In this document: piece after piece, positions 1 through 64,000 of the stretch | How positions within the stretch are numbered: the first letter of the stretch is position 1 | How the letters are laid out: every line of letters begins with the position of its first letter | NCBI GenBank assembly: GCA_964361595.1 | Contig: CAYIAX010000001.1 | Span: 32,100-96,099 of the forward strand | From: an uncultured Candidatus Saccharibacteria bacterium | Lineage (GTDB): Bacteria; Patescibacteriota; Minisyncoccia; UBA6257; 2-01-FULL-56-20 | Length of the DNA stretch: 64,000 bases | Direction: 5' to 3' | Made by a program: the position numbers and the translations under genes | The notes under the pieces: generated by a model | Databases searched by the model: none | What the model saw: only the letters and a program-made list of their open reading frames with translations | Told to the model about the DNA's origin: nothing

Positions 1-1218
1 GTAAAAGGGTTAGATCCCAAAACAGGAGTGGACATTTTTCGTTCGCCCGACGATGCCCAGCCTTTTTCCGGCTTGGCCTTCAAGATTGCAACCGATCCTT
101 ATGTGGGTACGCTCACGTATTTCAGAAATTATTCCGGAGTGCTGAAGCGCGGTTCTTATGTTTTAAATGCGACCAAGGGCGAACAGGAGCGTATCGGCCG
201 CGTGGTTAGGATGCATGCGAACCAGCGCGAAGAAGTGGAAGAAGTTTATGCGGGCGAGATCGCCGCAATTGTGGGCTTGAAGAACACGACGACGGGCGAC
301 ACTTTGGCTGCGCCCGAAGCTCCGCTTATTTTGGAAAAAATCATCTTCCCCGAACCGGTGATTGGCATTCGGATCGAGCCGAAGACCAAAGCCGACCAGG
401 AAAAAATGGGTGTGGCTTTGCGTCGGCTCTCCGAGGAAGATCCGACTTTCCGCGTGAAAGGGGACGAGGAGACCGGCGAGACCATCATTCAGGGCATGGG
501 CGAGCTCCACCTCGAGATCATCGTGGACCGCATGAAGCGGGAATTTAACGTGGAGGCTAATGTCGGCCGCCCGCAGGTTGCTTACAAAGAAACCGTGACA
601 AGCGAAGCCGAAGCGGAAGGCAAGTACATCCGCCAGTCCGGCGGCCGCGGACAATACGGCCATGTTTGGGTGAAGGTGCGTCCGCTTGAGCGCGGCAAGG
701 GCTTTGAATTCTCAAATGCGATTAGGGGCGGCAGTATCCCGCAGGAATTTATTCCGGCGGTGGAAAAAGGCGTGAAGGAGGCGATTGATAGGGGCATCCA
801 GGCCGGTTATCCGGTCGTGGACGTCGAAGCCGAGCTTTTCGACGGTTCTTTCCATGAAGTCGACTCTTCAGAGGCGGCCTTTAAGATCGCCGGCTCCATC
901 GCTTTCCAGGAAGCCGCAAGGCGCGCCAAACCCGTAATTTTGGAGCCGATCATGAATGTGCAGGTCTTAGTTCCGCAGGATTTTTTGGGGGAAGTTACCG
1001 GAGATTTGAATTCGCGGCGGGGAAGAATTGAAACTTTGGGCGATCGCGGTACGGTGAAGGTAATTGACTGCAAAGTGCCGCTTTCCGAAATGTTCGGCTA
1101 TGCGACCCAGATTCGTTCGATGACGCAGGGGAGAGGAAGCTTCACGATGGAATTTTTTGCGCACGAACCGGTGCCGAAAAATATCGAACAACAAATTATC
1201 GAAGGGAAGCGGAAGTGA
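1..1218 (+). CDS. fusA: elongation factor G, C-terminal ~400 aa (5' end lies upstream of window)
   Basis: ORF 28..1218 is in frame with position 1. The translation matches EF-G domains II-V (motifs [60 protein letters not shown]). Confidence 0.93.
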
Positions 1219-1348
1219 ACCGGCAACTTGCGCTGGTTCGCTCATCCGGTGTGAACGCGCGCCGGATTTTTTTCGCGAAAAAACTTTGTCCTTGCCAAGG
1301 CAGGCGGTATCCTTTATATTTTTTAAATAGTACGAGGGAGGAGATGAA

Positions 1349-1714
1349 GTGGTCATCTTGCTGGTGGTCAATTACGAGAATCGTGCCATGCTCCAGAATC
1401 TTCTCCGCGGTCTTCCCGGAAAAGTTGTGGCGGTTACTTCACTGCGGGGGGCCGAAAGAAAATTCGATGCCCTGTCGGAAGTCGACGTGATAGTGCTGCA
1501 GCCCTGCATTGCGAGCTCTACTCCGAATACGGCGGAGTTCATAACGGACATAAAGCGAAAGGGGTTCTCCGGTAAGATCGTCGTCGTCTCCGACAACATA
1601 GGCCAACGGGGCACGCTTATCCGTGCAGGGTGTACGCAGGCTTGCAGTCCGTGCAACCTTTTCTGCACGGTCCTCGACGCTACCTTGGGACCGACTGCGA
1701 CAGTCATCCGCTAG
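1349..1714 (+). CDS. hypothetical protein with CheY/receiver-like fold, GTG start, inserted between fusA and tuf
   Basis: 121-aa ORF. GGAGG Shine-Dalgarno at 1337-1341, 7 nt before the GTG. Alternating hydrophobic beta-strand / helix pattern (VILLVVNYEN..., VVAVTS, VDVIVLQP, KIVVVSDN) resembles a receiver domain, but the canonical Asp pocket is not evident. Confidence 0.4.
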   Translation: MVILLVVNYENRAMLQNLLRGLPGKVVAVTSLRGAERKFDALSEVDVIVLQPCIASSTPNTAEFITDIKRKGFSGKIVVVSDNIGQRGTLIRAGCTQACSPCNLFCTVLDATLGPTATVIR

Positions 1715-1847
1715 AGTCGTTTTCTACGGCCCTTTTATTTTCGCCTTCATTTGGATTTTGAAATATAAGGCGAAAATACCCTGCCGCCCCTTGGGGCGAG
1801 CCTCGCCGCAGGCGGGAGCTGTGTCGAGGGGTTGCTTACTTGGACAT

Positions 1848-1876
1848 TTGACAGCCCGGCCGCCGTACCTTACAAT
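1848..1876 (+). promoter_or_regulatory. sigma70-type promoter upstream of tuf (TTGACA-N17-TACAAT)
   Basis: TTGACA at 1848-1853, a 17-nt spacer, TACAAT at 1871-1876, about 100 nt upstream of the tuf ATG. Confidence 0.6.
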
Positions 1877-1975
1877 CTGTAATTGTCGGAAAACAGCCTT
1901 GAGCTTTGAGGTTTCAGCTTTTAGAAAACGGCGCTAAAAGCCAAAAGCTAACACCTAAAAGCTTATAAAAAAAGC

Positions 1976-3175
1976 ATGGCGGAAAAAGAAAAGTTTTCAC
2001 GGGCGAAACCTCACGTGAATGTGGGGACAATCGGGCACGTTGACCACGGCAAGACAACCTTGACCGCGGCCATTACGCATGTGCTCTTTAAGAAAGGTCT
2101 GGCGAAAAAGGAGGAAGGAGTCGATCAGATTGACAATGCGCCGGAAGAAAAAGCGCGCGGCATTACGATCGCTCTGCATCATTCCGAATATGAATCGGAA
2201 AAACGCCACTACGCGCACATTGACGCGCCAGGGCACGCCGACTACATCAAAAACATGATCACGGGCGCCGCCCAGATGGATGGCGCGATTTTAGTTGTCG
2301 CGGCTACGGATGGCCCGATGCCGCAAACGCGGGAACATGTGCTTTTGGCTCGCCAGGTAGGCGTGCCGGCTATCGTGGTCTTCTTGAACAAAGTTGATCA
2401 AGTTGACGATCCGGAGTTGGTGGACTTGGTTGAATCCGAAGTCCGCGAACTTTTGAAGAAATATGAATTTCCTGGAGATCAAGTGCCGGTAATTCGCGGT
2501 TCGGCCTTAAAAGCCTTGAATTCTGCTTCGCTTGACGATGCGGATGTAAAGCCGATTCTCGATCTCGTGAAAGCCTTGGATGATTTCATCCCGGAGCCTG
2601 TGCGCGAGCTCGATAAGCCGTTTCTGATGCCGATCGAAGACATTTTCTCGATTGAAGGACGCGGCACGGTTGTAACCGGGCGCGTTGAGCGCGGTAAGGT
2701 GAAGGTAAACGAAGAAGTGGAAGCGGTTGGCCTGCGACCGACGCAAAAGACGGTCGTAACCGGCATTGAAATGTTCAACAAACTCCTGGATGAAGGCATG
2801 GCGGGCGACAACGTCGGTATCTTACTCCGCGGGCTTAAGAAAGAAGATGTGGAGCGGGGACAAGTAATCGCGAAGCCTGGTTCTGTGACCCCGCACACCG
2901 AATTTGAATGCGAAGTCTATGTGCTGTCCAAAGAGGAAGGCGGCCGGCATACGCCATTTTTCGCCGGTTATAAGCCGCAGTTCTACATCCGCACGACTGA
3001 CGTAACTGGCGAAGTAATTTTGCCCCAGGGCACGGAAATGGTCATGCCGGGGGATACGATTAAGCTCACAGCTAAACTCATCTCACCCGTGGCCTTGGAA
3101 GAAAAGCAAAGGTTCGCCGTCCGCGAAGGCGGCAAAACGGTTGGTGCAGGCGTGGTCACTAAAATCATTAAGTAA
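1976..3175 (+). CDS. tuf: elongation factor Tu
   Basis: 399 aa. [11 protein letters not shown]-loop, DCPGHADY, NKVD, SALKAL. Full-length match to EF-Tu. Confidence 0.97.
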
Positions 3176-3242
3176 GGATATTAGCCACTGGGGTTTAGCC
3201 AATAGGGTGAACCCTAAACCCAAAACCCTAGACCCTTAAAAC

Positions 3243-3575
3243 ATGACCAAGAAGAAGGAAGCCGAAGTACCTCAAAAATTACGCCTGCGCATCCGAGCTT
3301 ACGATCACAAACTGATCGATAACTCCGCCCGGCAGATCATTGATACCGCCGAGCGCAACGATGCAAGAATCGTGGGACCGATCCCATTGCCCACGGAAAT
3401 CAAGCGGTATACGGTGAATCGCGCGACCTTCAAGTACAAGGACCATCGCGAGCAGTTCGAGCTGCGGGTCCACAAACGCCTGATCGATATCATGAATCCT
3501 TCGGCTAGGATTATCGAATCGCTCACGAATTTAAATCTGCCGGCCGGAGTGGATATTGAAATCAAAATAGTTTAA
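3243..3575 (+). CDS. rpsJ: 30S ribosomal protein S10
   Basis: 110 aa. The [18 protein letters not shown] ... RLIDI motif pattern matches S10. Confidence 0.93.
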
Positions 3576-3628
3576 TTTCAATTTAAATTAAGATAGTTTA
3601 AAGCAAGTGTAAGTAAGTAAAACAAAAA

Positions 3629-3654
3629 ATCCCGTGTGAGGCGGGTTTTTTGTT
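3629..3654 (+). terminator. weak intrinsic terminator after rpsJ
   Basis: A short CCCG/CGGG hairpin followed by TTTTTTGTTG. Confidence 0.4.
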
Positions 3655-3732
3655 GTAAGAAGTCATCCCTCGACGCTGCTCAGGATGAAAAAAATCATTG
3701 CCAAGCTCAAAATTCAATGCTAGGGTTAGCCT

Positions 3733-4944
3733 ATGCGCCAATCCCAACTCTTCACGAAAACCGAGCGGAACGCGCCCCAAGACGAAATTGCTTTAAACGC
3801 TCAACTTTTAGCGCGGGGCGGTTTTGTTTATAAGAATTCCGCGGGGGTTTACTCATTTCTACCCTTGGGCTGGCGCGTCATCCAGAAAATTACGCAAATC
3901 GTCCGTGAAGAAATGAACGCCATCGGCGGCGTGGAAATGTTCATGCCGGCATTAATAGATAAAAAATATATGGAAATGACTGGCCGTTGGGATATCAGCA
4001 TTGATTTTCAAACAAAGAGTAGGTACGGAGGCGAATTCGCTTTGGGCTGGACACACGAAGAATTGTTAACCGAAGTTGTTACTAAATATATCAGCTCTTA
4101 TCGCGATTTACCCTTCTCCGCTTACCAAATTCAGACAAAATTCCGGGATGAGAAACGGCCAAAATCAGGCATCCTACGAGGCCGGGAATTTATGATGAAA
4201 GACCTTTATAGTTTTCACCAGAGCCAAGCTGATCTGGACCGTTTTTATGAAAAGGTAGCAAAAGCTTATGCAAAAATTTTTGAGCGCTGCGGATTTAAAG
4301 CAATTTATACGCTCGCGGCCGGGGGAGATTTTACAAAAAGCTATACGCACGAATTCCAGGTTCTCGCGCCTGTCGGAGAAGATACGATATTCTTATGCGA
4401 AAAATGCGATTACGCTGAAAACCAGGAAATATCTGAACTTAAGGATGACTCGGGGTGTACCAAATGCGGCGGCAAAATAAAAGAAGCAAAGGCGATTGAG
4501 GTTGGGAACATATTCCCCCTCGGAACCAAGTTTTCGGAAGCCTTCGATCTCAAATTTCTCAATGAAAAAGGCGAGAAAGAGCTGGTAGTTATGGGGTCTT
4601 ACGGTATCGGCATCGGCCGCTTAATGGGTACGGCGGTAGAGCTTTTTCATGACGACCACGGCATCATCTGGCCCAAAGCGATCGCGCCGTTCGCGGTGCA
4701 TTTGATCGAGCTTGAGGGCGGCAAAGGTGAAGAGATTTATCACGATTTACAAAAACGGGGCGTTGAAGTACTGTATGACGAAAGAACGCTTTCCGCAGGC
4801 GAAAAGTTCGCCGATGCTGACCTTTTGGGCATCCCAGTCCGCTTGGTCACGAGCGCGAAGACGGGAGAGAAGCTCGAGCTAAAATTGCGGAATGAATCAG
4901 AAGTAAAGCTTATGACCTTGGACGAATTAAGCAACCAATTATGA
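3733..4944 (+). CDS. proS: prolyl-tRNA synthetase, short form lacking the bacterial editing insertion
   Basis: 403 aa. Class II motif 2 FRDEKRPKSGILRGREFMMKD, and an N-terminal region like ProRS (QLFTKTERNAPQDEIALNAQLL). C-terminal anticodon-binding-like region. Confidence 0.7.
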   Translation: MRQSQLFTKTERNAPQDEIALNAQLLARGGFVYKNSAGVYSFLPLGWRVIQKITQIVREEMNAIGGVEMFMPALIDKKYMEMTGRWDISIDFQTKSRYGGEFALGWTHEELLTEVVTKYISSYRDLPFSAYQIQTKFRDEKRPKSGILRGREFMMKDLYSFHQSQADLDRFYEKVAKAYAKIFERCGFKAIYTLAAGGDFTKSYTHEFQVLAPVGEDTIFLCEKCDYAENQEISELKDDSGCTKCGGKIKEAKAIEVGNIFPLGTKFSEAFDLKFLNEKGEKELVVMGSYGIGIGRLMGTAVELFHDDHGIIWPKAIAPFAVHLIELEGGKGEEIYHDLQKRGVEVLYDERTLSAGEKFADADLLGIPVRLVTSAKTGEKLELKLRNESEVKLMTLDELSNQL

Positions 4945-5987
4945 TGATTTTCAGCCATTTTTTAAGGGATTTGGGCATAGACCTTGGCACCGCCAATTCG
5001 CTAATTTATGTGCGCAACCGCGGGCTTGTGATTAACGAGCCGTCGGTGGCGGCCGTAAATACCAAAACCAATCATATTCTTGCTGTTGGCGAAGAAGCGA
5101 AAAAGATGCTGGGACGGACACCGGCACATATCAATGTCGTGCGTCCGCTCGTGAACGGCGTGATTTCGAACTTTGAAATGACACAGGAGATGTTGCGGCA
5201 CTTTTTGCGCCGCCTGCAGGGCAAAGCGATGTTCTCGGGCTACCGCCGCGCGATCTTGGCGATCCCCAATAATTTGACCGAAGTCGAAAGAAAGTCCGTG
5301 GAAGACGTGGCCTTGAATGTCGGCTGCACAAAAGTTTACTTAGTTGAAGAACCGGTGGCGGCCGCTTTGGGGGCGAACCTGCCGATCGACACGCCGACCG
5401 CCAATCTCGTTATTGATATCGGTGGCGGCACGACCGATATCGCCGTAATCTCGATGGGTGGTACCGTGGTCTCGAAGACCCTGAAGGTGGCCGGCGACAA
5501 ATTGAACGAGGACATCATGCGGTTCGTGCGCGATGAATTCAAACTTGTGATCGGAGAGCCGACAGCCGAAATGGCGAAGATCGCCGTCGGTTCGGCCGCG
5601 CCGATCGACAGCCGCCTCGAGATCCCGATCCGCGGACGCGATTTAAGCACGGGCTTGCCGCGCGAAGTCATGATCAAAAATAACCATATACGCATGGCCA
5701 TTGGCAAATCCCTGCGTTACATCGTGGATTCCATCCATGAAGTGATCGAATCGACCCCGCCCGAACTCGCGGGCGATACCTTGAAGCAGGGAATTTGTCT
5801 TTGCGGCGGAGGAGCCCTTTTGCGCGGCTTGGACCAGGTGATCGAAAAAGAAACGGGGGTCGCGACCCAGATCGCCGAGGATCCCTTGACCTGCGTGGCC
5901 CGCGGCTTGGGGCAAATCGTGGACAATTTCGATCACCACCGCGAACTTTTGGATAATCCCTTGAAACCGCTCGTGATCAACCTCTAA
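4941..5987 (+). CDS. mreB: rod shape-determining actin homolog MreB
   Basis: 348 aa. GIDLGTANSLIYV, DIGGGTTDIAVIS, LCGGGALLRGLD. The start overlaps the proS stop (ATGATGA). Confidence 0.92.
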   Translation: MMIFSHFLRDLGIDLGTANSLIYVRNRGLVINEPSVAAVNTKTNHILAVGEEAKKMLGRTPAHINVVRPLVNGVISNFEMTQEMLRHFLRRLQGKAMFSGYRRAILAIPNNLTEVERKSVEDVALNVGCTKVYLVEEPVAAALGANLPIDTPTANLVIDIGGGTTDIAVISMGGTVVSKTLKVAGDKLNEDIMRFVRDEFKLVIGEPTAEMAKIAVGSAAPIDSRLEIPIRGRDLSTGLPREVMIKNNHIRMAIGKSLRYIVDSIHEVIESTPPELAGDTLKQGICLCGGGALLRGLDQVIEKETGVATQIAEDPLTCVARGLGQIVDNFDHHRELLDNPLKPLVINL

Positions 5988-6100
5988 TGATCCCGTTAGA
6001 AATCACGCGAATAAAATTTCAAATTACAATGGGATATCACCTTAAATCAGAAATTGCAACAGTCGTTTTGTCGGAAGTCTTATTTCTAACGGGATGAGCT

Positions 6101-6784
6101 ATGCGCTTAAATGTCTTGCTTCCAATTGCGCTCGCGGTTCTAAGCCTTATTCTAATCTTTAATTTCCCGACCGCCAGCAAATTCCAGCGCGCGCTTTCTT
6201 TAGGCGCCGGCGGCGAGGCGGACTATGCGACCAAGTTGCGGATCGAAAACGACGCTTTGCGCGCGGAACTAGCGCTCCTCCAAAGCATCAAGGACAGATT
6301 GCCTGTAGCGAACGCCAAGTTTCAAACTGCTTTGGTTTACTCTCGTTATCCCTTTAATTTCAAAAAAGAATTCGTTATTAATGCTGGCGCAAATTCGGGG
6401 GTTGCGCCCGGAGCAGCCATTCTTATAAGCGGCGGTGGAGCCGAATCTTTGTTCGTGGGCAGGGTGAAAGATGTCTACGAAACGACCGCTGTCGTCCAAA
6501 CGATTTTCGATGCCGGAGCCCAGACAGCCGTGCGGGTAGGTAATTCCGGAGTAGAAGCGCTCTTGAAGGGCGGCAATGAGCCGACCGTGATTTTAATCCC
6601 GAAGGAAGCGGTAATCCAAGCTGGCGACCCTGTCTACGTCGTGGAAGCCGGCGCGCCTTTGGGGATCGCGGTGGGCTCCATTGGCGAGCTTAAATTCTCG
6701 AGCGATCAGTTTTTTAAAGAAGCGACCCTGCGTTTGAGTTATGACCTGCCCGCCATCGAGGTCGTGAACGTCGAACTTAAATAA
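6101..6784 (+). CDS. mreC: rod shape-determining protein MreC (short)
   Basis: N-terminal TM segment, coiled-coil (ENDALRAELALLQS) and a beta-rich C-terminal domain. Synteny mreB-mreC-mreD-mrdA. Confidence 0.65.
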   Translation: MRLNVLLPIALAVLSLILIFNFPTASKFQRALSLGAGGEADYATKLRIENDALRAELALLQSIKDRLPVANAKFQTALVYSRYPFNFKKEFVINAGANSGVAPGAAILISGGGAESLFVGRVKDVYETTAVVQTIFDAGAQTAVRVGNSGVEALLKGGNEPTVILIPKEAVIQAGDPVYVVEAGAPLGIAVGSIGELKFSSDQFFKEATLRLSYDLPAIEVVNVELK

Positions 6785-7248
6785 TGCGTTCGAAACTTAT
6801 TTTTACCGGTTGCCTGGTGCTCGTTCTGGGAACCGCTTTGCAGGTTTTAAGTCTAGGGTGGCTTGGCTGGTCGGCGGATTTCGTGCTTATCGCTCTCCTC
6901 GCTTTTGGTCCGTGGGCGCGCTTCAAGGAATTTATTTTGTTTTTACTCATCGGAGCCGCGGTTTTAAGCTGGCGGCCGGGAGTAAGCTACGAAATTTTGC
7001 TCGTCGCCGGCGTGCCGCTTTTCTTCTTTGCGGTGGAAAAAATCTTTCCGTGGCATGTTTGGATAAATTTCATCATCTCCCTTATTCTGGGCACAGTTGT
7101 TTTTTATTTGCTCCTGGGCCAGCAGATGATTTTCTTGGAATGGGCAGTTTTACTAAAGGTACTTTTCTTAAATTTGCTTTGGGGCAGCGCGCTCTTCATT
7201 TTTTTAGGCCGTAAATTTGCTCCGCGCGGCGAGCGCATGTTTGTCTGA
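6784..7248 (+). CDS. mreD: rod shape-determining protein MreD-like integral membrane protein
   Basis: 154-aa polytopic membrane protein. Its position between mreC and the PBP2 gene is the typical place for mreD. Confidence 0.55.
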   Translation: MRSKLIFTGCLVLVLGTALQVLSLGWLGWSADFVLIALLAFGPWARFKEFILFLLIGAAVLSWRPGVSYEILLVAGVPLFFFAVEKIFPWHVWINFIISLILGTVVFYLLLGQQMIFLEWAVLLKVLFLNLLWGSALFIFLGRKFAPRGERMFV

Positions 7249-9113
7249 TGGACGACAAAGAATTGGTTTTCGAAGAATCATTAAGCAGTGAATGGTCCGG
7301 CGACTTCGATGTGGTTGAGGTTCCCTTGAACGAGCGGCCGCTTTTTTTCGTCGGCATCGTGATTTTGGCGCTGGGGCTCATTGTAGGCATCCGCGTGGCT
7401 TATTTGGGTATCATCCGCGGCAATTTTTATGCCAAGCGGGCGGAAGCGAATGTAAGCTATGTTCGCCGGATCCCGGCGCCCCGCGGCCTTATCCTTGATG
7501 TTCGAGGAAAGGTTCTCGCTGAAAACAGGGCGGTTTTTTCGGCAGCCTTGAATCTGCGGGAATTTTTAAAGCAGAAAAAATACGAGGCAGAAACTTTGAG
7601 CGTGATTGAAGAGGTACTTGGGATCCCCCAGGCGGACGTGTTAACCATGATTAAGGATCGGAATTTGGAATTTTTATCCGAACCTCTGTTGCTTACAGCA
7701 GAACTTACGCAGCCGCAGATCGTGGCCCTAAAGAGCAAATCACTGCCTACGCTTGCCGTGGTAGACAACTTCCAGCGTGAATACCCCGGCGGCGAAATTT
7801 TTTCTTCGATCTTGGGTTATATCGGCCTGCCGACCAAGGAGGATCTCAAACGGAACGCTAATTTGGACGGGCAGGATATGGTCGGCAAAACAGGGCTCGA
7901 AAGTTTTTATGACGAACGCCTGCGGGGCAGGCCGGGGGCCGCCGTTAAAACCCGTGACGCTAAAGGGAATATTTTGAGCGAAGAAGAGAAAACCGATGCT
8001 AAAATTGGGGCTCCCTTGGAGCTTACGATCGACGCGGAGCTGCAGGAATATTTTTATGAACGGTTTCGCGAAGGGTTAATTTCTCTAGGGAGGACTTCCG
8101 GCGTTGGCTTGGCCTTGAACCCCCAAAATGGCGAAATACTTTCACTCATCAATTTCCCGGCTTATGACAACAATATTTTTACTCACTCTGGCAATTCGGA
8201 GGCGAAGAAAAACGTGCTCACATCGTCCGCGCGTCCGCTTTTTAATCGGGCGGTGAGCGGTCTTTACTCTCCCGGTTCGACGATTAAGCCTTTGGTTGCT
8301 ACCGCCGCTTTGACCGAAGGCGTGGTCACGCCGCAGAAGAGCGTTTTCTCGCCGGGGTATTTGGACGTGCCGAATCCTTATGACCCGGACCAGCCCACCA
8401 GATTTCTTGACTGGCGTTTTCAGGGCAATGTGAATGCGGCCTCCGCGATTGCGCAGTCCTCGAACGTATATTTTTATGCGGTCGGCGGCGGCGCTTTTGA
8501 CATCAAGGGCTTGGGAATCTCGCGCCTGCGCGAGTGGTGGCAGAAATTTCATTTGGGCGAAGCAACCGGCATTGATTTGCCCGGAGAGGCCAAGGGATTT
8601 CTGCCTTCGCCGGAATGGAAAGAAAAAGCGAGCGGCAAGGCCTGGCTTTTGGGTGACACATATAACGTGGCGATCGGGCAGGGAGATTTGATTATTACCC
8701 CCGTCCAGCTTTTGAGCTACATCGGCGCTATGGCTAACGGCGGGAAAATTTGGCGGCCAGTTATTGTGAAGACAGACGAGCACGAGGTCATTGCCGATGT
8801 AACTTTTGCTAAGCCCGCGATTGAAGAAGTGCAAAGGGGAATGATCTCTGCGATTACGGCGCCCATGGGCACTGCCCATTTATTGGCCGACTTGCCGATG
8901 GCTGTTGCCGGCAAAACCGGAAGCGCACAGATCCAAAACAAAGCTGCGGAAAACGCTTTTTTTGTGGGTTATGCACCCGCCGATCCGGCCTCTGGGCCGC
9001 CGCAAATTGCCATCCTGATCCTGGTTGAAAATTCGAAACAAGGGAGTTTAAATGCAGTCCCGATCGCCAAAGACGTACTCCGCTGGTATTACGAGCATCG
9101 AGTCAAAAAATAG
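7248..9113 (+). CDS. mrdA: penicillin-binding protein 2 (peptidoglycan D,D-transpeptidase)
   Basis: 621 aa. N-terminal TM segment and the transpeptidase motifs SGSTIKP (SxxK), SSN and KTGS. Synteny with mreBCD. Confidence 0.85.
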   Translation: MDDKELVFEESLSSEWSGDFDVVEVPLNERPLFFVGIVILALGLIVGIRVAYLGIIRGNFYAKRAEANVSYVRRIPAPRGLILDVRGKVLAENRAVFSAALNLREFLKQKKYEAETLSVIEEVLGIPQADVLTMIKDRNLEFLSEPLLLTAELTQPQIVALKSKSLPTLAVVDNFQREYPGGEIFSSILGYIGLPTKEDLKRNANLDGQDMVGKTGLESFYDERLRGRPGAAVKTRDAKGNILSEEEKTDAKIGAPLELTIDAELQEYFYERFREGLISLGRTSGVGLALNPQNGEILSLINFPAYDNNIFTHSGNSEAKKNVLTSSARPLFNRAVSGLYSPGSTIKPLVATAALTEGVVTPQKSVFSPGYLDVPNPYDPDQPTRFLDWRFQGNVNAASAIAQSSNVYFYAVGGGAFDIKGLGISRLREWWQKFHLGEATGIDLPGEAKGFLPSPEWKEKASGKAWLLGDTYNVAIGQGDLIITPVQLLSYIGAMANGGKIWRPVIVKTDEHEVIADVTFAKPAIEEVQRGMISAITAPMGTAHLLADLPMAVAGKTGSAQIQNKAAENAFFVGYAPADPASGPPQIAILILVENSKQGSLNAVPIAKDVLRWYYEHRVKK

Positions 9114-9127
9114 TATATAATTAAGGC

Positions 9128-9295
9128 ATGGACAGCCTGATGGGGCTTCTGGTCGTCGTCCTCATAATTCTGGCGATAGTGCTCGTTTTCGAGGTCGCAA
9201 GCCTATACCGGAAAGTGCGCAAGCTCCGCAAGGTAATTATCGATCTCGAGGGCGACGAAGAAGAAGTCCATGAAGTTGGCAGAAACGGGGATTAA
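9128..9295 (+). CDS. small membrane protein (55 aa), probably expressed leaderless
   Basis: ATG at 9128 lies 6 nt after a TATAAT box (9116-9121). Hydrophobic N-terminus LLVVVLIILAIVLVF, acidic C-terminus. Below the 60-aa ORF-track cutoff. Confidence 0.35.
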   Translation: MDSLMGLLVVVLIILAIVLVFEVASLYRKVRKLRKVIIDLEGDEEEVHEVGRNGD

Positions 9296-9597
9296 TCCCT
9301 CACCCTTGAAGCATCTGGTTATGTTTTTCGTTTATCTTTTAAAAGGTCTAAACAGATGAACCAAGGCAGGGAATTCTATATTGGTTTTGCTGAAGATTTA
9401 AAAAAGAGAATAGAAAAACATAACCAGGGACTGGTTCAAACAACAAGGAATATGAGACCATTAGAATTGCTGTACTGTGAAATTTATAAATCAAAAAAGG
9501 ATGCCCTGCTCCGTGAAAAGCGATTGAAGCAATTTGCCAAAGGATTCGCTTCGCTAAAGAGTCGGCTTCGTTATTCAATGCTTCAAGGGTGAGGGAT
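9295..9597. mobile_element. GIY-YIG minielement: 237-nt GIY-YIG gene bounded by perfect 20-bp inverted repeats
   Basis: ATCCCTCACCCTTGAAGCAT at 9295-9314 and its exact reverse complement at 9578-9597 bracket ORF 9356..9592. Confidence 0.5.
9356..9592 (+). CDS. GIY-YIG nuclease family protein (UPF0213/YhbQ-like, 78 aa)
   Basis: FYIGFAEDLKKRIEKHNQG ... LLYCEIYKSKKDALLREKRLKQ matches the GIY-YIG core (GIY ... YIG-like, then R ... E ... N). Confidence 0.7.
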   Translation: MNQGREFYIGFAEDLKKRIEKHNQGLVQTTRNMRPLELLYCEIYKSKKDALLREKRLKQFAKGFASLKSRLRYSMLQG

Positions 9598-10588
9598 GAG
9601 CGAATTCCGCGAAGATGTCGTATCCGGCGATTGGATTATCGTCGCGCCGGAGCGGGCCAAACGCCCGCACGAATTTTTAAAAAAGCGGGTAAAGCGCGTG
9701 CCTGCGGATCGCGCGACTTGTCCTTTTGAAAATCTGGAAAAATCCGGGAATTGGCCGCCGATCTTAAGTTGGCCGAACGAGAAAACCTGGCGGAACGTAG
9801 TAGTTCCAAATAAGTATCCGGCGCTCAAACACGAAAAGCTGTGCGTGTTTTCGATTCCCAAGGGTCCCTATCATTATTTTGAAGGCGCCGGCCATCATGA
9901 TTTGCTTATTTCACGCGATCATAAAAAAACCTTGGCAGATCTAACGGTGACGGAGGGAACCGAACTCCTACAGCTCCTACAAAAAAGGTACTTGATGCTC
10001 GCGGGGGACAAATGCCTGCTTTACGCTTCGACTTTCTTCAATTGGGGCGAAAGTGTCGGCGCTTCTCTTTACCACCCGCACTATCAGATTTTAACTTTAC
10101 CGATTATCCCGCCCGATATTTTGCATTCTTTGACCGGATCGCAAAAATATTTTAAAACCCATCGCCGGTGCGTGCATTGCGACATGCTCGCCTTCGAACG
10201 CAGGGCAAAATCGCGCGTCGTAGCGGCCGTAAAGGGAGCCGTAGCCATCGCGCCTTATGTTTCGCGCCAGCCATTTGAAATAAGGATTTATCCCACTGCC
10301 CACACTCCCTTTTTCGAGAAAACTAGCGAAGCATCTTTGCGCGCGGTCGTTGCGGTTTTGAGGGCAACCCTGCGGAAAATGCGTTCCGGCCTCCGCGACC
10401 CGGATTTGAACTTTTTCATTCATACAGCGCCCTTAAAGCAGCAGGAAAAATATGGTTACTATCACTGGCATATCGAAGTTTTGCCCAAAATCACGATCCC
10501 GGGCGGCTTCGAGCTTTCGACTGGAATTGATATTAATGTCATTGATCCCGATCGCGCCGCTCGGCTCTTGCGAAAAGCTCAAAGCTAA
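9596..10588 (+). CDS. galT: galactose-1-phosphate uridylyltransferase family (HIT-like) protein
   Basis: 330 aa. HPHYQI (HxHxQ) nucleotidyl-transfer motif, Cys/His zinc motif (CPFE ... CVHC), duplicated half-barrel organisation. Confidence 0.6.
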   Translation: MSEFREDVVSGDWIIVAPERAKRPHEFLKKRVKRVPADRATCPFENLEKSGNWPPILSWPNEKTWRNVVVPNKYPALKHEKLCVFSIPKGPYHYFEGAGHHDLLISRDHKKTLADLTVTEGTELLQLLQKRYLMLAGDKCLLYASTFFNWGESVGASLYHPHYQILTLPIIPPDILHSLTGSQKYFKTHRRCVHCDMLAFERRAKSRVVAAVKGAVAIAPYVSRQPFEIRIYPTAHTPFFEKTSEASLRAVVAVLRATLRKMRSGLRDPDLNFFIHTAPLKQQEKYGYYHWHIEVLPKITIPGGFELSTGIDINVIDPDRAARLLRKAQS

Positions 10589-10605
10589 GGGTAGGCTTAA
10601 CGAAC

Positions 10606-10950
10606 ATGCTAAACCGAATTCTGCGTTTTAAGCTTGTCGCTGGTTTGGGGCTCGCCGCCATTCTCTTTGTGGCGGGCGGCTGGATCTGGGCCTATTTTAC
10701 CCTGCGGCGCATCGCCCAGCCTTTGATTTTGCACTGGAATGCTTTGATCGGCATTAATCTCGTGGGCGGTTTGAGCGATCTTACAGTCATCGGCATCTTC
10801 GGCTTGTCAATTACGCTCGTCAATTTTTTTATTGCCCTTACACTCGAAGAGCGCGACCGGTTTTTGGGCAAGCTCGTGGCCGGAGCCACATTTTTTTTCG
10901 GACTCTTGCTTTTTATCACGTTCGCAGCTATTATAGGCGTGAACAGTTAG
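10606..10950 (+). CDS. small integral membrane protein, hypothetical
   Basis: 114 aa with 3-4 predicted TM helices. Confidence 0.4.
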   Translation: MLNRILRFKLVAGLGLAAILFVAGGWIWAYFTLRRIAQPLILHWNALIGINLVGGLSDLTVIGIFGLSITLVNFFIALTLEERDRFLGKLVAGATFFFGLLLFITFAAIIGVNS

Positions 10951-11034
10951 CTTTTAGGTGTTAGCTTCCAGCTTTTAGTAGCTAAAACCTAAAACCTTGA
11001 AGCCCTGCCTGGCGGCAGGCAGGTAAAAGTTATT

Positions 11035-11343
11035 ATGAAATTTGCGGTCATCGAAACGGGAGGAAAACAATATCGCGTAGCGCCTGGGCAGAAAATCCGG
11101 GTGGAAAAGCTTGCCGGCGGCGCAGATTCCACCGTGGTTTTTAACCAGGTGCTTTTGCGCGCGGACGGTAACGATATATCCTTAGGCGCTCCTTACCTTG
11201 AGGGCGGCAAGGTGGAAGGAAAAATCATCCGCCAAGCCCGCGACCGCAAAAAAATCGTTTTCAAGTACCACTCGAAAACCCGTTACAAGAAAAAGAAGGG
11301 CCACCGCCAGCATTTTACGGAGGTGGAAATCACAAAACTTTAA
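11035..11343 (+). CDS. rplU: 50S ribosomal protein L21
   Basis: MKFAVIETGGKQYRVAPGQKIRVEKL ... and a basic C-terminal tail. The classical L21 signature. Confidence 0.9.
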   Translation: MKFAVIETGGKQYRVAPGQKIRVEKLAGGADSTVVFNQVLLRADGNDISLGAPYLEGGKVEGKIIRQARDRKKIVFKYHSKTRYKKKKGHRQHFTEVEITKL

Positions 11344-11370
11344 AGGTCATTCGTTTAAATTCGAATTGAC

Positions 11371-11652
11371 ATGGCCGGTGAACCTACGGAAGGAGCGATG
11401 AACGACGAGAAGGTTTTGGCGGCGCTCGAGGAGTTCCACGAAGCTCAGCGCAAATTGAAGGAAGCGGTGGCCGAATACAACGCGCGCGCCGAAGTCTTTG
11501 CGGCGGCGATGGGCGAAAGCATAGAGGAAAATCAGCGGCCGAAACTGCCGGAAGATCTGGAAATTAAGAACAGCGCTTTACGCGAGCGCTTGCGCGATTT
11601 GAAATCTACGCAGGGCGGGTACTCGAACCGCCACAGCGGCTCCGAACTTTAA
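11371..11652 (+). CDS. hypothetical coiled-coil protein (93 aa), occupying the position where rpmA usually follows rplU
   Basis: Charged helical sequence with no recognisable L27 motifs. Followed by a terminator. Confidence 0.4.
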   Translation: MAGEPTEGAMNDEKVLAALEEFHEAQRKLKEAVAEYNARAEVFAAAMGESIEENQRPKLPEDLEIKNSALRERLRDLKSTQGGYSNRHSGSEL

Positions 11653-11666
11653 AAACGAACTTAAAA

Positions 11667-11694
11667 ATCATCCCCGGCGCGGGATGATTTTTTC
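11667..11694 (+). terminator. intrinsic terminator
   Basis: ATCATCCCCGG / CGGGATGAT stem followed by TTTTTTC. Confidence 0.6.
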
Positions 11695-11721
11695 TTTGCT
11701 CGTGTTAGGATATATCTACTT

Positions 11722-12852
11722 ATGCACAAGCCGATTTTGCTTCTCTTTGGAGGAATTTCGTCAGAACACGAAGTTTCTGTTATTACGGGGTTGCAGGTTT
11801 TAGAGCATGTTGATTTGGCCAGCTATGAACCGCATGTCATTTACGTAGATAAAACCGGCCGGCCTTTTCATCTTCGAAAATTTACAAACCGAAAACAGTT
11901 TTTATCCGCGAGACGCGATGAGATTGCGTTCGGCAAAGACAAGAAGGGCGGTTTTGTTAAGTTAGGGGGATGGGGCGGCACTAAAATTTATCCTTATGCC
12001 GCCTACTTAGCTTTCCACGGGGGATCAGGAGAAGGGGGCGTCCTGCAGGGATTTCTAGAGGCCTTAGAAATACCTTTTACTTCGCCCGACCAAGAAGCTG
12101 CGGCAATTGCAATGAATAAAGAGCTGACGAAACTTGCGATGCGATCTGCGGACATCCAGGTTTTGCCGAGTTTAAGTTTTTACGCCAATGATGTCCGTAA
12201 GCACGTCGAGGAATTTTGCCGAAAGGCTGTCAAAGAATTGGGATTGCCTCTGGTTGTAAAACCGGTACATCTGGGCTCGAGCATTGGTATCCGAATTGCT
12301 AGCACTGATGTCGAGCTCGAAAAATTTATTCTGGAAGCAGCATTTATTGATAAAGAAATATTGGTTGAACCGTGTCTAGTATCTTTTGTTGAGTACAATT
12401 GCTCCGTGCGCCGTATCAATGGAAAGCTTGAAGCGAGCGAAATCGAAAAACCGATCTCTCGAGATGAGATTTTAAGTTTTGCGGACAAATATGAGCGGGG
12501 AGGAAAGAAATCCGGTGCAGGCATGGCTTCGTCGGCCCGCGAGCTGCCCGCCAAAATTGGCCAGGAGTTAAAGTTACTGATTCAGGATACCGCTAAGCAA
12601 GCTTTTGTGGCTTGTCGAGCGAAGGGGATGATCCGGATAGATTTTATGCATGCGAACGGTAAACTTTATCTCACGGAAATCAACCCGATTCCTGGCTCGA
12701 TGGCATTTTACCTTTGGGAAGCGAGCGGCATCCCATTCAAGCAGCAAATCACAGATTTGATCGAACAGGCTGTGATTGATGCCCAAAGTTCAGCCTCGTT
12801 TCGTCTGGAGTATAAATCCAATATCATCGAGCAGTTCCTTTCTTCAGATTAA
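11722..12852 (+). CDS. ddl: D-alanine--D-alanine ligase (ATP-grasp)
   Basis: 376 aa. N-terminal LLFGGISSEHEVSVITG. Central and C-terminal ATP-grasp segments (VKPVHLGSSIGI; MIRIDFM ... YLTEINPIPG). Confidence 0.72.
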   Translation: MHKPILLLFGGISSEHEVSVITGLQVLEHVDLASYEPHVIYVDKTGRPFHLRKFTNRKQFLSARRDEIAFGKDKKGGFVKLGGWGGTKIYPYAAYLAFHGGSGEGGVLQGFLEALEIPFTSPDQEAAAIAMNKELTKLAMRSADIQVLPSLSFYANDVRKHVEEFCRKAVKELGLPLVVKPVHLGSSIGIRIASTDVELEKFILEAAFIDKEILVEPCLVSFVEYNCSVRRINGKLEASEIEKPISRDEILSFADKYERGGKKSGAGMASSARELPAKIGQELKLLIQDTAKQAFVACRAKGMIRIDFMHANGKLYLTEINPIPGSMAFYLWEASGIPFKQQITDLIEQAVIDAQSSASFRLEYKSNIIEQFLSSD

Positions 12853-14210
12853 TAATAAAGATCTGTGAGTTCCGGTTCCAATAACAGCACCCATTCTTGC
12901 GGCGGAAATTTTTTCGGCGCGTTTTCAATAAACTCTGAAAGATTTCCGAACAAAGTATATTTCTGCCTGTTTTTTATACCTTGAATGAGATCCGAAGCGA
13001 ATTTACTTTTAAGGATTGCAGTCTGGTCAGCTTTCGTTCCGAGAATTTCTCCCAAGACAATATTTTTATCTGATTCTTCCGGACCTAATTCGGGAATTCC
13101 CGCCATCACAACCAAGAGTTTTTTGTTTTTTTCTCTGGCGAGCGAGCTGGCTGTATTAATTCCGGCTTGGGCGGTTGTGAAGCTGATGTTATAAGAATCA
13201 TCTATACACTCATAGCCGTAAACCAGGCTTATTTTTTGCCTACGCTCGGGCGGTTCCACCTTTTTCAGCGTATCAACGATGAATTTTTGGGGAATATTTA
13301 AAAACTCGGCAACGGTAGCCGCAAAAACTGCATTTGTGTAATTTGAATCAGAGAGTTGGGGTAAATCTGCGGGGCTAAGATAAGTTATTTTATCGCCTAC
13401 CGCGAACCACCGTTCAGGTGCTGGAATCGGGCCAACCAGGTTATACGTTTCCCGAGTGCTAAACAGCGCGGCGTTTGGTTTTGCATAAAGAAAGATTTCT
13501 TTGAGCGTTTTCGCTAGCTTTACCTTGCTGCGGAATCGTTCTAAATGTTGGTCGCCGACGTTCATAATAATCGCGATATCGGGCGGGGCAACTTTACAAC
13601 TTGCTTTAATTTCTCCTTCGTCATAAGCATCCATTTCTACGATTAACAGCTCGGTGGCCGGTTGGAGTGAGTTTTCTATCCAAGCTGCGATCCCCAGCGT
13701 GGTATTTACATTGCCGGGCAACATCTGGGTTCTAAAATTGTATCGAACTAGTTCATAAATGAAATTTTTGGTCGTAGTTTTGCCGAAACTTCCGGCGATA
13801 CCGATTATTTTTAGACTTTTTTGTTTAGCCACCTTGTTTTCGGCCCGGTTAACAGCTCGCACACGCACAATTTTGTGTACGGGCAAAACCAAGGTGTTGC
13901 CCGCTAGCACGAATAGAGGAATTAAGATAAGCCAAACGAATAAAAGAAGTACTTGTTCTCTGGTTTGCAGGTAGAACCAAATTCCCCTCAAAGAAATCAG
14001 CCATAGACCCACAGAAGCAACAAAAATTAATTTTGCGCGAGCTGTGTACTTTAGCCGGTCTCGGATTTGAATATTTCTGCGCCAAAAAAATTTGAGCAAC
14101 CATTTAAGGTAGCGCCGCGTATTGTATTCTTCCTGTTGAAGAATATAAAGAAAGTCGCTCCACGGCAGTATGAAGTTAAATACTCTCGATAAATTTTTTG
14201 ACAATTCCAT
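12849..14210 (-). CDS. murF: Mur ligase family protein, MurF-like (UDP-MurNAc-tripeptide--D-Ala-D-Ala ligase), with an unusual N-terminal membrane segment
   Basis: IGIAGSFGKTTTKN P-loop of Mur ligases. Central and C-terminal Mur ligase domains. Convergent with ddl. Confidence 0.6.
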   Translation of the reverse strand: MELSKNLSRVFNFILPWSDFLYILQQEEYNTRRYLKWLLKFFWRRNIQIRDRLKYTARAKLIFVASVGLWLISLRGIWFYLQTREQVLLLFVWLILIPLFVLAGNTLVLPVHKIVRVRAVNRAENKVAKQKSLKIIGIAGSFGKTTTKNFIYELVRYNFRTQMLPGNVNTTLGIAAWIENSLQPATELLIVEMDAYDEGEIKASCKVAPPDIAIIMNVGDQHLERFRSKVKLAKTLKEIFLYAKPNAALFSTRETYNLVGPIPAPERWFAVGDKITYLSPADLPQLSDSNYTNAVFAATVAEFLNIPQKFIVDTLKKVEPPERRQKISLVYGYECIDDSYNISFTTAQAGINTASSLAREKNKKLLVVMAGIPELGPEESDKNIVLGEILGTKADQTAILKSKFASDLIQGIKNRQKYTLFGNLSEFIENAPKKFPPQEWVLLLEPELTDLYY

Positions 14211-14838
14211 AAAAAAGGTCAGGTTTTTCTAAGTGCAGATTGTGGCCGGCGTTTTCTATGACTGTTAATTTACTGCTTTTGATTAAATGTTGCATTTCTT
14301 CCGCAATTCGCAAGGGGACTTCTTGATCGTGTTTTCCCCAAACGAGCAGTGTGGGAACAGCCACTTTTGGCAATATATCAGTTTCGTCGAAATTCACCAC
14401 CTTTCGGAAGATCTCGCCCATTTGCGCTTGCTCGGCGTGTTTAAGCTCGCTGCTTTTTATTGGACCGATGGGCGAAAAACCAATGCGTTTTAGAAGTTGT
14501 GCAGCTTTGATTTTTAATTTTATTTCTAGTGTAGGTCGATATAAGCAAGGGGCTCCATGCAAAATCAATCCCTTTAACCAAACAGGCTTTTTACTGGCTA
14601 AGTATCCGGCAACCCGCCCGCCAAATGAATGGCCAAGAAGTACAACATCGTTTTCCGCATGCGCTTTGATTTCAGTTTCGACCCAATCCGCATAGTCTGG
14701 AACCCCCCAAGTGCGAGCGGGGGCAGGTTGGCTGCCAAAGCCTGGAAGATCGAACACTTGAATTTTGGAAAATTTAGCCGCAAAGTTTTCCCAAAAGCTA
14801 GAATTCTGTCCCCAGCCGGGAAGCACAATCATTTTCAT
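14176..14838 (-). CDS. alpha/beta hydrolase fold protein
   Basis: 220 aa. GHSFGG nucleophile elbow. Predicted catalytic His near the C-terminus (NAGHNLHLE). Confidence 0.65.
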   Translation of the reverse strand: MKMIVLPGWGQNSSFWENFAAKFSKIQVFDLPGFGSQPAPARTWGVPDYADWVETEIKAHAENDVVLLGHSFGGRVAGYLASKKPVWLKGLILHGAPCLYRPTLEIKLKIKAAQLLKRIGFSPIGPIKSSELKHAEQAQMGEIFRKVVNFDETDILPKVAVPTLLVWGKHDQEVPLRIAEEMQHLIKSSKLTVIENAGHNLHLEKPDLFYGIVKKFIESI

Positions 14839-14845
14839 GAAACTG

Positions 14846-15127
14846 TTATTCTAATGTTCTCAAGAACTTGAGAATAGAATTTCCGGTACTTATCAACCGA
14901 TGGCGTACCGCAGCGCCCTCGGATCGTTTCATAACTAATTCGGCGGCTGCAAGCCGCCTTACGTGTTCAGATATTGTTTTGAAATTTACGTCTAGTGCAT
15001 TTGCTATATCGAAGACCGATAACTCCGGCGAACGGGAAAGCAGGTTTATGATTTCAATTCGCCTGTGGTTTGAAAAGCCCCTTACGATCCTTTCGAGCTT
15101 GTGATATGTACTGCGGTTGCCGTTCAC
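14846..15127 (-). CDS. ArsR/SmtB-family HTH transcriptional regulator
   Basis: 93-aa winged HTH (RIEIINLLSRSPELSVFDIANALDVNFKTISEHVRRL). A palindromic operator lies immediately upstream. Confidence 0.7.
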   Translation of the reverse strand: MNGNRSTYHKLERIVRGFSNHRRIEIINLLSRSPELSVFDIANALDVNFKTISEHVRRLAAAELVMKRSEGAAVRHRLISTGNSILKFLRTLE

Positions 15128-15155
15128 GACTTCAAGTTTAACATATTCAGATTCT

Positions 15156-15188
15156 TTATTCTAATGTTCTTGAGAACATTAGAATAAG
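15156..15188. promoter_or_regulatory. 15-3-15 perfect palindromic operator (TTATTCTAATGTTCT-TGA-AGAACATTAGAATAA) upstream of the ArsR-family gene
   Basis: Perfect inverted repeat about 30 nt upstream of the regulator start. The left arm is repeated (21 of 22 positions) at 14846-14867, across the arsR stop and the hydrolase start. Confidence 0.55.
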
Positions 15189-15230
15189 ACCGATGCAAAA
15201 ATAGTTAGCAAGCCTAAGCCGGTTAAAAAT

Positions 15231-16688
15231 CTACTTAAGGTGGAATCTTAATGCCCCGTTGGGGATGCTATTTTCATCTTTGGATAGTACATAATAAATA
15301 TTTTTCTCTTTTTGTTTTTCCGGACGGAAGGTGTCGGTGATGAACATTGTCGTCTGCGTCGGCATGGGCATACCACGCACATCCACGCCGCCGGCTTCGA
15401 CAATTACGTATTTTGGCACTGTTGCGGGAATGTTATTCAAGGTGCGGCCAAGCTCCACGTAATTTGCGGCGAAAGCTCCTGACGTGTCCGGATTGTTGGC
15501 CCAGAGGATGAAATACGCGCTCCAGGCTTCAAAAATGAAAAGCACGATGAAAACGACGCGGATGGCGGAAAGCCAATGCGAGCTTAAAAATTTAGCAATG
15601 AGATCATGAAGTTTAAGTCCGCCTACGGCGGCGAGAATAATCGCGGGCGGCAGCATGAGAATCGAGCGCAGGGCGTGGGGGATGCCTTCGTTCGAGATCA
15701 CGACCGGCAGCACGGCCAAGACGAGCCAGGCCGAGATAAGCAGATACGGAAAACTTTCGTTTCGATCGCCGGGTGTTTGCTTGCGGCGGAAAATCTTTTT
15801 GACGGCGATGATTATGCCCGTAAGGAAAAAGAGCGCCACCGGCCAGAAAAGCGCGGGCTGGCCAGCCAGATTGTGGCGGGGGTTATAGTCGCCGCTCACG
15901 AAAAACATGCCGACGGTTTTTGCGATATTTCTGCCGAGATCAAGAGCCGCGGAGGAGGAGCTGAAGACTGAAACCTGGGTGGTTCGGCCCATGAAATCGG
16001 CTGGATGTTTTAGATAGTAAATTCCCAAAGGCAATCCTGCGATAAAAGCGGCGATTAAGAAGAGCGCGAGCGATGCGTAGAAGCGTTTGGAGCGGCGCAA
16101 AAATAAGAATGGCAAAAGCAGGAGCGGCATAATCCGATAGGCGATATAGGTATGGAAACCCAGGCCGAAAAAAATTCCGCCGAGCAGGCTGGCCCAGACA
16201 AAATCTTTATCTTCGCGGGCGCGCCGCAGGGCTAAAAGCAGGAAGTAGAGCGCGAAGGCCAGGAAAAACGGCGCGGCAATCGCGCGAAAACCAATGCGAG
16301 AAAACAGCAGGTGCCAAAAGCTCGTGGCCATAAAAAAAGCGGCGAGGAGTCCCGCCCGCACCGTGAATAGTTCCTTCGTGAGTAAAAAAACGCCTAAAAC
16401 AGTGAGTGTGCCTACGATCGCAGAGGCCAAACGCAAGACCCAAGGCTCGTTTTTACCGATGAGCTTAAGAAGCAGCGCCTGAAAGTTTATAAACAAGCCC
16501 TCGCGGCCGTTGTTTTCCGGATAAAAAACCTTGTATTCGCCGGTAGTAATGGCTTCCGAAGCATTGTTGCCGTTCATCGCCTCGTCGGGATAAAGCCCTG
16601 GCGGCAGGGAGCTTAGTTGGTTAAAGCGAAGGAAAATTGCTATGATTAGAATGAAAAATATGACCCAAGCGGCGGAAAGTTTCGGCAT
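15231..16688 (-). CDS. GT39/GT83-family membrane glycosyltransferase (PMT/ArnT-like)
   Basis: 485-aa polytopic protein. N-terminal loop with the PPGLYPDEAMNGNNA motif (the DE of GT-C enzymes). Confidence 0.55.
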   Translation of the reverse strand: MPKLSAAWVIFFILIIAIFLRFNQLSSLPPGLYPDEAMNGNNASEAITTGEYKVFYPENNGREGLFINFQALLLKLIGKNEPWVLRLASAIVGTLTVLGVFLLTKELFTVRAGLLAAFFMATSFWHLLFSRIGFRAIAAPFFLAFALYFLLLALRRAREDKDFVWASLLGGIFFGLGFHTYIAYRIMPLLLLPFLFLRRSKRFYASLALFLIAAFIAGLPLGIYYLKHPADFMGRTTQVSVFSSSSAALDLGRNIAKTVGMFFVSGDYNPRHNLAGQPALFWPVALFFLTGIIIAVKKIFRRKQTPGDRNESFPYLLISAWLVLAVLPVVISNEGIPHALRSILMLPPAIILAAVGGLKLHDLIAKFLSSHWLSAIRVVFIVLFIFEAWSAYFILWANNPDTSGAFAANYVELGRTLNNIPATVPKYVIVEAGGVDVRGMPMPTQTTMFITDTFRPEKQKEKNIYYVLSKDENSIPNGALRFHLK

Positions 16689-16727
16689 ATTTTAAATTCT
16701 ACTATATACTGCTTATCACTTCTAATT

Positions 16728-17120
16728 ATGCCCGATCAATTTACACCACAATTTGAACACGAGGTTCTGGAGGCCGATATTAAGCGGCTTTCGGCGGAGA
16801 TCCGCAAGCACGAGGGTAAGCCGGAGGCGAAAGCGATGACCGGCCACGAGCTTGTAAAGCAGTCCCTGCAGTCGCTTACGGCTGCGCCGCCGCCGGAACC
16901 GGCTGCGCAATCCGCGGGGCCTTTGCCCGCCTATGCAAGCGATGCTCCGGCCGAAACCAAGCTCGAGGTGGAATATCTTTTAGACATTGCTTTCCACAAG
17001 GGCATTGCCAAAGCCGCCGCGGAAGCTAAAAAATCCAATCCGTTCGTTTTGGACGCATTCCACGATGCTTTAGCGGGCAAGCTTTACCCGGAACTCCAGA
17101 AGCGGGGAATTGTTAAATAG
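16728..17120 (+). CDS. hypothetical protein
   Basis: 130-aa ORF with an Ala/Pro-rich linker. Immediately upstream of the ATPase, which starts 3 nt after its stop. Confidence 0.4.
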   Translation: MPDQFTPQFEHEVLEADIKRLSAEIRKHEGKPEAKAMTGHELVKQSLQSLTAAPPPEPAAQSAGPLPAYASDAPAETKLEVEYLLDIAFHKGIAKAAAEAKKSNPFVLDAFHDALAGKLYPELQKRGIVK

Positions 17121-17122
17121 GT

Positions 17123-19498
17123 TTGATGTTTGCATATATTGCAATTGCAGCGTTGGCAGGCGCAGGGCTGGGTGCCGGACTTTTTGTTTGGTTTGTCGGC
17201 GCGCGCAGGCGCTCGCTCTTTCGGTCGCTGGAGCTCGCCTTATATCTCGTGCGCGTGCCCAAAGAGACGCCGCGCGAAGGCGAGAACCGCGATTTCAAAA
17301 CCGAGGTGAATAAAACGGAGCAGCTCCTGTCGTCGCTCTCCGCTTTGGGCAAGCCGTTCGTCTTGGAAATCGCCGTGCCGCATGTGGGCGAAGAAATTCA
17401 TTTCTATCTGGCCGTGCCGCGCAAATTGTCGGAAGTGGCGATTAAACAGGTGCAGGGCTTGTGGACGAATGCGAGCGTAACGCCGGCCTTGGACGATTAC
17501 AATATCTTCAATCCGCACGGCGCGACCGCCGCGGCCTACCTTACGCAAAAAGAAAATAGCGCTTTGCCGATCCGCACATATGCGGAAATCGGTTCGGACA
17601 CGTTCGCCTCGGTGGCCGGGGCGTTCGCCAAGGTGAATGAAATCGGCGAAGGTGCGGCTTTGCAGCTCTTGGTGCGTCCCGCGCCCAAAAAAATCAAGGA
17701 GCGCCTGCAGAATTATGTCGTGAACTTAAAGCGCGGCCGTACGCTTAAAGATGTGTTCGGCCACGAATTTCCGTTTAAGGCTTCCGAGTTGAGCGAAGTT
17801 TTCAATCCCAAGGATCCCAAGCATGAAAAAGAAGAAAAAGTGGTGGATGAGGATGCCGTGAAAGCGCTTGAGGCAAAAATCTCAAAACCGCTTTTTGAAA
17901 CGAATCTCCGGCTTGTCGCTTCCGCCGCGACGCCTTTCCAGGCGGGGGATATTTTAGAAGGTTTGGCGGCGGGTTTTAGCCAGTTCAGCGCGCCCTTACG
18001 GAACGGCTTCCGCATCGTAAAGCCCAAAAACCCCGAACGCGAAGTTTATGCCTTTAGCTTCCGGAGTTTCGATTCTAGCCACATGCTGCTGTTGAATACA
18101 GAAGAAATTGCAAGCTTTTACCACTTCCCGATTTCCTCCACGGAGACGCCTCGGATCAAATGGTTGAAATCCAAAGAAGCGCCGCCGCCAAGCAACCTGC
18201 CCAATTCCGGAATTCTGATCGGCTATGCGACTTTTCACGGCGACAAGCGGCCCGTTTATATCACCGATGAGGACCGCCGCCGGCATGTTTATGTAATCGG
18301 CCAGACCGGCACGGGCAAAACCACGCTTTTGGCCAACATGCTCATCGAAGACATTAAAAGCGGCAAAGGCGTGGCGATTATCGATCCGCACGGCGAGTTT
18401 GCCGAAAACGCCTTGGGCCACATTCCCAAGGAGCGGGCCGAAGATTTGGTTTATTTCGATCCCGCCGACACCGCGCGGCCCTTGGGACTAAACATGCTCG
18501 ACTATAATTTCGACCGGCCGGAAGAAAAAACTTTTATCGTGAACGAGATGCAGAGCATCTTCAACCGGCTCTTCACGGCCGAGACGATGGGGCCGATGTT
18601 CGAACAGTACATGCGGAACGCGCTCTTGCTGCTCATGGAAGACATGGTGAACGAGCCAGCCACCTTAATCGAGGTGCCGCGGATCTTTACCGACAGCGAA
18701 TTCCGCCGCCGCAAGTTGGAGCGCATCCGGAATCCCGTCGTGATTGATTTCTGGGAGAAGGAAGCCGTGAAGGCAGGCGGAGAAGCTTCTTTGGCCAACA
18801 TGACGCCTTACATCACTTCCAAATTCAATAATTTCATCTCGAACGACTACATGCGGCCGATCATCGGCCAGCCGAAATCGGCTTTCAATTTCCGCGACGT
18901 GATGGACTCGGGAAAAATTTTGATTATCAACTTGGCCAAAGGCCGGATCGGGGACATTAACGCGGGACTTTTGGGCATGATTATGACGGGCAAGCTCCTC
19001 ATGGCCGCCCTCTCGCGCGTGGACATTGCGGACACTTCGAAGCGGCGCGATTTTTATCTTTATATCGATGAGTTCCAGAACTTCACGACCGATTCGATCT
19101 CGACGATTCTCTCCGAAGCCCGCAAGTACCGTTTATCCCTGACTTTGGCTCACCAGTTTATCGCCCAGCTCGAAGAAAAGATCCGCGATTCGGTTTTCGG
19201 CAACGTCGGTTCGCAAATCGTGATGCGCGTGGGCGTGCAGGACGCGGAATTTTTGGTCAAACAATTCGCGCCAATCTTCAATGAGAACGATTTGATCAAT
19301 ATCGACAATTTGAATGCTTATGTAAAGATTTTGATCAACGGCGAAACTTCCAAGCCCTTTAACATCAAAGTTGATACCGCCTCGTGGGCGCCCGGCAACC
19401 GCGAGTTGGCGGAGAAACTCAAAGAATACTGCCGGCTGAAGTACGGCGCCGACCGCGCGACCGTGGAAGACGAAATTTACCAGCGTTTGCGGGTATAA
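17123..19498 (+). CDS. membrane-anchored P-loop ATPase of the VirB4/TraG-VirD4/HerA (AAA_10/DUF87) type
   Basis: 791 aa. N-terminal TM helix. Walker A GQTGTGKTT, IIDPHGEF, Walker B YLYIDEFQNF, LAHQF. This arrangement is typical of conjugative coupling and DNA-translocation ATPases. Confidence 0.5.
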   Translation: MMFAYIAIAALAGAGLGAGLFVWFVGARRRSLFRSLELALYLVRVPKETPREGENRDFKTEVNKTEQLLSSLSALGKPFVLEIAVPHVGEEIHFYLAVPRKLSEVAIKQVQGLWTNASVTPALDDYNIFNPHGATAAAYLTQKENSALPIRTYAEIGSDTFASVAGAFAKVNEIGEGAALQLLVRPAPKKIKERLQNYVVNLKRGRTLKDVFGHEFPFKASELSEVFNPKDPKHEKEEKVVDEDAVKALEAKISKPLFETNLRLVASAATPFQAGDILEGLAAGFSQFSAPLRNGFRIVKPKNPEREVYAFSFRSFDSSHMLLLNTEEIASFYHFPISSTETPRIKWLKSKEAPPPSNLPNSGILIGYATFHGDKRPVYITDEDRRRHVYVIGQTGTGKTTLLANMLIEDIKSGKGVAIIDPHGEFAENALGHIPKERAEDLVYFDPADTARPLGLNMLDYNFDRPEEKTFIVNEMQSIFNRLFTAETMGPMFEQYMRNALLLLMEDMVNEPATLIEVPRIFTDSEFRRRKLERIRNPVVIDFWEKEAVKAGGEASLANMTPYITSKFNNFISNDYMRPIIGQPKSAFNFRDVMDSGKILIINLAKGRIGDINAGLLGMIMTGKLLMAALSRVDIADTSKRRDFYLYIDEFQNFTTDSISTILSEARKYRLSLTLAHQFIAQLEEKIRDSVFGNVGSQIVMRVGVQDAEFLVKQFAPIFNENDLINIDNLNAYVKILINGETSKPFNIKVDTASWAPGNRELAEKLKEYCRLKYGADRATVEDEIYQRLRV

Positions 19499-19502
19499 GC
19501 AC

Positions 19503-21119
19503 ATGAAAGATCTTTTAACCCAGCTTAAAAGCGAGATTAAAGGCGAAATCCTCGCCGATGATGCATCGCTTGAGCATTATGCAAAGGACGGCAGTATTTT
19601 TAAAGTTAAGCCTTGGGCCGTCGTGATGCCGGCGGAGAGGGAGGATATATCTGCGCTTGTTAAGTGGGCGAGCAAGACAAAAGCGGAGTCCGGCGATCCC
19701 AAGATTTCCCTAACTTGCCGGGGCAAGGCCACCGACCAGGCCGGCGGCCCCTTGAACGACGGCATTATCGTCCGCTTCCCCGGTTATCTCGATAAAGTCA
19801 TCGAAACCGGAGCGGGTTTTATCCGCGTCGAGCCGGGCGTGCTCTGGGGACAGGTTTTCGACGCGGCCGGAAAATTCGGCGAATATCTGCCGCCCTATCC
19901 AGCGTCCTACAAATTCTCGACCATCGGCGGCGCGGTGGCGAACAATTGCGGAGGCGAAAAAAGCGTGAAATACGGCTCGATGCGCGATTGGGTGCAGTCG
20001 GTAAAAATGATTCTCGCGGACGGGAAGGAAGTTGAATTCAAGCGCTATTCGGAAAAAGAAATCGAAACCAAGCAAACGCAGAGTGATTTGGAAGGCGAGA
20101 TTTATCGGAAAATGTCGGACCTCCTGGTTTCCAAGCATAATCTAATCCAGAATTCTCGCTTGAAAGTTACAAAAAGCTCAACGGGATATTGGCTTTACGA
20201 TTTGCTGGGTGAGGACGGCAGCATTGACCTTGCACGGCTAATTGCCGGTTCGCAGGGGACTTTGGGTGTGATTACGGAAATTACTTTGCGGACGATTAAA
20301 AAGCCGGTGCAGACGGCGTTACTTCTCGCTTCTTATGATGATTTGAAAAAAGCCGGTGAAGCCGTGTCGCGGGTTTTGGCTTTGGGTCCGAGCGCGTTTG
20401 AGCTCGTGGACAGTTATTTGATTAAGATGATTACCAAAGCCAGGCCCGAACTTACGGAATCCCTTGTGAAGGGTGGTGCGAGCCCAGCGCTGGTTCATTA
20501 CATCGAGTTTGAAGGCGAGGAAGCGGAGCTTAAGGACAAAATCGGCCAAGCGAGAAATTTGATCGCTGATTTGGCTATAAGACTTGAGGAAGCTTATGGA
20601 AAGGAAGAGCAAGAAAAGCTTTGGGCTACGCGGCGGCTTGCGGCCATCATCGCCGAAACTGCGGAAGGGGAGAAGAAGGCACTGCCCTTCATCGAGGATT
20701 CAACCGTGCCGCCGGAGCGGCTGGCGGAGTATTTGGGCGGGCTTTATGAAATATTCAAAAAATACGGCGTGGAATTTTCAGTTTGGGGGCACGCCGGGAA
20801 TGCCAATTTGCACGTCCAGCCGTTTCTCAATTTAGCTAAGCCACGAGATGATGAAGAAGTGTTCGAGCTTGCCGAAGAAGTTTATGATTTGGCCATCCGC
20901 CTGGGCGGCGCGATCTCCGGCGAGCACAACGACGGCATCATGCGCACGCCGTTTTTGCCTAAGCAATTCAGCGAGGAAATGATGCAGGTTTTTGTGCAGG
21001 TAAAAAACATTTTTGATCCGCAGAATATTTTCAATCCCAATAAAAAAATCGGTGCTGACTTGGCCTACGCGAAAAAGCATTTACGTAACGAATATGTTGT
21101 AGAGATCGGCCCGCCGTAA
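19503..21119 (+). CDS. FAD-binding oxidoreductase (GlcD / D-lactate dehydrogenase-like, FAD_binding_4 plus FAD-oxidase C-terminal domain)
   Basis: 538 aa. PGYLDKVIETGAGFIRVEPGVLWGQV ... STIGGAVANNCGG, and a C-terminal GEHNDG motif. Confidence 0.65.
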   Translation: MKDLLTQLKSEIKGEILADDASLEHYAKDGSIFKVKPWAVVMPAEREDISALVKWASKTKAESGDPKISLTCRGKATDQAGGPLNDGIIVRFPGYLDKVIETGAGFIRVEPGVLWGQVFDAAGKFGEYLPPYPASYKFSTIGGAVANNCGGEKSVKYGSMRDWVQSVKMILADGKEVEFKRYSEKEIETKQTQSDLEGEIYRKMSDLLVSKHNLIQNSRLKVTKSSTGYWLYDLLGEDGSIDLARLIAGSQGTLGVITEITLRTIKKPVQTALLLASYDDLKKAGEAVSRVLALGPSAFELVDSYLIKMITKARPELTESLVKGGASPALVHYIEFEGEEAELKDKIGQARNLIADLAIRLEEAYGKEEQEKLWATRRLAAIIAETAEGEKKALPFIEDSTVPPERLAEYLGGLYEIFKKYGVEFSVWGHAGNANLHVQPFLNLAKPRDDEEVFELAEEVYDLAIRLGGAISGEHNDGIMRTPFLPKQFSEEMMQVFVQVKNIFDPQNIFNPNKKIGADLAYAKKHLRNEYVVEIGPP

Positions 21120-21126
21120 AAATAAC

Positions 21127-21831
21127 TCAAATAGCTTGCGCAGTTTGCGCGGCGGATACGTTTTTGTTGCCTGGTCTTATTCGTACGAATAAGACCAGGC
21201 AACAAATAAGGTGATACGGATGGGGAGGTATTCTGGTAAGTGAAAATAAAATCCGCCGCGACCCAACCTCGAAAGGTGGATCGTCGGCGGACGCGCGGAT
21301 AAGAACGAGTGTGCCGTCCGCGACCCAGACGAACAGGTCGCAGAAATCTTGTCGACGGAGGAAGACCGAGCCAACGCTCACCGGTTCCCCGATGAGTTTG
21401 GGATCGATCGTTGGCTGACCAGTCGACAGGTGCTGCGGCCAGCCGAGGACGCCAGTGGACACGATCGTGCCGGTTTCGTCTTGGAGCACGATGAATGCTC
21501 CAAACGAAACGCGATCCAGGTCGCCTTCGCGTATTTCTTGGATCAGCTTGCCGGCCACGGTGAAGCGGCCGGTCGGCGTCGGCTGCTCCGGCCTGCCGGC
21601 GGAGCAGGGGAAAGAAAACTCCTCCTGCTTGCCGCGGAAGGCCTGCAGCTGGCACTTGCCGTTCCGGTCACGCAAGGTGACCAGAATCCGTTTCGCGGCC
21701 GGTGCCGGGGCAGGTGTCTCCTCTACAGCCGGAGCAGCCTGAATAGGCCGTTTCTTGCCGCTGCCGCACCCGTGCGCGAGCACGAATGCCGCAAGCAGTA
21801 AGAAAGCCGCGACAAAAATAATTTTTTTCAT
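21127..21831 (-). CDS. high-GC secreted/lipoprotein-like hypothetical protein; the C-terminal ~35 aa may be read-through
   Basis: Signal peptide plus lipobox-like LAHGCGSG. About 62% GC. The ORF runs through the 44-nt palindrome before the first in-frame stop, so the true 3' end is uncertain. Confidence 0.4.
   Translation of the reverse strand: MKKIIFVAAFLLLAAFVLAHGCGSGKKRPIQAAPAVEETPAPAPAAKRILVTLRDRNGKCQLQAFRGKQEEFSFPCSAGRPEQPTPTGRFTVAGKLIQEIREGDLDRVSFGAFIVLQDETGTIVSTGVLGWPQHLSTGQPTIDPKLIGEPVSVGSVFLRRQDFCDLFVWVADGTLVLIRASADDPPFEVGSRRILFSLTRIPPHPYHLICCLVLFVRIRPGNKNVSAAQTAQAI
21163..21206. terminator. 44-nt perfect palindrome (bidirectional terminator-like) between convergent genes
   Basis: TTTGTTGCCTGGTCTTATTCGTA / TACGAATAAGACCAGGCAACAAA. 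Flanked by T/A runs. Confidence 0.55.
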
Positions 21832-21911
21832 AATCCCTCCCGGGATTCAGCTTTTTATATCATATATCAAAAACTAAATAATGTCAAAAGATAAAAAAGG
21901 AGGCAACCGTT

Positions 21912-22520
21912 TCAAGTTCCTCCTGTATATGCCGCCGATCTCCGCTTGACGCGGATGATGAGGACGATGGTGATGAGCGTGCAAGCGGTGGCTCTTGCCG
22001 TATAAATCATTCCCCACTTGTCTGCGGACAAGTAGCCGGTAACGAAGGCCAGTGACGCCGCGACGCAGGCGATTGTCCAACAGCCCAGTGACTCTGGATT
22101 CTCTTTGGCATGACGCAACTTCTTCCAGAGCGGCCCGTACGCCACAACCATTACCGACTGGAAAGCGAGGTTGGAGATAAAAGGTCTGCCGCTCACAGCC
22201 CAAATCACAAGTCCCACGCCCGCGATCCAAAGGCAAGCCTGTTCGTAGGACTCGAACTTCCAGGCGCCCGGTTTGCCGAAGATCGTGATTGCGAGGATGA
22301 TCATCAGAACATCCACGAAATCCACGACATTCGCGATGTTACTCACGGGGTCAGGCTGTTTGGATGAGAAGTAACTGGCCAGGCTAAGCACGATGCCTGT
22401 TTCGAAGATGAGCCAGGTAGTGAGGGTCGGCCGGACCTGCTTGCGGATTACAAAGTATGAATAGCGGCCCCCCATCCACAACGTGAGGACGGTCGCCGCA
22501 ATTGCGCAGAACTCGCGCAT
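21912..22520 (-). CDS. integral membrane protein, hypothetical
   Basis: 202 aa, 5-6 TM helices, elevated GC. Confidence 0.4.
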   Translation of the reverse strand: MREFCAIAATVLTLWMGGRYSYFVIRKQVRPTLTTWLIFETGIVLSLASYFSSKQPDPVSNIANVVDFVDVLMIILAITIFGKPGAWKFESYEQACLWIAGVGLVIWAVSGRPFISNLAFQSVMVVAYGPLWKKLRHAKENPESLGCWTIACVAASLAFVTGYLSADKWGMIYTARATACTLITIVLIIRVKRRSAAYTGGT

Positions 22521-22584
22521 TGAGACACCTCCTCAAGTGGCTGCGCACAAAATAAAACAAATCTAAGCTTTTGTCAAAAATAAT

Positions 22585-23862
22585 TTAGCCCAGCCGGTCG
22601 TTCTCGGCAAAAATCTTGAGGCCGTGAAACCAGGTGGCCAGGGCCGGGAGCGGACGCATGACGGATAAAAGGTAAAAAAGTTCCACTAATTCTTTTGCAA
22701 CCCAAGCAATAAATCCGGAAAGAATAAACGGCCCGATTTTCGCAATCGCGTACTTGCCGCCGATCGGGATGATATAGGGGTATTCACGCGGCTGGTAGCT
22801 GATTTTGTTTGCGGCAGACTTGGAATTTTCCGCTGCCATGATGTCCGCAAATATATTTACTGCCGCCACTTTCGCTTCCGTCAAGGCCGCGCGCGCCACG
22901 CCGGGCACCGGCCGTTGGGTTTGGGGATTCAAAAACGAAACAATATCGCCCAAAGCATAAACACGATTTTCAAGTTGGAGCTCGGGAGTTTGTGGCAGGC
23001 AGTTCATAGTTGGTTCCACTTCCAAGCGTCCGCGCGGTTCCCGTTTGAGGGACAAGTTCTCGATCACGCTTGCTGCTTTGGTGCCACCGTTCCAGATAAA
23101 GGTGTCATAAGGGATTTTTTCGTCCTTATCTAAAAAAACTTCGCGTGCAGTCAAAGAACGGACCTCTCGGTTTTCCAGTATCGTAACGCCCAGGCGGGCC
23201 AGGCGCCGGTGGGCCAGATTCACAATTTTAGGTGCGAAACCTGTAAGAATTGTGGGCGAACGTTCGATTACGGCAACGCTTAAACGGCACTGTTTTACCT
23301 CTTTTTCTAGTTCTCCGCACCAGGCCTTAAGTTCGCCGGCCAATTCCACGCCGGCGGAGCCGCCGCCGCCGATAACGATGCGGATAAGGGGCACACGCTC
23401 GTGCGCGAGCGTCCAGATCGCATCGCGGATGCGGATCGCGTCGGCGAAAGTTTTGAACGTGAGCGCATGCGCCGCCAGACCTGGAATATTGTAAAAATTA
23501 GTTTCGGAACCCAAAGCTAAAACCAGATAATCGAACTCAAGCGACTTGAGGCTTTTAAAATAAATTTCGCGGTTCAAAAGATCAAATCCGGCCACGCGCT
23601 CCTTGAGCAATGAGATTGGCAAGCCTTTAATCAAAAAACCAAGCGGCACAGTCGCAAGGTTGTGGAGATCGAACATACTCGCGGTTTCTTTAGATGTAGT
23701 CGCCACTTCGTAGAAAAGAGGCGTATAGGCGTGATGATCGGTCTCGTTTACAAGCACTACCTCGCAAGCTCGGTCCAGTTTTGCGTTTTTAAGTTTGCGC
23801 GCCAAGGTTAGCGCCGTCTTCAGTCCGCCGAAACCGGCGCCTAAAATAACAATTCGCTTCAT
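22585..23862 (-). CDS. ndh: type II NADH dehydrogenase (NDH-2) / FAD-dependent pyridine nucleotide-disulfide oxidoreductase
   Basis: 425 aa. Two GxGxxG dinucleotide folds (ILGAGFGG, VIGGGGSAGVELAGEL). Confidence 0.75.
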   Translation of the reverse strand: MKRIVILGAGFGGLKTALTLARKLKNAKLDRACEVVLVNETDHHAYTPLFYEVATTSKETASMFDLHNLATVPLGFLIKGLPISLLKERVAGFDLLNREIYFKSLKSLEFDYLVLALGSETNFYNIPGLAAHALTFKTFADAIRIRDAIWTLAHERVPLIRIVIGGGGSAGVELAGELKAWCGELEKEVKQCRLSVAVIERSPTILTGFAPKIVNLAHRRLARLGVTILENREVRSLTAREVFLDKDEKIPYDTFIWNGGTKAASVIENLSLKREPRGRLEVEPTMNCLPQTPELQLENRVYALGDIVSFLNPQTQRPVPGVARAALTEAKVAAVNIFADIMAAENSKSAANKISYQPREYPYIIPIGGKYAIAKIGPFILSGFIAWVAKELVELFYLLSVMRPLPALATWFHGLKIFAENDRLG

Positions 23863-23878
23863 GTGATATTATTATCTC

Positions 23879-24988
23879 ATGATTAAGTATTTGAGCAACG
23901 CGCCCAAACAAGCCTTGCGCGGAACTGCTTTGCTACGATTGGATTTCAATACCGAGGACGAGTGGCGGATGCAGGCGGCCTTGCCGACCCTGCGGTTGCT
24001 CCTTCGGTCTGCGGACAAAATAATCATCGTGAGTCACAAAGGACGGCCCCTTGCGGGCAAGCCCGTCGGCCGCAAGGCAAAATTCAGTTTGCGAAAAAAC
24101 GGCGCCGATCTTTCCCGTAGCCTCAAGTGGCGAGTAATTTTTATTCCGCATTTCCGTTTCGCCGAAATTAAAAAACAAGTTTTGGCCGCGCCCAAAGGCA
24201 GTGTCTTTTTGCTCGAAAACATTAGGTTCCTTCCCGGCGAAACTTCGCGTAGTCCGGAGCTGGCCGAGATATTAGCAGGGCTCGCGGATTATTATGTGAA
24301 TGATGCGTTTGCCGTTTCGCATCGGAGCGATGCTTCGGTGGCGCGCGTAGAAAAATTTTTACCCAGCTATGCCGGGCTTGAATTAGAAAAAGAAATCAAA
24401 TCGCTTTCGCATTTGCGCGGTCGCCCGCGGCGGCCGCTCGTGATCGTCTTGGGCGGGGCAAAGGTTAGCGATAAGTTGGGCATCGTTACGGAATTTTTGA
24501 AAAAGGCTGATTATTTTTTGATCGGCGGCGCGGCGGCGAATACGCTTTTGGCAATGAAAGGGGAGCGGGTGGGCGCTTCTTTGCGCGAGCGAGATCCACG
24601 CGTGCTTCAAGGTTTGCGAAAATTACTTCGCAATCCAAAAGTTGTTTTGCCCATTGATGTGCATCGCGAGCGCAACGTTATTTATGATATCGGCCCGCGC
24701 ACAGCCGTAAAATTCGCCGGAATTTTAAAAAAAGCGCGAACGGTTTTCTGGAGCGGCCCCATGGGTTTGTTTGAAAAGAAAAAATTTGCGCAGGGTTCGC
24801 TCGCGGTAGCGCGGGCGATTGCGGCTAACCGCCGCGCGTTCTCCGTAACCGGCGGGGGAGAAACGGTGCGCTTTTTGAAACAGCATCGGTTGGACAAGAA
24901 ATTCAGCTTTATTTCCACCGGCGGCTCGGCCATGCTGGATTTTCTGGCCGGCGAAGAGCTGCCCGGCATAGCCGCTCTTTCTACTTAG
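23879..24988 (+). CDS. pgk: phosphoglycerate kinase
   Basis: 369 aa. LRLDFN ... N-terminus, IVSHKGRP, FWSGPMGLFE, and a GGGE/STGG C-terminal region. Confidence 0.82.
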   Translation: MIKYLSNAPKQALRGTALLRLDFNTEDEWRMQAALPTLRLLLRSADKIIIVSHKGRPLAGKPVGRKAKFSLRKNGADLSRSLKWRVIFIPHFRFAEIKKQVLAAPKGSVFLLENIRFLPGETSRSPELAEILAGLADYYVNDAFAVSHRSDASVARVEKFLPSYAGLELEKEIKSLSHLRGRPRRPLVIVLGGAKVSDKLGIVTEFLKKADYFLIGGAAANTLLAMKGERVGASLRERDPRVLQGLRKLLRNPKVVLPIDVHRERNVIYDIGPRTAVKFAGILKKARTVFWSGPMGLFEKKKFAQGSLAVARAIAANRRAFSVTGGGETVRFLKQHRLDKKFSFISTGGSAMLDFLAGEELPGIAALST

Positions 24989-25084
24989 TCTGACAAATAC
25001 TTGTATTCGAATGGGCGCATTTGTAGTGCGCTATTCGCATGCAAAACAAAGGGTTTTTTGTCCACTGATTATGCACATTTGGTG

Positions 25085-25112
25085 TTGACTTGGATCTAGT
25101 AAAGCGTAATAT
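25085..25112 (+). promoter_or_regulatory. sigma70-like promoter TTGACT-N16-TAATAT for the downstream ORF-free RNA
   Basis: TTGACT at 25085-25090, TAATAT at 25107-25112. Confidence 0.5.
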
Positions 25113-25118
25113 CAAAGT

Positions 25119-25820
25119 CAGCGTCAATTGAAAAAACACAATTTGGATGCGTCCGGTGTGAAGAATGATCTGGAGCCAATGAAACCGTCTTTTAGGGAAA
25201 CCTACTGACGGCGGAGGAACCAGCGAATCTGGCCCAGCGTGTTCGCAAGAATGCGTCGGGTCGGAATCGATCTTTAGTCGCGGAGGTGTTCGGAACTTCG
25301 CGGCACGGAGCAGAACGGTTGGCGCAAGCTGGCCGTCTGCAAAAATCACCTTCCATCGTTTAGAGAAGTCTGCGCATGGATTGTTCCTCCAGTAATGGGG
25401 GTTCCTCTGGCAACAGGGGGTAATACTGGCGCAGGATTAGTTGGTGATGTATTTGCACCGGATTCGGCTGGCGAAAGTTGGTCGTTGAACGTGCGAGTTA
25501 CGTCGTCGCTCTTCATCCCTGGGGTGCTGCCCGAGGCGCCCTAAAATAAAAACTGCGGCCAGTTGGCAAACTGGCTCGCAGAAATCTCTTCTATGCGTCC
25601 TGTTCTGGAAAGGGTGAGGCGACATCTCTTTCGCTTTGGGAACCCCCGTTCCCTTAGCGTATACCGGCTGTGCTTTGCGCTCCGCCGGTAAAGACAGCGG
25701 AACTTCGGTTCCGCAGCCGGCTGACGCGGGAGCAATCCTGCGTTATGCGAGGGATGCCCCTCCACCCTGACCGGAATCTTCATTAGTGCCTCTCCGCTTC
25801 GTGCGTCGAGAGGCATTTTT
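25119..25820 (+). ncRNA. candidate ~700-nt structured non-coding RNA of unknown class
   Basis: No ORF of 60 aa or more on the + strand. GC about 58% against about 48% in the flanks. Own promoter and a strong intrinsic terminator (GCCTCTC ... GAGAGGC, then T-tract, at 25788-25827). GNRA-tetraloop hairpins at 25404-25419 and 25726-25741. UUCG hairpin at 25699-25712. Further perfect hairpins at 25558-25577 and 25638-25653. Confidence 0.45.
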
Positions 25821-25827
25821 CTTTTTT
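25788..25827 (+). terminator. intrinsic terminator of the candidate ncRNA
   Basis: 7-bp GC-rich stem GCCTCTC/GAGAGGC followed by ATTTTTCTTTTTT. Confidence 0.75.
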
Positions 25828-25841
25828 GGTATACTTAAAAA

Positions 25842-27083
25842 ATGGACGGCGAGACAAGAAACTGTCAGAACTGTAAAAATATTTTCACGATCGAGCCGGA
25901 AGATTTTTCGTTTTACGAAAAAATCAAAGTCCCGCCGCCGACGTTTTGCTGGCTATGCAGACGGCAACGCCGTTTGGCATGGAGGAATTATCTTAATTAC
26001 TATAAGCGAACCTGCGGCCTAACGAATGAACCGATAATTTCTTTATACGCTCCCGACTCGGGAATTACCGTTTACTCTCCGAAAGCATGGTTTTCGGATG
26101 ACTGGAATGCGCTTGATTATGGTCGTGATTATGATTTTTCGAAACCGTTTTTCGAGCAATATGCCGAACTTCTCCGCAGCGTTCCTAAGCCGGCGATGGA
26201 TAACGATGATGGATTAGCAAGCGTTAATTGTATGTATACGAATGATTTTGCCATGAGCAAAAATTGTTATTTGGTTATTAAAGCCTGGAAGGTTGAGGAT
26301 GTGATGTATTCGTTTTGGGTGGTAAGCGGCCGTGATTTTATGGACGCCCATATAAGTTTTGGCAAGGATGAAGGCAATTACGAAACCGTGAACACAGAAC
26401 ATTGTTATCAATGCCGTTATACTTATGATTCGCGCAGTTGTTCCGATTGCGCTTTTGTTTACGACTGCCGCAATTGCGACCACTGTTTCATGTGCACGGG
26501 ACTGCGCGGAAAATCTTATTATTTCAAGAACAAGGAGGTTGGCAAGGAACAGTACGAAAAGATCATCAAGGAATACTCCCTGCACTCTTATTCGGGAACC
26601 GAGCGGGCAAAGAAAGAATTTGAACCAATCCTAAATAACCATCCGCGTAAAGCTTTGCGCATGGTTAATTGTAAAAATTGTTTCGGTGACCTTGTTTTCA
26701 ATAGTAATAATTGTAAATACTGTTTTGTGGTGTTGGGCAGCGAAAATTACAAATACTGCAATTATGCCGATGGAGCAAAGGATGCCTATGATTCAGATGC
26801 GGGCGGAGGCGGAGAACTCATGTATGAGACCGATTTAAGCGCGTTCTCATCCCGCGTTATCGGCAGTTTTCTTGCCTGGCAGTGCCAAGATTCCTATTAT
26901 CTTACTCACACTTATAGGAGCCGCGATTGTTTCGGTTGTAGCGGCTTAAAAGATGCGCGGTATTGTATCTTGAACAAGCAGTATACTAAAGAAGAATACT
27001 TCGGAGCTTATGCCGAAAATCAGGCGGCACATGGACGAAATGCCCTATGTGAATTCACGGGGCAGGAAACACGCATTTGGTGA
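25842..27083 (+). CDS. cysteine-rich repeat protein with N-terminal C4 zinc-ribbon (paralog 1), leaderless start
   Basis: 413 aa. N-terminal CQNC ... (21 aa) ... CWLC. At least 5 repeats of a roughly 21-aa unit carrying S-x2-C-x2-C-F. Extended -10 box TGgTATACT at 25827-25835 lies 6 nt before the ATG. Confidence 0.6.
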   Translation: MDGETRNCQNCKNIFTIEPEDFSFYEKIKVPPPTFCWLCRRQRRLAWRNYLNYYKRTCGLTNEPIISLYAPDSGITVYSPKAWFSDDWNALDYGRDYDFSKPFFEQYAELLRSVPKPAMDNDDGLASVNCMYTNDFAMSKNCYLVIKAWKVEDVMYSFWVVSGRDFMDAHISFGKDEGNYETVNTEHCYQCRYTYDSRSCSDCAFVYDCRNCDHCFMCTGLRGKSYYFKNKEVGKEQYEKIIKEYSLHSYSGTERAKKEFEPILNNHPRKALRMVNCKNCFGDLVFNSNNCKYCFVVLGSENYKYCNYADGAKDAYDSDAGGGGELMYETDLSAFSSRVIGSFLAWQCQDSYYLTHTYRSRDCFGCSGLKDARYCILNKQYTKEEYFGAYAENQAAHGRNALCEFTGQETRIW

Positions 27084-27537
27084 TTATCCGCCAATCGAGC
27101 TTTCTTATTTTCCCTATAACGATACGGCGGCCCAGTCGCTTTATCCGCTAACGAAAGAGGAAGTCCAGGCGAATAATTTTAAATGGTCCGAACCGAATCG
27201 AGCGGAAGATTTATCAGGTGCAATTCCGGCCGAAGAACTGCCGGACAGCATTTTCGACGTAGGAGACGATATCCTCCAGAAAACGATCATTTCTAAATCA
27301 TCAAACCGAAAATACCGCATTACCCGACAGGAACTGCTTTTTTACCGCAAATATAAAATTCCACTTCCTCGGGAATCTTTTTTCGAGCGGTATGAAAGGC
27401 GAAGTCGTATGGCAACCTCGTTCCGTTTCTATGAAAGAAAAAGTGACAAGTCGGGAGAACCGATCATAACTTATTATCCACCGGAAGCTCCGCAAAAAGT
27501 ATGGAGTATTGATGAATATAAAGCCGAATTTGAATGA
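27040..27537 (+). CDS. hypothetical protein overlapping the 3' end of paralog 1 in the +1 frame (independent gene or frameshifted extension)
   Basis: The frame-1 ORF is open from 27010. It contains FYRKYKIPLP, which resembles the FYEKIKVPPP motif of the paralog N-termini. Confidence 0.3.
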   Translation: MPYVNSRGRKHAFGDYPPIELSYFPYNDTAAQSLYPLTKEEVQANNFKWSEPNRAEDLSGAIPAEELPDSIFDVGDDILQKTIISKSSNRKYRITRQELLFYRKYKIPLPRESFFERYERRSRMATSFRFYERKSDKSGEPIITYYPPEAPQKVWSIDEYKAEFE

Positions 27538-28148
27538 ATATGAACTCCGAAACCAGAAACTGTCAGAACTGTAAAAATATTTTCACGATTGAACCAGAAG
27601 ATTTTTTGTTCTACGAAAAAATCAAAGTCCCGCCGCCGACTTTCTGTCCGCAGTGTCGGATGCAGCGGCGGATGGCATTTCGGAACGAAAGGACGTTATT
27701 CAGGCAAAAGTGCGCTCTGACCGGAAAAGATATTATCAGCTGCTTTTCCCCTGAATCGAAAATGGTGGTTTATGATCGTGATGTTTGGTGGAAAACCGAC
27801 TGGGATCCCTTGACGGTCGGAGTCCAGTACGATTTTAACATCCTATTTTTCCTTCAGTTCAAAAAACTCATGGAACGAACTCCGATGCCGGCTGTATTCA
27901 GCGGCAGATCGGAGAATAGCATCTATGGAAATTATATCAGCGACTTTAAAAATGCCTATTTAGTATCGGCATCGAACCTGCATGTGCAGTTTAGGGGTCG
28001 GGAACCAGGAGCCTGGCACCAGGTACCAGAATACCAGTTTGCACTTTCATGGCGATGCTCCGTGTCCGAATGAATTTGAAACCAGCTATGCGCCGGAACG
28101 CCAGGAGACTGTTTATTGTGAGCAGTGCTACAACGCAGAGATTATTTA
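27534..28148 (+). pseudogene. degraded paralog 2 of the cysteine-rich protein (N-terminal domain in frame 0, homologous C-terminus in frame +1, repeat region deleted)
   Basis: The first 33 aa are 32/33 identical to paralog 1 (nucleotides 27547-27642 against 25852-25947, about 88% identical). Frame 0 stops at 28073. Frame +1 (27964-28148) encodes HGDAPCPNEFETS ... CEQCYNAEII, which is homologous to the paralog-1 C-terminus. Confidence 0.45.
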
Positions 28149-28216
28149 GGAGATTGTAAACCGAATTTATCGGTGATATACTCATTTCTTGCTGTTAAAT
28201 TTAGCAAGCTCTGCTG

Positions 28217-29161
28217 ATGGTATACGACATTTATTTTCATGATGATTTTGACGGGCGCGCTTCGGCGGCGGTGCTTTGGGATTATTTAAAAAAACGGGGA
28301 GACGATATCAAGGGTTTTTATACAGTTGATTATGCGCTCGAACCGCGCTGGCCGAAGTTCAAATTCCCGCGGCCGGCGATTATTGTGGATTTTCTTTACC
28401 ATCCCAAAGCCGCGATGTGGTTCGATCACCATGTGATGCCGTTCCTTTTGCCTGCCTGGAAAAAATCTTTCCGGCGCACGAAAAATATGCATTGGGATTC
28501 GCGCTATGCTTCCTGTTGCCATTTTATTATGGACGAGCTTACGAAGTACCTTGGTTACCGCCCGCCGGTGCATATCCGCGAATTGGCGAAATGGCTAGAC
28601 GTAATTGACGGCGCGAATTACAAGTCGGCCAGGCAAGTGATTGAAATGAAAGAAGCGCCGATTCAGCTCGCGTATTTCATCGAAGGCAGGGGCAAAAAGG
28701 GCGATCCGAAGACGTGGCTCATAAAATTGTTGGCGGAAATGCCTTTAGGGGAGATCGTCAAAGTGCCGCGCGTAGCAAAAACCATAAGCCGGATCCGCAA
28801 AGATCTCACAAGCTCGCTTGCATACTACCGCGCGCATTCCGAAGTAAACGGCAAAACGGTTTTTACCAATGTTACCGAACACACCGGGCTTAAGGTCAGG
28901 TTTGCCCCTTTTTATCTTTTTCCAACTTGCGTTTATAGTCTTACGCTCAAGCGTGAGCGGGGCGGCAATTATCATTTGACTGTGGGCGCAAGCCCCTGGC
29001 GAAGAGAAGAGAATGGATTTCACATCGGCAAATTCATGCATGAGCGTTTCGGCGGCGGGGGACATAAAAACGTCGGCGGCGCTGATATCCAGAGTGGAAA
29101 ACGGGCCTTGGCCATTACACGCGAAATTATAAAATTCTTGCTTAAGCGTTATGGCTGGTAA
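28217..29161 (+). CDS. DHH/DHHA1-family phosphoesterase (NrnA-like nanoRNase / pAp phosphatase)
   Basis: 314 aa. HDDFDG (motif I), FDHH (DHH motif), GGGH in the DHHA1 domain. Confidence 0.6.
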   Translation: MVYDIYFHDDFDGRASAAVLWDYLKKRGDDIKGFYTVDYALEPRWPKFKFPRPAIIVDFLYHPKAAMWFDHHVMPFLLPAWKKSFRRTKNMHWDSRYASCCHFIMDELTKYLGYRPPVHIRELAKWLDVIDGANYKSARQVIEMKEAPIQLAYFIEGRGKKGDPKTWLIKLLAEMPLGEIVKVPRVAKTISRIRKDLTSSLAYYRAHSEVNGKTVFTNVTEHTGLKVRFAPFYLFPTCVYSLTLKRERGGNYHLTVGASPWRREENGFHIGKFMHERFGGGGHKNVGGADIQSGKRALAITREIIKFLLKRYGW

Positions 29162-29756
29162 AAAAAAATTTTATGCGTATTTTGTCCCAGGCAAAGGACA
29201 AGGTATAGCTGATAACTGGGCGGATTGCGAAACCAAAGTGAAAGGCGTGCCGAATGCTCGTTATCGTGCGTTCGGTGATCGGAAAGCCGCGGAAGTTTGG
29301 CTCCACGGAGGAGCCGCTTATGGGAAAAGATCGGCGCCGAAGCTTTTGCCGGGAGTGTATTTCGACGCCGGCACCGGCCGGGGTAAAGGGGTTGAAATTA
29401 AGGTAACGGACGCGCGCGGAGAGAATCTTTTGCCCGTCGTGCTGCGGAGAAAGCAACTTACGCCGTTTGGAACATATGAACTTGCGAATGTTACTAATAA
29501 CTACGGGGAACTTTTTGCTTGCAAAGCGGCGATGCAAATTGCGCTGAAGCAGGAAAGCCGCCGCGTTTTCGGCGACAGCGCCCTCGTTGTGAAATACTGG
29601 TCGCGGGGAGTTTATAAAAAAAATCAGCTGGGCTCGGAAACGATTAAACTGATCAAAGCCACGGCTCGGGTTCGGAAGCAATTTGAAACAAAAAGAGGCA
29701 AATTGGCGCTTATCTCCGGTGGTCATAATCCGGCGGATCTAGGTTTTCACCGCTAA
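29151..29756 (+). CDS. rnhA: ribonuclease HI with N-terminal RNA/DNA hybrid-binding domain
   Basis: 201 aa. N-terminal KKFYAYFVPGKGQGI ... VKGVPNARYRAF ... AEVWL matches the RNase H1 / caulimovirus HBD fold. The catalytic residues are D (YFDAG), E (NNYGELFA) and D (GDS). Confidence 0.7.
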   Translation: MAGKKKFYAYFVPGKGQGIADNWADCETKVKGVPNARYRAFGDRKAAEVWLHGGAAYGKRSAPKLLPGVYFDAGTGRGKGVEIKVTDARGENLLPVVLRRKQLTPFGTYELANVTNNYGELFACKAAMQIALKQESRRVFGDSALVVKYWSRGVYKKNQLGSETIKLIKATARVRKQFETKRGKLALISGGHNPADLGFHR

Positions 29757-29766
29757 AATCACACCG

Positions 29767-29794
29767 TTGACTTTTTTGCTTTCCGGCGTATAAT
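29767..29794 (+). promoter_or_regulatory. promoter TTGACT-N16-TATAAT for rnpB
   Basis: TTGACT at 29767-29772, TATAAT at 29789-29794. Confidence 0.55.
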
Positions 29795-29800
29795 AGCCAC

Positions 29801-30408
29801 GGGTACTTCAGGCGATTACTCCCGGCTTAGCCGGGAGAGGAAAGTCGGGACACTCACTGATTTCTTTTAAGAAAGATTAATCCTTAAAAGAGACCGGTCA
29901 AAAAGGTATCCGCTAACGGCGGACCACCGCAAGGTGAAAGGTGCGAACAGAGACGCCGAACATCGAAAGGTGTGAGGCGCCCCCCCCGGTTTATACGAGG
30001 GGGGTGAGCGAAGTTATAAGAAGGGGTCCTCCTTCGCCGCAAGGCTTCGAAGGATCTTCGCGAAGGCTTCGATGAAACGGCAAAATCCTTACCGAGTGCA
30101 AGGCCGTACTCCAGTGCGTAGCACTGGAAATTCGAAATTCGAATATCGAAATTCGAAACAATAAACCGCTTTGGAATTTGTTTCGTGCTTCGGATTTAGA
30201 ACTTCGTGCTTCCAACGCTGCGCATTGGTTTGTGCCGCTTGAGCCTGAGAGCAATCGAGGGCCCAGATAAATGATCGCGCCGGTTTACTCGAGTTTACGA
30301 GAAAGTTGATACCCGCCTTCGTCCTTCGGACTTTGGCGAGGTCTCAATTTACTAGCTCGCTAAGCTCGCAGTAAATTGGACAGAATCCCGCTTACGAAGT
30401 GCCACGAT
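29801..30408 (+). ncRNA. rnpB: RNase P RNA (bacterial type-A-like, expanded to ~608 nt)
   Basis: P1 pairing GGUACUUC / GAAGUGCC. P3 hairpin CCCGGCUUAGCCGGG. P4 5' strand GAGGAAAGUCGGGAC and P4 3' strand ACAGAAUCCCGCUUAC. CR-II/III-like AAGGUGAAAGGUGCG-AACAGAGACGCC. Terminator at 30409-30443. Confidence 0.78.
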
Positions 30409-30443
30409 CCTCACATCTGATTCAGGTGTGGGGATTTGTTTTT
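30409..30443 (+). terminator. intrinsic terminator after rnpB
   Basis: CCTCACATC / GGTGTGGGG stem followed by ATTTGTTTTTGG. Confidence 0.55.
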
Positions 30444-30533
30444 GGATAAAAAGCAAACAGCAAACACAAAGCCAAGCCGGACCATGCAGGAATAAAAAAA
30501 CCGGCTGCAAGGGCAACCGGGTAAGTTAGATGG

Positions 30534-31025
30534 CTAGACGGGAATATGGCAGAGCGCCCGCTCGAAAATGATCTTCTCAACCAGATCGCGCTCCAGGTCT
30601 TCATAACGAGAAGGATCGTAATACCCCTCGATTCTATTCTGCCGAACGACGAAGCTGTCCGGGTGGAATAAAACCGTGAAAACCAAAGCGCCGGGATGAG
30701 CGCGAGAGCTGATCTCAAAGCTTCCGGGGCCGGGTATCCACGCGTAAAGCCCGACAAAACCCGGTTCGACAAGATTGATCTGGATGCCGGATTGGCTTTG
30801 CGCAACTGCCTCGAGGAGCTTATTGCGTAGCCGGACGAGCAGCTTCCGCAGTTCAGTTTGCTCGTCCTGGCGGCGCAAGTACTCGTTCCACTGCCGGTCG
30901 TGTCGCGCCATTGCCGCGGCCATTTCTTGATCGCTCAATCGCCGCCGTCGCCGCTCATGTAAACCCCACGTCAGGCTCGCCGCAGTGAGGAGCGCCATCG
31001 CGGCAGTTCCTAAAAGCGAAAACAT
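30534..31025 (-). CDS. membrane-anchored hypothetical protein, high GC
   Basis: Best start is the ATG at 31025, with a GAGAGGTGGGAAG Shine-Dalgarno. N-terminal TM/signal segment. GC about 58%. Confidence 0.45.
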   Translation of the reverse strand: MFSLLGTAAMALLTAASLTWGLHERRRRRLSDQEMAAAMARHDRQWNEYLRRQDEQTELRKLLVRLRNKLLEAVAQSQSGIQINLVEPGFVGLYAWIPGPGSFEISSRAHPGALVFTVLFHPDSFVVRQNRIEGYYDPSRYEDLERDLVEKIIFERALCHIPV

Positions 31026-31149
31026 CTTCCCACCTCTCTTTCGATTAAATGGCCTAACCGGAGAAAGACCTGCCTGCAATATAGGCCAACTTGGTGTTTT
31101 TAACAAATTATTGCCGCGGAGGTCGATTGCGTTCGAAAATTCGTCAAAA

Positions 31150-31185
31150 GTTCACGGTGCTATGCTATAGCATAGCACCGTGAAC
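31150..31185. repeat. palindromic repeat family copy a (36-nt perfect palindrome, core GTGCTATGCTATAGCATAGCAC)
   Basis: GTTCACGGTGCTATGCTATAGCATAGCACCGTGAAC. Confidence 0.8.
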
Positions 31186-31323
31186 CGGCATCTTTAAACC
31201 TATGCCTTTTATTTTGTAGAATACCTCGCGGCTGCTGCGCGGCGATTATTTACGTAATTCCGTACGTAAATAATTCGCCTTGCCAATCAGCATTGATCCG
31301 CGGTTTTTGGTATGCTTAAGACG

Positions 31324-32121
31324 ATGACAAAAATGAAGGTAGGCGTTTTTACAGCAATTGCAGTTATAATCGTAGGCGCTCTCACCACGTGGTTCCTTAA
31401 GCGTTCGCGCGAGGAGCATGTCTATGTTCCGCCGGCTCCAATCGAAGTTACAGATGAGCTGGTTAAAAAAATAATTCCTGGACTTATCCCCGCGGGCCAC
31501 GAAAAAGATAAGGTAAAAATTCTCGTGGAAGATTTGGACGGGAACGGCACGAAAGATATCGTTCTAAGTTCAGCTGTGCCGCCCGATCCGGAGCTGGGCA
31601 TAACGGAGGCGAAAATCACGATCGTCGAACCTACGGATACAAACGGCAATTATAAATTGGTGGCCGAGTATCCGTTTGTCGAACGCCGGGACAGTATGCC
31701 GTATGCAACAAATGCCCTCGATTTCGATGCGGACGGCCGGAAGGAGCTTTTGGTTCGCACTGGTTTCGGCGGGGCATACACCAATGAAAGCGCCTTATTT
31801 AAAATCAATTGGGATTCGAAAACGCTTACCTGGACCAAAGCCGGCTTTCCGGACGGTTCAAAAGAACTTCTGGGTTTGCTGCAGGGCGCATCCGTGAAAA
31901 ATTATGCTGATTTCGCTCTGGTTGATCTGGATAGCGATCGCACGCTTGAAATCGTGGTTAAGGGAGCGTCTCTCGTCGACGAGGCTGGCAACAGCTTGGA
32001 TCCAAAAAATTGGGAATGGAACATCTTAATCTACAAATGGAACGGCGAATTTTTTGCCTACAAACCCGATCTCACAAAAGCAAATGTCGATAAATTCAAA
32101 AATTTTACGCCCGGGGAATGA
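31324..32121 (+). CDS. membrane-anchored protein with FG-GAP/VCBS-like Asp-rich repeats
   Basis: DLDGNGTKDIV, DFDADGRKELLV, DLDSDRTLEIVV repeats. The likely leaderless start is at 31324, with an extended -10 TGgTATGCT at 31309-31317. The ORF track gives 31312. Confidence 0.45.
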   Translation: MTKMKVGVFTAIAVIIVGALTTWFLKRSREEHVYVPPAPIEVTDELVKKIIPGLIPAGHEKDKVKILVEDLDGNGTKDIVLSSAVPPDPELGITEAKITIVEPTDTNGNYKLVAEYPFVERRDSMPYATNALDFDADGRKELLVRTGFGGAYTNESALFKINWDSKTLTWTKAGFPDGSKELLGLLQGASVKNYADFALVDLDSDRTLEIVVKGASLVDEAGNSLDPKNWEWNILIYKWNGEFFAYKPDLTKANVDKFKNFTPGE

Positions 32122-32157
32122 TTTTGCGTAAAATTCAGATTATGATTTACTGAACTT

Positions 32158-32571
32158 ATGCAAGAAGGACCGAGGCCAGATAAAGATGCACATACGGATC
32201 GAGAGGCCCAAAAGATCGGGGAAGAGTTCGCAGCTTTAAAATTGCAGGAATGGCTTGAATCCGGCCGGCGCGCGGAACACGAGCGCCGCGGCGTCGGCCA
32301 CAGCCTAATCCAGATGCGCGCGTTGCGGCAGGCGCTTACGGATTTAATCGGCGATCATAAAATCCCCGCCGATTTGGAGTCGGGGAAAGTCAGCGGTTAT
32401 TTAGACGAAAATGTTACCGAGGAAAAGCCCGAAATTAAGGCGCGAGTACTCGTGACGAAGCAGATGCTCGACGACTTAGATCGAGATGGCCTTTTGCCGA
32501 GGGATCAGACTGTTGCGGAGCTTGCAGATTTTTTGGAGCGGGAACTGCGCAAGCTTGAACCTGAACATTAG
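32158..32571 (+). CDS. hypothetical charged protein
   Basis: 137-aa ORF. Confidence 0.35.
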   Translation: MQEGPRPDKDAHTDREAQKIGEEFAALKLQEWLESGRRAEHERRGVGHSLIQMRALRQALTDLIGDHKIPADLESGKVSGYLDENVTEEKPEIKARVLVTKQMLDDLDRDGLLPRDQTVAELADFLERELRKLEPEH

Positions 32572-32739
32572 ATGATTAAGCGTAAAGGCGGCAAATACGT
32601 CGTTTTATCCGAGAAGACGGGGCGCTCGTTTGGCACCTACGTAACCAAAGCTGAAGCCGAGCGGCGGCTGCGGCAAATCGAATTTTTCAAACATCTCAAA
32701 GCCAAGGGAAAAGCTAAAAATGCAAAAAAGCGAAGCTGA
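32572..32739 (+). CDS. small basic protein (55 aa), hypothetical
   Basis: ATG directly after the previous stop. Lys/Arg-rich. Overlaps the msrB start. Below the ORF-track cutoff. Confidence 0.25.
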
Positions 32740-33133
32740 CTGGAAAAAAGAACTTACGCCCGAGCAGTATCGCGTGATGCGGGAGCGGGGGACAGAGGCG
32801 CCGTTTACGGGTAAGTACGCGCACAATAAAGAAACGGGGATGTATAAATGCGCGGCCTGCGGGCATGATTTGTTCTCGTCCGACACGAAATTCGACTCCG
32901 GCACAGGCTGGCCCAGTTTTACCTCGCCCGCGGCTAAAGCGAATATCAAAGAACAGGTGGACACGAGCCACGGAATGACGCGCACAGAAGTTCTTTGCGC
33001 GAACTGCGGCGCGCACTTGGGGCACGTGTTCGCTGACGGCCCAAAAACTTTGCCGACGGGCAAGCCGGGTACTGGCAAGCGTTATTGCATTAATTCGGTT
33101 TGCTTGGATTTGGAGAAAGAAAGAAAACAATGA
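32720..33133 (+). CDS. msrB: peptide-methionine (R)-S-oxide reductase MsrB
   Basis: 137 aa. Two CxxC pairs (CAACGH ... CANCGAH) and the GWPSF motif. Confidence 0.88.
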
Positions 33134-33744
33134 AAATAAAAGTTATTATTCCGGTAATTCTGCTTGTGCTTGCGGCCGTAGGCGGCTGGTATTTCTTTCT
33201 GCGCTCCGAGCCGTTCAAACCAGGCTTGATTGTTGCGCTTGGCGATGACTTAACCGCTGGCTTTGGGGTGGGGCCGGATGAGAATTATGTGGCGGTGCTG
33301 TCGAAAACTTTGGGTCTGGAAGTGGTGAACGCCGGCAAAAATGGCGATACAACGGAGACTGCGCTCACGCGTTTGGATACCGATGTGCGCGCGTTAAACC
33401 CTCGGGTTGTTATTGTGCTCTTGGGCGGCAACGATATTCTGCGTGGTTTTGCTCCGCAAGAAGTTGAACAGAGACTCGCGAGTATCGTGCAAAAATTGCA
33501 AATCGGCGGCGCGCGTGTTTTGCTTTTAGGCGTTCGCGGCGGCGCTTATAAACATGATTACGATACAGTTTATAATCGCGTAGCTAGCACAAGCCAAGCG
33601 GCGTATCTACCCAATATCTTAGAAGGAATTGTTGATAATGCTGAATTGATGGCCGACCCTATACATCCAAATGCGAACGGCCATAAAAAAATTGCGGAGC
33701 GTATGGAAAAGAGATTGCGCGATATGCTGAAAGTAATAAAATAG
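33130..33744 (+). CDS. SGNH/GDSL-family hydrolase with N-terminal membrane anchor
   Basis: GDDLTAG (block I), GKNGDTT (block II), GGND (block III), and a C-terminal DPIHPN (DxxH). A GGAGAAAG Shine-Dalgarno precedes the ATG at 33130. Confidence 0.65.
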
Positions 33745-34073
33745 CATCAAGTTGGGCTTTACCACGATAATCAGCCATGGCTAATTATTGTGGTAATAAA
33801 ATATTGGAAAAACAAGAGGCTTGTAGCCAGCCAGCTTATCCACAACCAGTTCGGCTTGATTTTGCTATACTAAAACTTAGAATCCGCGTATATCTGCGTT
33901 CAATCTGCGTTTATCTGCGTCTGATTATCCGCGTTTATCCCTGCCTGCCGGCAGGCAGGCGCGCAGAAATCCGCGTAATCAGCGATTGTTGCAAAGCAAC
34001 AATGATTAGATGTAATAACTAGAAACGACAGGCCGTCATAAATAGTGAAAGGTCGCAAAGATACATAAAAATC

Positions 34074-34958
34074 ATGAAAAAAACAATTACGGCGCTAACG
34101 ATCGCAGTGCTTTTGGGAGGCCTGGGAACCGTGGCTAGTGCGCAAACAACCACGTCCACAGCAACTTCTTCCGCAAGCGCTCTACTCGAACAGCTAAAGA
34201 GGCAAGTGGAAAGCCTTCAGAGCCAGTTGCAGGCGGCACAAGCTACCAAACAGGAAATTATTGGTACTTTGCGGCTTTTGCGCGAGCTCCGCGAAGGCAT
34301 GTCGGGCGACGATGTCCGCATGCTGCAGCAAATTTTAGCGACAGACCCGCAAATCTATCCCGAAGGGAAAATTACCGGCTATTTCGGAAAGCTGACAGCC
34401 AAGGCTGTAAAGATGTTCCAGAAGAAAGCCGGCATTTCGCAGGTCGGACGTGTCGGACCGCAAACTCTCTCGAAGCTCAATGAGCTTCTGACCGAAGGCG
34501 CGGGCAACTCCGGCAAAGTTCCTCCGGGACTTTTGATCGCTCCGGGCATCGCGAAAAAGTTGGGTTATTCGCCCCAGCCCTTGCCGGGCCAGGTATTGCC
34601 TCCGGGCATCTTGAAAAAATTAGGCCAAGGTGGAGCAACCTCGACGCCGACTTCGACGCCTGACCTCATTGCACCGGTTATCTCTGCAGTAAGCGCAACG
34701 AGCACGACTTCGAGTTCGGTGACGATCGTTTGGACGACGGACGAAAGCGCGACGAGCAAAGTCTGGTATGCAACTTCCTCTCCGGTTGTGGCGACGAGCA
34801 CGACCGCATCGGTCAGCAATTCTGCATTGGTCACGAATCACTCGATCATGTTATCGGGACTTGTGAACAACACGAATTACTACTACTTGGTGCAGTCGGC
34901 TGATGCGGCGATGAATACCACGACCTCCGCGCAGTCCTCCTTCGCGACGCTTCCCTAG
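34074..34958 (+). CDS. secreted protein with peptidoglycan-binding (PG_binding_1) domain and C-terminal FN3-like domain
   Basis: Signal peptide. DVRMLQQILATD ... GYFGKLTAKAVKMFQKKAGI. A Ser/Thr-rich linker and a beta-rich C-terminus (TIVWTTDESATSKVWY ... NYYYLVQSADAAMN). Confidence 0.55.
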   Translation: MKKTITALTIAVLLGGLGTVASAQTTTSTATSSASALLEQLKRQVESLQSQLQAAQATKQEIIGTLRLLRELREGMSGDDVRMLQQILATDPQIYPEGKITGYFGKLTAKAVKMFQKKAGISQVGRVGPQTLSKLNELLTEGAGNSGKVPPGLLIAPGIAKKLGYSPQPLPGQVLPPGILKKLGQGGATSTPTSTPDLIAPVISAVSATSTTSSSVTIVWTTDESATSKVWYATSSPVVATSTTASVSNSALVTNHSIMLSGLVNNTNYYYLVQSADAAMNTTTSAQSSFATLP

Positions 34959-35029
34959 TTACTAATCCTACGAATGTCCGATCCGAATTAATTCGGAGCA
35001 TTCGTATTAGTGTAGTAAGGAGCGTTGCA

Positions 35030-35066
35030 AATCCCCGTCATTATGACGGGGATTTGTTATTTTTGT
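35030..35066 (+). terminator. intrinsic terminator
   Basis: AAATCCCCGTCAT / ATGACGGGGATTT followed by GTTATTTTTG. Confidence 0.7.
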
Positions 35067-35630
35067 CTTTAAGCAAAAATATCCTGAGCTTGTCGAAGGA
35101 TTTCGCAAATGGGACTCATAATTGTGCTTTTCGCCCGGACATTTTTACCCGCTTTGATTTGGCGGTTTCGTTTGGGCGGCGGCATCGCAGCAATCGTGGT
35201 GGTCGTCTTGATCGTCGTGCCCAAGTTTTTTCATGAATATCTTCTGCATGTCCGGCAAATTTCCCTCGGCCAGGGATTCAAAACAGTTCTAACCTCTTTT
35301 GAGGCTAGACATCATTTGTAGCGTTATGCACATGGGAGCTCTAGCAGAAAAGATTTATACTGAAATCAGGAAGGAGGTCGCCCGCCTATGCATAGCGGAA
35401 TTCGTGCTGCCTGCGTCGGCCACTCCGTCATCTAAGAAGGAGGTGATCCCAATCTGCTTCGCGCCACGGCCCGGGCGCGTCGTAAACCACGTAGCTGGCA
35501 GGGCAAATCCGGGGCGGAGTTTCTCTGCCCCATTTTCTTCTTGCCTTGCAAGAAGCGCGGACTGGCGCAGACCTTACGCGGAAGAACGCGGAAATGCGCG
35601 TTATTTAAATAACTTTCAATATTAAACAAA

Positions 35631-35897
35631 ATGAATAGACCAGAACCGCAATTATCCGAAGCGGCCAAAACTCTCCCCAGAGGCATTTACGAGCATTTTC
35701 GCGGCAACCGTTACCGTCTCCTCGAGATAGCTTTCAATTCGGAAACGCTGGAAGAATTGGTTATCTATGAAGCGCAGTACGGCGACCATCCTATTTTTGC
35801 GCGCCCGCTCGGGTCTTTTTTAGAAACTGTCGAACTTGAAGAAAAAATAATTCCTCGCTTCAGGTTTTTAGGTAATAGTATAGATCAAGTGCAATAA
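35631..35897 (+). CDS. DUF1653-family protein
   Basis: 88 aa. YEHFRGNRYRLLEIAFNSETLEELVIYEAQYGD ... matches the DUF1653 core. Confidence 0.55.
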   Translation: MNRPEPQLSEAAKTLPRGIYEHFRGNRYRLLEIAFNSETLEELVIYEAQYGDHPIFARPLGSFLETVELEEKIIPRFRFLGNSIDQVQ

Positions 35898-35969
35898 AAA
35901 CGCCCCTCGGTCGGCGGCTAATGGGAACGAAAAGTAGTGAGTAAAGCTTAAATTAAGTATAATAAGAAT

Positions 35970-36248
35970 ATGCCTTTCGACCTCGACCGCGAGAAGTTCA
36001 AGCAAGAGCGGCAAGCATTACAGCGCGAGCTGCGCGAACGAACGGTGGGGTATTTGACCGCCGCTTTGGGCCTGGTGGCCGGTTTGGCTTGGAACGAAGC
36101 GGTGAAGGCCTTGATTGAAACTGTTGTACCCGAAGGGAAGAATTCGCTTTTGGCTAAATTCATTTATGCGGGAGGGGTAACATTGATCGTGGTGGTGATT
36201 ACTATTTACCTCGTGCGGTGGGCGAAAAAAGACGAAACGCCAAAATGA
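35970..36248 (+). CDS. small membrane protein, hypothetical
   Basis: 92 aa with two TM helices. Confidence 0.4.
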   Translation: MPFDLDREKFKQERQALQRELRERTVGYLTAALGLVAGLAWNEAVKALIETVVPEGKNSLLAKFIYAGGVTLIVVVITIYLVRWAKKDETPK

Positions 36249-37297
36249 CCAACAAGCTTGCGGTTGTCATTGTTATCGTCATTATCATAGCTGCAGCTGC
36301 GTTTTATTTCCTCACGAGAAAACCGGAGATCGCCGTTCTGGGGACCGTGATTTCAAAAAATGAAACTCTTCCCGTCTGCACTTGGAAAACGCAAAGCTTT
36401 TGTGTAAACGTATCCAAAACTGTGGTCATAAAAACCGCTGCGGGCAAGGAGGTAAAGCTGGCCCTACAAGCCGAGGCTAAAGTTTTTAACGAAAACGGCA
36501 ATGAGGCCGACTTCGATTATCTGCGCCCGACATTCGAAATCGAAGCCACGGGAAAGCAAGGCAAAACAGATTTTAAAGCTCGGCAGGTTAGGGTTATGCG
36601 CGCGCCGAGGATTATCGTAACTGCGCCGTTGCCGGATAGCGCTGTCGGCCTGCCGCTCGTTTTAAAGGGGGAGGCGATGGTTTTTGAAAATACTTTTAAT
36701 TACCGCCTTAAGGATGCAAGCGGCAAAATTTTAAAAACAGGTTTTGGCATGACCCAAGCCAAGGATGTCGGCATCTACGGTGAATTTACGGTAGACATCA
36801 TTTATCCCAAGCCGAATATAAACACGGGAATCTTGGAGGTATTTGAAATTAACGCTCAAGACGGAACGGAAATTGAAAAAGTTGCGGTGCCGGTGCGCTT
36901 CGAAACACCGGCAGGGCAAACCATCAAGGTATTTTTTCCGAAGGCCGATTCGGCCAACACCGATTGCGGCTTGGTTTATCCGCTCGATCGAAAAATTGCC
37001 CCCGGAGAAGATCCGGTTAACGGCGCGCTAGGCGAGTTGCTCGAGGGCGTAACCGCCGCTGAAGCCAAGCAGGGTTATTTAACCACAATCAATCCAGGGG
37101 TTCTGATTAAGGGTATCGAAATTAAATCCGGCATCGCGAGCGCGGATTTTACGGAAGAATTACAGCGGGGCGTGGGCGGTTCCTGTAAGGTAACCGCGAT
37201 CCGCGCGCAAATTACGGAAACTTTAAAACAATTTCCGGGCGTGAATCAGGTTGTGATCTCAATTGACGGCCGCAGCGAAGATATTCTCCAGCCGTAA
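36245..37297 (+). CDS. GerMN (sporulation/germination-like) domain protein with N-terminal Ig-like domain and membrane anchor
   Basis: C-terminal DC ... VYPL ... GAL ... LLEG ... SADFT ... GS ... QITETLKQFPGVNQVVISIDG pattern of the GerMN domain. The start is probably the ATG at 36245. Confidence 0.5.
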   Translation: MTNKLAVVIVIVIIIAAAAFYFLTRKPEIAVLGTVISKNETLPVCTWKTQSFCVNVSKTVVIKTAAGKEVKLALQAEAKVFNENGNEADFDYLRPTFEIEATGKQGKTDFKARQVRVMRAPRIIVTAPLPDSAVGLPLVLKGEAMVFENTFNYRLKDASGKILKTGFGMTQAKDVGIYGEFTVDIIYPKPNINTGILEVFEINAQDGTEIEKVAVPVRFETPAGQTIKVFFPKADSANTDCGLVYPLDRKIAPGEDPVNGALGELLEGVTAAEAKQGYLTTINPGVLIKGIEIKSGIASADFTEELQRGVGGSCKVTAIRAQITETLKQFPGVNQVVISIDGRSEDILQP

Positions 37298-37310
37298 TCC
37301 TTAGTAGGAT

Positions 37311-37682
37311 ATGCAAAGAATTTACTTATTGGCCGCGAAGATTTCTATTTCAGTTCTGTGCGTGATAACTATTTGGGCTTTACTTCTGCTTGCGGCAGTG
37401 TTTACTGGTTCGGAGATAATTTTATGGCCGGTTATTTTTTCGGCCTCTTTATTCAGATCATTGTTGACAACTAACGAATCCATTATTTTGGTCGTCCTTG
37501 CAATACCATTCATCGCTATGATCGGAGGCAGTTTTTTGCGGATGAAAGATTTGCCATTGGTTTGGAGGCGAATGGCTCGAGTTCTGTTTTATGCCGGACT
37601 TTTTCTAGCGATCTTATACATACTCTCAACTCTGATATTCTTGAGAATTAACTTCCTTAATTTTCGAAATCTGTCGCTTTAG
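37311..37682 (+). CDS. membrane protein, hypothetical
   Basis: 123 aa, 3-4 TM helices. Confidence 0.35.
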   Translation: MQRIYLLAAKISISVLCVITIWALLLLAAVFTGSEIILWPVIFSASLFRSLLTTNESIILVVLAIPFIAMIGGSFLRMKDLPLVWRRMARVLFYAGLFLAILYILSTLIFLRINFLNFRNLSL

Positions 37683-38014
37683 CGCTCAAACGCGATTTTC
37701 AATAACCGAATAATGCCCCAGCCTAAAAGCGCATAAACAATCATTGCGACAAGCGTTGCCCATTCGAGCACCGCGCCATCGATAGCGGCGACGGGGAAGA
37801 TACCGCGGAAAGGGAAAATCAGCTTATCGGTTAAATTGTAAAGAAAAGCAACGAACGCATTGCCGGGGTTGGCGGCCAAGAGTTTAAAAACGAAGCGCAA
37901 AATCAAAACCACTTCAATCAAATCGACAAGATAGTAAAGCAGGCGATAGGCCAAAACGGGGCCACGCGGGCTCGTTTCTATGATTACAGTTTTTTCTTTT
38001 GCTTCGTCATTCAT
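37679..38014 (-). CDS. YggT-family membrane protein
   Basis: 111 aa, with the two-TM YGGT repeat architecture. Confidence 0.5.
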   Translation of the reverse strand: MNDEAKEKTVIIETSPRGPVLAYRLLYYLVDLIEVVLILRFVFKLLAANPGNAFVAFLYNLTDKLIFPFRGIFPVAAIDGAVLEWATLVAMIVYALLGWGIIRLLKIAFER

Positions 38015-38043
38015 AAATTTTGAATCTTAAATCCTGAATCTGC

Positions 38044-38382
38044 TTATTCACGCTTCAGCTTGCCGATCGCGTAATTCACGAGCGCCAAAACTAAACTGAA
38101 TAAAAGCGCCCACCAGAAGCTATCCACCGTAAAGCCCGGCACGATCGCGCTTGTAAGCATGATTAAGAGAGCGTTTAAGATGAAAGTGAAAAGCCCGAGT
38201 GTGAGCACATTGAGCGGGAGAGTGAGGATAATGAGGATCGGACGAATAAAAGTATTAATCAGCGCCAAAACGATTGCCACGGCAAGCGCAATCAAGAATC
38301 CGCCGACGTGCACGCCAGGCAAAAGATAAGCGGCGATCATTACCGCCAGGCCACTTAGAAGAAAATTTATTAATCCTCGCAT
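38044..38382 (-). CDS. DUF360 / phage-holin-4-like 4-TM membrane protein
   Basis: 112 aa with four TM helices and a typical DUF360 profile. Confidence 0.45.
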   Translation of the reverse strand: MRGLINFLLSGLAVMIAAYLLPGVHVGGFLIALAVAIVLALINTFIRPILIILTLPLNVLTLGLFTFILNALLIMLTSAIVPGFTVDSFWWALLFSLVLALVNYAIGKLKRE

Positions 38383-38548
38383 TGAATTTACAGCTTAGCG
38401 CAAAAATTGCATTTTGTCAAGTCTGACCAACCGGTCAGGTGCGAGGCTTTTTAATTTTTGGTAGAATTGTGGAAAGCGTAAAAAATCTTTTTATCAGCCG
38501 TCAGATAAAATATTCGCATATTCGTACAAATTTGTATTTCATAGTTAA

Positions 38549-38902
38549 ATGACCATTCACTTAAGCGAAAAACGCTGCGTAGCCTGCGAGGGCGGCACTC
38601 CGGCTTTTACGGACGCACAGATCGAGGAGTATAAGCCGCAAATCGAGCCAGCGTGGCAGATTCGGGACGACGAAGGAATTAAAAAGTTATACAGAGAATT
38701 CAAGTTTAAGGATTTCAAAGCGGCGATGGAGTTCGTAAACGCCGTGGCCGAGATCGCCGAATCAGAGGGGCATCATCCTGATCTTTATATTTTTTACAAT
38801 CTTGTTAAAATTGAACTCTATACGCACGCGGTAAGGGGCCTTTTCGAAAACGATTTTATTATCGCGGCCAAAATAGATAATATATTAAGTAAAAAGGTCT
38901 AA
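38549..38902 (+). CDS. phhB: pterin-4a-carbinolamine dehydratase (PCD/DCoH)
   Basis: 117 aa. The EGHHPDL ... signature. Confidence 0.78.
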   Translation: MTIHLSEKRCVACEGGTPAFTDAQIEEYKPQIEPAWQIRDDEGIKKLYREFKFKDFKAAMEFVNAVAEIAESEGHHPDLYIFYNLVKIELYTHAVRGLFENDFIIAAKIDNILSKKV

Positions 38903-38958
38903 ATTAATTTTTTTAACCGGTCTACAAGTATTCGTAGCATTCGGATGTAATTTGTAGA

Positions 38959-39576
38959 TTGGGATTGCTATTTATGATTCACGAATTACCAAAACTTCCA
39001 TACGCTTATAACGCTTTAGAACCGTATGTTGACGCGCAAACGATGGAAATCCACTATACGAAGCATCATGGCGCATATGTGGCCAAACTGAACAATGCCT
39101 TAAAAGAATTTCCAGAGTGGCAGGAAAAATCGGTGGAGGAGTTGTTGCGTTCGCTCGACCAAATTCCCGAGAGCATCCGCACGGCCGTGCGCAACCACGG
39201 TGGCGGGCACTATAATCATTCGCTTTTTTGGCAGATGCTCCGTCCGGCCGGCGGGGGAGAACCGGAAGCGAATTTAAAAAAAGTCATCACGGAAGTATTC
39301 GGTTCGTTCGAAAATTTCAAAGCGGAATTTGTGAAAACCGCGGCCGGAATTTTTGGCAGCGGCTGGGCTTGGCTTGTGATAAATGAAGAAGGAAAACTGG
39401 CGATCACTTCAACGCCAAATCAGGATAATCCAATCTCAAAAGGGGAGCAGCCAATACTGGGTTTGGATGTTTGGGAACACGCCTATTATTTGAAGTACCA
39501 GAACAAGCGCCCCGACTATATTGAAGCTTGGTGGAATGTTGTAAATTGGGATGAGGTTTCACGATTGCACGAATAA
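38959..39576 (+). CDS. sodA: Fe/Mn superoxide dismutase
   Basis: 205 aa. [27 protein letters not shown]. Confidence 0.93.
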
Positions 39577-39616
39577 CTTATATCCCATATTTTAGCGGGA
39601 ATTATTATTCGCATCC

Positions 39617-39645
39617 CGCTATGGTGCTATGCTATAGCATAGCGG
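39617..39645. repeat. palindromic repeat family copy b
   Basis: Core GCTATGCTATAGCATAGC at 39626-39643 with partly palindromic flanks. Confidence 0.7.
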
Positions 39646-39688
39646 TCGGCCCCAATGTACAAAGGCGCTGTTTTTCGATTTTGTTTTA

Positions 39689-40683
39689 GGCACACACATC
39701 TGGCGGACTAGGTAGATTGATATTCGGCAAGAAATTCGTTCGGCGTCTTGCCCTTCAGCCCGCAATGCTCCAGATCGTTGTATTCAGTATTCCACTTCCG
39801 CACCTTGGCGCGCAAGTCTTTTTCTGACCTGAAGACAGTTTGATCATAGAGGGTGCGCTGATCCGATCCATGCGAACGTTCGACCGTGCCGTTTTGTGCG
39901 GGTTTACCCGGATCAATGAGATAGTGCACGATGCCATTCCGCCCGCAGAAGATATCAAGGGCATGAAGTGTCTTCACGGTCAGATCGCTCCGCTTCGTGG
40001 TGCCTACGTACCGATTGGTGAAAGTGGAGTGGTTGTCGGTCTTGATGGCGGTGATGGGGTGCGGGAACCGCGCCATGACATCTTGCAAGAACTCCACGGA
40101 GTGGAACGTTGATTCTTCTTCAAAGATCCGCGGATACCGCCAGCGTGAGGCGCAGTCAACCGCCGTATACTGGAAATACGCTTTCCCCGCAACGGTTCCT
40201 GGCATATGTTTCACGTCGATCTCGACAAGCTCCCCGGGCTTCAAGGCCACCCTGAGGTATTTGCATTTCATCCGTTTCGCGCGGTAGCGGCGCACCAACC
40301 CTTCTGCTTTCAATATTTTCCCAATGGTGCGCTCGTGGATCAGAATGCCCTGCTTTTTGAGTTGCCAATGAAGTTTGAGTGCGCAGACCTTTTTCTTTCT
40401 GCGCAACGCGATGACCGCCTCCTTGATCGAGATCGGTGTTTCTTTGGGAGACGTCTTCGGCCGGGTGGAACGCGGCTCAAGCGCAGATTCGCCGCCGCGC
40501 CGGTATGCGGCGAGCCATCGTTCCAAAGTTCGCCTGCCATACGAAAACACCTTCATCACCTCCCTGATACTTGTCCGACCTTCTACGACGGGGACTACCC
40601 ATCGCAACCTTTCTTGTTTGATATTTTCAGCCATATGGATCGACATTCCCCGAGTTTACGGGAGTCCGCCATATGTGTGTGCA
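39689..40683 (-). mobile_element. IS481-family insertion sequence (~1 kb)
   Basis: Imperfect terminal inverted repeats GCACACACATCTGGCGGACT (39690-39709) and AGTCCGCCATATGTGTGTGC (40663-40682). A single transposase ORF lies inside. Confidence 0.65.
39708..40646 (-). CDS. IS481-family DDE transposase (HTH plus integrase-core rve domain)
   Basis: 312 aa. N-terminal HTH, DDE integrase core (VEIDVKHM ... YQYTAVD ... TDNHSTF ... YLIDPGKPAQNGTVER). Confidence 0.8.
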   Translation of the reverse strand: MSIHMAENIKQERLRWVVPVVEGRTSIREVMKVFSYGRRTLERWLAAYRRGGESALEPRSTRPKTSPKETPISIKEAVIALRRKKKVCALKLHWQLKKQGILIHERTIGKILKAEGLVRRYRAKRMKCKYLRVALKPGELVEIDVKHMPGTVAGKAYFQYTAVDCASRWRYPRIFEEESTFHSVEFLQDVMARFPHPITAIKTDNHSTFTNRYVGTTKRSDLTVKTLHALDIFCGRNGIVHYLIDPGKPAQNGTVERSHGSDQRTLYDQTVFRSEKDLRAKVRKWNTEYNDLEHCGLKGKTPNEFLAEYQST

Positions 40684-40698
40684 CATTACCATTTTCAG

Positions 40699-40726
40699 TT
40701 GACAGAAGTATAGAAAGGTGTATAAT
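40699..40726 (+). promoter_or_regulatory. consensus sigma70 promoter TTGACA-N16-TATAAT reading out of the IS end toward the lipoprotein gene
   Basis: TTGACA at 40699-40704, TATAAT at 40721-40726, immediately outside the right IS repeat. Confidence 0.55.
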
Positions 40727-40844
40727 GTGAGGTAAACCTGGCCAGCGTACTGGGGCTAGTTCTTTCAAACTACGTTTAATTTTGAGCCCCAGTACGCTGT
40801 CTGGGTTCAGGTTCTTTGGTAATTTAGTTGGAAGGAGAGGAAAG

Positions 40845-41609
40845 ATGCAGATGCGCAAATTCGCGCTTTTTGTGGTTCTGGTGATTACCCTGGTGGCCTT
40901 GGTCGGCTGCAGTGGGCGGGTGGAGACAAAGGCCCGTGTGGAGAGCCGGCCAGCCGTTGATTCAGCCGTCGAGGCCCGGCAGAAGGCCATCGCCGAACTC
41001 AAGGCGGAGCTCGAGGAGATCATGAAGCCCGAATTCGGCCGGATAAGTGTGAATCTCGTCGAGGCCGAAGTGAAGGGGCGGAAGGTCCGTCCCGAGCTAT
41101 GCGAAGCGGAAGTTCGCTACGAGCGCTTCGCGAGCTTTTTGGCCTCGCCCGCATACAACGGGATCAGTCCAGCTGATCTAGGGACGACGGCGGAGCGTCT
41201 GAATGGAGAGAGACGGCAGCGGGCCACCCTCTACGTCAAACAAATTATGGTTGCCCTCCGCGAAGGCAACCCTGATTGCGGCGGCGTGAACCGAGACGTA
41301 ATCGGCCTGGCGAGGGACATACCCTACACCATGAACCAGGCTGGCTTGAGATTCACGGATGTGGATTTCAAGGCCGCAGACATTCGGGAGGTCGTCCGCA
41401 AGGAGATCGCGCGGCAGCTCGTCGGTCCCGAGGGCGCGATCGCGGTAGCCAAGGCCGGTGGATCGGATACCGAAGCCGAAGGCAAAGCCGACTCAATCAT
41501 CCTCGAAGCCCTTGAGTACGGCTTCTCGGCGGCCGATCTCGGCCTCAAGGGCGCCGACGCCGAATTTTTCGCTAAGCGCGCAAAGGCCTTGTCCGAAGGC
41601 GGCGGCTGA
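40845..41609 (+). CDS. high-GC lipoprotein, hypothetical
   Basis: Start at MQMRKF with a GGAGAGG Shine-Dalgarno. Lipobox LVALVGCSG. About 62% GC. Terminator at 41639-41671. Confidence 0.5.
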   Translation: MQMRKFALFVVLVITLVALVGCSGRVETKARVESRPAVDSAVEARQKAIAELKAELEEIMKPEFGRISVNLVEAEVKGRKVRPELCEAEVRYERFASFLASPAYNGISPADLGTTAERLNGERRQRATLYVKQIMVALREGNPDCGGVNRDVIGLARDIPYTMNQAGLRFTDVDFKAADIREVVRKEIARQLVGPEGAIAVAKAGGSDTEAEGKADSIILEALEYGFSAADLGLKGADAEFFAKRAKALSEGGG

Positions 41610-41638
41610 TCCACGAATCTCCAACAATCATCAAAAAC

Positions 41639-41671
41639 GCCCGCGCGAGCACATGCTCCGCGGGCTTTTTC
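41639..41671 (+). terminator. intrinsic terminator
   Basis: GCCCGCG ... CGCGGGC followed by TTTTTC. Confidence 0.7.
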
Positions 41672-41684
41672 ATAGGCTGTTAAT

Positions 41685-41790
41685 TCAAAATTTAAAAATC
41701 AAAAATCAAAATTCAGGTAATTAACTTCGTTAATTTTTTATTTTGAATTGTCATTTTGCATTTTGAGATTTGCATTTTGCATTAATTAAG
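41685..41790. repeat. ~100-bp AT-rich imperfectly palindromic element, copy A
   Basis: About 92% identical to 44221-44326 in direct orientation. A partial third copy lies at 48084-48112. Confidence 0.7.
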
Positions 41791-42288
41791 TACGACGATT
41801 TCCGCGTAATTGGCTCCGAAGCGCAAAGCCTCGGTTTTCGTTTCCATCCAGATATCGAGTTTGTTCGCATTGCGTTCATGCATGCGGTCTTCAACCACGA
41901 AGACTTTAGCGCCAAAGAGAGCAGGAATCTGGACGCGGGTGCCAAAAGGCAGGAAGTTAGCCGCCACGACGCCGTCGCGGACGGTACTGCCAGAAGCGGT
42001 CGTAAAAGGCGTATCGTCGGTTTCTTCCGGGGTGCTTGAATAAGCCGTAATCCAGACCAGCTTCCGTTGGGGGAAGAAATCAGGAGTAGGCGGCGGCAAA
42101 GAAATTACTTTCGTGGTCGTGGGCAGAAGCGTAGTTGGTTTAACCTCCGTGAGCTTAGGCTGGCCGACCGCAATCGGCCGGATTTCCTGGGTTTCGGCCG
42201 CTATGGGCTCGCCATTCGCCCTAATAATACCTGCCGTTGACGGATAGAGCGTCGTGGCCAGGGCGAAAGCCAAAAGTACGTAATTCAT
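41782..42288 (-). CDS. 3D (Asp-Asp-Asp) domain protein, MltA-like cell-wall binding/lytic
   Basis: Signal peptide. WITAYSS ... TASG ... PFGT ... VVEDRM ... LDIW pattern of the 3D domain. Confidence 0.55.
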   Translation of the reverse strand: MNYVLLAFALATTLYPSTAGIIRANGEPIAAETQEIRPIAVGQPKLTEVKPTTLLPTTTKVISLPPPTPDFFPQRKLVWITAYSSTPEETDDTPFTTASGSTVRDGVVAANFLPFGTRVQIPALFGAKVFVVEDRMHERNANKLDIWMETKTEALRFGANYAEIVVLN

Positions 42289-42549
42289 AGGTTTTTCAAC
42301 AAAAAAGCCCCCTTCCGGGGTCTAGCTTATTGTGTCCTAATCATAGACCATGGCCGGGTTTTTGTCAATCCGCCGTGTCAAGGGGAAAGCGGCGGCGGAA
42401 ACTCTGGTCTTGGGGGCTAGCTAATCTGGCTTGGGGATAATCGGAACGGTAAATCTGCCTAAAAGCGGCTAAAATATAGGAGTAATCTCGAATAACACGA
42501 ATTCTAATCAAATAATTCGAATTCGCGTTATTAGCGATTACTCCTCCTC

Positions 42550-44217
42550 ATGACTGCCGGTCTTTTAGAACTCGCCATCGTTGTTTTAATCGCCGCCTTC
42601 TTGGGCATTTTGGCCAGAACTCTGCGCCAGCCAATTATTCTTGCCTATCTCGTAACCGGTGTGATCATCGGTTACTTCGGGCTTTTCAATCTCCGTGATC
42701 AGGCCACCTTCCAGATTTTTGCCGACTTGGGCATCATGTTCCTCTTATTCTTGGTCGGCTTGGAGATTAACTATACCTCGTTGCGCCTCGTCGGCCGGTC
42801 CGCGCTCATCATTGGAGTCTCGCAGGTGATTTTTACCACCGGTATAGGCTTTTTAATCGCGCGACTTTTCGATTTTTCGTTGCTCCATTCGGCTTATATC
42901 GCTTTGGCGCTCACATTCTCCTCTACGATCATCGTGGTCAAACTGCTTTCCGAAAAAAAGGATCTAAGCAGTTTGTACGGAAAAATCGCCGTGGGCGTCA
43001 TGCTCTTCCAGGATTTCATCGCGATTCTGATCCTTGTTACCCTGGCTGGTATCGAAGCGGGCAGGGGTTTCTCTTGGAGCAGTCTTGCGGTCGCGCTTGT
43101 GAAGGGACTGTTGCTCTTTATCGCGATGGTTTGGCTGGGCCGCAAATTTTTACCGCATGTATTTGATAAGATCGCCCGTTCGCCGGAATTGTTGTTCCTC
43201 ACGACCCTGGCTTGGGTATTTCTCCTGGCTGCTTTGGCCGCCGAAATCGGTTTTTCGATCGAGATCGCGGGATTTTTAGCGGGGCTCGCGCTCGCGAACT
43301 CCGCGGAACATTTCCAGATCGCGAATCGCGTGCGTCCGCTGCGCGACTTCTTCATTTTGATCTTTTTCGTTATTTTGGGGTCGTCCATTGTCTTGCAGGA
43401 CTGGAGTGGCATCACGAAGCCGATTTTGGCCTTCTCCGCTTTCGTCATTATCGGCAATCCCTTGATCGTGCTCCTCATTATGAGCGCTTTGGGTTATCGC
43501 AAGCGCACAAGTTTTTTGACCGGCGTGACGGTGGGGCAAATTTCGGAATTCAGTTTGATTTTGGTCGCGCTCGGTTTGCGCGTGGGCCATCTTAACTCCA
43601 GCATCGTTTCCTTGGTAACCGCCGTCGGCGTGATTACGATCATTATTTCCGCCTACATCATTACGCACGGCGACAAAATTTTCCGCTTCCTCGCGCGGCC
43701 GCTTTCACTCCTCGAGCGCAAACAAACCAAGGAAGTGAGTTCGCTGATCGGGGAATTCAAAAAATCTTTCATTTTGATCGGCGCTCACCGCACCGGCCAG
43801 GCAATCGCGCTTTCCCTGCCGGCCAAGGATCTCTTGGTCATCGAATTCGATCCGGAAGTCATACACATGTTGAAGCGGCATAATCTCGATTATATTTTCG
43901 GCGATATTGCCGACCCGGAAGTTTTTGCGAAAGCTAATTTCGAGACTGCCAAATTGGTTATTTCCACCAACCCGGATTTAAACGACAATCTGGGGCTTTT
44001 GACTGAACTTAAGAAGCTGGCCAAGCGGCCAAAAATCATCGTCCGCGCCGATGATGAAAAAGAAGCGGAAATTCTTTACAAAACAGGGGTGGATTATGTG
44101 CTTTTGCCTAATTTCACGGCCGGGCAATATCTGGCCAAAACCATTGCCGTTGACCCCGAAATGCAGATATTGGAGCAGCTGCGGAAAAAGGATTTGGAGA
44201 TGCTGCGCGCACATTAA
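42550..44217 (+). CDS. CPA2-family monovalent cation:proton antiporter with C-terminal TrkA-N (KefB/YbaL-like)
   Basis: 555 aa. 12-13 TM segments followed by a Rossmann GxGxxG (ILIGAHRTGQAI) regulatory domain. Confidence 0.8.
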   Translation: MTAGLLELAIVVLIAAFLGILARTLRQPIILAYLVTGVIIGYFGLFNLRDQATFQIFADLGIMFLLFLVGLEINYTSLRLVGRSALIIGVSQVIFTTGIGFLIARLFDFSLLHSAYIALALTFSSTIIVVKLLSEKKDLSSLYGKIAVGVMLFQDFIAILILVTLAGIEAGRGFSWSSLAVALVKGLLLFIAMVWLGRKFLPHVFDKIARSPELLFLTTLAWVFLLAALAAEIGFSIEIAGFLAGLALANSAEHFQIANRVRPLRDFFILIFFVILGSSIVLQDWSGITKPILAFSAFVIIGNPLIVLLIMSALGYRKRTSFLTGVTVGQISEFSLILVALGLRVGHLNSSIVSLVTAVGVITIIISAYIITHGDKIFRFLARPLSLLERKQTKEVSSLIGEFKKSFILIGAHRTGQAIALSLPAKDLLVIEFDPEVIHMLKRHNLDYIFGDIADPEVFAKANFETAKLVISTNPDLNDNLGLLTELKKLAKRPKIIVRADDEKEAEILYKTGVDYVLLPNFTAGQYLAKTIAVDPEMQILEQLRKKDLEMLRAH

Positions 44218-44220
44218 ATG

Positions 44221-44326
44221 CAAAATTTAAATATCAAAAATCAAAATTCAGGTAATTAACTTCGTTAATTTTTTATTTTTACATTGTCATTTTCCATTTT
44301 GATATTTGCATTTTAAATTAATCATA
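44221..44326. repeat. ~100-bp AT-rich element, copy B (direct repeat of 41685-41790)
   Basis: See copy A. It bridges the kef stop and the start of the next gene. Confidence 0.7.
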
Positions 44327-45418
44327 ATGACTCTCCGCCAGGCCGCTATCATCGTCATAATCTGGGCCCTTATTACCACCGTTTTCGGCCTAGTCGTGCT
44401 TAACCGGCTGAATCTCGCGGGGGATAATGCTTATGTTTGGATCAATCCCTCCGAGTTCAAGCAGGAAAAGTCCTGGAGTCCGCTTGCCTTGCACGCACGC
44501 TGGGATTCGTTCTGGTTCCTGGACGTAGCGGAAAACGGCTATGTCTATAAAGGCGAGCAGAAATTATCAAACATCGTATTTTTCCCGCTCTATCCGGGAC
44601 TGATCTGGCTTTTCGCCCTGGTTTTGAAGAATGGCATTTTGGCGGGCTGGCTCGTTTCGCTTGCGGCCCTGATCGGCGCGGTTTTTTATCTCCATCGGCT
44701 TGTGCGCGAATTTCATCCGAACCTCAATCCTTACGTACCTATCCTTTTGCTTTTAATTTTTCCCACCGCCTTTTTCCTGAATGCAGTTTATTCCGAGTCG
44801 CTTTTCCTGTTTCTTTCGATCACCATCTTTTATTATTTGCGCCGGGGCAATTTCAAGCCAGCCGGAATTTTTGGGCTCGCGGCGGCCTTGACACGCGTAA
44901 CCGGAATAATTCTTCTTATTCCGGCTCTCCTCGAATACGCGCAAAAGTTTAACTGGAAGCTGCGCAAAGAATTTGCCTGGCTGCTTTTAATTCCCGCCGG
45001 CACGGCTGCATTTTTCTTATATCACTACTTTGCCTTTGGCGATGCGACGCTCTTCTTCAAAGTCCAGGCCTGGTGGGGCAGGGGATTTGAGTTTAATCGC
45101 GATCATGCCCTGCTTTTTTCACGAGCTGCGATTATTAATTTATCGCTCGATCTTTTTTATATTTTGGTTTCTTTGATCGCGATGCTTTCCGCCTGGCGCG
45201 AGCGGATCTCGTACGGAGCCTATGTGCTTTTGGGACTAATCGTGCCCTTGAGCACCGGTACGCTGATGAGCATCGGACGCTATGCGCTCGTGCTTTTTCC
45301 GATCTATCTCGTAATGGCTAAAATGTCCGTGCGCCGCCAGCTTGTTTGGGCTTTTGTCTCGATTCTGCTTTTCGGTTTGAGCCTGACTTTATTCGTAAAT
45401 AATTATTGGGCGGGATAA
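44306..45418 (+). CDS. GT-C fold integral membrane glycosyl/mannosyltransferase-like protein (PIG-V/DUF2029-like)
   Basis: 370-aa polytopic membrane protein with FFPLYPGL and HxxW motifs. Confidence 0.4.
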   Translation: MHFKLIIMTLRQAAIIVIIWALITTVFGLVVLNRLNLAGDNAYVWINPSEFKQEKSWSPLALHARWDSFWFLDVAENGYVYKGEQKLSNIVFFPLYPGLIWLFALVLKNGILAGWLVSLAALIGAVFYLHRLVREFHPNLNPYVPILLLLIFPTAFFLNAVYSESLFLFLSITIFYYLRRGNFKPAGIFGLAAALTRVTGIILLIPALLEYAQKFNWKLRKEFAWLLLIPAGTAAFFLYHYFAFGDATLFFKVQAWWGRGFEFNRDHALLFSRAAIINLSLDLFYILVSLIAMLSAWRERISYGAYVLLGLIVPLSTGTLMSIGRYALVLFPIYLVMAKMSVRRQLVWAFVSILLFGLSLTLFVNNYWAG

Positions 45419-45551
45419 TTGCGGTTAGGGATAAGTGAGTTCTTCTGACTCCGCGGGTGAGTAGTGGTACAAATTAATCAGAGGAGATTCCCCGCCATGT
45501 TGAAGGAATTGGAATTTGTTACAAGAAAAACCACTGGAGGGAGACACATAA

Positions 45552-45587
45552 GAGCCGTGCACTAAAAAACCACGGCTCATTTTTTTA
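45552..45587. terminator. bidirectional hairpin terminator
   Basis: GAGCCGTG ... CACGGCTC followed by ATTTTTTT. Confidence 0.55.
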
Positions 45588-45597
45588 CTTCCTTTTG

Positions 45598-45668
45598 TTG
45601 CCGGGCAGGGATTCGAACCCCGACTTGTCCTGAATCTATTGAAGGATAAACGACTTTCCCGCACAGAG
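45598..45668 (-). pseudogene. degenerate tRNA-like sequence (intact T-arm GGGGTTCGAATCCCT and acceptor-like 3' end, no foldable D or anticodon arms)
   Basis: The reverse complement carries CGGGG-TTCGAAT-CCCTG plus CCCGGCA. The 5' half cannot form a 7-bp acceptor stem or a canonical anticodon stem. Only about 64 nt are available. Confidence 0.3.
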
Positions 45669-45739
45669 CTGGGGGACAGGGATTCGAACCCCGATACCAT
45701 CCTTCAAAGGGATGTGTCCTACCATTAGACGATCCCCCA
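45669..45739 (-). tRNA. tRNA-Gln (anticodon UUG)
   Basis: Reverse complement TGGGGGA-TC-GTCT-AATGGTA-GGAC-A-CATCC-CTTTGAA-GGATG-GTAT-CGGGG-TTCGAAT-CCCTG-TCCCCCA-G. Cloverleaf with a 7-bp acceptor, anticodon TTG, A37, discriminator G. No encoded CCA. Confidence 0.8.
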
Positions 45740-45925
45740 GCTATGGGCGGGATAAACTCCGGCCGCTTGTGAACTATTTATTCGCCTTCGGCCGGGCCAT
45801 TAGACCAGTCTCGGCTAGACCGTCGAGTCTAGGCGGGCGACCCGGCAAATCGCATTGAGCTTAAAACAAAATTGGGATTTTTTCCACTTTTTAGTCTGGT
45901 ATACTTTTATTATCTATAAAATCTG

Positions 45926-46348
45926 ATGACTAAAACCGAAATCATCGTCAAGGTTAAAGAATTAAATCTGCCCCAGGATTCTTACGTTGTTTATGGCAGT
46001 TGCCCGCTGGCAGCGGCAGGTATTAGAGAAGTGAAAGATATTGACCTAGTAGTTTCGCCCGAGGTGCTCGCAAATTTGAAAAAAGCTGGTTGGCGGGAAG
46101 TTGAAAAAGCTCCCAACGACAAACCAATCACGCATGATGTTTTTGAAGCGCACGACAAGCGGGGTTTCAGTTCGTATAGCCCGACCCTGGAGCATTTGCA
46201 GAGAACCGCGACGATTATTAATGGCGTGCCCTTCGCGTCACTGGAAGAAGTTAGAAAATGGAAGGCAGCTTCCGGCCGTCCCAAAGATCTTGCCGACATC
46301 GAGTTAATTAACGAATATTTGAGAAATAGCGTTGAAAAATCAGACTAG
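45926..46348 (+). CDS. hypothetical protein, possible nucleotidyltransferase-like fold
   Basis: 140 aa. GS ... DIDLVV and RPKDLADIELI resemble minimal nucleotidyltransferase / Abi-type motifs. Confidence 0.35.
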   Translation: MTKTEIIVKVKELNLPQDSYVVYGSCPLAAAGIREVKDIDLVVSPEVLANLKKAGWREVEKAPNDKPITHDVFEAHDKRGFSSYSPTLEHLQRTATIINGVPFASLEEVRKWKAASGRPKDLADIELINEYLRNSVEKSD

Positions 46349-46405
46349 TTCTCATTCGCTCATTCGCGCGAATGAGCGAAACTGGCTGCCGACTCGCTCC
46401 GCCCA

Positions 46406-46447
46406 AAAATCATCCTTAAATATTTGGAGTATTTAAGGATGATTTTT
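46406..46447. terminator. bidirectional terminator palindrome
   Basis: AAAAATCATCCTTAAATA / TATTTAAGGATGATTTTT. Confidence 0.6.
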
Positions 46448-46660
46448 GTCTGATTAATTCTTGTCACGACCATCAATCGCGCTGCTTTACTTTAGTAAAG
46501 CAGCGCATAAACTTCCTATATATTTACATTCGATAAGTAGAACAACCGTGGAAATTGGCACTTTTTTCGAGTTTTCGGGCAGAGCGCATTTTTTTAAAAC
46601 TGGGAAATTAAGCACATTTGGAGCATTTGCGCCGGGTGGGCATAGAGTTATCATAAAAGC

Positions 46661-47332
46661 ATGAATACCGAGCCGGTGGTTCGCGATGACTGGCGCCGGG
46701 CTTTGCGCGTGACCGCCGTTGTTTTCGTTATTTTTCTTCTTCAGCACTATTTCCGCCGGTACGGCCAGCCGATAGGTAAAACTTATTTCAATATTCTTTT
46801 TGCCTCAATCGCGCTCACAGGCTTAACAATGATTGCCGCAAGCTATCTCACGGGACCGTTAGCGCGGCTTTGGCCTGCCCGCTGGACGCAATACCGCGAC
46901 CTGCGAAAACAATTCGGCTTAATCGGAGTCGCCCTGGTCGTACTGCACGTAGTGCTCGCGCTTACCATACTCACCCCCGCATATTATCCGAAAATCTTTT
47001 CGGAAGTCGGCAGATTATCGCCGCTGGGGCAGATATCCATGCTTGCAGGCGCAGTTGCCTTTGTCGGCCTGCTTGTTGTAACCGCGACCTCTTTGCCGTC
47101 GGTCGCGGCGAACATGACCGCGCGCGGCTGGAGCATAGTCCAGAGATCCGGACTTATCGCCGTCATTCTATCAGTTCTTCACTTTATAGTTTTTAAATGG
47201 CGGGGCTGGTTTAATTTGGCAAATTGGAATAATTATATTCCGCCCGGTACGTTTGTCGTGACGGCATTCATTTTGTTCGTGTTTCTGATTCGTTTCGCTG
47301 CCTATATTTCGGAACGGCGGAAAGCATTGTAA
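46661..47332 (+). CDS. ferric-reductase-like transmembrane domain protein (MsrQ/YedZ-like heme-binding membrane protein)
   Basis: 223 aa, 6 TM helices with conserved His pairs (LVVLHVVLAL ... VILSVLHFIVF). Confidence 0.45.
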   Translation: MNTEPVVRDDWRRALRVTAVVFVIFLLQHYFRRYGQPIGKTYFNILFASIALTGLTMIAASYLTGPLARLWPARWTQYRDLRKQFGLIGVALVVLHVVLALTILTPAYYPKIFSEVGRLSPLGQISMLAGAVAFVGLLVVTATSLPSVAANMTARGWSIVQRSGLIAVILSVLHFIVFKWRGWFNLANWNNYIPPGTFVVTAFILFVFLIRFAAYISERRKAL

Positions 47333-47476
47333 AGATCGGATTCTAGAGCTTTTGTGTCGTGATTTTATCGGGTTTTTCTTATTCGCCTGTTCCCTCCAGA
47401 GGCGGGCAGGCGCGCGAATTAGAGAATACAGGAAGCGCGGCTTGCCAATTCCGGTAGGCAACTTTAGGATAGAAAA

Positions 47477-48085
47477 ATGCCGCAGCAAATCGTCATCATT
47501 CACGGCGGAGACACATTCGAAACCTACGAGGAGTATTTGAAGTTCTTAAAAAGCTACGACATAAATTTCGAGCGGCTGCGCCTAGGGCGGCAGGATTGGA
47601 AAAAGAATTTGCGCGATGTGCTGGGATCCGGCTACGAGGTGATTGCGCCCACAATGCCCAGTATCAGGAATGCGAAATATTTGGAGTGGAAAATCTGGTT
47701 CGAAAAATTACTTCCATATCTACAGGAAGAAGTTATTTTAATCGGCCATTCCTTGGGCGGCACGTTTTTAGCCAAATACCTGGCCGAGAACAAATTTCCG
47801 AAAAGGCTGAAGGCGGTTTTCCTTGTAGCTCCCTGCTATGACGGCGAGGGCACGGATTATTCACTGGCGGATTTTTCCCTGCCGCAAAGCTTGGCTGGGT
47901 TAGGTGAGCAAGCGCCCAAACTTTTCATTTACCACAGCGAGGACGATAAAGTAGTGCCGTTTCCAAATCTTAAAAAGTTCCAGGCTCAATTGCCTAACGC
48001 AGTCGTCCGCGTTTTTACCAACCGCGGCCACTTCAATCAGGAAGAATTGCCCGAACTGGTAGGGGATGTAAGAAATTTAATGTAA
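47477..48085 (+). CDS. alpha/beta hydrolase (YdeN/RBBP9-like serine hydrolase)
   Basis: 202 aa. VIIHGG, nucleophile elbow GHSLGG, a C-terminal His. Confidence 0.6.
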   Translation: MPQQIVIIHGGDTFETYEEYLKFLKSYDINFERLRLGRQDWKKNLRDVLGSGYEVIAPTMPSIRNAKYLEWKIWFEKLLPYLQEEVILIGHSLGGTFLAKYLAENKFPKRLKAVFLVAPCYDGEGTDYSLADFSLPQSLAGLGEQAPKLFIYHSEDDKVVPFPNLKKFQAQLPNAVVRVFTNRGHFNQEELPELVGDVRNLM

Positions 48086-48206
48086 AATGCAAAAATCAAA
48101 GATCAAAATTATCCGGCTACGAAATACAAAATCCGCCAGCTGGCGGATACGAATATACTAAATTTCGTATATTTGTAATAAATTTGTATTTCGTAGCAAT
48201 AGCAAT

Positions 48207-48425
48207 ATGAAAATTTTTGTGAATGCGAAGCCGGGAGCAAAAACAGCGGGAGTGGAAAAAATTGACGACACGCATTTTAAAGTTGCCGTCAAAGAACCGG
48301 CCAAAGAAGGGAAGGCCAACTACGCGATTATGTCTGCGCTCGCGGAATATTTCGGTATAAGCTTGGCAAAAATCCGGCTCGTGTCCGGCATGAGCTCTCG
48401 GCAAAAAGTTTTTGAGATACTTTAG
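48207..48425 (+). CDS. DUF167 (YggU-like) protein
   Basis: 72 aa. The KIFVNAKPGAK ... HFKVAVKEPAKEGKAN ... L ... YFGI ... IRLVSG pattern. Confidence 0.65.
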   Translation: MKIFVNAKPGAKTAGVEKIDDTHFKVAVKEPAKEGKANYAIMSALAEYFGISLAKIRLVSGMSSRQKVFEIL

Positions 48426-48438
48426 TTACGATGAGCTC

Positions 48439-48490
48439 AAAACTCACCCTTAAAAACTTGAGAACTTGAGATTTTAAGGGTGAGTTTTTT
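48439..48490 (+). terminator. intrinsic terminator
   Basis: AAAACTCACCCTTAAAA ... TTTTAAGGGTGAGTTTTTT. Confidence 0.7.
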
Positions 48491-48852
48491 ATGAAATCAC
48501 TGTCTAAGCCAGAATATTTCACAGCTTACAGCTTGGCGACTAATTCACTCTCTCGCGTTTGTAAATTCATCAAGAGTCAAGGTGCCATGATGCATCATAG
48601 CGCCAAGCCCGCGCGTTATTATTTCAGAACAAAATATCTAAAATATGCTGGCAGAATGTCCCGCGATTCGAGGCGCGGCCGGTTATCCGGAAGTTGTTTT
48701 TTAGGCTTTGCCAGTTATCCACAATTTTATTGACGCTTTCTGACAAAAGGTATATTAGTTAACTAGCAGGGTCCTTTTTTCGCCGAGCCAACGCGCCTGG
48801 ATCGGCGGCAATGTAAACGGTCCATGGACTGAAGAAAAGGAAGAGAACGTCA

Positions 48853-49056
48853 ATGAGAGAAAGAGTTTCTTCCGAGTCGGTCTGTCCTGGGTGCCACGCC
48901 ATCATGGCACCCCACGATCCTTTTGTCGAATTGGTGGGAAACGAGGTCTGGCACAAGCCGTGCCATGACCGAGAGGAGCGGAAGCTGCGGAACGCAGCGG
49001 CCGTTGCGGCAGTGCCGCAGGCCCGTTCGGCACCATTCAACTATGTCGCCCAGTAG
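48853..49056 (+). CDS. small high-GC Cys/His-containing protein (67 aa), hypothetical zinc-binding
   Basis: Own promoter (TTGACG ... TATATT at 48730-48756), AAAGGAAGAG Shine-Dalgarno, CPGCH ... H ... C ... H motif, strong terminator at 49079-49122. About 63% GC. Confidence 0.4.
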   Translation: MRERVSSESVCPGCHAIMAPHDPFVELVGNEVWHKPCHDREERKLRNAAAVAAVPQARSAPFNYVAQ

Positions 49057-49078
49057 GGGGCGACAGGCGCATTCATTA

Positions 49079-49122
49079 AGCCCCCGGAACGATTCTTCCA
49101 TGAATCGTCCCGGGCTTTTTTT
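49079..49122 (+). terminator. intrinsic terminator
   Basis: GCCCCCGGAACGATTC ... GAATCGTCCCGGGC followed by TTTTTTT. Confidence 0.75.
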
Positions 49123-49277
49123 ATTTACATATCTAAAGCTGCTTTTTGTAATAGAAATAAAGGCTTTTCGTCGCATAAATCGCACGGTTAGTGAATTTAC
49201 CCCGACTTAAAAGCCGGAGTTCAGGCGTCTAACCGCGCCGTCTAAAAGGTCGTAATTAGCGCCGAAAAATTTCTTCT

Positions 49278-49511
49278 ATGCACGAAGTTCACCATCACGA
49301 CGATCTTGGTACGGGCACGGGCGTATATGTGTTCCTGGCATTTATCATTACGCTTTTAGTGGTAGGCTTGCTCGTCTGGAGATTCCTGCCGTCGCGGGCT
49401 TCGGAGGAAGGCGAGCGACCGGGCCAGATCAATGTAAATATGCCGAGCTTGCCGTTGCCGGGAAACACCGAGGGAGGAAGCCAAAACTCGCCCAACCAAC
49501 CCACCTATTAA
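49278..49511 (+). CDS. small membrane protein, hypothetical
   Basis: 77 aa with one TM helix. Terminator at 49500-49535. Confidence 0.35.
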   Translation: MHEVHHHDDLGTGTGVYVFLAFIITLLVVGLLVWRFLPSRASEEGERPGQINVNMPSLPLPGNTEGGSQNSPNQPTY

Positions 49512-49590
49512 TAGAGGTGGGTTTGTTGTATTTTGGCTACGAATTACGAATTTTTTACGAATATACGAATGATATATTTTTAACTGTGTT

Positions 49591-50109
49591 ATGATTGTGA
49601 TAAACGACATGAAAGCACAGACCAACGTACAACTAACGCGCGTCAAAGCCGAGCCCCGGGATATTTTTTTGCATCTTTTGGCGATCGTTACGCTTTATGC
49701 GGCGGCCATCAGCTTTTTGGTGCTCGTTTTCCAGTTAATCAATCTTTATGTTCCGGACAAGCTCGAACTTCAGGATTACTGGCGCAAGGATTCGATTGTA
49801 AGCACAATGCGCTGGGCAATTGCCGCCCTGATTGTCGTTTATCCGGTTCACATCATCGCTACCCGATTTTTAAACAAGGCGTATGCAGCGAAGCCGGAAA
49901 AAAGAAATTTGCGAATCCGAAAATGGCTGATTTATTTCACGCTCTTTGTGGCAGCGCTTATCATCATCGGCGACTTGGTTACGCTTATTTACCATTTTTT
50001 GGAGGGCGAACTTACCTTGCGCTTCATACTCAAGGTGCTCACAGTTTTCTTCGTGACTGGAAGCATATTTTATTACAACTTTTGGGACGTAAGGCGATAT
50101 AATGAGTGA
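49591..50109 (+). CDS. membrane protein (DUF5671-like), hypothetical
   Basis: 172 aa, 4 TM helices. Confidence 0.4.
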   Translation: MIVINDMKAQTNVQLTRVKAEPRDIFLHLLAIVTLYAAAISFLVLVFQLINLYVPDKLELQDYWRKDSIVSTMRWAIAALIVVYPVHIIATRFLNKAYAAKPEKRNLRIRKWLIYFTLFVAALIIIGDLVTLIYHFLEGELTLRFILKVLTVFFVTGSIFYYNFWDVRRYNE

Positions 50110-50220
50110 GATACAAATAATACGAATTTAAAAAGCCGGATTAGTATTTATTCGTATCATTAGTGCAATTCGCATATTAGTATCATAGTTACGCGCATAA
50201 GATTTTTAAATTTTGATTTT

Positions 50221-50682
50221 ATGAAAATTTTCGTCTACATCGTTTCCGCCGTTGTGTTCGCCGCCGTAGTCGTTGGCTTTATTGCCGTCGGTTCGCCCGG
50301 CACCCAACGCTTGCGCCGCTTTGATCTGCAAAGGATCAATAACTTGAGTATGATCCAAAATGAGATCATCAATTTTTGGCAGGTTAATAAAAAATTGCCG
50401 ACTACCTTGAATGAAATGAAAAATGAAGTTCGCGGCTTTGCCTTGCCGGCGGACCCCGAAACAGGCGAGCCGTATGAATACGCCGTTAAAGGCGATCCCA
50501 TAAATGGGGAATTCCAGCTTTGTGCGACTTTCGCCTTGGCGGACGATGCGCAAACGAGCGAGGCGTACCCCCGCTATTTCCCAGGTAATTGGCAGCATGG
50601 CGCAGGCAGGCATTGTTTCGACCGCAAGCTCGAGGAGCAGGAATTTCCCTTTTACGGCAAGCCGATGCCTATACCCCTCTAG
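50221..50682 (+). CDS. membrane-anchored hypothetical protein
   Basis: 153 aa with an N-terminal hydrophobic helix. No canonical prepilin motif. Confidence 0.4.
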   Translation: MKIFVYIVSAVVFAAVVVGFIAVGSPGTQRLRRFDLQRINNLSMIQNEIINFWQVNKKLPTTLNEMKNEVRGFALPADPETGEPYEYAVKGDPINGEFQLCATFALADDAQTSEAYPRYFPGNWQHGAGRHCFDRKLEEQEFPFYGKPMPIPL

Positions 50683-50732
50683 CCCCAGATTGTAAGAGTT
50701 GACACCTGCCGGCGGTCATTAATAATAAAGAT

Positions 50733-51356
50733 ATGAGAAAAATAACATCAATGGTCGCCATAGCTTTTGTTGCCGCCCTTTTACTGCAGACGTCGGCCGC
50801 AGAGGCAGTATCGTCAAGTCGAAAACAGGCAACGAGCACGGGCTCGAGCACGCTTGAGGTGATTAGGGGCAAAGCGGCCTCGAGCACTTTTGCGGCTTTC
50901 CGGGCGCGGCTCCAGCAAATCAAGGATGCGCAGAAGCGGAAAATCGTCGAGCACATCGTCGGCCAGCTTGAGGCCTTAAATAAGCGCCTTACCGATCATT
51001 ACTTGAACGTGCTTGATAAATTGAGCGGAGTCTTGAACCGAATTCGTTCGCGCGCGGATAAGGTGGCAGCCGACGGGTTTAATGTCTTGAATGTGCAAAC
51101 CGCGATTTCGGATGCCGAACGGGCCTTGAACGATGCACGGACGGCGGTAATCACCCAGGCCGGCAAGTCTTACGATCCCACGGTTTTGGTTGAAGCCAAG
51201 CTCAAGGATAATGTAAAAAGCGTTCGGCAAGCTGTGCGCGATGACTTGAATACAGTTCTCGATGCCGTCAAAGCCGCGCGCAGCGCCGTACAAAAAGCTG
51301 CCGTAACTTTGGCGCAAATTCCTAAAGTCGATGAAGCCTCATCAACAAATCCTTAG
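50733..51356 (+). CDS. secreted alpha-helical hypothetical protein
   Basis: 207 aa with a signal peptide. Confidence 0.4.
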   Translation: MRKITSMVAIAFVAALLLQTSAAEAVSSSRKQATSTGSSTLEVIRGKAASSTFAAFRARLQQIKDAQKRKIVEHIVGQLEALNKRLTDHYLNVLDKLSGVLNRIRSRADKVAADGFNVLNVQTAISDAERALNDARTAVITQAGKSYDPTVLVEAKLKDNVKSVRQAVRDDLNTVLDAVKAARSAVQKAAVTLAQIPKVDEASSTNP

Positions 51357-51359
51357 AAC

Positions 51360-51560
51360 ATGAGTAAAACACTTATCATTGTTCTCGTCGTAATTCTTCT
51401 CGCCATCCTCGCCTTGTTACTTTGGGGCGGGCGAACAGAAGCGCCGAGCAGTCAGTCGGACACGACAAGCGAGATCCAACAGGATCTGGATCAAATCAAT
51501 TTGAGCGGCGATCTCGACTCTGAATTTGGCGAAGTGGACGCGGGTGTAAATTCGCTCTAA
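51360..51560 (+). CDS. small membrane protein, hypothetical
   Basis: 66 aa. Terminator at 51578-51599. Confidence 0.35.
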   Translation: MSKTLIIVLVVILLAILALLLWGGRTEAPSSQSDTTSEIQQDLDQINLSGDLDSEFGEVDAGVNSL

Positions 51561-51614
51561 GCCGTCACTTGGGAAAAATCCCCCGCGCGGGGATTTTTTC
51601 TTTATACTGGAGAC

Positions 51615-52175
51615 ATGCCGCATTATCGCAGTCTGAATCGCGCAGTTGTGAAACTGCTCCGGCAAGGCAAGATCGGGGTTTTACCAACAGATACGATTTA
51701 TGGGCTCGTTGCTTCGGCGATGAAACCCGCGAGCGTGGAGCGGGTTTACCGTGTGCGCAAACGTGATCCGCGGAAGCCGATGATTGTACTCATCAGTTCG
51801 ATGAATGATCTCCGTAAGTTCGGCATAAGACCGGCTGCCGCCACGCGAAAAATTTTAGGAGCAGTCTGGCCCGGTCCGGTGAGCGTGATTTTGCCCTGCC
51901 GGGGGCTTAAGTATGCGTATCTCCATCGTGACACCAGCTCGCTGGCTTTTCGTTTGCCCACACCTCCAAGCCTGCGGAAATTTTTAAAGCAAAGCGGGCC
52001 CTTAGTCGCGCCTTCTGCTAATCCCGAAAGCAAACCGCCGGCCGAAACCGTAGCCGCAGCCAAAAGATATTTTGGCGCGAACGCGGATTTTTATGTGGAT
52101 GTGGGCCGGCGCACGGGTAAGCCTTCGGAACTCATAAAGATTGTTGGCGCGAGCAAAAAGATCCTAAGGTCTTGA
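51615..52175 (+). CDS. tsaC: L-threonylcarbamoyladenylate synthase (YrdC/TsaC/Sua5 family)
   Basis: 186 aa. GVLPTDTIYGL, KPMIVLI, APSAN. Confidence 0.75.
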   Translation: MPHYRSLNRAVVKLLRQGKIGVLPTDTIYGLVASAMKPASVERVYRVRKRDPRKPMIVLISSMNDLRKFGIRPAAATRKILGAVWPGPVSVILPCRGLKYAYLHRDTSSLAFRLPTPPSLRKFLKQSGPLVAPSANPESKPPAETVAAAKRYFGANADFYVDVGRRTGKPSELIKIVGASKKILRS

Positions 52176-52212
52176 TACTCGTTATTAGCGGAAATGGTAT
52201 AATATCTACAAG

Positions 52213-53226
52213 ATGCAATCACGCTTGGAACTCTGGTTTTTTGTTGCGCTTTTTGTCGCGGTTCTGGTCCTGGCCGCGTTAATTTTCTTGCCCTATCTTT
52301 CGGCTTTGGCCGTGGCGCTTGTCTTTGCCATAGTTTTCCGGCCGCTTTATCTCTGGTTAAGAAGGGCGGTGGGACACGAAAGCGTGGCCTCGTTCTTATC
52401 CGTTCTCGTCATTCTCCTCATTATTGCCGCGCCGGTTACTTTTGTCGGCTATAAGATTTTCGGCGAGGCCGTAAGTCTTTATGAACAGCAGGTGAACGGA
52501 ATGGATTCCGCGCCGAATCTAGTTCCTTATTTTGAAGAAAAAATTCGCGAATTTTTGCCGTGGCTGGATATTAACGTGAACGCTTATGTTGAGCAGGGCT
52601 TGAACTGGCTTTTGCAGAACTTGGGTCCGCTTTTTTCCGGCGTGGCGCGCGCGGGACTTCTATTCTTTATCAGCCTTTTCGCCCTTTACTATTTGTTCAA
52701 GGACGGCGCCCGGCTTAAAGAACTGCTCTTGGATTTAAGTCCGCTCTCGGGCCGGCATAACGCGCAAATTCTCGACAAACTTTATGTGACGATCCATGCG
52801 GTCGTGCGAGGGACGCTTGTCATTGCCTTGATCCAAGGTTTTTTGGTTGGGATTGGTTTCAAGATCTTCGGCGTGCCGAATGCGACGCTTTGGGGTTCGC
52901 TGGCCGTCGTCGCCGCGCTTTTCCCCACGATCGGAACCGGGCTCGTTACTTTGCCTGCGGTTTTCTATCTGTTCTTTGTGGATCAAAGCGTAGCAGCCTT
53001 CGGACTTTTAGGTTGGGGCCTCTTGATCGTGGGGCTCGTCGACAATTTCCTGCGGCCGTTTCTCTTGGATCGAGGCACGAATATGCATCCGTTTCTTGTC
53101 CTTGTCTCGGTTTTGGGCGGCATCAGTCTTTTCGGTCCCGCGGGCTTCCTGCTTGGACCCTTAGTCTTGAGCCTGCTCTATGTGCTTTTGGAGATTTACC
53201 GGACACTTCTAGGCGAACGAACCTAG
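52213..53226 (+). CDS. AI-2E family transporter (PerM/UPF0118)
   Basis: 337 aa, 8 TM helices, C-terminal G ... GP ... G profile. Extended -10 TGgTATAAT lies 9 nt before the ATG. Confidence 0.5.
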   Translation: MQSRLELWFFVALFVAVLVLAALIFLPYLSALAVALVFAIVFRPLYLWLRRAVGHESVASFLSVLVILLIIAAPVTFVGYKIFGEAVSLYEQQVNGMDSAPNLVPYFEEKIREFLPWLDINVNAYVEQGLNWLLQNLGPLFSGVARAGLLFFISLFALYYLFKDGARLKELLLDLSPLSGRHNAQILDKLYVTIHAVVRGTLVIALIQGFLVGIGFKIFGVPNATLWGSLAVVAALFPTIGTGLVTLPAVFYLFFVDQSVAAFGLLGWGLLIVGLVDNFLRPFLLDRGTNMHPFLVLVSVLGGISLFGPAGFLLGPLVLSLLYVLLEIYRTLLGERT

Positions 53227-53229
53227 TGT

Positions 53230-55929
53230 TTGTCGGGTATGAGTTCTTGGCATAACCGGCCGCTGGGAACGCTCGAAAGCGAGCTCCAAACGGATATTCA
53301 GCATGGGTTGACTGCTGCGGAAGCCGCAGCAAGGCGTGAGCGTTACGGCTTGAACGCTTTGCCCAAAGGAAAGCGCGAGCCGATGCTTTTGATTTTTCTG
53401 CGGCAATTCCAAAGTCCGCTTATCTATGTTTTGCTTACGGCCGCTGTCATCGTGCTTCTCACCGGCGAGCGGACTGATGCCTTGATCATTATTTTCGTCC
53501 TGCTTTTCAATGCGGTCGTGGGGACACTCCAGGAGGGCAGGGCGCAAAACACGCTTGAAGCCCTAACGGCATTTGCGACCACCTCCGCCACGGTCTTGCG
53601 CGATAACGAGGAATTGATTCTGCCGGACGAAGAGATTGTGCCGGGCGACATTATTATTCTCCATGAAGGCGAACGGATTCCTGCGGACGGACGCGTGATC
53701 GAAGCCTCATCTTTGCGCGCAGATGAAGCCGCGCTTACGGGCGAATCCGTACCGGTGCACAAAACCGAAGCGACTTTACGCAAAGCCGAACTGCCCCTGG
53801 GGGAGAAGACGAACATGGTTTGGAAGGGCACGCATGTGACGAGCGGCAGCGGGAAAGTGCTGGTCGTGGCAACCGGACTCGAGACTGAATTGGGCAGGAT
53901 CAGCGAAAGCATCAAAGTCGAAACGGAAATACCTCTGCGGCGGGAGATCCGTGCGCTGTCCCGCGTGATCATCGCCGCGGTAGCAGGGATAAGCCTTGTG
54001 ATTTTCCTTTTGGGCTGGCTCTTAAATAGCACTTCAGCGCGGGAAATGTTCGCTGTCGTGGTTTCTTTGGCCGTTTCGGTGATCCCGGAAGGTTTGCCGG
54101 TTGTGATGACGCTCGTCTTGGCCACCGGTGTCTGGCGGATGGCCAAACGGCAGGCGCTCGTCAAAAAACTCCAAGCCGTCGAGGCCTTGGGCCAGGCCAA
54201 AGTAATTGCGGTCGACAAAACCGGAACCTTGACCCGCAACGAAATGATCATCCGCAGAGTTTTCGTCGCCGGTAAGGAATACGAAATCGGCGGCACAGGC
54301 TATGAGCCGCGGGGAGAATTCAGGCAAGGAGAAAAAATCATTGACCCGCCTAACCATCCAGAATTGCTTTTGGCCGGCAAACTCGCCACCTTTTGCGCCA
54401 ATGCGCGCGTGGCCTTGATCGAGGACCATGTGGCGCCGAGCTGGAAAGTCATGGGTGATCCGACCGAAGCGGCGATGCTCGTCTTCGGAGAAAAGATGGG
54501 CTTTCACAAGGAGGATCTGGAACGTGAAGCTCCGCTTTTGGCCGAGTTGCCGTTCGATTACAAAACGAAATACCACGTGACCGCACACGCGGACAGAGGG
54601 AAACAATTTGTGACCGTGGCCGGTGCGCCCGAATCAGTGCTCACGCTTTGTACAGAAATCTACGGAATTAAAAACAATTCCGTTTTGTCCCCGGCGGAGA
54701 AAACCAGGCTGGAAAATACTTTTCACAATCTGGCGGCTCACGGTTTTCGCGTAGTTGCTTTCGCATTTGCGGAGCGGCCGTTCTTAAAGCTGGCCAAAAT
54801 TTTGGATCTGGAAATAGAGTCGCTCGTATTCGCCGGTTTCTTTGCCATGGAAGATTCGCTGCGTCCGGAAGTGCCGCAGGCGATGGAACGCGCGCGGGCG
54901 GCCGGCATTCGCATCGTGATGATCACGGGCGATCATCGGCTGGCGGCCGTCACGATCGCCAAGGAAGCGGGAATTTGGCAGGCTGACGATAAAGTTTTGA
55001 CCGGTGAAGAACTAGCCAAGCTAAACGAACAGGAACTTGCCGCGCTCCTGCCCCGAACTTCGGTTTTTGCCCGCGTGACGCCGGAAGATAAACTGAAAAT
55101 AATCAGCGCTTACAGAAAACGCGGCGAGATCGTGGCCATGACGGGGGACGGGGTAAACGATGCGCCTTCGCTGGTGGCGGCGGATCTGGGCGTGGCGATG
55201 GGCAAGATCGGCACGGAGGTGGCGAAGACCGCGGCGGACATCGTGCTCTTGGACGATAATTTCGGCAGTATTGTTTCAGCGGTGGAGGAGGGAAGAAGCA
55301 TTTATAAAACCATAAAGAAAGTCATTCTTTATCTCTTTTCCACGAGTTTGGGCGAGGTCTTGACGATCGCGGGCGCATTGATGCTGGGTTTTCCTTTGCC
55401 GCTTTTGGCGGCGCAGATTTTATGGCTCAATCTCGTAACCGATGGATTTTTGGATGTGGCCTTGGGCATGGAGCCCAAGGAAAAAGGGTTGCTTAATGAA
55501 AAATTCGGCTCGTCGCGGCGGCAGTTGGTTGACCGCCTGATGGGTTGGCGCATGCTCAATATGGCCCTGCCGATGATGATCGGGAGCTTAATTATTTTCC
55601 GTTTGTCCGATTGGTCCAATATGGAAGTTGCCTGGACCTGGACCTTGACCACGCTTGCGATTTTCCAATGGTTCAACGCCTGGAATTGCCGCTCCGAAAC
55701 AAAATCAATTTTCCAAATGAATCCTTTGAGTAATCCATTTCTTGTTTTGGCGACGCTTACGATTTTTCTCCTCCAGCTCGCTGCGGTTTATACGCCCTTC
55801 CTGCAGGGGATCTTGCACACCGCTCCTTTAAGCCTCACGCAATGGCTCTGGGCGGCTGTGGTTGCGCTTTCGATCATATTTGCCGAAGAAACAAGAAAGG
55901 CTTTCGCGCGGAAAAGGCTTGTTGCCTAA
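53230..55929 (+). CDS. P-type ATPase, cation-transporting (P2-type Ca2+/Mg2+-like)
   Basis: 899 aa. TGES, DKTGTLT phosphorylation site, TGDGVNDAP, 10 TM helices. Confidence 0.9.
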   Translation: MSGMSSWHNRPLGTLESELQTDIQHGLTAAEAAARRERYGLNALPKGKREPMLLIFLRQFQSPLIYVLLTAAVIVLLTGERTDALIIIFVLLFNAVVGTLQEGRAQNTLEALTAFATTSATVLRDNEELILPDEEIVPGDIIILHEGERIPADGRVIEASSLRADEAALTGESVPVHKTEATLRKAELPLGEKTNMVWKGTHVTSGSGKVLVVATGLETELGRISESIKVETEIPLRREIRALSRVIIAAVAGISLVIFLLGWLLNSTSAREMFAVVVSLAVSVIPEGLPVVMTLVLATGVWRMAKRQALVKKLQAVEALGQAKVIAVDKTGTLTRNEMIIRRVFVAGKEYEIGGTGYEPRGEFRQGEKIIDPPNHPELLLAGKLATFCANARVALIEDHVAPSWKVMGDPTEAAMLVFGEKMGFHKEDLEREAPLLAELPFDYKTKYHVTAHADRGKQFVTVAGAPESVLTLCTEIYGIKNNSVLSPAEKTRLENTFHNLAAHGFRVVAFAFAERPFLKLAKILDLEIESLVFAGFFAMEDSLRPEVPQAMERARAAGIRIVMITGDHRLAAVTIAKEAGIWQADDKVLTGEELAKLNEQELAALLPRTSVFARVTPEDKLKIISAYRKRGEIVAMTGDGVNDAPSLVAADLGVAMGKIGTEVAKTAADIVLLDDNFGSIVSAVEEGRSIYKTIKKVILYLFSTSLGEVLTIAGALMLGFPLPLLAAQILWLNLVTDGFLDVALGMEPKEKGLLNEKFGSSRRQLVDRLMGWRMLNMALPMMIGSLIIFRLSDWSNMEVAWTWTLTTLAIFQWFNAWNCRSETKSIFQMNPLSNPFLVLATLTIFLLQLAAVYTPFLQGILHTAPLSLTQWLWAAVVALSIIFAEETRKAFARKRLVA

Positions 55930-55961
55930 GGAATAAACGTGATATTCTTTGTAGACAAATG

Positions 55962-56693
55962 GTGAAGCTTTCCCGCTCCAAGCTCGAATTGTTTCTTGAA
56001 TGTCCGCGCTGTTTTTGGCTGGATCTGCGCCATAAGATTAAGCGGCCACCGCCGGCGCCGTACACCATCAACAATGCCGTTGATTATCTCTTGAAGCAGG
56101 AATTTGATGTCCATCGCGAAAAAGGCACGCCGCATCCGGTGATGGTTGCGCACGAGATCAAGGCCGTTCCCTACAACACTGCGGAGCTCGGCAAATGGCG
56201 GCATAATTTCACCGGCGTGCAATTCCATCACAAGCCCACGGATTTTTTGGTTTACGGAGCGGTGGATGATGTTTGGGAAAATCCACAAGGAGAACTGATT
56301 GTCGTTGATTACAAAGCGACCGGCGCGAACCAGCACCGGATCTATGATTCTTATCGCCGCCAGCTGGAAATTTACCAGTGGCTCCTACGGGGAAACGGGT
56401 ACCAGGTTTCTGGGACCGGGTATTTTGTCTTTGCCCGCGTAAGCAAAGCTAACGGTTTCACGGGAGCGACGGTCGAAGAGCGCACAGCCGCATTATCTTT
56501 CGATCTTTTTGTGGAACCGCTCGTAGGGGATTCAAGCTGGGTAGAACCCGCGATCGCAAGGGCCAGGGAAGCGTACGATCAAAGCAGTCTCCCCGCAGCC
56601 TCGCCGGACTGCGAATACTGCGCTTACCGACGCGCCAGCGAAGTGCTCGATCTGGAAAAAGCGGCCTTGAAGCCGAAAAACAAAAACGCCTGA
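55962..56693 (+). CDS. PD-(D/E)XK nuclease family protein, Cas4/RecB-like with C-terminal Cys cluster
   Basis: Start at MVKLSRSK. LFLECPRCFWLD N-terminal Cys pair, VVDYKATG (D-x-K), C-terminal CEYCAY. Confidence 0.55.
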   Translation: MKLSRSKLELFLECPRCFWLDLRHKIKRPPPAPYTINNAVDYLLKQEFDVHREKGTPHPVMVAHEIKAVPYNTAELGKWRHNFTGVQFHHKPTDFLVYGAVDDVWENPQGELIVVDYKATGANQHRIYDSYRRQLEIYQWLLRGNGYQVSGTGYFVFARVSKANGFTGATVEERTAALSFDLFVEPLVGDSSWVEPAIARAREAYDQSSLPAASPDCEYCAYRRASEVLDLEKAALKPKNKNA

Positions 56694-56730
56694 TTGTTAT
56701 TCAAGCTTTTTGCTCGGTAATGTTTTTTAC

Positions 56731-56768
56731 ATCGCCTAGTGCTATGCTATAGCATAGCACTAGGCGAT
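56731..56768. repeat. palindromic repeat family copy c (38-nt perfect palindrome)
   Basis: ATCGCCTAGTGCTATGCTATAGCATAGCACTAGGCGAT. It abuts the extended -10 TGcTACAAT of the next gene. Confidence 0.8.
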
Positions 56769-56785
56769 AATGCTACAATTTGATC

Positions 56786-57184
56786 ATGAGTGGTCTTTCG
56801 AAAAATTGGATGATGCCGCCCCAAGGTGATTATTCCTCACGTAAAGAATGGGAAATAGCTTGCTGGCAAAAACTTTTAGACTCTACTGACTTGATTGATC
56901 TGCTTACCACCCCGCACGAACGCAGAGATTTTGTCATGCGTGCCGCCGCACTTAACATGATTATGTCTGGGAAAAGTTACCGCGAGATTGGCCGCGAGTT
57001 ATGGCTTTCTCCGCAAACAATAAGCGGGCTCAAAAAAGCCTTGGAGGAAAAAATTTATCGGAGCTATTTAGAGCGGAGTAAAACTGAACGCAAAAAGAGA
57101 GTATACAGTTCTAAGCCAGACAAGTTACAGCCGAAGCACCGTGGCATACCACGCCGGACCAAATACGGAAAGATTTACATTTGA
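56786..57184 (+). CDS. YerC/YecD (TrpR-related) HTH protein, leaderless
   Basis: MIMSGKSYREIGRELWLSPQTISGLKKAL matches the TrpR-like HTH. TACAAT at 56774-56779 lies 6 nt upstream of the ATG at 56786. The ORF track starts at a TTG at 56780. Confidence 0.5.
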   Translation: MSGLSKNWMMPPQGDYSSRKEWEIACWQKLLDSTDLIDLLTTPHERRDFVMRAAALNMIMSGKSYREIGRELWLSPQTISGLKKALEEKIYRSYLERSKTERKKRVYSSKPDKLQPKHRGIPRRTKYGKIYI

Positions 57185-57228
57185 AACCCGGCGACTAATT
57201 CTAAACGTTGTCCAAAAGCGACAAGCAC

Positions 57229-57254
57229 CGATGCTATGCTATAGCATAGCATCG
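57229..57254. repeat. palindromic repeat family copy d
   Basis: CGATGCTATGCTATAGCATAGCATCG. Confidence 0.8.
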
Positions 57255-57354
57255 TTGCGTTTGGCTTCAGGTTTTTAATTTTGGCCATTTAAATAGCAGT
57301 TTATTTAGATTTTATTTAAGTCGAATTTCTAATCTAAATTGGTATAATTTAAAA

Positions 57355-57702
57355 ATGTTGGCCGTCCGCAAGCCGAAGCTTTTACAGTTTACGTATCACA
57401 GCCGGGCGAAGATGCGCTATTGGGGGTTATCGGAGTCGCGCGTGAAGCATGCGATGCATTCGCCGCGGCGCGTCGAGGAGGGGATTGCGCCAAAGACGAT
57501 TGCGATGATGCAGCCTATCACCGTTAAGCGCGAACAGGGCCGCGAGACTTGGAAGCAGGAACTTTGGGTGATGATCCAGGATATGGGCTCGCGCCGGAAA
57601 ATCATCAGCGCCTGGCGCTATCCGGGCATGACGAAGCCGCGCGATGAAATTACGAAAGATTTTTTACGCCAGGAATACCGCGCTTACACGGCGCGGCAGT
57701 AA
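57355..57702 (+). CDS. DUF4258-like (toxin-like) hypothetical protein, leaderless
   Basis: 115 aa. FTYHSRAKMRYWGLSESRVKHAM fits the DUF4258 N-terminal pattern. Extended -10 TGgTATAAT lies 6 nt before the ATG. Confidence 0.4.
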   Translation: MLAVRKPKLLQFTYHSRAKMRYWGLSESRVKHAMHSPRRVEEGIAPKTIAMMQPITVKREQGRETWKQELWVMIQDMGSRRKIISAWRYPGMTKPRDEITKDFLRQEYRAYTARQ

Positions 57703-57857
57703 CAACATTCTCACATTCTCAAGAATATGAGAATGTTGTTTTGTAGCCTCTCTTCAATTCTTTACTCCGATTTTTCAGCGTCGGAGTACAAAGCTGAAGT
57801 GAGGGGCAGAAGCAATGTGAGATCGCTTCTGCCCGGATTGGAGGCGGCGATGCCTCC

Positions 57858-58376
57858 CTAGTTTGCGGTGGTGTGAGCGAGGGCCTGCGCGGTCCTCGCC
57901 TTGTTTACCACCGCCTGCGTCAGACGGTGGGCGCGGCGCACGAGCTGCGTGATCTCCTTGCGCGCCTCGGCGGTCTCGCGGGTGGTTGCGCCGAGCTTGG
58001 CGAGATCGCCCAGCGTCGCCGTGCGGCGCTGACGCTCGACGTGCGCCCGGCTCTCCGCGAGCTCGCGCTCGCGGCGCGCCTGCGCTTCCGCGCGCGCTCG
58101 CGCTGCGGCCGCGCGCTCCTGGATTTGACCCAGATAGCGCAGGGCCGCGGGCAGCGGATGGAGCCGCACGTCCTGCCTCCGCTCACGCTCGCGGGCGCAC
58201 CGCGAGCAGAGCGCGAAGCTCCGCACCTGTTCGTCCGTGAGGTCGGCGATCCCGACTTCACGGTCGAGGATGCTCTCCACGGCGGTCGCGATTCCGGCGA
58301 GCGCGAGGACGCGGGTGCCGCTTTTCAGCATTTGGGCACGGCAGCCGTGCCCAGCGCATTTCAAAATCTGTGGCAT
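57858..58376 (-). CDS. very high-GC (~70%) zinc-ribbon/coiled-coil hypothetical protein
   Basis: 172 aa. Strong AGGAGGTGG Shine-Dalgarno and TATAAT upstream on the minus strand. CAGHGC ... CSRC. Arg/Ala-rich coiled coil. GC-rich hairpins downstream. Confidence 0.5.
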   Translation of the reverse strand: MPQILKCAGHGCRAQMLKSGTRVLALAGIATAVESILDREVGIADLTDEQVRSFALCSRCARERERRQDVRLHPLPAALRYLGQIQERAAAARARAEAQARRERELAESRAHVERQRRTATLGDLAKLGATTRETAEARKEITQLVRRAHRLTQAVVNKARTAQALAHTTAN

Positions 58377-58496
58377 AAGCCACCTCCTGTCTTATATTAT
58401 ACCACTCACAGTAATAATGTCAAGGATAGGCATAAACCCGCATTTTAGCTATGATTTTATGTAAAGTGTTGAATTCAAATCTCGTCTAAACTCACG

Positions 58497-58937
58497 ATGA
58501 TCCTCACTTCACCGGCATTCGAGCATAACGGGAAGATTCCCAAAAAATTTACCTGCAGTAGCTTCGATGTAAATCCGGAACTGCAGATTCAAAATGTGCC
58601 GCCCGCGGCAAAGTCTTTGGCGCTCATTGTGGATGATCCAGATGCGCCGTCCGGCACCTTCACACACTGGACGGTTTGGAATATTGATCCTCGGACAACT
58701 TTCATTAAGGAAGAAAGCACGCCGCCCAAAGCCGTTGAGGGCATGACTGATTTCGCTAAAATCGGTTACGGCGGGCCATGTCCGCCTGCCGGCAAACCGC
58801 ATCGTTACTTTTTCAGACTTTTCGCTTTGGATTTTATGTTGGATTTGTCCGCGGGCGCAAACAGAAACGAATTGGAGTCAGCCATGAAAGACCATATTCT
58901 AGCCGAGGCGGAACTTATCGGCATTTATGGGCACTAA
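58497..58937 (+). CDS. YbhB/YbcL-family PEBP (Raf kinase inhibitor-like) protein
   Basis: 146 aa. DPDAPSG ... HW and GY ... PCPP ... HRY PEBP signatures. Confidence 0.7.
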   Translation: MILTSPAFEHNGKIPKKFTCSSFDVNPELQIQNVPPAAKSLALIVDDPDAPSGTFTHWTVWNIDPRTTFIKEESTPPKAVEGMTDFAKIGYGGPCPPAGKPHRYFFRLFALDFMLDLSAGANRNELESAMKDHILAEAELIGIYGH

Positions 58938-59006
58938 TTGATTCTTGTCTTGAACTTGCTGAAGGGTTACATTTTTCTCTTTTTAAACAAATAGTATAAT
59001 TTAGCG

Positions 59007-59375
59007 ATGACACCCCGTTCAGTAATTTTATTATTGCGTTTCGGCCTGGCTTTTGTTTTTGCCTACGCCGCGATCTCTTCGTTTATAAACCCGTTTAATT
59101 GGATCGGTTATTTTTCGTCATTCATGCGGAGCCTGCTGCCCGAAAACCTGCTGCTCATTGGATTTTCGATTACGGAGCTGTTTTTAGCTGTCTGGCTGGT
59201 TTCGGGAAAATATGCGGTCTGGGCTGCACTCCTAGCTTTCGCCATGCTCGCGGGCATAACCGTTTTCAATCTCCATGTTCTTGATGTGACCTTCCGCGAT
59301 GTCGGGCTTGCCTGCGCAGCGCTCGCGCTTTATTTCGCTGCGAAATCCGAAAAGCAGGCGAACCTGGGAAATTAA
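59007..59375 (+). CDS. DoxX-family membrane protein, leaderless
   Basis: 122 aa, 4 TM helices. TATAAT at 58995-59000 lies 6 nt before the ATG. Confidence 0.5.
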   Translation: MTPRSVILLLRFGLAFVFAYAAISSFINPFNWIGYFSSFMRSLLPENLLLIGFSITELFLAVWLVSGKYAVWAALLAFAMLAGITVFNLHVLDVTFRDVGLACAALALYFAAKSEKQANLGN

Positions 59376-59580
59376 CCGCCTAATTAGCTGGATCAAACTA
59401 AGCCCGATGGTTATCCACAGGTTGCTTGACGGAGAATAAACTTTGCTTTAAGCTCAATTTAATGGTTGCATATGGGAAATTGAATGTTTGCGCTATGACC
59501 CCCGTCTTTTTTGGCGTCCTTACGCTTATTGTGATTAAGACCAAGGTGGATTCAGGGGGTAGAGTATAAAATTGGACTAA

Positions 59581-59618
59581 AGAACTAAAACCCCCTGGAT
59601 CCAGGGGGTTTTAGTTCT
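59581..59618. terminator. 38-nt perfect palindrome / bidirectional terminator
   Basis: AGAACTAAAACCCCCTGGA / TCCAGGGGGTTTTAGTTCT. Confidence 0.6.
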
Positions 59619-59725
59619 GGCTTAGACGCTCCGCGGCTTTTATGAAAAAGATGCCGAGCGTCCAGGCCGTAAGTCGTGGTCTGGTTGGAAGGGCTCATTA
59701 ACAAATTAATAGGAAGGGAAAAACC

Positions 59726-60280
59726 GTGGAAACTGCGATTAAGGTGATCTTTACGGTTGCGGGAAACCCACTAAGCGAGGCGGTGGTTGAAAAATTGCGG
59801 GAATTGTCGCTTGCGAAAAGCGGCCCGCGTTCGCCGGTTTGCACAACCTATAGCAACCTCGCGGACCTGACCGGCGCGCTCGCGGCAGTCTCACCGGATT
59901 CGGTGTTGGCGCTCTGGGATGCGACATTCAAGTCGGGATGCCGGCGGCACTTCCGGCATTACGATGTAGGGACAAAAAAGCCCTGCTCGCTGCCGGAATG
60001 GGCGGCGAAGGTGCGGTGGGCGGTAGTTTTGAACGCCGGGTGCTTCGCCGAAGCCGCCTTGATGAAGGAGGGACGGAAAACTGCGGTGGATACGATGGTC
60101 CGCCGTTGCGCCGAGCAAATCCGCGCGAACTTCCTTGTCAAGTTCGCGGACCGCGTGAATGCGAAGGTTTTGCCCTGGGGGGAGCCCAAAAGCTCCCGGA
60201 AAAAGCGTGGCAGCTATCTCGCCCCGCGCGGTTCCTGGAGCACCTATCCGCGTGCAATCCACGCCAGTTCCCTCTGGTAA
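59726..60280 (+). CDS. high-GC hypothetical protein
   Basis: 184 aa. GC about 60%. No recognisable domain. Confidence 0.35.
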   Translation: METAIKVIFTVAGNPLSEAVVEKLRELSLAKSGPRSPVCTTYSNLADLTGALAAVSPDSVLALWDATFKSGCRRHFRHYDVGTKKPCSLPEWAAKVRWAVVLNAGCFAEAALMKEGRKTAVDTMVRRCAEQIRANFLVKFADRVNAKVLPWGEPKSSRKKRGSYLAPRGSWSTYPRAIHASSLW

Positions 60281-60616
60281 ATCCGGCGACGAATCGCAAG
60301 CAGCGCGCTTCGATTCATCGCAGCCGTCCCCGTGGGAATTCATTTCGGAGCATCCGGAGCTGATCCGTTTCATCAATGGATGCTAGTCTAGTGATCGGCA
60401 GCGATACAACATCGCTGCCTTTTTGTTGCAAGAAAGTAAGTCGCTTGTATCTTTTTTAGCAACAACATAAGGACAACTATCAATTTGTACCTTCGGCGCG
60501 AACGGCTTGCCCGCTACTGGCAGTAGGCGGTAATCCGCATAATATTCGCGCACAGCTTCGGTTGCGCGTTTTTTATTGCTAATGTGCTTTGTGTTTACGT
60601 AATTAAATCGAGAAGC

Positions 60617-60640
60617 AGTGCTATGCTATAGCATAGCACT
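60617..60640. repeat. palindromic repeat family copy e
   Basis: AGTGCTATGCTATAGCATAGCACT. Confidence 0.8.
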
Positions 60641-60700
60641 CAGCAAGAGTCGACAAATCCATTTTTAATGTGGTATAAATTTTGCAGCAGGAGGTGAATT

Positions 60701-61255
60701 TTGTCTGAAGCAACGCAGCCTCTCACAACCCCGCCGCCGGAACCCGTGCGGCGACGCATGCCCGCGGAGCGCAAATCGCTCACGCATAAGTTCTGCGTGG
60801 GCGGCCACGAGGGCTACATCACCGTGGGCCTGTACGAGGACGGCACCCTCGGTGAAATTTTTGTCGCGATGGCCAAGGAAGGCTCAACGGTTAGCGGCTT
60901 GGCGGATAGCTTCGCTATCGCCATTTCTCTAGCACTGCAGTACGGCGTGCCGCTCTCGGTGCTCACGGAGAAGTTCAGCCACACGCGCTTCGAACCCAGC
61001 GGCTGGACAGGCAACCCGGAAGTTCCCTACGCAAAGAGCGTTGTCGATTACATTTTCCGCTGGCTTGCCCTGCGCTTCCAGGTTGAAGCCGCGGCGCAAG
61101 AGTCAGCGGAAACGCCTACAATCGCAACGGATTTGCAGGGAAAGTTTGACTATCTGCCCATCTGCCTCGAATGTGGCGCGACGATGGAGGATTTGACCAA
61201 GGAGTATCGGTGCCGGAGTTGCGGGGCGCTGTCGCCAAAACCCCGAGCGCAGTAG
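60701..61255 (+). CDS. stand-alone TSCPD-domain protein with C-terminal zinc ribbon
   Basis: TTG start after a GGAGGTG Shine-Dalgarno. HKFCVGGHEGYITVGLYEDGTLGEIFVAMAKEGSTVSGLADSFAIAISLALQYGVPL matches the TSCPD fold seen at the class II RNR C-terminus. C-terminal CLEC ... CRSC. Confidence 0.5.
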   Translation: MSEATQPLTTPPPEPVRRRMPAERKSLTHKFCVGGHEGYITVGLYEDGTLGEIFVAMAKEGSTVSGLADSFAIAISLALQYGVPLSVLTEKFSHTRFEPSGWTGNPEVPYAKSVVDYIFRWLALRFQVEAAAQESAETPTIATDLQGKFDYLPICLECGATMEDLTKEYRCRSCGALSPKPRAQ

Positions 61256-61330
61256 GAAATTTCCTCTGCGCTTTTTATTTTCACCTACCAGAATGCCTCG
61301 TCGCTCTACGGCGAGGATAAATGGCGGAGT

Positions 61331-61392
61331 GAAAATAACCCTGCCGTCCCTTTGGGGCGAGTCTCGCCACGGGCGGGAGCCGGGTCGAAGAG
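61331..61392. repeat. GC-rich ~58-nt element, copy 2 (the paralogous copy is at 1772-1830)
   Basis: GAAAATAACCCTGCCGTCCCTTTGGGGCGAGTCTCGCCACGGGCGGGAGCCGGGTCGAAG is about 85% identical to the copy upstream of tuf. Hairpin-preserving substitutions. Confidence 0.65.
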
Positions 61393-61523
61393 TTAAAAAA
61401 TAATCCTGCTTGCCCGTTCCGAATCCGCCTCCGCCGATTGGCGGATAGCAGAGAAGGCGAGAGTTTATCAAAGGATTCCAATTTGATTTTTTGAAGCCTA
61501 GTAAAACAGATGAATGCACTCAA

Positions 61524-61553
61524 CTGGGTGCTATGCTGTAGCATAGCACCCAG
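61524..61553. repeat. palindromic repeat family copy f (one central mismatch)
   Basis: CTGGGTGCTATGCTGTAGCATAGCACCCAG. Confidence 0.75.
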
Positions 61554-61603
61554 CAAAATCAATTCTTGAGGAATCGTAAAATTGGAATTGCTATAATTAG
61601 CAG

Positions 61604-62857
61604 GTGACACTAAAAACTTTCTTCAGGCGCCTGGGGCCGGGGTTCATTACCGGCGCTTCCGACGACGATCCTTCGGGTATCGCCACTTATTCGCAAGCGG
61701 GGGCGCGCTTTGGGCTCACCACGCTTTGGACGGCGTTTTTTTCGTTTCCTTTTATGGCGATCGTGCAGGAGATGAGCGGGCGGATCGGGCTTGTAACCGG
61801 CCGGGGATTGGCGAGCGTGATTAAAAAGTATTTCCCCGGCTACATACTTTTTGCCGCGGTATTTCTGCTCATCGTCGTGAACACGATCACGATTGGAGCA
61901 GATCTGGGCGCCATGGCCTCCTCAATAAATTTGATTTTGCCTTTGCCTGTCTGGTTTTGGCTCGCAGTCTTTGCAGTCGGAATCGTCTGTCTGGAAATTT
62001 TTATCGCCTATAAGACCTACGCCAAATTTTTAAAATATCTTTGCCTCTCGCTATTTGCTTATGCGATTACGGCTTTTGCAGTTACTTCGGATTGGGGGTT
62101 GGTTATTGCTTCGGCCTTAAAGCCGGCCCTTGAATTCAATTCCGAATATTTTTTCGTACTCGCCGCGATCCTAGGGACGACGATTTCACCGTATCTTTTT
62201 TTCTGGCAGGCGGATGCGGAGGTGGAGGAAGAAGTCCGCAAACATAAGCTGACGCAGATGGGCAGCGGCCAACCCAAGCTTTTGCCAGGAGACATTCCCA
62301 AGATGCGCACGGATACCATTTTCGGCATGTTTTTTTCAAATCTCATCATGTTCTTTATTATCCTTACGGCCGCCCTAACTTTGCATGCGGCCGGACTCAC
62401 CGATATTCAAACCGCTGCTGATGCGGCCGAAGCCTTGCGTCCGATTGCCGGAGAATTCGCGTCGCTTATTTTCGCCTTAGGCATTGTCGGTACTGGGCTC
62501 TTGGCTATCCCGGTTTTGGCCGGTTCGGCTGCTTATGCGATTGCCGAAACATTTGATTTCAAAGAGGGCCTGTCGAGAAAATTCAGCAAAGCCAAAGCAT
62601 TTTACAGCATAATTATTTTTTCCACTCTCATCGGCCTTGTCATTAACTTTCTGCCCATACCCACATTCAAGATGCTTTATTACGCCGCCGCTTTGAACGG
62701 AATTTTAGCGCCGCCGCTTTTGATTTTACTGGTGCTTATCGCCGGCAGCCGCAAAATTATGGGGGAGAATAAGAATTCAACTCTTCAGAATCTTGCCGGC
62801 TGGTTTACCGTCGCGATGATGGCGGCAGTGGCGGTCGCGGTGATCGCGACGATTTAA
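61604..62857 (+). CDS. mntH: NRAMP-family divalent metal (Mn2+/Fe2+) transporter
   Basis: 417 aa. GPGFITGASDDDPSGIATYSQAGA N-terminal motif, 11 TM helices. GTG start 6 nt after the extended -10 TGcTATAAT (61589-61597). Confidence 0.8.
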   Translation: MTLKTFFRRLGPGFITGASDDDPSGIATYSQAGARFGLTTLWTAFFSFPFMAIVQEMSGRIGLVTGRGLASVIKKYFPGYILFAAVFLLIVVNTITIGADLGAMASSINLILPLPVWFWLAVFAVGIVCLEIFIAYKTYAKFLKYLCLSLFAYAITAFAVTSDWGLVIASALKPALEFNSEYFFVLAAILGTTISPYLFFWQADAEVEEEVRKHKLTQMGSGQPKLLPGDIPKMRTDTIFGMFFSNLIMFFIILTAALTLHAAGLTDIQTAADAAEALRPIAGEFASLIFALGIVGTGLLAIPVLAGSAAYAIAETFDFKEGLSRKFSKAKAFYSIIIFSTLIGLVINFLPIPTFKMLYYAAALNGILAPPLLILLVLIAGSRKIMGENKNSTLQNLAGWFTVAMMAAVAVAVIATI

Positions 62858-63027
62858 TTACGTACAGAATTACATAATTCCATACGTAAATTCCGGATTA
62901 TAACATCCTAACATTCTGGCTTGCCCGCCTCGGGAGGGAGAATGTTAGAATGTTGCTTTTTTAGCAACAGTTGTCAGATAACCGCTTTCACCTTAAACTG
63001 TTTTTGCGGTTTTTTGTAGTAACTACC

Positions 63028-64000
63028 ATGAGATTATCCATCGGTATCGTCGGCCTTCCAAATGTGGGCAAGTCCACGCTCTTTAAGGCGCTTACGAATC
63101 AGGAAGTGAATATCGCGAATTATCCGTTCGCCACGATTGATCCGAACGTCGGCGTGGTAACTGTGCCGGATGAACGATTAGAGACGCTAACGGCAATGAG
63201 CAAATCCAAAAAGACCATTCCCGCCGTGATTGAGTTTTACGATATTGCTGGGCTAGTGAAGGGCGCGAACAAAGGCGAAGGTCTGGGCAACCAGTTTTTA
63301 TCCCACATCCGCGAGACGCAGGCGATCGTGATCGTCCTGCGCGTTTTTGAAGACCCGAACATCATCCACGTCGAGAGTACGGTTGACCCGCTGCGCGATC
63401 TTGAAATTATCAAAATGGAATTGATTTTGAAAGATTTGGAAACCATTGAAAAAGTTTTCGCGAAACTGGAAGCGGAAACAAAAAGCGGTGACAAACAGGC
63501 CCAGAAAAATCTGGAGGATGTAGCAGTAATTAAAAAATCGCTCACCGCGGGAAATTTACTTTCAAGCTCACCAGATCTTATGTTTCTAATTCGCGCGAAT
63601 AAGCGAATAAGCGAACTGAATTTATTGACCGTGAAGCGTGAGCTTTATCTCTTGAACGGCAAAGCGAGCGATGTTTTTCCCGAACTTATAAACGCAATTA
63701 AAGCTGCGGGCGGGGATTATCTCGTAATGGATCTATCGCAAGGCGGGGAGATCGGCGAACTTATCCGCAAGGCTTACAGCATCTTGGATCTCATTAGCTT
63801 TTTCACGGCCGGCGAAGATGAATCGCGCGCGTGGACGATCGAACGGGGGACCAAAGCGCCGCAAGCAGCGGGCGTGATCCACACGGATTTTGAAAAGAAT
63901 TTTATTCGCGCTGAAGTTGTTGCTTACGATAAATTCGTAAGTTCCGGCGGCTGGGCGCAGGCCAAGCAAAAGGGTTTTCTGCGCGTGGAAGGAAAAGAAT
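63028..64000 (+). CDS. ychF: ribosome-binding ATPase YchF, N-terminal ~324 aa (3' end beyond window)
   Basis: GIVGLPNVGKSTLF P-loop, NYPFATIDPNVG, a coiled-coil insert and a TGS region start. The ORF runs off the window end. Confidence 0.88.
   Translation, partial: MRLSIGIVGLPNVGKSTLFKALTNQEVNIANYPFATIDPNVGVVTVPDERLETLTAMSKSKKTIPAVIEFYDIAGLVKGANKGEGLGNQFLSHIRETQAIVIVLRVFEDPNIIHVESTVDPLRDLEIIKMELILKDLETIEKVFAKLEAETKSGDKQAQKNLEDVAVIKKSLTAGNLLSSSPDLMFLIRANKRISELNLLTVKRELYLLNGKASDVFPELINAIKAAGGDYLVMDLSQGGEIGELIRKAYSILDLISFFTAGEDESRAWTIERGTKAPQAAGVIHTDFEKNFIRAEVVAYDKFVSSGGWAQAKQKGFLRVEGKE

Follow-up and report, generated by a model that had tools for sequence, protein, structure and literature searches.

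Decaying copy of a miniature, mobile GIY-YIG element with hairpin-forming ends between two genes of a Candidatus Saccharibacteria genome

The 64,000-nucleotide stretch of an uncultured Candidatus Saccharibacteria genome analyzed here (contig CAYIAX010000001.1; hereafter the window) contains a small GIY-YIG gene enclosed by a perfect 20-nt inverted repeat, positioned between a small open reading frame and a galT-like gene, all on the forward strand. A repeat search places the arms at 9295–9314 (ATCCCTCACCCTTGAAGCAT) and 9578–9597 (ATGCTTCAAGGGTGAGGGAT), 100% complementary and separated by 263 nt. The outer 13 nt of the left arm are conserved in a wider family described below, and the inner 7 nt are variable and covary with the right arm. 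The preliminary description of perfect 20-bp repeats around a 78-aa GIY-YIG gene therefore holds, the gene matching Pfam PF01541 at E=1.6e-11. Upstream lies a 55-aa ORF (9128–9295) with one predicted transmembrane helix, an orphan with no Pfam family above the cut-off and matches confined to the same organism. Its TAA codon occupies 9293–9295, and the final base, 9295, is also the first base of the left arm, in agreement with the earlier placement of the left repeat at this stop codon. The right arm encodes the end of the nuclease reading frame, MLQG and a stop, and terminates with the AT of the next ATG (9596–9598), which opens a 330-aa gene (9596–10588) assigned by profile match to the HIT superfamily as galT-like/DUF4921. 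This ATG is the native start, as orthologues open with MSEFRQD, MSELRQD or MSDFRQD at their own ATG.

The right repeat had also been credited with supplying both the start codon and the Shine-Dalgarno sequence of the galT-like gene. It does provide the A and T of the ATG. The interpretation of GGGTGAGGG as a Shine-Dalgarno sequence is rejected, because the genome rarely uses such motifs (of 53 long ORFs in the window, only ~6 are preceded by one) and the orthologues lack one. Allowing up to 3 mismatches, the 20-mer arm matches the window only at its own two sites (0.00 matches expected from shuffled sequence), which speaks against the generic terminator that had been considered. The 303-bp unit is byte-identical across four independent Hainich H43 groundwater assemblies, and an assembly artefact is thus ruled out as its origin. 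Without the unit, the junction is predicted to read ...AACGGGGATTAATGAGCGAATTCC...

Comparison with intact relatives reveals that the GIY-YIG gene of the window copy is frameshifted, a feature missed in the preliminary description together with the nested repeat discussed below. The real start is the ATG at 9321, and the first 12 codons (MFFVYLLKGLNR, followed by a stop; 9321–9359), which include β-strand 1 and the "GIY" tyrosine, are stranded in a frame different from the rest. The source is an 11-nt insertion, GGTCTAAACAG, at about 9345–9355, its placement depending on the alignment; the corresponding columns, 58–68, are gapped in 41 of 41 other elements, and the insertion is therefore private to the window copy. 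A restart ATG directly 3' of the insertion opens the callable 78-aa ORF (9356–9592), which comprises the GIY-YIG domain minus β1 and ends at a TGA (9590–9592) inside the right arm. It scores 44.7 bits against PF01541 (cut-off 22.6 bits), and repair of the frame improves the match to E=2.7e-12. As the private insertion shifts the first β-strand and its catalytic tyrosine out of frame, the window copy is probably a nuclease-dead passenger. A programmed frameshift was considered and rejected, since no slippery site is present and the private insertion accounts for the shift.

A second inverted repeat, 26 nt and 88% complementary, is nested within the first. Its 5' strand (9315–9340) holds the true GIY-YIG start codon (9321–9323), and its 3' strand (9402–9427) lies within the region coding for KKRIEKHNQ; both strands are supported by predicted folds and by covariation in the family. 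A scan of 9000–9900 with Rfam covariance models returned nothing near a gathering score, so that no group I or II intron and no known RNA family is recognised. The best sub-threshold matches were miRNA-precursor models, typical of any long hairpin. Promoter and terminator predictions remained at chance level, with no convincing promoter of the unit's own on the coding strand.

The nuclease assignment is supported by structure prediction and residue conservation. An AF2 model of an intact relative (pLDDT 92.8) has the strand-strand-helix-helix-strand-helix order expected for GIY-YIG, and its nearest structures are UPF0213 BH0048 and Slx1; I-TevI and UvrC domains match as well. In the family alignment no substitution occurs at Y16, R26 or E62, with conservation of 90% or more at Y5 and H30. 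The predicted protein consists of the 85-aa catalytic domain only, without a DNA-binding module; among GIY-YIG nucleases it falls in the UPF0213/Slx1/Ssn branch. A profile comparison with hhalign aligns it to an Azospirillum GIY-YIG protein (probability 98.1%, E=7.7e-14, 33% identity) whose gene is flanked by four canonical NTS/SRM hairpins; the best structure matches of both proteins are UPF0213, and the candidate conserved domains are cd10448 (Ssn) and cd10456 (UPF0213). The Azospirillum hairpins, ATCCCCGCG..CGCGGGGAT, have the same ATCCC...GGGAT ends as the CPR arms. The SRM motif HGTCWYN(0-2)YYVSBRHN(0-5)WNVSBRGN(0-2)RNCYNB recovers the 4 SRMs around the Azospirillum gene as a positive control, and yields 0 matches in the window and 2 chance-level matches in 842 kb of CPR loci.

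The window unit belongs to a family of miniature elements of ~290 bp in CPR/Patescibacteria, of which it is an inserted and now decaying copy. Searches of CPR genomes and metagenomes identified ~60 homologous units with the same arms, consisting of 13 conserved nucleotides, ATCCCTCACCCTT, and 7 covarying nucleotides; such arms accompany nearly every homologue of at least 50% identity. An intact element carries one 85–91-aa single-domain GIY-YIG nuclease gene within a 20-bp terminal inverted repeat that is perfect or nearly so. The usual seat is that of the window copy: the first base completes an upstream stop codon, and the final two bases are the AT of a downstream ATG. Among 42 elements, 38 are followed by G, the ATG at the element end opens a real ORF in 35, and the stop of an upstream ORF lies on or adjoins the left arm in 21. 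The nuclease ORF is intact in 37 and pseudogenised in 5, the window copy among them. The orientation is always that of host transcription.

Several comparisons provide evidence for mobility. First, elements L009 and L011 are 96.6% identical within flanks that are ~45% identical, the level of random sequence, and the genes downstream are nearly all different in the 15 loci examined (galT-like, def, L35, smc, pilB-like and others, with smc occurring twice). Second, the metagenome-assembled genome (MAG) JAUYKI01 has two differing left junctions and two differing right junctions, with contigs that break inside the gene, and thus at least 2 copies of the unit. Third, the GC content of the element is below that of its flanks in 13 of 14 loci. 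Fourth, orthologous galT-like loci at 61–64% amino acid identity (the closest relatives being only 64% identical) carry neither the GIY-YIG gene nor the repeat, so that the gene does not occur there without its arms. Because near-identical copies occupy unrelated flanks, at least 2 copies are present in one MAG, and the unit is lower in GC than its host and missing from the galT-like locus of relatives, the unit, judged by these comparisons, is a mobile insertion. Its terminal inverted repeats and differing genomic contexts are among the features by which insertion sequences and MITEs are recognized. Contigs L197 and L020 each carry two different elements, and the window a single copy. The sole ORF of the element encodes the GIY-YIG domain, and no DDE, HUH, serine or tyrosine transposase is present within it. 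Insertion sequences such as IS200 are larger, at roughly 700 bp. No exact empty-site allele was found, none of the fetched loci spanning the joined flanks of any element, and no clear target-site duplication was found either. The AT...AT ends can be read as belonging to the repeat or as TAATG duplicated over 2 bp, an ambiguity that follows from their self-complementarity; L007, L017 and L209 are inconsistent with an AT duplication.

Members of related subfamilies reside within RNA genes, at the tip of 23S helix 25 (L036), in another, neighbouring 23S hairpin loop (L023), at the tip of 16S helix 44 (L029) and in P3 of RNase P (L022 and L035). All are co-oriented with the host RNA, and their arms begin with CCCC(G/T)C. 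The outermost CCCC/GGGG of these arms aligns with the host helix itself, and part of the repeat in these relatives may therefore be host sequence. Units of 100–150 nt that have the same arms and no ORF are also found, as single extra units scattered on contigs of family elements, in line with the MITE-like option raised for the window unit. Their interiors share no significant similarity with the gene or with each other apart from two faint resemblances at the peptide level (E=0.9 and 6.8), and simple deletion derivation is rejected, as the interiors are not recognisably from the nuclease gene. Short solo hairpins with ATCCC...GGGAT ends occur in L197 and L231.

Pairing of the arms is maintained across the family. 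Of 720 pair cells, 95.7% are paired, versus 35–54% when the partner is slid by 1–3 columns, and pairing ends sharply at base pair 20. Both sides have changed in 12 of the 20 arm pairs, and compensatory cells number 80, versus 16.6±3.6 in shuffles, none of which (0/500) reaches 80. RNAalifold, run unguided, recovers the same stem. Since the arms covary, the alignment indicates that the outer stem is under selection, either for pairing or for arm identity. In the inner helix, positions near the ATG and the K-H codons covary across the family, codon 3 with the codon two before the His (TTC/GAA, TGC/GCA, TAC/GTA, TAT/ATA, TTT/AAA), and this second helix buries the nuclease start codon. For the unit, folding z-scores reach -6.3 as RNA and, on the two DNA strands, -6.2 and -5.7. 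Pairs of the outer stem that depart from Watson-Crick geometry comprise 16 A·C versus 7 G·U, counted over pairs that are not phylogenetically independent. With A·C the more frequent, the stem lacks the wobble pairs that would mark selection acting on the sense RNA, and the counts were set aside as uninformative on whether the constraint acts at the RNA or the DNA level.

The element relates to two known kinds of system, the Ssn nucleases with their SRM hairpins and the intervening sequences (IVS) of rRNA genes. Ssn nucleases bind an ssDNA hairpin and cut beside it; a split hairpin on separate strands is still cut, and activity is lost in the variant Y6A (PMC11893778). As in the Ssn/SRM systems (Chenal et al. 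2025, PMC11893778), the CPR protein is a small single-domain GIY-YIG protein (~85–97 aa), its gene is bracketed by hairpin-forming sequences with ATCCC...GGGAT-type ends, and gene-less hairpin units occur in an architecture like that of insertion sequences. Several properties differ. Each CPR flank is half of one 20-bp hairpin with the gene in its loop, whereas Ssn genes lie between two complete 28-nt hairpins; the published motif (HGTCWY...RNCYNB) fails to match the CPR arms; and the C-terminal helix is distinct (KQFAKGFASLKSRL versus KKWNRDWKIRLIE). Ssn/SRM hairpins are dispersed in tens to hundreds, whereas the CPR family lacks high-copy repeat expansion, and the CPR units, unlike SRMs, are seated precisely in stop/start junctions and RNA-gene loops.

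An ORF-bearing rRNA intervening sequence bounded by inverted repeats is excised by RNase III (PMC4990558). Shared with the IVS of Coxiella, Leptospira and Salmonella are a long stem built from the terminal inverted repeats, an ORF within its loop that is prone to decay and, for relatives in rRNA, a position in place of a peripheral helix tip (L036, in 23S helix 25, being at a classical IVS site) (PMC4990558). The cargo is a GIY-YIG nuclease rather than S23p, and the locations are broader. IVS lie in 23S helices 9, 25 or 45, whereas CPR units are additionally found in RNase P P3, at the 16S helix-44 tip and at protein-gene junctions, the window copy being one of the last group. GIY-YIG ORFs in CPR rRNA genes have been reported, and the available text of that survey describes no association with group I or II introns and spread by homing as unlikely (Tsurumaki et al. 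2024, PMC11270868). The proteins of L023, L029 and L036 are probably the same as those ORFs. As far as its text goes, the survey covers insertions in rRNA genes only, with RNase P copies, protein-gene junction copies and ORF-less units unreported, and the term "inverted repeat" is absent from it.

Two further comparisons are looser. Rickettsia palindromic elements and Correia-type MITEs are hairpin units (100–150 bp) whose presence is tolerated in RNA genes as well as in expressed genes; the ORF-less CPR units are of similar size, whereas those elements are high-copy and enclose no nuclease gene. In RAYT/REPIN and IS200/IS605 systems a small nuclease gene is flanked by hairpin repeats that are thought to be ssDNA targets. 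This comparison is also raised in PMC11893778. Non-autonomous hairpin units alongside and the lack of a clear target-site duplication are shared with the CPR family. The enzyme differs, a hydrolytic GIY-YIG nuclease versus a Y1 HUH transposase with a covalent intermediate, as does the hairpin: in CPR the two termini pair over the full length of the element, whereas in those systems the hairpins are subterminal and local.

The best explanation of the data as a whole, which we consider reasonably probable, is that the window holds a decaying copy of a mobile, hairpin-bounded GIY-YIG element whose life cycle combines an Ssn-like step on ssDNA with an RNase III step. By analogy with the Ssn relatives, the nuclease would recognise the hairpin into which the arms of its element fold in ssDNA, and a nick at the hairpin base would allow the unit to be mobilised or copied. 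In the host transcript the arms would form a 20-bp duplex that, by analogy with the stems cleaved out of rRNA IVS, serves as an RNase III-type processing site, and after such processing an operon or structured RNA that carries the insertion would show no phenotype. The inner helix may hold translation of the nuclease low, and the window copy would have persisted as a passenger after the 11-nt frameshifting insertion. The full form of this proposal is more tentative: that the ~290-bp units are autonomous mobile elements, the 85-aa protein reading its own ends as a split ssDNA hairpin, and that insertions excise themselves at the RNA level, such that neither the essential operons whose stop/start junctions they colonise nor the rRNA and RNase P RNA in whose loops they lie would be harmed. 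If correct, a selfish DNA element would need little more than one 85-aa domain and 2×20 bp, and the family would represent a parasite at the level of DNA whose "silent insertion" strategy resembles that of introns but dispenses with a ribozyme, and a way into compact operons and essential RNAs without disruption. It would also provide a naturally occurring "split-hairpin" form of the Ssn ssDNA nucleases, a recent discovery of biotechnological interest since a hairpin sets their specificity, and would solve the puzzle posed by non-intron insertions with GIY-YIG ORFs in CPR rRNA genes.

A domesticated, Ssn-like host system is an unlikely alternative, in which the nuclease, as in Neisseria, restricts or shapes the ssDNA that enters by natural transformation, the hairpins are genomic target marks and the gene happens to reside in one of them. 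Transformation control is the published role of Ssn (PMC11893778), and the homology to an SRM-flanked Ssn-type protein, the scattered ORF-less units with the same arms on the same contigs and the short solo hairpins in L197 and L231 would all suit such a role. Target marks, however, are hard to reconcile with a very low copy number (the window contains one unit and no other arm), with pseudogenes in 5 of 42 copies including that of the window, with a unit GC below host GC and a patchy spread over unrelated loci, or with the absence of the canonical SRM motif.

The mobile homing-type cassette of the preliminary description stands as regards mobility, given dozens of unrelated junctions and at least 2 copies in one MAG, and fails as regards classical homing. 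We consider it decidedly improbable that a free-standing homing endonuclease cuts the double-stranded empty allele and is copied in by recombinational repair, the repeat either arising incidentally from the target or serving to stabilise the transcript as a stem. The GIY-YIG fold is one used by homing endonucleases, relatives occupy conserved positions in rRNA and RNase P of the sort that homing typically targets, and GIY-YIG ORFs in CPR rRNA insertions are already on record in the available text of PMC11270868. Homing cannot, however, place a close subfamily in many unrelated junctions, a bare 85-aa catalytic domain lacks the DNA-binding module, the arms travel and covary with the gene, and the same text places the rRNA ORFs outside homing spread. 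Finally, the insulating stem of ~300 nt that had been suggested is borne out insofar as the stem is selected, with strong covariation of the arms. An RNA stem that belongs wholly to the host, is passed on vertically and serves to couple or insulate the expression of the neighbouring genes, with an incidental ORF, is largely refuted by sequence comparison and very improbable, since, for all that the stem brackets the intergenic space exactly (overlapping the stop and start codons), has strong folding z-scores and hides a start codon in a helix, the same arms and ORF recur at unrelated loci of distant CPR lineages with up to 96.6% identity, orthologous loci of relatives lack the unit and its composition is foreign.

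The element that we favour as mobile is common in CPR bacteria, yet undescribed as a selfish element in the literature searched. Its ORF passed no family threshold in NCBIfam, PHROGs or PADLOC. Paired-arm patterns at gene-sized and 130-nt spacings gave 0 matches in IMG/VR viral contigs, and the family is therefore not phage-borne in that collection. At least 120 viral matches to the 14-mer AATCCCTCACCCTT were dismissed as chance, none having a paired arm. For annotation, the recurrent unit breaks CPR assemblies, and its right end creates the apparent ribosome-binding region and the start codon of many genes.

The 78-aa ORF at 9356–9592 encodes a GIY-YIG domain (PF01541, E=1.6e-11) and, as the preliminary description had claimed, lies within a perfect 20-nt inverted repeat; a repeat search places the left arm, ATCCCTCACCCTTGAAGCAT, at 9295–9314 and the right arm, the reverse complement of ATCCCTCACCCTTGAAGCAT, at 9578–9597. 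The same description had the left repeat beginning at the stop codon of the upstream 55-aa ORF (9128–9295, + strand) and the right repeat supplying the ATG of the galT-like gene (9596–10588, + strand; HIT superfamily/DUF4921), and both junctions hold: the last base of the TAA at 9293–9295 is the first base of the left arm, and the A and T of the ATG at 9596 are the final two bases of the right arm. This 303-bp unit is AT-rich (32–41% GC vs ~50% in its surroundings), and four independent assemblies of Hainich aquifer well H43 carry it in identical form. The proposed search for other copies of the 20-mer finds none in the 64-kb window at up to 3 mismatches, where shuffles give 0.00 expected matches. 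At 9288–9299 a small local palindrome, GGGATTAATCCC, spans the end of the 55-aa ORF and the first bases of the left arm; its GGGAT half is similar to the right-arm tip, perhaps by chance. An SD-like motif precedes ~6 of the 53 long ORFs in the window, and the genome seems to initiate mostly without one; a single tRNA gene (Gln, 45668–45739) is present in the 64 kb.

The unit is an inserted mobile element bounded by an inverted repeat. Comparisons with fetched loci (L-numbers, mostly CPR (Patescibacteria) genomes and metagenomes) provide several lines of evidence. First, the elements of L009 and L011 are 96.6% identical, and their 300-nt flanks are ~45% identical, which equals random. Second, the MAG JAUYKI01 contains two distinct left and two distinct right junctions, with contigs that break inside the gene. 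Third, L197 and L020 each carry two different elements on one contig, with arms own to each. Fourth, GC content is lower in the element than in the flank at 13 of 14 loci. Finally, the closest galT-like orthologues (61–64% amino acid identity) retain the neighborhood: L052 and L054 have the order large upstream ORF, galT-like gene, 116-aa ORF, L21, L055 has the downstream part in common, and the three share the start site (MSEF/MSEL/MSDF). When this junction is compared among relatives, as had been suggested, neither a GIY-YIG gene nor an arm lies upstream of the orthologue in L052, L054 or L055; an exact empty allele was not found among the fetched loci. Other palindromes, unrelated to the arms, occur in L052 (2920–3000) and L054 (2925–2965 and 4011–4052); those in the spacers upstream of the galT-like gene read AGAAACTAGAA…TTCTAGTTTCT and a repeated GGAAGTTGAACTTCC, and L054 has a 20-bp hairpin with CCCCTCAT/ATGAGGGG downstream of the gene.

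The ends of the element merge with host stop and start codons, and the element is everywhere co-oriented with host transcription. Among 42 non-redundant elements, a G directly follows the element in 38, the ATG so formed begins a real ORF downstream in 35, TA directly precedes the element in 24, and 21 have an upstream ORF of ≥40 codons whose stop lies on the left arm or next to it. Downstream genes are varied (galT-like, peptide deformylase, L35, SMC, PilB-like, GTPase and others, including a P-loop NTPase that is possibly coupling-protein-like), and the placement at gene junctions is both unusual and consistent. No consistent target-site duplication was found at element ends.

Distant homologues (40–50% identity), with arms that begin CCCC(G/T)C, lie inside structured RNA genes and always in the sense orientation: at the tip of 23S helix 25 (L036), in a neighboring 23S hairpin (L023, 312-nt insert), at the tip of 16S helix 44 (L029, 295-nt insert), and in the P3 stem-loop of RNase P RNA (L022 and L035 by Rfam, L032 by sequence). 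The outermost CCCC/GGGG of their arms lines up with the helix of the host RNA. Between the 16S and 23S copies, however, 15 of 16 arm bases are identical, and the greater part of the repeat thus moves with the element. The rRNA intervening sequence (IVS) of Coxiella 23S is 428–444 nt long; its termini pair into a 28-bp stem whose loop holds an ORF, and RNase III excises it (PMC4990558). L036 matches this type of insertion exactly, in helix 25, except that its cargo is GIY-YIG. In L023 (~2733–2900 and 5456–5661), the 23S rRNA gene with the GIY-YIG unit additionally contains a ~130-nt AT-rich ORF-less insert in the helix-25-equivalent stem, and a group I intron match lies just past the LSU alignment.

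The homologue set comprises 47 loci from GTDB species genomes (chiefly Patescibacteria MAGs, plus a few bins assigned to other phyla) and 80 from a metagenome scan. The same kind of repeat brackets almost every homologue at ≥~50% identity; the outer 13 nt of the arms are conserved (ATCCCTCACCCTT/AAGGGTGAGGGAT), and the inner 7 nt vary between elements with complementarity kept. Pairing of the arms is under selection. Across 36 distinct arm pairs, 95.7% of cells are standard pairs vs 35–54% with the partner slid by 1–3 columns, both-sided changes occur in 12 of the 20 pairs of the stem, and there are 80 compensatory cells vs 16.6±3.6 in shuffles (0/500 as high). Pairing ends abruptly after base pair 20, and RNAalifold independently recovers the arm stem as the only consensus helix of the whole-element alignment. 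The start codon of the nuclease is likewise buried in a helix: an inner helix is kept in which the ATG pairs with the CAT of an invariant His codon ~87 nt downstream, and codon 3 changes in step with the codon two positions ahead of this His (TTC/GAA, TGC/GCA, TAC/GTA, TAT/ATA, TTT/AAA). Because these coupled changes are non-synonymous, base pairing is selected over protein sequence at those positions.

The family profile matches UPF0213 BH0048 (E=1.3e-7), EF2693 and Slx1 in the PDB, and a confident AlphaFold2 model of an intact member (pLDDT 92.8) matches the same structures, Slx1 with rmsd ~2 Å and ~32% identity. NCBIfam, PHROGs and PADLOC return no family above threshold for the nuclease. 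A profile search of 1.84 billion representatives yields 2,477 clusters at E≤1e-10 and only two at E≤1e-30, which marks the close subfamily as a narrow part of a very large mini GIY-YIG protein family. Single-domain GIY-YIG proteins of cd10448 (Ssn) are ssDNA-specific, site-specific nucleases (Chenal et al. 2025, PMC11893778). Their binding site is a hairpin repeat (NTS/SRM), and they cleave immediately upstream, even with the hairpin halves on separate oligonucleotides, and their genes typically have such hairpins on their flanks, in an NTS-ssnA-NTS layout that resembles an insertion sequence (PMC11893778).

A tblastn search of plasmids identified an Azospirillum lipoferum gene between sufB and sufC surrounded by four perfect NTS/SRM hairpins, CGTCATCCCCGCGAAGGCGGGGATCCAG; this insertion inside the suf operon is analogous to the placement of the CPR element. 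The CPR family aligns with the Azospirillum protein at 98.1% hhalign probability (E=7.7e-14, 33% identity). The gene, which encodes a 97-aa Ssn-type GIY-YIG protein on plasmid AZO_p3 of strain 4B (L257, NC_016623.1 255506–255799), has its hairpins as two inverted pairs of canonical NTS/SRM. The SRM stem ATCCCCGCG...CGCGGGGAT and the CPR arms have ATCCC...GGGAT ends in common; no match to the degenerate SRM motif as published occurs in the window, and next to none in 842 kb of CPR loci. Complete local palindromes, CCCCGCCCTTCGCGAAGGGCGGGG, flank a distant CPR homologue (L252/L254), and L031, L231 and L241 carry CCCCGCCCTT from these palindromes in their split arms; both layouts, complete and split, therefore fall within the wider family. 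In L252 (5340–5940; L254 is alike) this homologue, at 43% identity, sits among tRNA-like repeats that have CCCCGCCCTTCGCGAAGGGCGGGG in place of part of the tRNA body, and the gene comes after a tRNA 5' half and the palindrome. The element has features of both Ssn/SRM systems and rRNA IVS, two kinds already known. No published description of non-rRNA copies or of the hairpin-bounded unit was found in the literature searched.

Since the nuclease is homologous to Ssn and Slx1, both structure-selective enzymes, it may recognize the two-arm hairpin in ssDNA and nick the hairpin base, leading to spread. In RNA, the 20-bp arm duplex would be an RNase III-type substrate whose processing would free the upstream and downstream host RNAs; we propose that this release allows insertions in operons and structural RNAs to be tolerated. 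The inner helix would throttle translation of the nuclease. Domestication of an Ssn-like system by the host would accord with the same homology, and we consider it unlikely. Classical dsDNA homing appears improbable; GIY-YIG ORFs have been reported in non-intron insertions of CPR rRNA, and their spread by homing was judged unlikely (PMC11270868), in a text that leaves inverted repeats unmentioned. A purely host regulatory stem is highly improbable and is contradicted by the distribution of the element; the first proposal of a mobile homing-type cassette, a MITE-like unit or an insulating stem is partly right, in that the unit is mobile.

The copy in the window is best seen as a decaying passenger of its host. 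Homologues are 85–88 aa long with the N-terminus MFFVY(I/V)LRS..., and an intact 85–91-aa ORF is present in 37 of the 42 non-redundant elements; the window copy is one of the five broken ones. Its 9321–9359 segment keeps the first codons of the homologues (MFFVYLLKGLNR*), but in a different frame, and an 11-nt insertion at ~9345–9355 is unique to it in the alignment of 42 elements, so the callable 78-aa ORF lacks β-strand 1 and the 'GIY' tyrosine. Mutation of the equivalent tyrosine in Neisseria SsnA (Y6A) abolishes cleavage and leaves binding intact (PMC11893778). Nuclease activity of the window copy is unlikely owing to the frameshift, and the host probably tolerates the copy because the neighbors' stop and start codons are intact. 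A nested inverted repeat (9315–9340 with 9402–9427; 26 nt, 88%) joins the terminal one to give a continuous 46-nt 5' strand; this strand pairs first with the unit's 3' end and thereafter with the segment that codes for KKRIEKHNQ. The same fold is obtained for RNA and both DNA strands (z-scores -6.3 for RNA, -6.2 and -5.7 for DNA).

Arm-bounded units are bimodal in size, ~275–325 nt with the gene and ~100–150 nt without an ORF. ORF-less units are nested in or abut gene-bearing elements at L005 3266–3395 and L008 2868–2993, and occur elsewhere on the gene-bearing contigs of L012, L183, L191, L205, L212 and L227. Eight units with ATCCCTCACCCTT-type arms are 126–137 nt long, several of them between TAA and ATG. 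Their interiors have no recognizable kinship to the gene or to each other, and 'MITE-like' thus describes form only, with origin not proven. L216–L219 carry a shorter form of 248 nt, whose gene is deleted at the N-terminal end, and short solo hairpins with ATCCC...GGGAT ends occur in L197 and L231. The 30-nt hairpin at L197 3173–3202, ATCCCCCACATAACTTGTTATGTGGGGGAT, precedes by 2 nt a gene-bearing element whose arms are the same; it may represent an empty target or the footprint of an excision. At L005 61–166, a tRNA-Val gene (81–153) lies inside a 16-bp inverted repeat of like style, CCCCTCACTCTTGTGTG/CACATAAGAGTGAGGGG, so such arms can enclose cargo besides the nuclease gene. Near a contig end, the inverted repeat at L201 9773–10302 continues for 138 nt past the arms and on into the flanking sequence; the element hairpin probably seeded a fold-back artefact of assembly. 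Irregular copies include one with two tandem right arms (…GGTGAGGGATGAAGGGTGAGGGAT) at L213 ~3150–3192 and, on a contig of 137× coverage, the element at L202 1329–1674, which is 346 nt long and has an additional right arm in its interior.

Follow-up and report, generated by a model that had tools for sequence, protein, structure and literature searches.

We analysed a window of 64,000 nucleotides (64 kb) of DNA from an uncultivated Patescibacterium (Paceibacteria/Minisyncoccia-like), in which pgk occupies positions 23879-24988 and a cysteine-rich (Cys-rich) gene begins with the ATG at 25842. The best database hits of this pgk share only ~63% identity with it, and all of them come from Patescibacteria. 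Between the pgk stop (24988) and the Cys-rich ATG lie 853 nt (24989-25841) without a substantial + strand ORF. The transcription signals in and next to this stretch are as follows.

25085-25112, + strand: predicted sigma-70-like promoter, TTGACT-16 nt-TAATAT, matching the consensus at 9 of 12 positions in a consensus scan; the presumed start is at ~25119
25786-25827, + strand: intrinsic terminator, a GC-rich stem of 9+3 bp followed by UUUUUCUUUUUU (dG -19.2 kcal/mol)
25827-25844, + strand: promoter of the next gene found by the scan, an extended -10 TGGTATACT followed after 6 nt by the ATG at 25842, leaderless and outside the RNA

Gene neighbourhood and predicted transcript boundaries

Both the promoter at 25085-25112 and a strong intrinsic terminator had been claimed in an earlier note on this DNA, and both are present, the latter as a hairpin with a U-run that our terminator scan missed only because of its loop of more than 8 nt. 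Rfam similarities at 25786-25827 are weak and of the terminator type only. In relatives, pgk is followed by a DHH-like gene and then an RNase H-like gene, or by a Cys-rich gene after 47 nt (locus L005); the gap from pgk to the next gene is 0-50 nt, without a structured tail. In the window, the element and frameshifted Cys-rich paralogues lie between pgk and the DHH-like gene (28217-29161). As the latter is intact, we rejected the idea that the region is a pseudogene derived from this gene, which in relatives comes next after pgk.

The promoter of the Cys-rich gene appears to be conserved independently of the element. An identical TGGTATACT is located 7 nt before the ATG of a homologue at locus L010, which has no such RNA upstream, and in L005 a CATAAT lies 6 nt before the Cys-rich ATG, right after pgk. 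Because the Cys-rich gene keeps its own -10 beside the ATG, it would be expressed from a leaderless promoter of its own and would not have the structured region as its leader. The separation of the region from the next gene, as proposed in the earlier note, is thereby upheld.

These observations bear on the possibility that the region acts in cis on the Cys-rich gene, as a very long 5' leader or attenuator that senses a signal and gates passage past the terminator. Like T-box and riboswitch-tandem leaders, the candidate precedes a gene of the same orientation and is closed by an intrinsic terminator, which stops just 15 nt before the ATG at 25842. However, it is 3-5 times longer than such leaders, its 700 nt far exceed known attenuators, and it gave no Rfam hit to any riboswitch, T-box, ribosomal-protein leader or other leader family. 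The spacing of 6-7 nt between the -10 elements and the ATG in the window and in L010, like that of the CATAAT in L005, would place the mRNA start downstream of the terminator. Moreover, the closest homologues of the Cys-rich gene (88%, 84%, and 77% identity, ~564 aa) all lack a related upstream sequence. We therefore consider a leader function improbable.

Transcription from pgk is a separate matter. A motif scan detected no terminator-like site on the + strand between the pgk stop and 25786, so read-through from pgk into the region is also possible, and pgk transcription probably enters it. The region might then belong to pgk, either as a long and structured 3' UTR or as an RNA processed out of the pgk transcript. 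We regard this origin as doubtful, in view of the 9/12 promoter match at 25085-25112 and of the relatives in which the next gene follows pgk within 0-50 nt with no tail; it would in any case alter only how the RNA is produced, not its status as a structured RNA.

The Cys-rich genes themselves deserve comment. The reading frames at 25842-27083 (413 aa) and 27010-27537 (175 aa) correspond to one protein of ~564 aa in homologues, the next paralogue at 27534-28073 looks truncated too, and the same split gene calls are found in both assemblies from the Hainich groundwater that cover these genes (L007 and L008). The family lacks a Pfam domain and is multi-copy in CPR genomes, L012 having four copies in tandem. 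In three organisms (25827-25844 in the window, 5985-6003 in L010, and 6213-6235 in L005), the -10 element ends 6-7 nt upstream of the ATG and a Shine-Dalgarno sequence is missing, which suggests leaderless translation of the Cys-rich family in Paceibacteria.

Coding potential and predicted fold

The earlier note had claimed that + strand ORFs of at least 60 aa are absent, which holds true for 24989-25785. The sole exception in the 853 nt is a 78-aa GTG ORF at 25786-26022, which begins within the terminator and for most of its length overlaps the next gene in another frame. The minus strand carries ORFs of 122, 91, and 62 aa, for which a Pfam search returned no match. Log-odds of codon usage, for which 25 long genes of the window including pgk served as the training set, were computed in 300-nt windows and are negative in all six frames and in every window of the region (maximum -0.03). 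They resemble those of the RNase P RNA in the same stretch of DNA and fall below every 300-nt window of the 25 training genes (minimum +0.004). The best minus-strand frame has just two stops in 237 codons, which is not unusual for the composition (P = 0.14 in shuffles). A word-indexed search of 5.8 billion proteins with this 237-codon frame found no homologue at E <= 10, and in an exhaustive HMMER search of 1.84 billion representatives its central 101 aa matched nothing but a tandem-repeat protein that is unrelated. The region thus lacks an open frame, host-like codon usage, and protein homologues, and the segment 25119-25830 (+) is non-coding. The earlier note had named a conserved protein-coding frame across homologues as an observation that would speak against an RNA; in this sequence itself, ORFs, codon usage, and protein searches show no coding signal.

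The contrast in base composition was less pronounced than the ~58% GC against ~48% previously given, which was an overstatement: we measured 54.8% in the segment 25119-25830 and 50.1% in the window as a whole, with 50-58% in the upstream neighbour pgk. Two other genes of the window are GC-rich. The 172-aa gene at 57858-58376 (-) has ~70% GC in a 50% GC genome, carries its own TATAAT and AGGAGG without a Pfam hit, and was probably acquired horizontally, and the gene at 21127-21831 (-) encodes a YkuD-type L,D-transpeptidase lipoprotein.

The 712 nt of 25119-25830 (+) have a minimum free energy (MFE) of -319.6 kcal/mol, compared with -258.3 +/- 7.6 kcal/mol for dinucleotide shuffles (z -8.1), whereas the reverse complement reaches only z -2.4. 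As controls from the same window, the RNase P RNA gave z -6.4 and a 712-nt coding stretch of pgk z +0.85. The strand asymmetry of folding arises because 43 of the 244 pairs in the MFE structure of the + strand are G-U pairs, and this G-U content points to selection at the RNA level and against DNA-level palindromes. Other intergenic regions of the window also beat their shuffles (z -4 to -12 in 15-shuffle tests), so the thermodynamic z alone is not unique to the region, and the excess of tetraloops and the strand asymmetry are more specific. Taken with the energies of the individual domains (z -5.1 to -7.3), these predictions indicate that the region is strongly and strand-specifically structured and has exceptional folding potential.

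We counted, on both strands, the hairpins that combine a stem of 5 bp or more with a GNRA or UNCG tetraloop cap. The + strand of the region holds nine of them against 0.43 expected, a number reached in none of 2000 shuffles (0/2000; shuffle maximum 4), and the minus strand one against 0.25 expected. Among all 712-nt windows scanned on both strands of the 64 kb, the region has the highest density of tetraloop hairpins. The enumeration gave the following positions.

25237-25256, 25315-25336, 25403-25420, and 25722-25745, + strand: GCAA-capped hairpins
25465-25484, + strand: GAAA-capped hairpin
25386-25401, + strand: GUAA-capped hairpin
25601-25616, + strand: GGAA-capped hairpin
25697-25714, + strand: UUCG-capped hairpin
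25143-25156, + strand: UGCG-capped hairpin

The five hairpins singled out in the earlier note all lie where it had placed them, and there are further ones beyond its list.

The tetraloop excess is also what a decayed gene remnant or junk DNA with functionless hairpins would leave unexplained, being 20-fold and strand-specific. Such decay might be suspected from the minus-strand frame with two stops in 237 codons, from the adjacent Cys-rich paralogues, whose frameshifts relative to the ~564-aa homologues mean that the locus may be decaying, and from the confinement of the sequence to one population. Yet two stops in the best of six frames are ordinary (P = 0.14), this frame has no protein homologue at E <= 10 and found only the unrelated repeat protein with HMMER, and the codon log-odds are negative in all frames. 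We regard decay as unlikely.

Single-sequence MFE and partition-function calculations predict the architecture listed below, in which most helices have pair probabilities of at least 0.9 and three self-contained, multi-helix domains span ~175 nt each.

25119-25212, + strand: 5' segment with local hairpins at 25121-25150 and 25185-25211, the second enclosing UAGG-GAAA-CCUA (pair probabilities 0.73-0.96)
25213-25390, + strand: domain 1, an 8-bp closing helix GGAGGAAC/GUUCCUCC around four hairpins (helix probabilities 0.75-1.0)
25386-25420, + strand: tandem GNRA hairpins CCUCCA-GUAA-UGGGGG and UCCUCUG-GCAA-CAGGGGG, from hairpin enumeration, a direct repeat
25428-25599, + strand: domain 2, a 6-bp closing helix around a ~85-nt GAAA-capped hairpin (25434-25518) and hairpins at 25520-25543 and 25553-25581
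25602-25777, + strand: domain 3, an interrupted closing helix of ~25 bp (25602-25630 with 25749-25777) and a five-way junction (helix probabilities 0.74-1.0)

Each of the three domains is predicted to adopt the same structure when folded alone, and none of 200 shuffles was as good in any of the three cases (0/200 each). Domain 1 (-84.7 kcal/mol, z -5.85) includes two long, G-U-rich, GCAA-capped hairpins among its four (25224-25269 and 25310-25340). In domain 2 (-72.9 kcal/mol, z -5.07), the MFE structure equals the centroid, and an internal loop of the ~85-nt hairpin reads by eye as tandem G-A mismatches. MFE and centroid also coincide for domain 3 (-96.4 kcal/mol, z -7.33), the junction of which bears four hairpins capped by CCCC, UUU, UUCG, and GCAA. 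The tandem GNRA hairpins constitute an 18-nt imperfect tandem duplication, and the first of them competes with the closing helix of domain 1.

Direct repeats in the region are only short and scattered. One short module is present in two copies, each made up of a GCAA hairpin and a following GCARAAAUC..CUUC.AU. We rejected the notion that the three domains are diverged repeats of each other, as pairwise alignments gave z <=3.1 and a single short common module. Four copies of the motif CUUC(Y)AU lie in the RNA (25346-25357, 25506-25516, 25585-25595, and 25774-25785) against ~0.26 expected, a post-hoc hand count that may reflect coincidence. One copy lies inside AUCACCUUCC after a GNRA hairpin, a sequence with a loose likeness to the 3' end of 16S rRNA (GAUCACCUCCUU) that may be coincidental too.

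Two other kinds of intergenic sequence in the window were recorded. The stretch 48086-49590 comprises 1.5 kb without large ORFs, although small ORFs are present, and is bounded by 34-nt TACGAA-rich inverted repeats (48164-48197 and 49536-49569) that are 88% complementary. On either strand the stretch folds much more stably than its shuffles (z ~-12 and ~-9), and it could be a small mobile or invertible element. The palindrome GTGCTATGCTATAGCATAGCAC occurs at least five times in the window between genes (31157, 39624, 56739, 57232, and 60618), and two of the copies flank a Trp-repressor-like HTH gene at 56780-57184; a role of the palindrome as an operator or another regulatory site is conceivable.

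Described RNA families and the search for relatives

At gathering thresholds, Rfam 15 recognised one tRNA only in the whole window (45668-45739), and at E <= 10 the whole region and each third or domain of it returned nothing meaningful. The comparison with Rfam, which the earlier note had recommended, thus leaves the region without a family, in agreement with the failure reported there to match it to RNase P, tmRNA, SRP RNA, 6S RNA, or a riboswitch. ARAGORN, run for tmRNA and with introns allowed at default stringency, found no tRNA or tmRNA in the region; direct reading of the region revealed no T-arm, acceptor or CCA end, or tag-like ORF, and no + frame peptide ends in ...LAA. An intron-bearing tRNA or tmRNA was rejected on the ARAGORN result. 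The region contains no P4 motifs of bacterial RNase P and no RF00010 or RF00011 hit at E <= 10. With respect to group II introns, there is no RF00029 or D1-D4 hit and no domain V by reading, the best candidate hairpin for it (25722-25745) being, also by reading, an unbulged 10-bp stem. For group I introns, we found no RF00028 hit at E <= 10, no split tRNA, and no flanking exon halves. Divergent group I introns of Patescibacteria can escape RF00028 (PMC13011429). The region lies between two complete genes, where a free-standing group I intron is unlikely. A CsrB-like sponge of GGA motifs was rejected, as a hand count gave ~16-18 GGA against ~13 expected.

The RNase P RNA of the same organism provides an instructive comparison. 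As the earlier note had indicated, it is found elsewhere in the window, namely as a bacterial type A RNA at 29800-30410 (+), in which 611 nt cover the full 367-position model. Its Rfam score of 43.6 bits (E 3e-10) is below the gathering score of 100 because of ~245 nt of insertions, and standard annotation would miss it. The insertions include AAAUUCGAAAUUCGAAUAUCGAAAUUCGAAAC-type repeats. The candidate resembles this RNA in length, in z (-8.1 vs -6.4), in its equally negative coding potential, and in having GNRA- and UUCG-capped peripheral hairpins. Unlike the candidate, the RNase P RNA keeps the universal P4 motifs GAGGAAAGUC ... ACAGAAUCCCGCUUA together with its RF00010 hit.

A known RNA, be it tmRNA, SRP RNA, 6S RNA, or a group I intron whose host RNA gene went unrecognised, might likewise be disguised by lineage-specific insertions, as suggested by the swollen, sub-threshold RNase P RNA and by the Patescibacteria group I introns that RF00028 misses. 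However, the insertion-laden RNase P RNA was still detected at E 3e-10, whereas the candidate yielded nothing at E <= 10, whole or per domain. Together with the ARAGORN result and the lack of T-arm, acceptor/CCA end, LAA tag ORF, and flanking exon halves, this makes a disguised known RNA very unlikely.

Stem-loop guide-RNA arrays of TIGR-Tas systems are ORF-free runs of ~13 hairpins and have been reported in Patescibacteria (PMC12045711), which brings such an array, or a CRISPR-like one, into consideration. The region shows no periodic units (TRF found nothing at score 30), its hairpins are irregular and nested in junctions, box D (CUGA) occurs three times against ~2.8 expected with no exact box C by reading, and the neighbouring genes encode no Nop-domain, Cas, or nuclease protein. 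We consider an array of either kind exceedingly improbable.

The OLE, GOLLD, ROOL, and raiA families are large, ornate bacterial ncRNAs whose functions are at best poorly understood, and they are defined by hundreds of covarying members. The candidate shares with them a 0.6-0.8 kb size class, an intergenic and ORF-free location, many helices, and multi-way junctions. It differs from them in its Patescibacteria host, in having no relatives found, and in that no phage or tRNA-gene neighbourhood was seen. The OLE, GOLLD, ROOL, raiA, and HEARO models gave no match, either at the gathering threshold or at E <= 10, to the whole region or to single domains. The likeness to OLE, GOLLD, ROOL, or group II introns drawn in the earlier note could therefore not be sustained, as nothing links the region specifically to any of them.

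Other sightings of the organism come only from three assemblies of Hainich groundwater well H43, which are 100% identical here, along all 853 nt in the case of L007 and L008 and along 284 nt, up to the contig end, in that of L006. A search for homologues, as advised in the earlier note, was run by several routes and found none. Distant-mode blastn against phage and plasmid collections gave no homologue of the region, nhmmer and blastn revealed no paralogue elsewhere in the window, and nhmmer never found the element in 13 loci of relatives fetched via pgk and the Cys-rich gene. Peptide seeds from pseudo-translation likewise revealed no homologue in viral, GTDB-genome, and JGI-metagenome collections. 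The DNA pattern of the duplicated module (GCAA hairpin plus GCARAAAUC) had 57 metagenome and three viral-contig matches with no extended similarity. A pattern of the loops and junction of domain 3 had 28 GTDB matches without stem complementarity, none in Patescibacteria, and nothing in viral contigs. The element looks lineage-specific. The collection scans need near-exact seeds and would miss relatives at ~60-70% protein identity, the distance of the nearest known neighbours, so that their negative result is weak evidence of absence.

Possible nature of the RNA

We consider the region a credible, apparently lineage-specific candidate for a large structured non-coding RNA of ~710 nt that belongs to no described family. 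That it is a real, functional structured RNA produced as an independent unit seems to us somewhat more probable than the contrary. The segment ~25119-25827 (+) would then encode a stand-alone RNA, transcribed probably from its own sigma-70-type promoter, possibly with a contribution of read-through from pgk, and ending at the intrinsic terminator. It would fold into three autonomous domains built on multi-helix junctions and into accessory hairpins, with GNRA or UUCG loops closing most of them. The GNRA loops might serve in tertiary docking and could thereby give rise to a compact or self-associating architecture.

Such an RNA would act in trans, as a scaffold, an RNP component, or a ribozyme-like RNA, rather than as the leader of its neighbour. 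Judged by its anatomy, a folded trans-acting scaffold or RNP component with GNRA-mediated tertiary or quaternary contacts is the most likely role. The GNRA tetraloops of the candidate could mediate contacts of the kind that can be compared with published cryo-EM work (PMC12286853).

More tentatively, and with odds that we place a little short of even, the RNA may be the first representative of a novel class of ornate RNAs, large and multi-domain, confined to a lineage of Patescibacteria (CPR), with three junction domains of ~175 nt, a compact or oligomeric architecture built on GNRA contacts, and a catalytic or scaffolding role in a host with a minimal genome. The genomes of Patescibacteria are tiny, and a non-coding insertion of ~850 nt (853 nt) between genes that are adjacent in relatives would therefore be costly, which suggests a function.

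Apart from rRNA, RNase P, and tmRNA, bacteria have few large structured RNAs, and OLE, GOLLD, ROOL, and raiA have each proved biochemically surprising. The sequence alone suffices for testing in vitro. If the candidate is real, large RNAs specific to single lineages are overlooked in CPR genomes when RNA annotation relies on known families; in the genome studied here, even the RNase P RNA is already sub-threshold.

Follow-up and report, generated by a model that had tools for sequence, protein, structure and literature searches.

The closest described relatives of the proteins considered here are the small zinc-finger models zf_Tbcl (PF13451), zf_Tbcl_2 (PF23477) and TIGR04272, the last a CxxC-x17-CxxC domain, all of them probable treble-clef zinc fingers; a literature search found no description of these Pfam models, nor of the family reported below. 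The terminal zinc sites of that family share the spacings of the models, CxxC-x24-CxxC and CxxC-x17-CxxC; however, the models cover around 40 residues rather than an architecture of 570 aa, and no function is annotated for them. The family was reached through a tandem pair of adjoining genes, forming a two-gene array at positions 25842-28149 on the plus strand of a 64-kb stretch of DNA (hereafter the window), both copies of which are damaged. These two genes would be unremarkable alone, yet lead to a very large lineage-specific family, and we have considerable confidence in the anatomy and evolutionary reading of both paralogs, taken as a whole, that is set out here.

Searches of Pfam, NCBIfam and PADLOC gave no match above threshold for the family, and PHROGs only weak matches, at E of about 1e-3, to uncharacterised families. 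A sequence-profile search of the PDB, a Foldseek search of the full model against the PDB and a tblastn search of 50,697 phage records each returned nothing. Membership of an anti-phage defence or phage protein family was rejected on the PADLOC, PHROGs and phage tblastn results. PF13451 matched 21, and PF23477 nine, of 41 members, in every case below the curated cut-off: paralog 2 scored 16.7 bits against PF13451 (threshold 24), with which paralog 1 had no match, whilst the C-terminal remnant of paralog 2 scored 18 bits against PF23477 (cut-off 27) and 14.5 bits against TIGR04272 (cut-off 36). Hence the statement in the initial annotation that the first paralog could not be assigned to a known family holds for well-characterised ones, none of which was found in Pfam, NCBIfam, PADLOC, PHROGs or the PDB sequences; these genes are not orphans, however, as, at the 90% identity level, more than 7,000 related proteins had E<=0.001. 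At 50% identity the family falls into 4,728 clusters, almost all of them full length. Taxonomic labels across 80 loci included Nomurabacteria, Paceibacterota, Minisyncoccia, Liptonbacteria and related groups, and both genes very probably belong to what is a large, uncurated family of Paceibacteria-type Patescibacteria, ultra-small groundwater bacteria. Copies are usually found in same-strand tandem arrays of two to seven, which can occupy 4-12 kb, for a family having no curated model, structure or proposed function. Apparent insertions in homologous loci, where tblastn matches spanned more than 1.7 kb, proved to be adjacent tandem copies and not introns or inteins. No additional family fragments were found elsewhere within the window, and an exact-match scan of metagenome contigs with the shared 32-mer gave no match to other strains.

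Canonical members are about 575 aa long and in all likelihood consist of a pair of predicted Cys4 zinc ribbons at each end, flanking two acidic beta-solenoids that are each followed by helices. Each terminal pair has a site of the CxxC-x24-CxxC 'treble-clef' type and then one of the CxxC-x17-CxxC type; judging from the cysteine patterns, these would bind zinc. All 16 cysteines are present in 104 of 166 family copies, those of sites 2 to 4 lying at positions 58/61/79/82, 484/487/512/515 and 534/537/555/558, and site 1 is complete in 164. The proteins have basic ends and an acidic core, with no hydrophobic segment, signal peptide or membrane segment, and a basic CRxQRR helix follows the N-terminal CxxC-x24-CxxC, as it does in both paralogs. 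Both central solenoids are found in paralog 1 and both are deleted in paralog 2. The initial annotation described the central region of paralog 1 as repeats of a roughly 21-aa unit with an S-x2-C-x2-C-F motif; periodicity analysis instead gives 12 residues, with a sub-period of three, and almost all distances between cysteines are multiples of three. There are eight CxxC motifs in this region, whilst the strict S-x2-C-x2-C-[FAV] form occurs only twice. Confidence in the structure model is only about 60 pLDDT over the solenoids.

Paralog 1 had been taken for an intact gene of 413 aa. In fact it is a 564-aa gene cut by a single-nucleotide frameshift, an extra G splitting it into ORFs of 413 and 175 aa; the called ORF extends to 27083, its last 26 codons being an out-of-frame tail, and the ORF at 27010-27537, which had been overlooked, is the C terminus of the same protein in the +1 frame, as judged from homology and from removal of the one G. 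Orthologues are 562-567 aa long and colinear with paralog 1 once this G is removed: the corrected protein gives gapless alignments to P0002 (85% identity) and P0003 (81%), and over its full length is colinear with the family's members of about 545-600 aa. By tblastn, paralog 1 matches P0003 at 84% identity over residues 1-392, and its score against the family HMM is 639 + 204 bits. Because sites 2 to 4 keep only one, none and none of their four cysteines, paralog 1 represents a derived subtype; its clade has 4-1-0-0 cysteines per site, the C-terminal sites being without any, and has retained the first zinc site only.

An extended -10 element (TGgTATACT) ends 6 nt before the start codon of paralog 1 (25842), and no Shine-Dalgarno sequence precedes this codon. 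The sequence thus makes plausible, as initially proposed, an mRNA with little or no leader, and the spacing from -10 to ATG is alike in orthologue L001 and in many relatives that are first in their arrays. The candidate non-coding RNA noted upstream is a real structured region (z = -8.35), but a link to the paralogs was rejected, as it has no Rfam match and is not conserved upstream of orthologues.

Paralog 2 consists of the first 145 residues of a relative of about 575 aa, joined out of frame to the last 45 or so. An ATG at 27534 overlaps the stop codon of paralog 1, and homology favours the ATG at 27540 as the start. Against the family profile only positions 1-145 and about 532-575 are matched; around 390 codons have gone, and with them the acidic domain, the third zinc site and the two solenoids. 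Site 2 is absent, whilst site 4 is kept out of frame. The C-terminal remnant CMC...HFHGDAPCPNEFETSYAPERQETVYCEQCYNAEII (27970-28146, in the +1 frame) has the pattern CMC...H-x-H...C...EFETSY...CEQCY. The absence of the repeat region and the +1 frame of the C terminus, both seen originally, were confirmed by tblastn mapping. Of the two explanations then offered, a simple frameshift does not account for the deleted codons; that of a decaying duplicate is supported, with a second assembly identical across the junction arguing against a sequencing artefact. The two ends would have been fused by loss of about 1.2 kb, which may have spanned more than one former array member. Paralog 2, which probably belongs to a different subtype from paralog 1, is either a pseudogene or, at best, a zinc-ribbon stub of 146 aa.

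Table 1. Positions in the window of the features of the two paralogs and their upstream region
Feature	Position	Strand	Detail and basis
Promoter-like site TCGAGA, 18 nt, TG-extended TATACT	25806..25835	+	sequence inference
Paralog 1 residues 1-387, original frame	25842..27002	+	tblastn/homology
N-terminal zinc-ribbon block, paralog 1	25851..25949	+	predicted site Zn1: C8, C11, C36, C39
First cysteine-laddered beta-solenoid, paralog 1 (residues 119-232)	26196..26537	+	12-residue coils; CxxC at 188, 200, 209, 212, 215; structure model
Second beta-solenoid, paralog 1 (residues 271-380)	26652..26981	+	internal duplication; CxxC at 277, 291, 363; structure model
Site of the frameshift (additional G within TTC-GG-AG)	27003..27004	+	deletion restores 564-aa frame
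Paralog 1 residues 388-564, +1 frame (ORF 27010-27537)	27004..27537	+	homology to orthologues
Paralog 2 N-terminal remnant (residues 1-145 of full-length relatives)	27540..27965	+	homology
N-terminal 33-aa zinc-ribbon block, paralog 2	27549..27647	+	comparison with paralog 1 block
Paralog 2 deletion junction	27966..27969	+	tblastn; two sides 1 nt out of frame
Paralog 2 C-terminal remnant, +1 frame, fourth zinc ribbon then stop	27970..28149	+	homology; zf_Tbcl_2 18 bits (below threshold)

The two paralogs open with the same 33-aa block, ETRNCQNCKNIFTIEPEDF(S/L)FYEKIKVPPPTFC, which has the CxxC-x24-CxxC pattern. As first reported (32/33 residues and about 88% of nucleotides, with a remainder about 40% identical), the blocks agree at 32/33 residues and 89/99 nucleotides, with nine synonymous differences and one non-synonymous, whilst the next 107 aligned codons show 39% amino acid and 48% nucleotide identity. 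This had been ascribed to strong purifying selection, and the block is indeed the most conserved segment of the family, with many columns more than 95% invariant and 21-30 of 33 residues shared between unrelated members; selection nevertheless explains the identity only in part. That it should be the whole explanation, acting on an indispensable zinc-ribbon peptide in the absence of exchange among copies, appears unlikely: nine of the ten nucleotide differences are synonymous, as it would predict, yet among identical codons the share with synonymous differences is lower in the block (9/32) than in the conserved codons outside it (24/40; Fisher p = 0.009). Furthermore, the closest orthologues, 81-85% identical to paralog 1 overall, share just 24-25 of the 33 residues with it, whereas the 39%-identical neighbour shares 32, including Ile at position 11, where the family's four commonest residues do not include it; and block identities of at least 85% at the nucleotide level are found in 5.6% of within-locus pairs as against 0.15% of between-locus pairs, a difference of about 37-fold. 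Together, this synonymous deficit, the greater similarity to neighbour than to orthologue and the within-locus excess indicate that tandem copies have undergone gene conversion, to which the extra synonymous-site similarity of neighbours also points and which recurs in other arrays. The near-identical 5' ends would then reflect both the most strongly constrained block and a short conversion tract homogenising neighbours. With ten differences in 99 nt the event is not recent. The tract is only about 100 nt long, and the statistical case (p = 0.009) comes from a single short segment. The pattern is similar to concerted evolution of tandem paralogs, in that a short 5' segment has been homogenised though the rest has diverged to 39%; it differs from short-tract gene conversion in general in that the tract is still 10% diverged and lies in the most constrained segment, so that selection and conversion are confounded.

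The break in paralog 1 may be recent, or tolerated as a two-chain protein. A functional frameshift, either through programmed +1 frameshifting or through production of residues 1-387 and a C-terminal domain re-initiated at Met390 via GGAG, seems improbable. The segment downstream is fully conserved: its non-synonymous divergence (pN 0.114, relative to L005) is no higher than that between two intact orthologues (0.149). Only pN was used, given the saturation of synonymous sites among orthologues (pS 0.8-0.9), which precluded dN/dS. However, the frameshift is absent from the closest orthologues and hence is not a conserved recoding site, and UUC-GGA-G matches no known slippery +1 motif. As read from the sequence, the inserted G changes CGAG to GGAG, 3 nt ahead of the native ATG at 27010, but this leaves a short gap between GGAG and start codon; and whilst in other MAGs about eight copies are split, four of them within residues 387-445, the break here interrupts a helix predicted at residues 383-399.

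As regards function, we would suggest, very tentatively, that these proteins may be zinc-stabilised rigid rods, with basic terminal fingers for binding either nucleic acid or another protein, and that co-expressed paralogs may act together. We consider it quite unlikely that the family consists instead of partners or substrates of the orphan VirD4/TraD-like coupling ATPases of Patescibacteria, and not of free-standing nucleic-acid-binding rods. Outside the family itself, the most frequent neighbour is a coupling-protein-like ATPase, present at 26 of 63 informative loci; in 15 loci it is directly adjacent on the same strand, sometimes flanking the array on both sides, and one such T4CP-like ATPase (L036) itself contains zf_Tbcl_2 above threshold, at 47.5 bits. 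Yet the association is seen mainly in MAGs titled Nomurabacteria or Paceibacterota, an unsystematic look at several other lineages having found no ATPase by the arrays, and may be inherited synteny; in the window, 6.3 kb and genes on the opposite strand separate the paralogs from the ATPase gene (17123-19498). The basic C-terminal ends in the family would suit such a partnership, as would the location of most Patescibacteria T4CP homologues far from virB4 (PMC12102498). Such a link, if true, would provide a testable handle on Patescibacteria biology; free-standing rods remain the preferred, if tentative, reading.

Both lesions are probably real, because a second, independent assembly (ENA ERZ1292632, 8,208 bp) carries them: it is 99.988% identical with no gaps, differing by one SNP and agreeing base for base at both lesion sites, although both assemblies derive from one groundwater site and could have reads in common, leaving a small chance of a systematic assembly error. 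That the lesions are sequencing or assembly artefacts, an indel in paralog 1 and a tandem mis-join in paralog 2, in genes intact in the organism, is very unlikely: the lack of relaxed constraint in paralog 1 after its frameshift, the retention of every conserved residue in the C-terminal remnant of paralog 2, the coverage of only about 3x in one assembly and the proneness of tandem paralogs to mis-assembly would all be in keeping with it, but, besides the agreement of the two assemblies, the paralog 2 junction lies outside any segment common to both paralogs, and split copies are found in other MAGs of the family too, at about eight in 200. The recurrent 5' gene conversion, deletions and frameshifts would amount to birth-and-death dynamics in very small genomes, those of Patescibacteria being generally about 1 Mb or less.

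The solenoids invite comparison with known small-coil beta-helices. The antifreeze protein of Tenebrio molitor has 12-residue coils, and that of the spruce budworm (PDB 1m8n) is likewise a cysteine-rich small-coil beta-helix, to which identity is only 8%, with no functional relationship implied. Antifreeze proteins are small and secreted, with disulfides and Thr-x-Thr ice-binding faces, whereas the proteins here are of 564 or 570 aa, have no signal peptide and carry their cysteines as CxxC pairs, at a spacing of three; membership of the insect antifreeze beta-helices was rejected on these features, together with the lack of a hydrophobic segment and the 8% identity. The hexapeptide left-handed beta-helix acyltransferases and gamma-carbonic anhydrases have a period of 18 rather than 12, and membership of the hexapeptide-repeat transferases, in which [LIV]-G-x4 repeats give 18-residue coils, was similarly rejected, with no Hexapep Pfam match. 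Identity to hexapeptide-repeat enzymes and to the beta-helix of phage phi29 gp12 is 3-8%, and their trimer-interface and active-site motifs are not evident here. It is a long shot that the family constitutes a new protein class, of 12-residue-coil beta-solenoids with stacked CxxC ladders of zinc or another metal and paired zinc-finger caps, working with the orphan VirD4-like coupling ATPases that abound in Patescibacteria, for instance as translocated substrates or DNA-handling adaptors; a metal-laddered 12-residue solenoid would, if true, be a new structural solution.

The adjacent genes paralog 1 and paralog 2, both damaged, belong to a protein family that is large, lineage-specific and uncharacterised, and it is this family, rather than the pair in the window, that is of interest. 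Searched by profile, 1.84 billion cluster representatives yielded 4,728 matches at E≤1e-3, of which 2,041 reach E≤1e-30; most of the 150 matches listed are full length (around 520-610 aa) and a few are truncated. Pfam, NCBIfam, PADLOC, PHROGs and PDB sequences gave no above-threshold match, the sole hits in curated libraries being sub-threshold ones to the zinc-finger models zf_Tbcl, zf_Tbcl_2 and TIGR04272. Almost all of the 80 genome loci with members come from Paceibacteria-type Patescibacteria, their records being labelled Nomurabacteria, Paceibacterota, Minisyncoccia, Liptonbacteria, Staskawiczbacteria, Brennerbacteria and Sungiibacteriota. As a rule the genes form same-strand tandem arrays of 2-7 copies, often with intergenic gaps of 0-40 nt; a search within the window found no copies beyond the two described.

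Features of the window and of homologous genome loci (L numbers)
Feature	Position	Strand	Description
Coupling ATPase homologue	17123-19498	+	6.3 kb upstream of the pair
Structured non-coding region	25000-25830	+	830 nt, between pgk and paralog 1
ORF	25842-27083	+	413 aa; ORF list and sequence
33-codon block, paralog 1	25851-25949		
Region of Cys-Cys distances	26196-26981		Paralog 1 residues 119-380; family profile columns 118-380
ORF	27010-27537	+	175 aa; ORF list and sequence
ORF	27534-28073	+	179 aa; ORF list and sequence
Paralog 2, N-terminal part	27540-27965		Residues 1-145 of full-length relatives
33-codon block, paralog 2	27549-27647		
Paralog 2, C-terminal part	27970-28143		Relatives' residues ~532 to end, +1 frame
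ORF	27982-28149	+	55 aa; ORF list and sequence
ORF	28217-29161	+	314 aa
Gene	29151-29756	+	201 aa
Arrays of up to 6-7 copies	L067, L068, L081, L079, L035, L008		
Split copies	L053, L056, L061, L067, L017, L037		
Within-array pairs with similar blocks	L061 (318/4746), L077 (3989/2082, 169/7404), L032, L066, L075, L080, L008, L044		
Coupling ATPase neighbour	L036:1537-3984, L071, L066, L082 and others		

The initial annotation identified a genuine feature but in part misdescribed it. The four ORFs of the pair region lie on one strand, and paralog 1 had been equated with the first, of 413 aa. With this query, a protein search found over 7,000 relatives, the close ones being 562-567 aa long and aligning with only 93% of it; in two full-length orthologues, P0002 and P0003, the sequence finishes with WSI(D/E)EY(K/R)(A/S)EFE, exactly as in the 175-aa ORF. 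In tblastn searches, residues 1-387 lie in one frame up to 26999, the frame being +1 from residue 384 on. Removing one G from TTC-GG-AG at 27003/27004 restores a protein of 564 aa, whose alignment with P0002 (85%) and P0003 (81%) is gap-free. Paralog 1 is itself broken by a frameshift. With synonymous sites saturated between its orthologues, non-synonymous divergence was used: past the frameshift this is 0.114 (relative to L005), not above the 0.149 separating the two intact orthologues, so the break is either recent, or tolerated, or an artefact.

Paralog 2 does lack the repeats and has its C terminus in the +1 frame, as first described, but tblastn points to more than a mere frameshift: around 390 codons, comprising both solenoids, the acidic domain and the third zinc site, are missing between KNAYLVSAS and the conserved CMC motif, which directly flank the junction. 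It is an internal-deletion remnant; given the arrays seen in its relatives, the deletion may have extended across two or more former copies.

The same three ORFs are present in an independent ENA assembly (8,208 bp, ~3x coverage) of groundwater from Hainich well H43. Its contig, Hain_H43_01um_R2_5896, is 99.988% identical to the window without gaps, and the sole difference, at 30259 (G in the window, T in the contig), means that neither is a copy of the other. Identity at both lesion sites therefore favours real mutations, with the caveat that reads may be common to the two assemblies. Such local lesions are ordinary; about 8 of around 200 copies in other MAGs are frameshift-split, four with breakpoints at residues 387-445.

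The central observation, a near-identical N-terminal block followed by diverged sequence, is correct: the blocks share 32/33 residues and 89/99 nt (nine synonymous changes, one non-synonymous), and the next 107 aligned codons are 39% identical in amino acids and 48% in nucleotides. This had been ascribed to strong purifying selection, and the block is indeed the most conserved segment of the family, unrelated members having 21-30 of the 33 residues in common. However, no other sequence compared reaches the 32/33 of these neighbours; paralog 1 matches its closest orthologues at only 24-25/33, with a pN of 0.15-0.17 in the block exceeding the 0.07-0.08 of the rest of the gene. At identical codons, the block also has fewer synonymous differences, 9/32 against 24/40 elsewhere (p = 0.009). 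In 82 loci, 5.6% of within-locus but 0.15% of between-locus pairs have blocks at least 85% identical in nucleotides, and other genomes have within-array pairs with the 99-nt block 86-96% identical and the next 110 residues only 13-49%, which suggests that 5' gene conversion recurs in other arrays. From these comparisons we attribute the near-identity to selection and short-tract gene conversion together.

Column statistics place four Cys4 sites at 8/11/36/39, 58/61/79/82, 484/487/512/515 and 534/537/555/558, all 16 cysteines being present in 104 of 166 intact copies. Site 1 is retained in 164/166 and site 2 most frequently lost; the paralog 1 clade keeps site 1 alone (pattern 4-1-0-0), and the nearest relatives of paralog 2 are a subtype without site 2. 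Homology links the N-terminal finger region with residues 481-535, and residues 105-242 with 258-391, so that the protein is internally duplicated. An AlphaFold2 model of P0003 (116 sequences; pLDDT 81.6, pTM 0.84) is confident at both ends, falling to ~60 in the two repeat regions. The top autocorrelation lag in both solenoids is 12 residues, not the roughly 21 proposed initially, and Cys-Cys distances are almost exclusively multiples of 3 (3, 6, 9, 12, ...). The CxxC pairs at 188/191, 200/203 and 212/215 lie 12 residues apart in a stack and could form metal sites between coils; no described fold could be matched to this arrangement. The protein has no hydrophobic segment, and its ends are basic (pI 9-9.8) and its core acidic.

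An extended -10 element, TGgTATACT, ends 6 nt ahead of the ATG at 25842, which no Shine-Dalgarno sequence precedes; the L001 orthologue has the same element 7 nt ahead of its start codon, and a -10 hexamer precedes many first-in-array genes by 5-9 nt, making leaderless expression of paralog 1 plausible. By eye, a tRNA-like sequence (GGTTCAAATCCC...) lies upstream of the L001 orthologue, at L001:5066-6000, where the small overlapping ORFs called are probably spurious. The large non-coding RNA candidate upstream of the pair is strongly structured (MFE -356.7 kcal/mol against -288.9 ± 8.1 for shuffles; z = -8.35), with many tetraloop-capped hairpins and a terminal hairpin plus T-run, and matches nothing in Rfam even at E≤1. 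The orthologous genes have no conserved counterpart of it upstream, and it is therefore unrelated to the family. Downstream, the 314-aa ORF has DHH-like motifs by eye (HDDFDG ... GGGH) and no Pfam match, and overlaps by 11 nt a gene with an RNase H1 N-terminal (Cauli_VI) domain.

As a working model, the protein would be a zinc-stabilised rigid solenoid rod that would bind nucleic acid or a partner through the basic pair of zinc fingers at either end, with co-expressed paralogs acting together. The commonest non-family neighbour of the arrays is a VirD4/TrwB/TraD-like coupling ATPase, found in 26 of 63 informative loci, directly adjacent in 15 and sometimes on both flanks. This association seems to be concentrated in particular lineages and could reflect inherited synteny, and we therefore consider it improbable as a functional lead; the window homologue is not adjacent to the pair. 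One copy of the ATPase carries a C-terminal zf_Tbcl_2 finger above the Pfam threshold, and a survey of Patescibacteria counted 5,713 such ATPase homologues, only 148 of them near virB4 (PMC12102498).

Follow-up and report, generated by a model that had tools for sequence, protein, structure and literature searches.

A 611-nt bacterial RNase P RNA gene with three lineage-specific hairpin expansions that share TTCG-rich repeats

Bacterial RNase P RNAs of class A have a mean length of 374 nt, with a quoted range of 250-550 nt (PMC7191817), and their expansions accrete away from the tRNA interface, P19 being variable in length (PMC12974513). Expansion segments were described in P12 of Thermodesulfatator indicus and in P9, P16.1, P18.1 and P19 of Methylacidiphilum infernorum and the PVC group (PMC9945441), while type B RNAs of Bacilli and Mollicutes combine a hairpin between P5 and P7 (P5.1) with the absence of P6 (PMC12974513). 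Tandem STRR repeats in rnpB of heterocyst-forming cyanobacteria are announced by a 1997 title (Vioque 1997, Nucleic Acids Res 25:3471) cited in PMC2858038. The rRNA genes of CPR bacteria, according to PMC11270868, are rich in insertions, of which at least some encode homing endonucleases.

Here we describe an rnpB gene located in a 64,000-nt stretch of DNA, further referred to as the window. The first-pass annotation had recognised RNase P RNA in this place from its conserved elements, and this identity is well supported by a full-length Rfam match, core helices, flanking signals and synteny. An Rfam scan of the whole window at gathering threshold returned one tRNA as the sole match and left rnpB unreported, which is why a permissive scan was needed. 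The latter, answering the Rfam check proposed with the annotation, places RNase P RNA (RF00010, model positions 1-367) at 29800-30410 of the plus strand with 43.6 bits and E=4.9e-12, below the RF00010 gathering score of 100 bits. The low score is due to the large insertions, and type A remains the top-scoring member of the clan. Weak matches to mir-59, mir-1010 and CRISPR-DR9 inside the gene were dismissed as chance matches to hairpins. The length given before, about 608 nt, has to be corrected to 611 nt, the coordinates otherwise being retained; the gene thus exceeds the A-type mean by about 237 nt, in agreement with the 200-250 nt of oversize noticed earlier, and lies beyond the 250-550 nt range. 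The gene and its flanking signals are the following.

29800-30410, plus strand: RNase P RNA gene rnpB, type-A-like, 611 nt (full-length RF00010 match, pairing across 11 RNAs, synteny)
29767-29794, plus strand: sigma-70-type promoter of rnpB, TTGACT at 29767-29772, 16-nt spacer, TATAAT at 29789-29794 (11/12 to consensus)
30406-30446, plus strand: intrinsic terminator, 14-bp stem at 30406-30436 followed by the T-run TGTTTTTGGA

The promoter is the only promoter-like site in 29650-30600 and ends six bases 5' of P1, a position that would put the transcription start at about 29800-29802, in the first bases of P1. The order of pgk, a 314-aa protein, an RNase-H1-like protein and rnpB recurs in relatives, and in a Saccharibacteria locus (L030; locus numbers are ours) the RNase-H-like gene lies about 0.9 kb upstream of rnpB. 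An adjoining 201-aa protein is also encoded on contigs from the Hainich aquifer well H43 (0.1 and 0.2 µm filter fractions), and the names that source databases give to homologs, both those of this protein and those of pgk, indicate Patescibacteria/Paceibacteria. Two independent replicate assemblies (L001 and L002) contain the same 611-nt gene with an identical heptamer array, the single difference being a population SNP, G30259T, in P18, and a third contig matches exactly the first 180 nt of rnpB. Since these sequences agree, the gene is not an assembly artefact, and the heptamer copy number has no visible polymorphism between independent assemblies.

For comparison we used ten other RNase P RNAs of Patescibacteria, 282-491 nt long, which together with that of the window make 11 sequences; eight of these relatives have RF00010 scores of 62.7-98.6 bits, all under the gathering score of 100, and the genes of L135 and L138 were located by conserved motifs. 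The 11 RNAs were aligned with MAFFT E-INS-i, and 13 core helix segments were defined on the window sequence. Canonical or G-U pairs occupy 572 of 606 cells (94.4%; 93.8% in the relatives alone), against 31-43% in a control where the 3' partner was shifted by 1-3 columns. The core helices P1, P2, P5, P7, P8, P9, P10/11 and P15 are supported by this pairing, with compensatory double changes in P1, P2, P5, P8, P9 and P18 and a pair swap in P4. Individual elements of the core and of its normal-sized periphery are listed below.

29842-29849, plus strand: P4 5' strand AAGUCGGG, with U29845 bulged, pairing with 30387-30393 (alignment pairing)
30387-30393, plus strand: P4 3' strand CCCGCUU within the conserved ACAGAAUCCCGCUUA (RF00010 match, alignment)
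30243-30262, plus strand: P18 with a GCAA (GNRA) tetraloop and tandem G.A pairs (all six tested pairs kept in 11 of 11 RNAs)
29954-29979, plus strand: P12, CGCC / GA / ACAUC-GAAA-GGUGU / GA / GGCG (fold; aligns with the GAAA-capped P12 of relatives)
29980-30004, plus strand: P13 hairpin, 25 nt, formerly taken for a "C8...G6" element (fold; middle of three S-domain hairpins)
29856-29898, plus strand: hairpin in the P5.1 position between P5 and P7, 4+11 bp with an 11-nt loop (fold, alignment)

The long-range helix P4 (GGAAAGUC... with the ACAGAA...GCUUA blocks) keeps seven of seven pairs in all 11 sequences, and its pair 29847-30389 is G-C in six of them and C-G in five, a full compensatory swap. 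Compensatory variants are also found among the P18 pairs, and the conserved single-stranded blocks GAGGAAAGUC, AGGUGCGAACAG, GAUGAAACGGCAAAAUCC, CAGAUAAAUG and ACAGAAUCCCGCUUA are all present. In the closing stem of P12 the inner pairs hold in most relatives and the two outermost in about half or fewer, while P13 and P14 are predicted as hairpins at the expected positions, with a divergence between lineages too large for covariation. The L15 GGU motif of RNase P RNA binds the 3'-CCA of tRNA; its position is occupied here by GGU at 30227-30229, where relatives carry GGAGUGCC-type sequences, and the minimum-energy fold pairs G30227-G30228 with C30111-C30112.

A GC-rich insertion had been proposed for the C8...G6 element. 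The hairpin is real, but it stands at the position of P13, where relatives have a hairpin of about 26 nt, and with its 25 nt it is P13 of normal size and not an insertion. No partner for P6 was found by fold and alignment, the linker between P5 and P7 being taken up by the P5.1-like hairpin and CAAAAA. A hairpin in this place occurs in nearly all the Patescibacteria RNAs examined, and its long form is common to the window and L129 (90.6% identity over 32 nt).

Where the excess length resides was determined from the distances between conserved anchors and from the 11-RNA alignment. The segment P12-P14 measures 133 nt in the window against 73-95 nt in relatives, with the excess in the P14 region; the segment P15-P17 measures 136 nt against 28-48 nt in most relatives; and the segment of the P2 3' strand and P19 (J18/2 to the P4 3' strand) measures 116 nt against 20-58 nt, with the exception of L133 (134 nt). 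Between P4 and L8 there are 74 nt in the window and in L129, 42-73 nt in others and 158 nt in L072. The three expansions, in P14, P16/P17 and P19, are discrete and peripheral and together make up about 200 nt of extra sequence.

30009-30071, plus strand: expanded P14 region, 63 nt against about 27 in relatives (fold, anchor distances)
30111-30228, plus strand: P16/P17 arm, expanded to 118 nt and predicted to fold as a single long and irregular hairpin (-51.1 kcal/mol, z=-5.5)
30280-30379, plus strand: expanded P19 arm, a 100-nt hairpin with a cUUCGg cap (-48.2 kcal/mol, z=-7.1)

Four TTCG motifs lie in the P14 region, as do two exact copies of the 10-mer AAGGCTTCGA (at 30041 and 30063, spacing 22). 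In the predicted fold the P16/P17 arm is closed by CCA/UGG and by GUGCGUAGC/GCUGCGCAU. The P19 arm has, judged by eye, a helical module of about 9-10 bp duplicated on both strands, UUUAC(U)CGAG twice against CUCGC..UAA twice. The structures of the arms are thermodynamic predictions and come without covariation, because no relative carries the same arms. The P14 expansion, the 100-nt P19 arm and the P5.1-like hairpin had all been overlooked in the first-pass annotation.

The repeat that originally drew attention to the gene belongs to the distal part of the P17 arm, both strands of which are periodic.

30127-30158, plus strand: tandem heptamer (GAAATTC) x4.6, that is (TTCGAAA)n, forming the 5' strand of the distal P17 arm (Tandem Repeats Finder)
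30175-30216, plus strand: degenerate heptad array AATTTGT TTCGTGC TTCGGAT TTAGAAC TTCGTGC TTCCAAC, forming the 3' strand of the distal P17 arm

Tandem Repeats Finder reports for the 5' strand a period of 7, 4.6 copies, 84% matches and the consensus GAAATTC, so the description of it as an array of about 4.5 GAAATTC copies was accurate; in the TTCG register it reads TTCGAAA, TTCGAAT, ATCGAAA, TTCGAAA. The array had also been said to lie inside a long closed helix, and such a helix is indeed predicted: the minimum-energy fold of 30100-30235 is a single long hairpin (-51.1 kcal/mol, z=-5.5, no shuffle being equally stable) with a closing helix of UGCGUAGC (30115-30122) and GCUGCGCA (30217-30224). 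Identity at lag 7 amounts to 0.72 in the 5' strand against 0.32 in shuffles (p<0.0005) and to 0.51 in the 3' strand against 0.26 (p=0.001), with no enrichment at neighbouring lags on the strands of the arm; TTCGTGCTTC occurs exactly twice in the 3' strand with a spacing of 21, or 3x7. The strands have 43 and 42 nt, and the coordinate sums of their 31 predicted pairs stay at 60338-60340, a constant register in which CGAA/UUCG blocks of 4-8 bp are parted by small internal loops. The periodicity of the 3' strand could merely follow from its pairing with a periodic 5' strand and is no independent proof of an origin from a palindromic array.

Of the two meanings offered for the array, a lineage marker or a recent slippage event, the latter is disfavoured by these data: the strands are balanced, both heptad-periodic and in register, and the array is identical in two assemblies, whereas a recent one-sided event would leave the arm unbalanced. 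The former is consistent with the alignment, proposed earlier as a check of conservation, in which the arms of the window are shared by none of the ten relatives examined, the heptamer arm being lineage-specific.

The three expansions share a repeat signature. The gene contains 12 TTCG, where dinucleotide shuffles give 4.95 ± 1.9 (p=0.001), as well as 8 CTTCG where 1.2 are expected and 4 TTCGAA where 0.5 are; every one of the 12 TTCG belongs to the P14, P17 or P19 expansion, the core being free of them, and relatives have 0-3. The P17 3' strand and the P19 apex share a stretch of 16 nt at 88% identity, and two exact 10-mer repeats outside the array are present in 611 nt where a rough estimate expects about 0.2. 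By a similarly rough estimate, individual imperfect matches of 12-16 nt between arms are near chance or marginally above it.

Expansions of their own were found in three relatives: a 102-nt P16/17 hairpin in L037 (z=-4.1), a 117-nt P19 in L133 (z=-8.0) and an insert of about 100 nt after P5 in L072 (z=-5.7), all of them stable folds and all unlike in sequence. As relatives bear unrelated expansions at similar sites, growth of peripheral hairpins is a tendency of the whole group, of which the window RNA is the extreme case among the eleven. Closer kin were sought in several ways. A scan of genome contigs with the P4 pattern GAGGAAAGTCGGGNCNC gave, among the matches listed, mostly unrelated G-variant lineages (Ilumatobacteraceae and others) and five relevant Patescibacteria loci (L030, L037, L063, L067, L072), with rnpB detected in four of the five and not in L067. 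A scan of metagenome contigs with the RNase-H-like protein gave four distant loci, none with a detectable rnpB, and the flanking proteins led to no closer relatives in databases, the best identities being 57% for the RNase H-like protein and 63% for pgk. The pgk-anchored loci L139-L141 and L137 lack the synteny.

From our analysis we consider it probable that the locus is a functional rnpB with three lineage-specific expansions, which grew by local duplication or slippage and were retained as neutral or mildly stabilising elements; in this best explanation the host is a Paceibacteria-like CPR bacterium. The conserved catalytic and specificity core is, as shown above, intact. The arms may have grown through local duplication or replication slippage of short self-complementary motifs containing TTCG/CGAA. 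The core TTCGAA of the unit TTCGAAA is palindromic, so that an array, alone or with a matching complement array, would lengthen an existing hairpin and leave the rest of the fold undisturbed. Given that the P17 strands are balanced and in register, the growth would have been symmetric, or old enough to be compensated. A symmetric route could, for example, be slippage in one arm which is then copied to the other by template switching at a quasi-palindrome, a mechanism known from bacterial mutagenesis. The arms sit peripherally, pointing away from the tRNA-binding face, and come in addition to the P5.1-like hairpin common to the group. Most likely they remain part of the mature RNA and are neutral or mildly stabilising; a symbiont lineage of small population size, whose rRNA genes are already known to carry insertions, may tolerate them.

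The main rival of this explanation is that the long arms are intervening sequences, excised after transcription, for instance by RNase III or RNase E, which would leave a mature RNA of two to four base-paired fragments. Excised intervening sequences of rRNA offer a parallel for a fragmented mature RNA, and long duplexes of the kind formed by the P19 arm (about 40 bp, z=-7.1) and the P17 arm are RNase III substrates; the P17 arm, however, is broken by an internal loop of 1-3 nt roughly every 7 bp and should therefore be a poorer one. A precedent exists in Thermodesulfatator indicus, where the P12 segment is removed in vivo and the RNA is fragmented and about 70 nt shorter, but most known expansions of bacterial P RNA (P16.1, P19, P9) are treated in the literature as belonging to the RNA (PMC9945441), and we consider excision unlikely here. 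In its full form, what happens to P12 in T. indicus would happen to all three arms at once, and the working RNA would consist of several non-covalently joined pieces, to which we also give only a small chance; if true, the repeat-built P17 arm would record the way in which a self-complementary heptamer, once amplified, gives rise to expansion or intervening segments. Another thought is that the arms are functional, as a binding site for a protein particular to the lineage or for a factor of a host or partner, or as a replacement for lost struts such as the P6 pseudoknot. We know of no candidate partner for them. CGAA/UUCG blocks that recur regularly every 7 nt in either strand, the identity of the array across independent assemblies, the recurrence of expansions at the same three sites in relatives and the documented case of another lineage that gained P5.1 as it lost P6 (PMC12974513) would all suit such a function. 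It is nevertheless doubtful and, in our opinion, quite unlikely, as the arms are conserved in no relative, their sequence is wholly different between lineages, and the 7-bp period differs from the helical repeat, so that successive units face different sides of the helix.

The arms could also have come from a mobile element, MITE- or REP-like, small and palindromic, that inserted into rnpB: the inserted blocks do form hairpins, and the window has another hairpin-like element, AT-rich and phased in heptads, in dispersed copies at 41682-41783 and 44216-44314. This element, however, differs from the arms in unit and sequence and has weak folds, neither the 64-kb window nor 137 other loci yielded a second copy of any inserted block beyond chance matches of 11-13 nt, and neither terminal inverted repeats nor target-site duplications can be recognised. 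Lacking second copies, the blocks are hardly mobile, and we rejected this origin as highly improbable. A general proneness of the genome to heptamer microsatellites has no more than weak support, the other period-7 arrays in the window being mostly parts of the one AT-rich element. GAAATTC arrays are absent elsewhere in the window, and the other arrays have different units. One could, finally, take the locus for an assembly artefact or a decaying pseudogene in a cell that gets its RNase P from another rnpB or a protein-only enzyme, in view of the RF00010 score of just 43.6 bits and of a motif search for rnpA/rpmH that found none in the 64 kb of the genome covered. With two replicate assemblies containing the same 611 nt and a third contig matching the first 180 nt, with all conserved regions and every core helix intact, the compensated P4 included, and with a near-consensus promoter, a terminator and a position of rnpB as in relatives, this is barely credible.

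With its 611 nt the gene widens the range of sizes known for bacterial RNase P RNA, quoted as 250-550 nt. The P17 arm suggests that tandem duplication of a self-pairing motif can lengthen a helix of an essential ribozyme with the fold unbroken, and it bears on the origin of expansion segments both in RNase P RNA and in rRNA. There is also a practical side: as the Patescibacteria rnpB genes scored here are all under the gathering threshold, automated annotation will wrongly call RNase P RNA absent from these genomes.

The expansion is less novel in itself than had been supposed when repeat-driven growth of this ribozyme was called unusual, since STRR in cyanobacterial rnpB (1997 title cited in PMC2858038) and expansions of P12, P16.1 and P19 (PMC9945441, PMC12974513) are known. 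A full-text literature search combining RNase P RNA with Patescibacteria or CPR terms found no paper. With class A RNA (RF00010) the molecule shares P1-P5, P7-P12, P13, P14, P15, P18 with its GNRA loop and the P4 pseudoknot, and it differs by the P5.1-like hairpin, by having no P6 identified and by much longer P14, P16/17 and P19. It resembles type B in the hairpin between P5 and P7 and the lack of an evident P6, but it keeps P13, P14 and a P18 of type A style, and with the type A model scoring best in the clan we rejected type B identity. Cyanobacterial STRR are heptanucleotide repeats of families dispersed genome-wide, and those in rnpB lie in P12; the window array, in contrast, is in P16/P17, its unit GAAATTC absent from the rest of the 64 kb, with a matching degenerate heptad array on the opposite strand. 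The segments of T. indicus and the PVC group are likewise lineage-specific peripheral hairpins on a type A RNA, some of them in the P15-P17 region and in P19, whereas the window has three large ones together, of about 200 nt, which share TTCG-rich repeats. The rRNA insertions of CPR bacteria come from the same organism group and also place extra sequence inside essential structured RNA genes, but the rnpB arms are non-coding hairpins of 60-120 nt, for which Rfam gave no intron-like match. The window rnpB is thus no new class of molecule or mechanism; what is new compared to these systems is the size of 611 nt, the occurrence of three large expansions together and the repeat signature common to them, which in one arm includes heptads in both strands.

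All Patescibacteria RNase P RNAs that we scored with the Rfam class A model, RF00010, fell below its gathering score of 100 bits, at 62.7-98.6 bits, the relatives scored being the loci L030, L037, L063, L072, L129, L130, L132 and L133. Standard Rfam-based annotation would therefore overlook rnpB throughout the whole group. The sole difference between the window and two other assemblies of its population is G30259T, which turns a U.G wobble of helix P18 into a U.U mismatch, at a pair that is C-G in most relatives.

The window also contains the following features around and beyond the gene:

25842-28073, three consecutive ORFs of 413, 175 and 179 aa
29151-29756, same strand as rnpB, protein of ~200 aa carrying the RNase H1 N-terminal (Cauli_VI) domain
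29856-29898, hairpin between P5 and P7 of the RNA, at the position of type B P5.1
30448-30470, short period-7 array (AAACAGC, 3.4 copies) directly 3' of the rnpB terminator
41682-41783, intergenic, dispersed AT-rich element of ~100 nt, copy 1
44216-44314, intergenic, the same element, ~100 nt, copy 2
48084-48108, third AAAATCA-type array

The gene for the Cauli_VI protein has homologs at L030 and L129-L138. Across Paceibacteria-like genomes, as well as in a single Saccharibacteria genome, it sits directly or a short way upstream of rnpB and in the same orientation. The three consecutive ORFs look like a lineage-specific insertion in this conserved neighbourhood, because they separate pgk from the 314-aa gene, and these two are adjacent in relatives. 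The one ORF of the three that was tested had no Pfam match; two of them share a cysteine-rich motif (ETRNCQNCKNIFTIEPEDF.FYEKIKVPPPTFC) at their start.

Among the window's tandem arrays with at least 3 copies, a period of 7 was found in 7 of 11. In the AT-rich element, heptad-phased A-tracts (AAAATCA-type) lead into a GGTAATTAACTTCGTTAATT hairpin, after which come complementary ATTTTGC/ATTTTGA heptads; both copies fold weakly (z=-1.6 and -0.2).

The RNase P RNAs of two different organisms share a hairpin module, UCCUGAG-N5-6-CGAAGGA, whose helix contains tandem G.A pairs. It is found in three separate expansion segments: the P17 and P19 regions of L133 and the insert after P5 in L072.

The P5-P7 hairpin occurs at the same position in L129, L130, L132, L133, L135, L138, L030, L037 and L072, the last with an additional insert of ~100 nt at this site. 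In these Patescibacteria RNAs a conserved UUAAAA(A)GGUA linker follows the hairpin on its 3' side, and no partner for the P6 pseudoknot is evident. Type B RNAs carry P5.1 at the P5-P7 site, and nearly all of these RNAs, otherwise type-A-like, have a hairpin there too.
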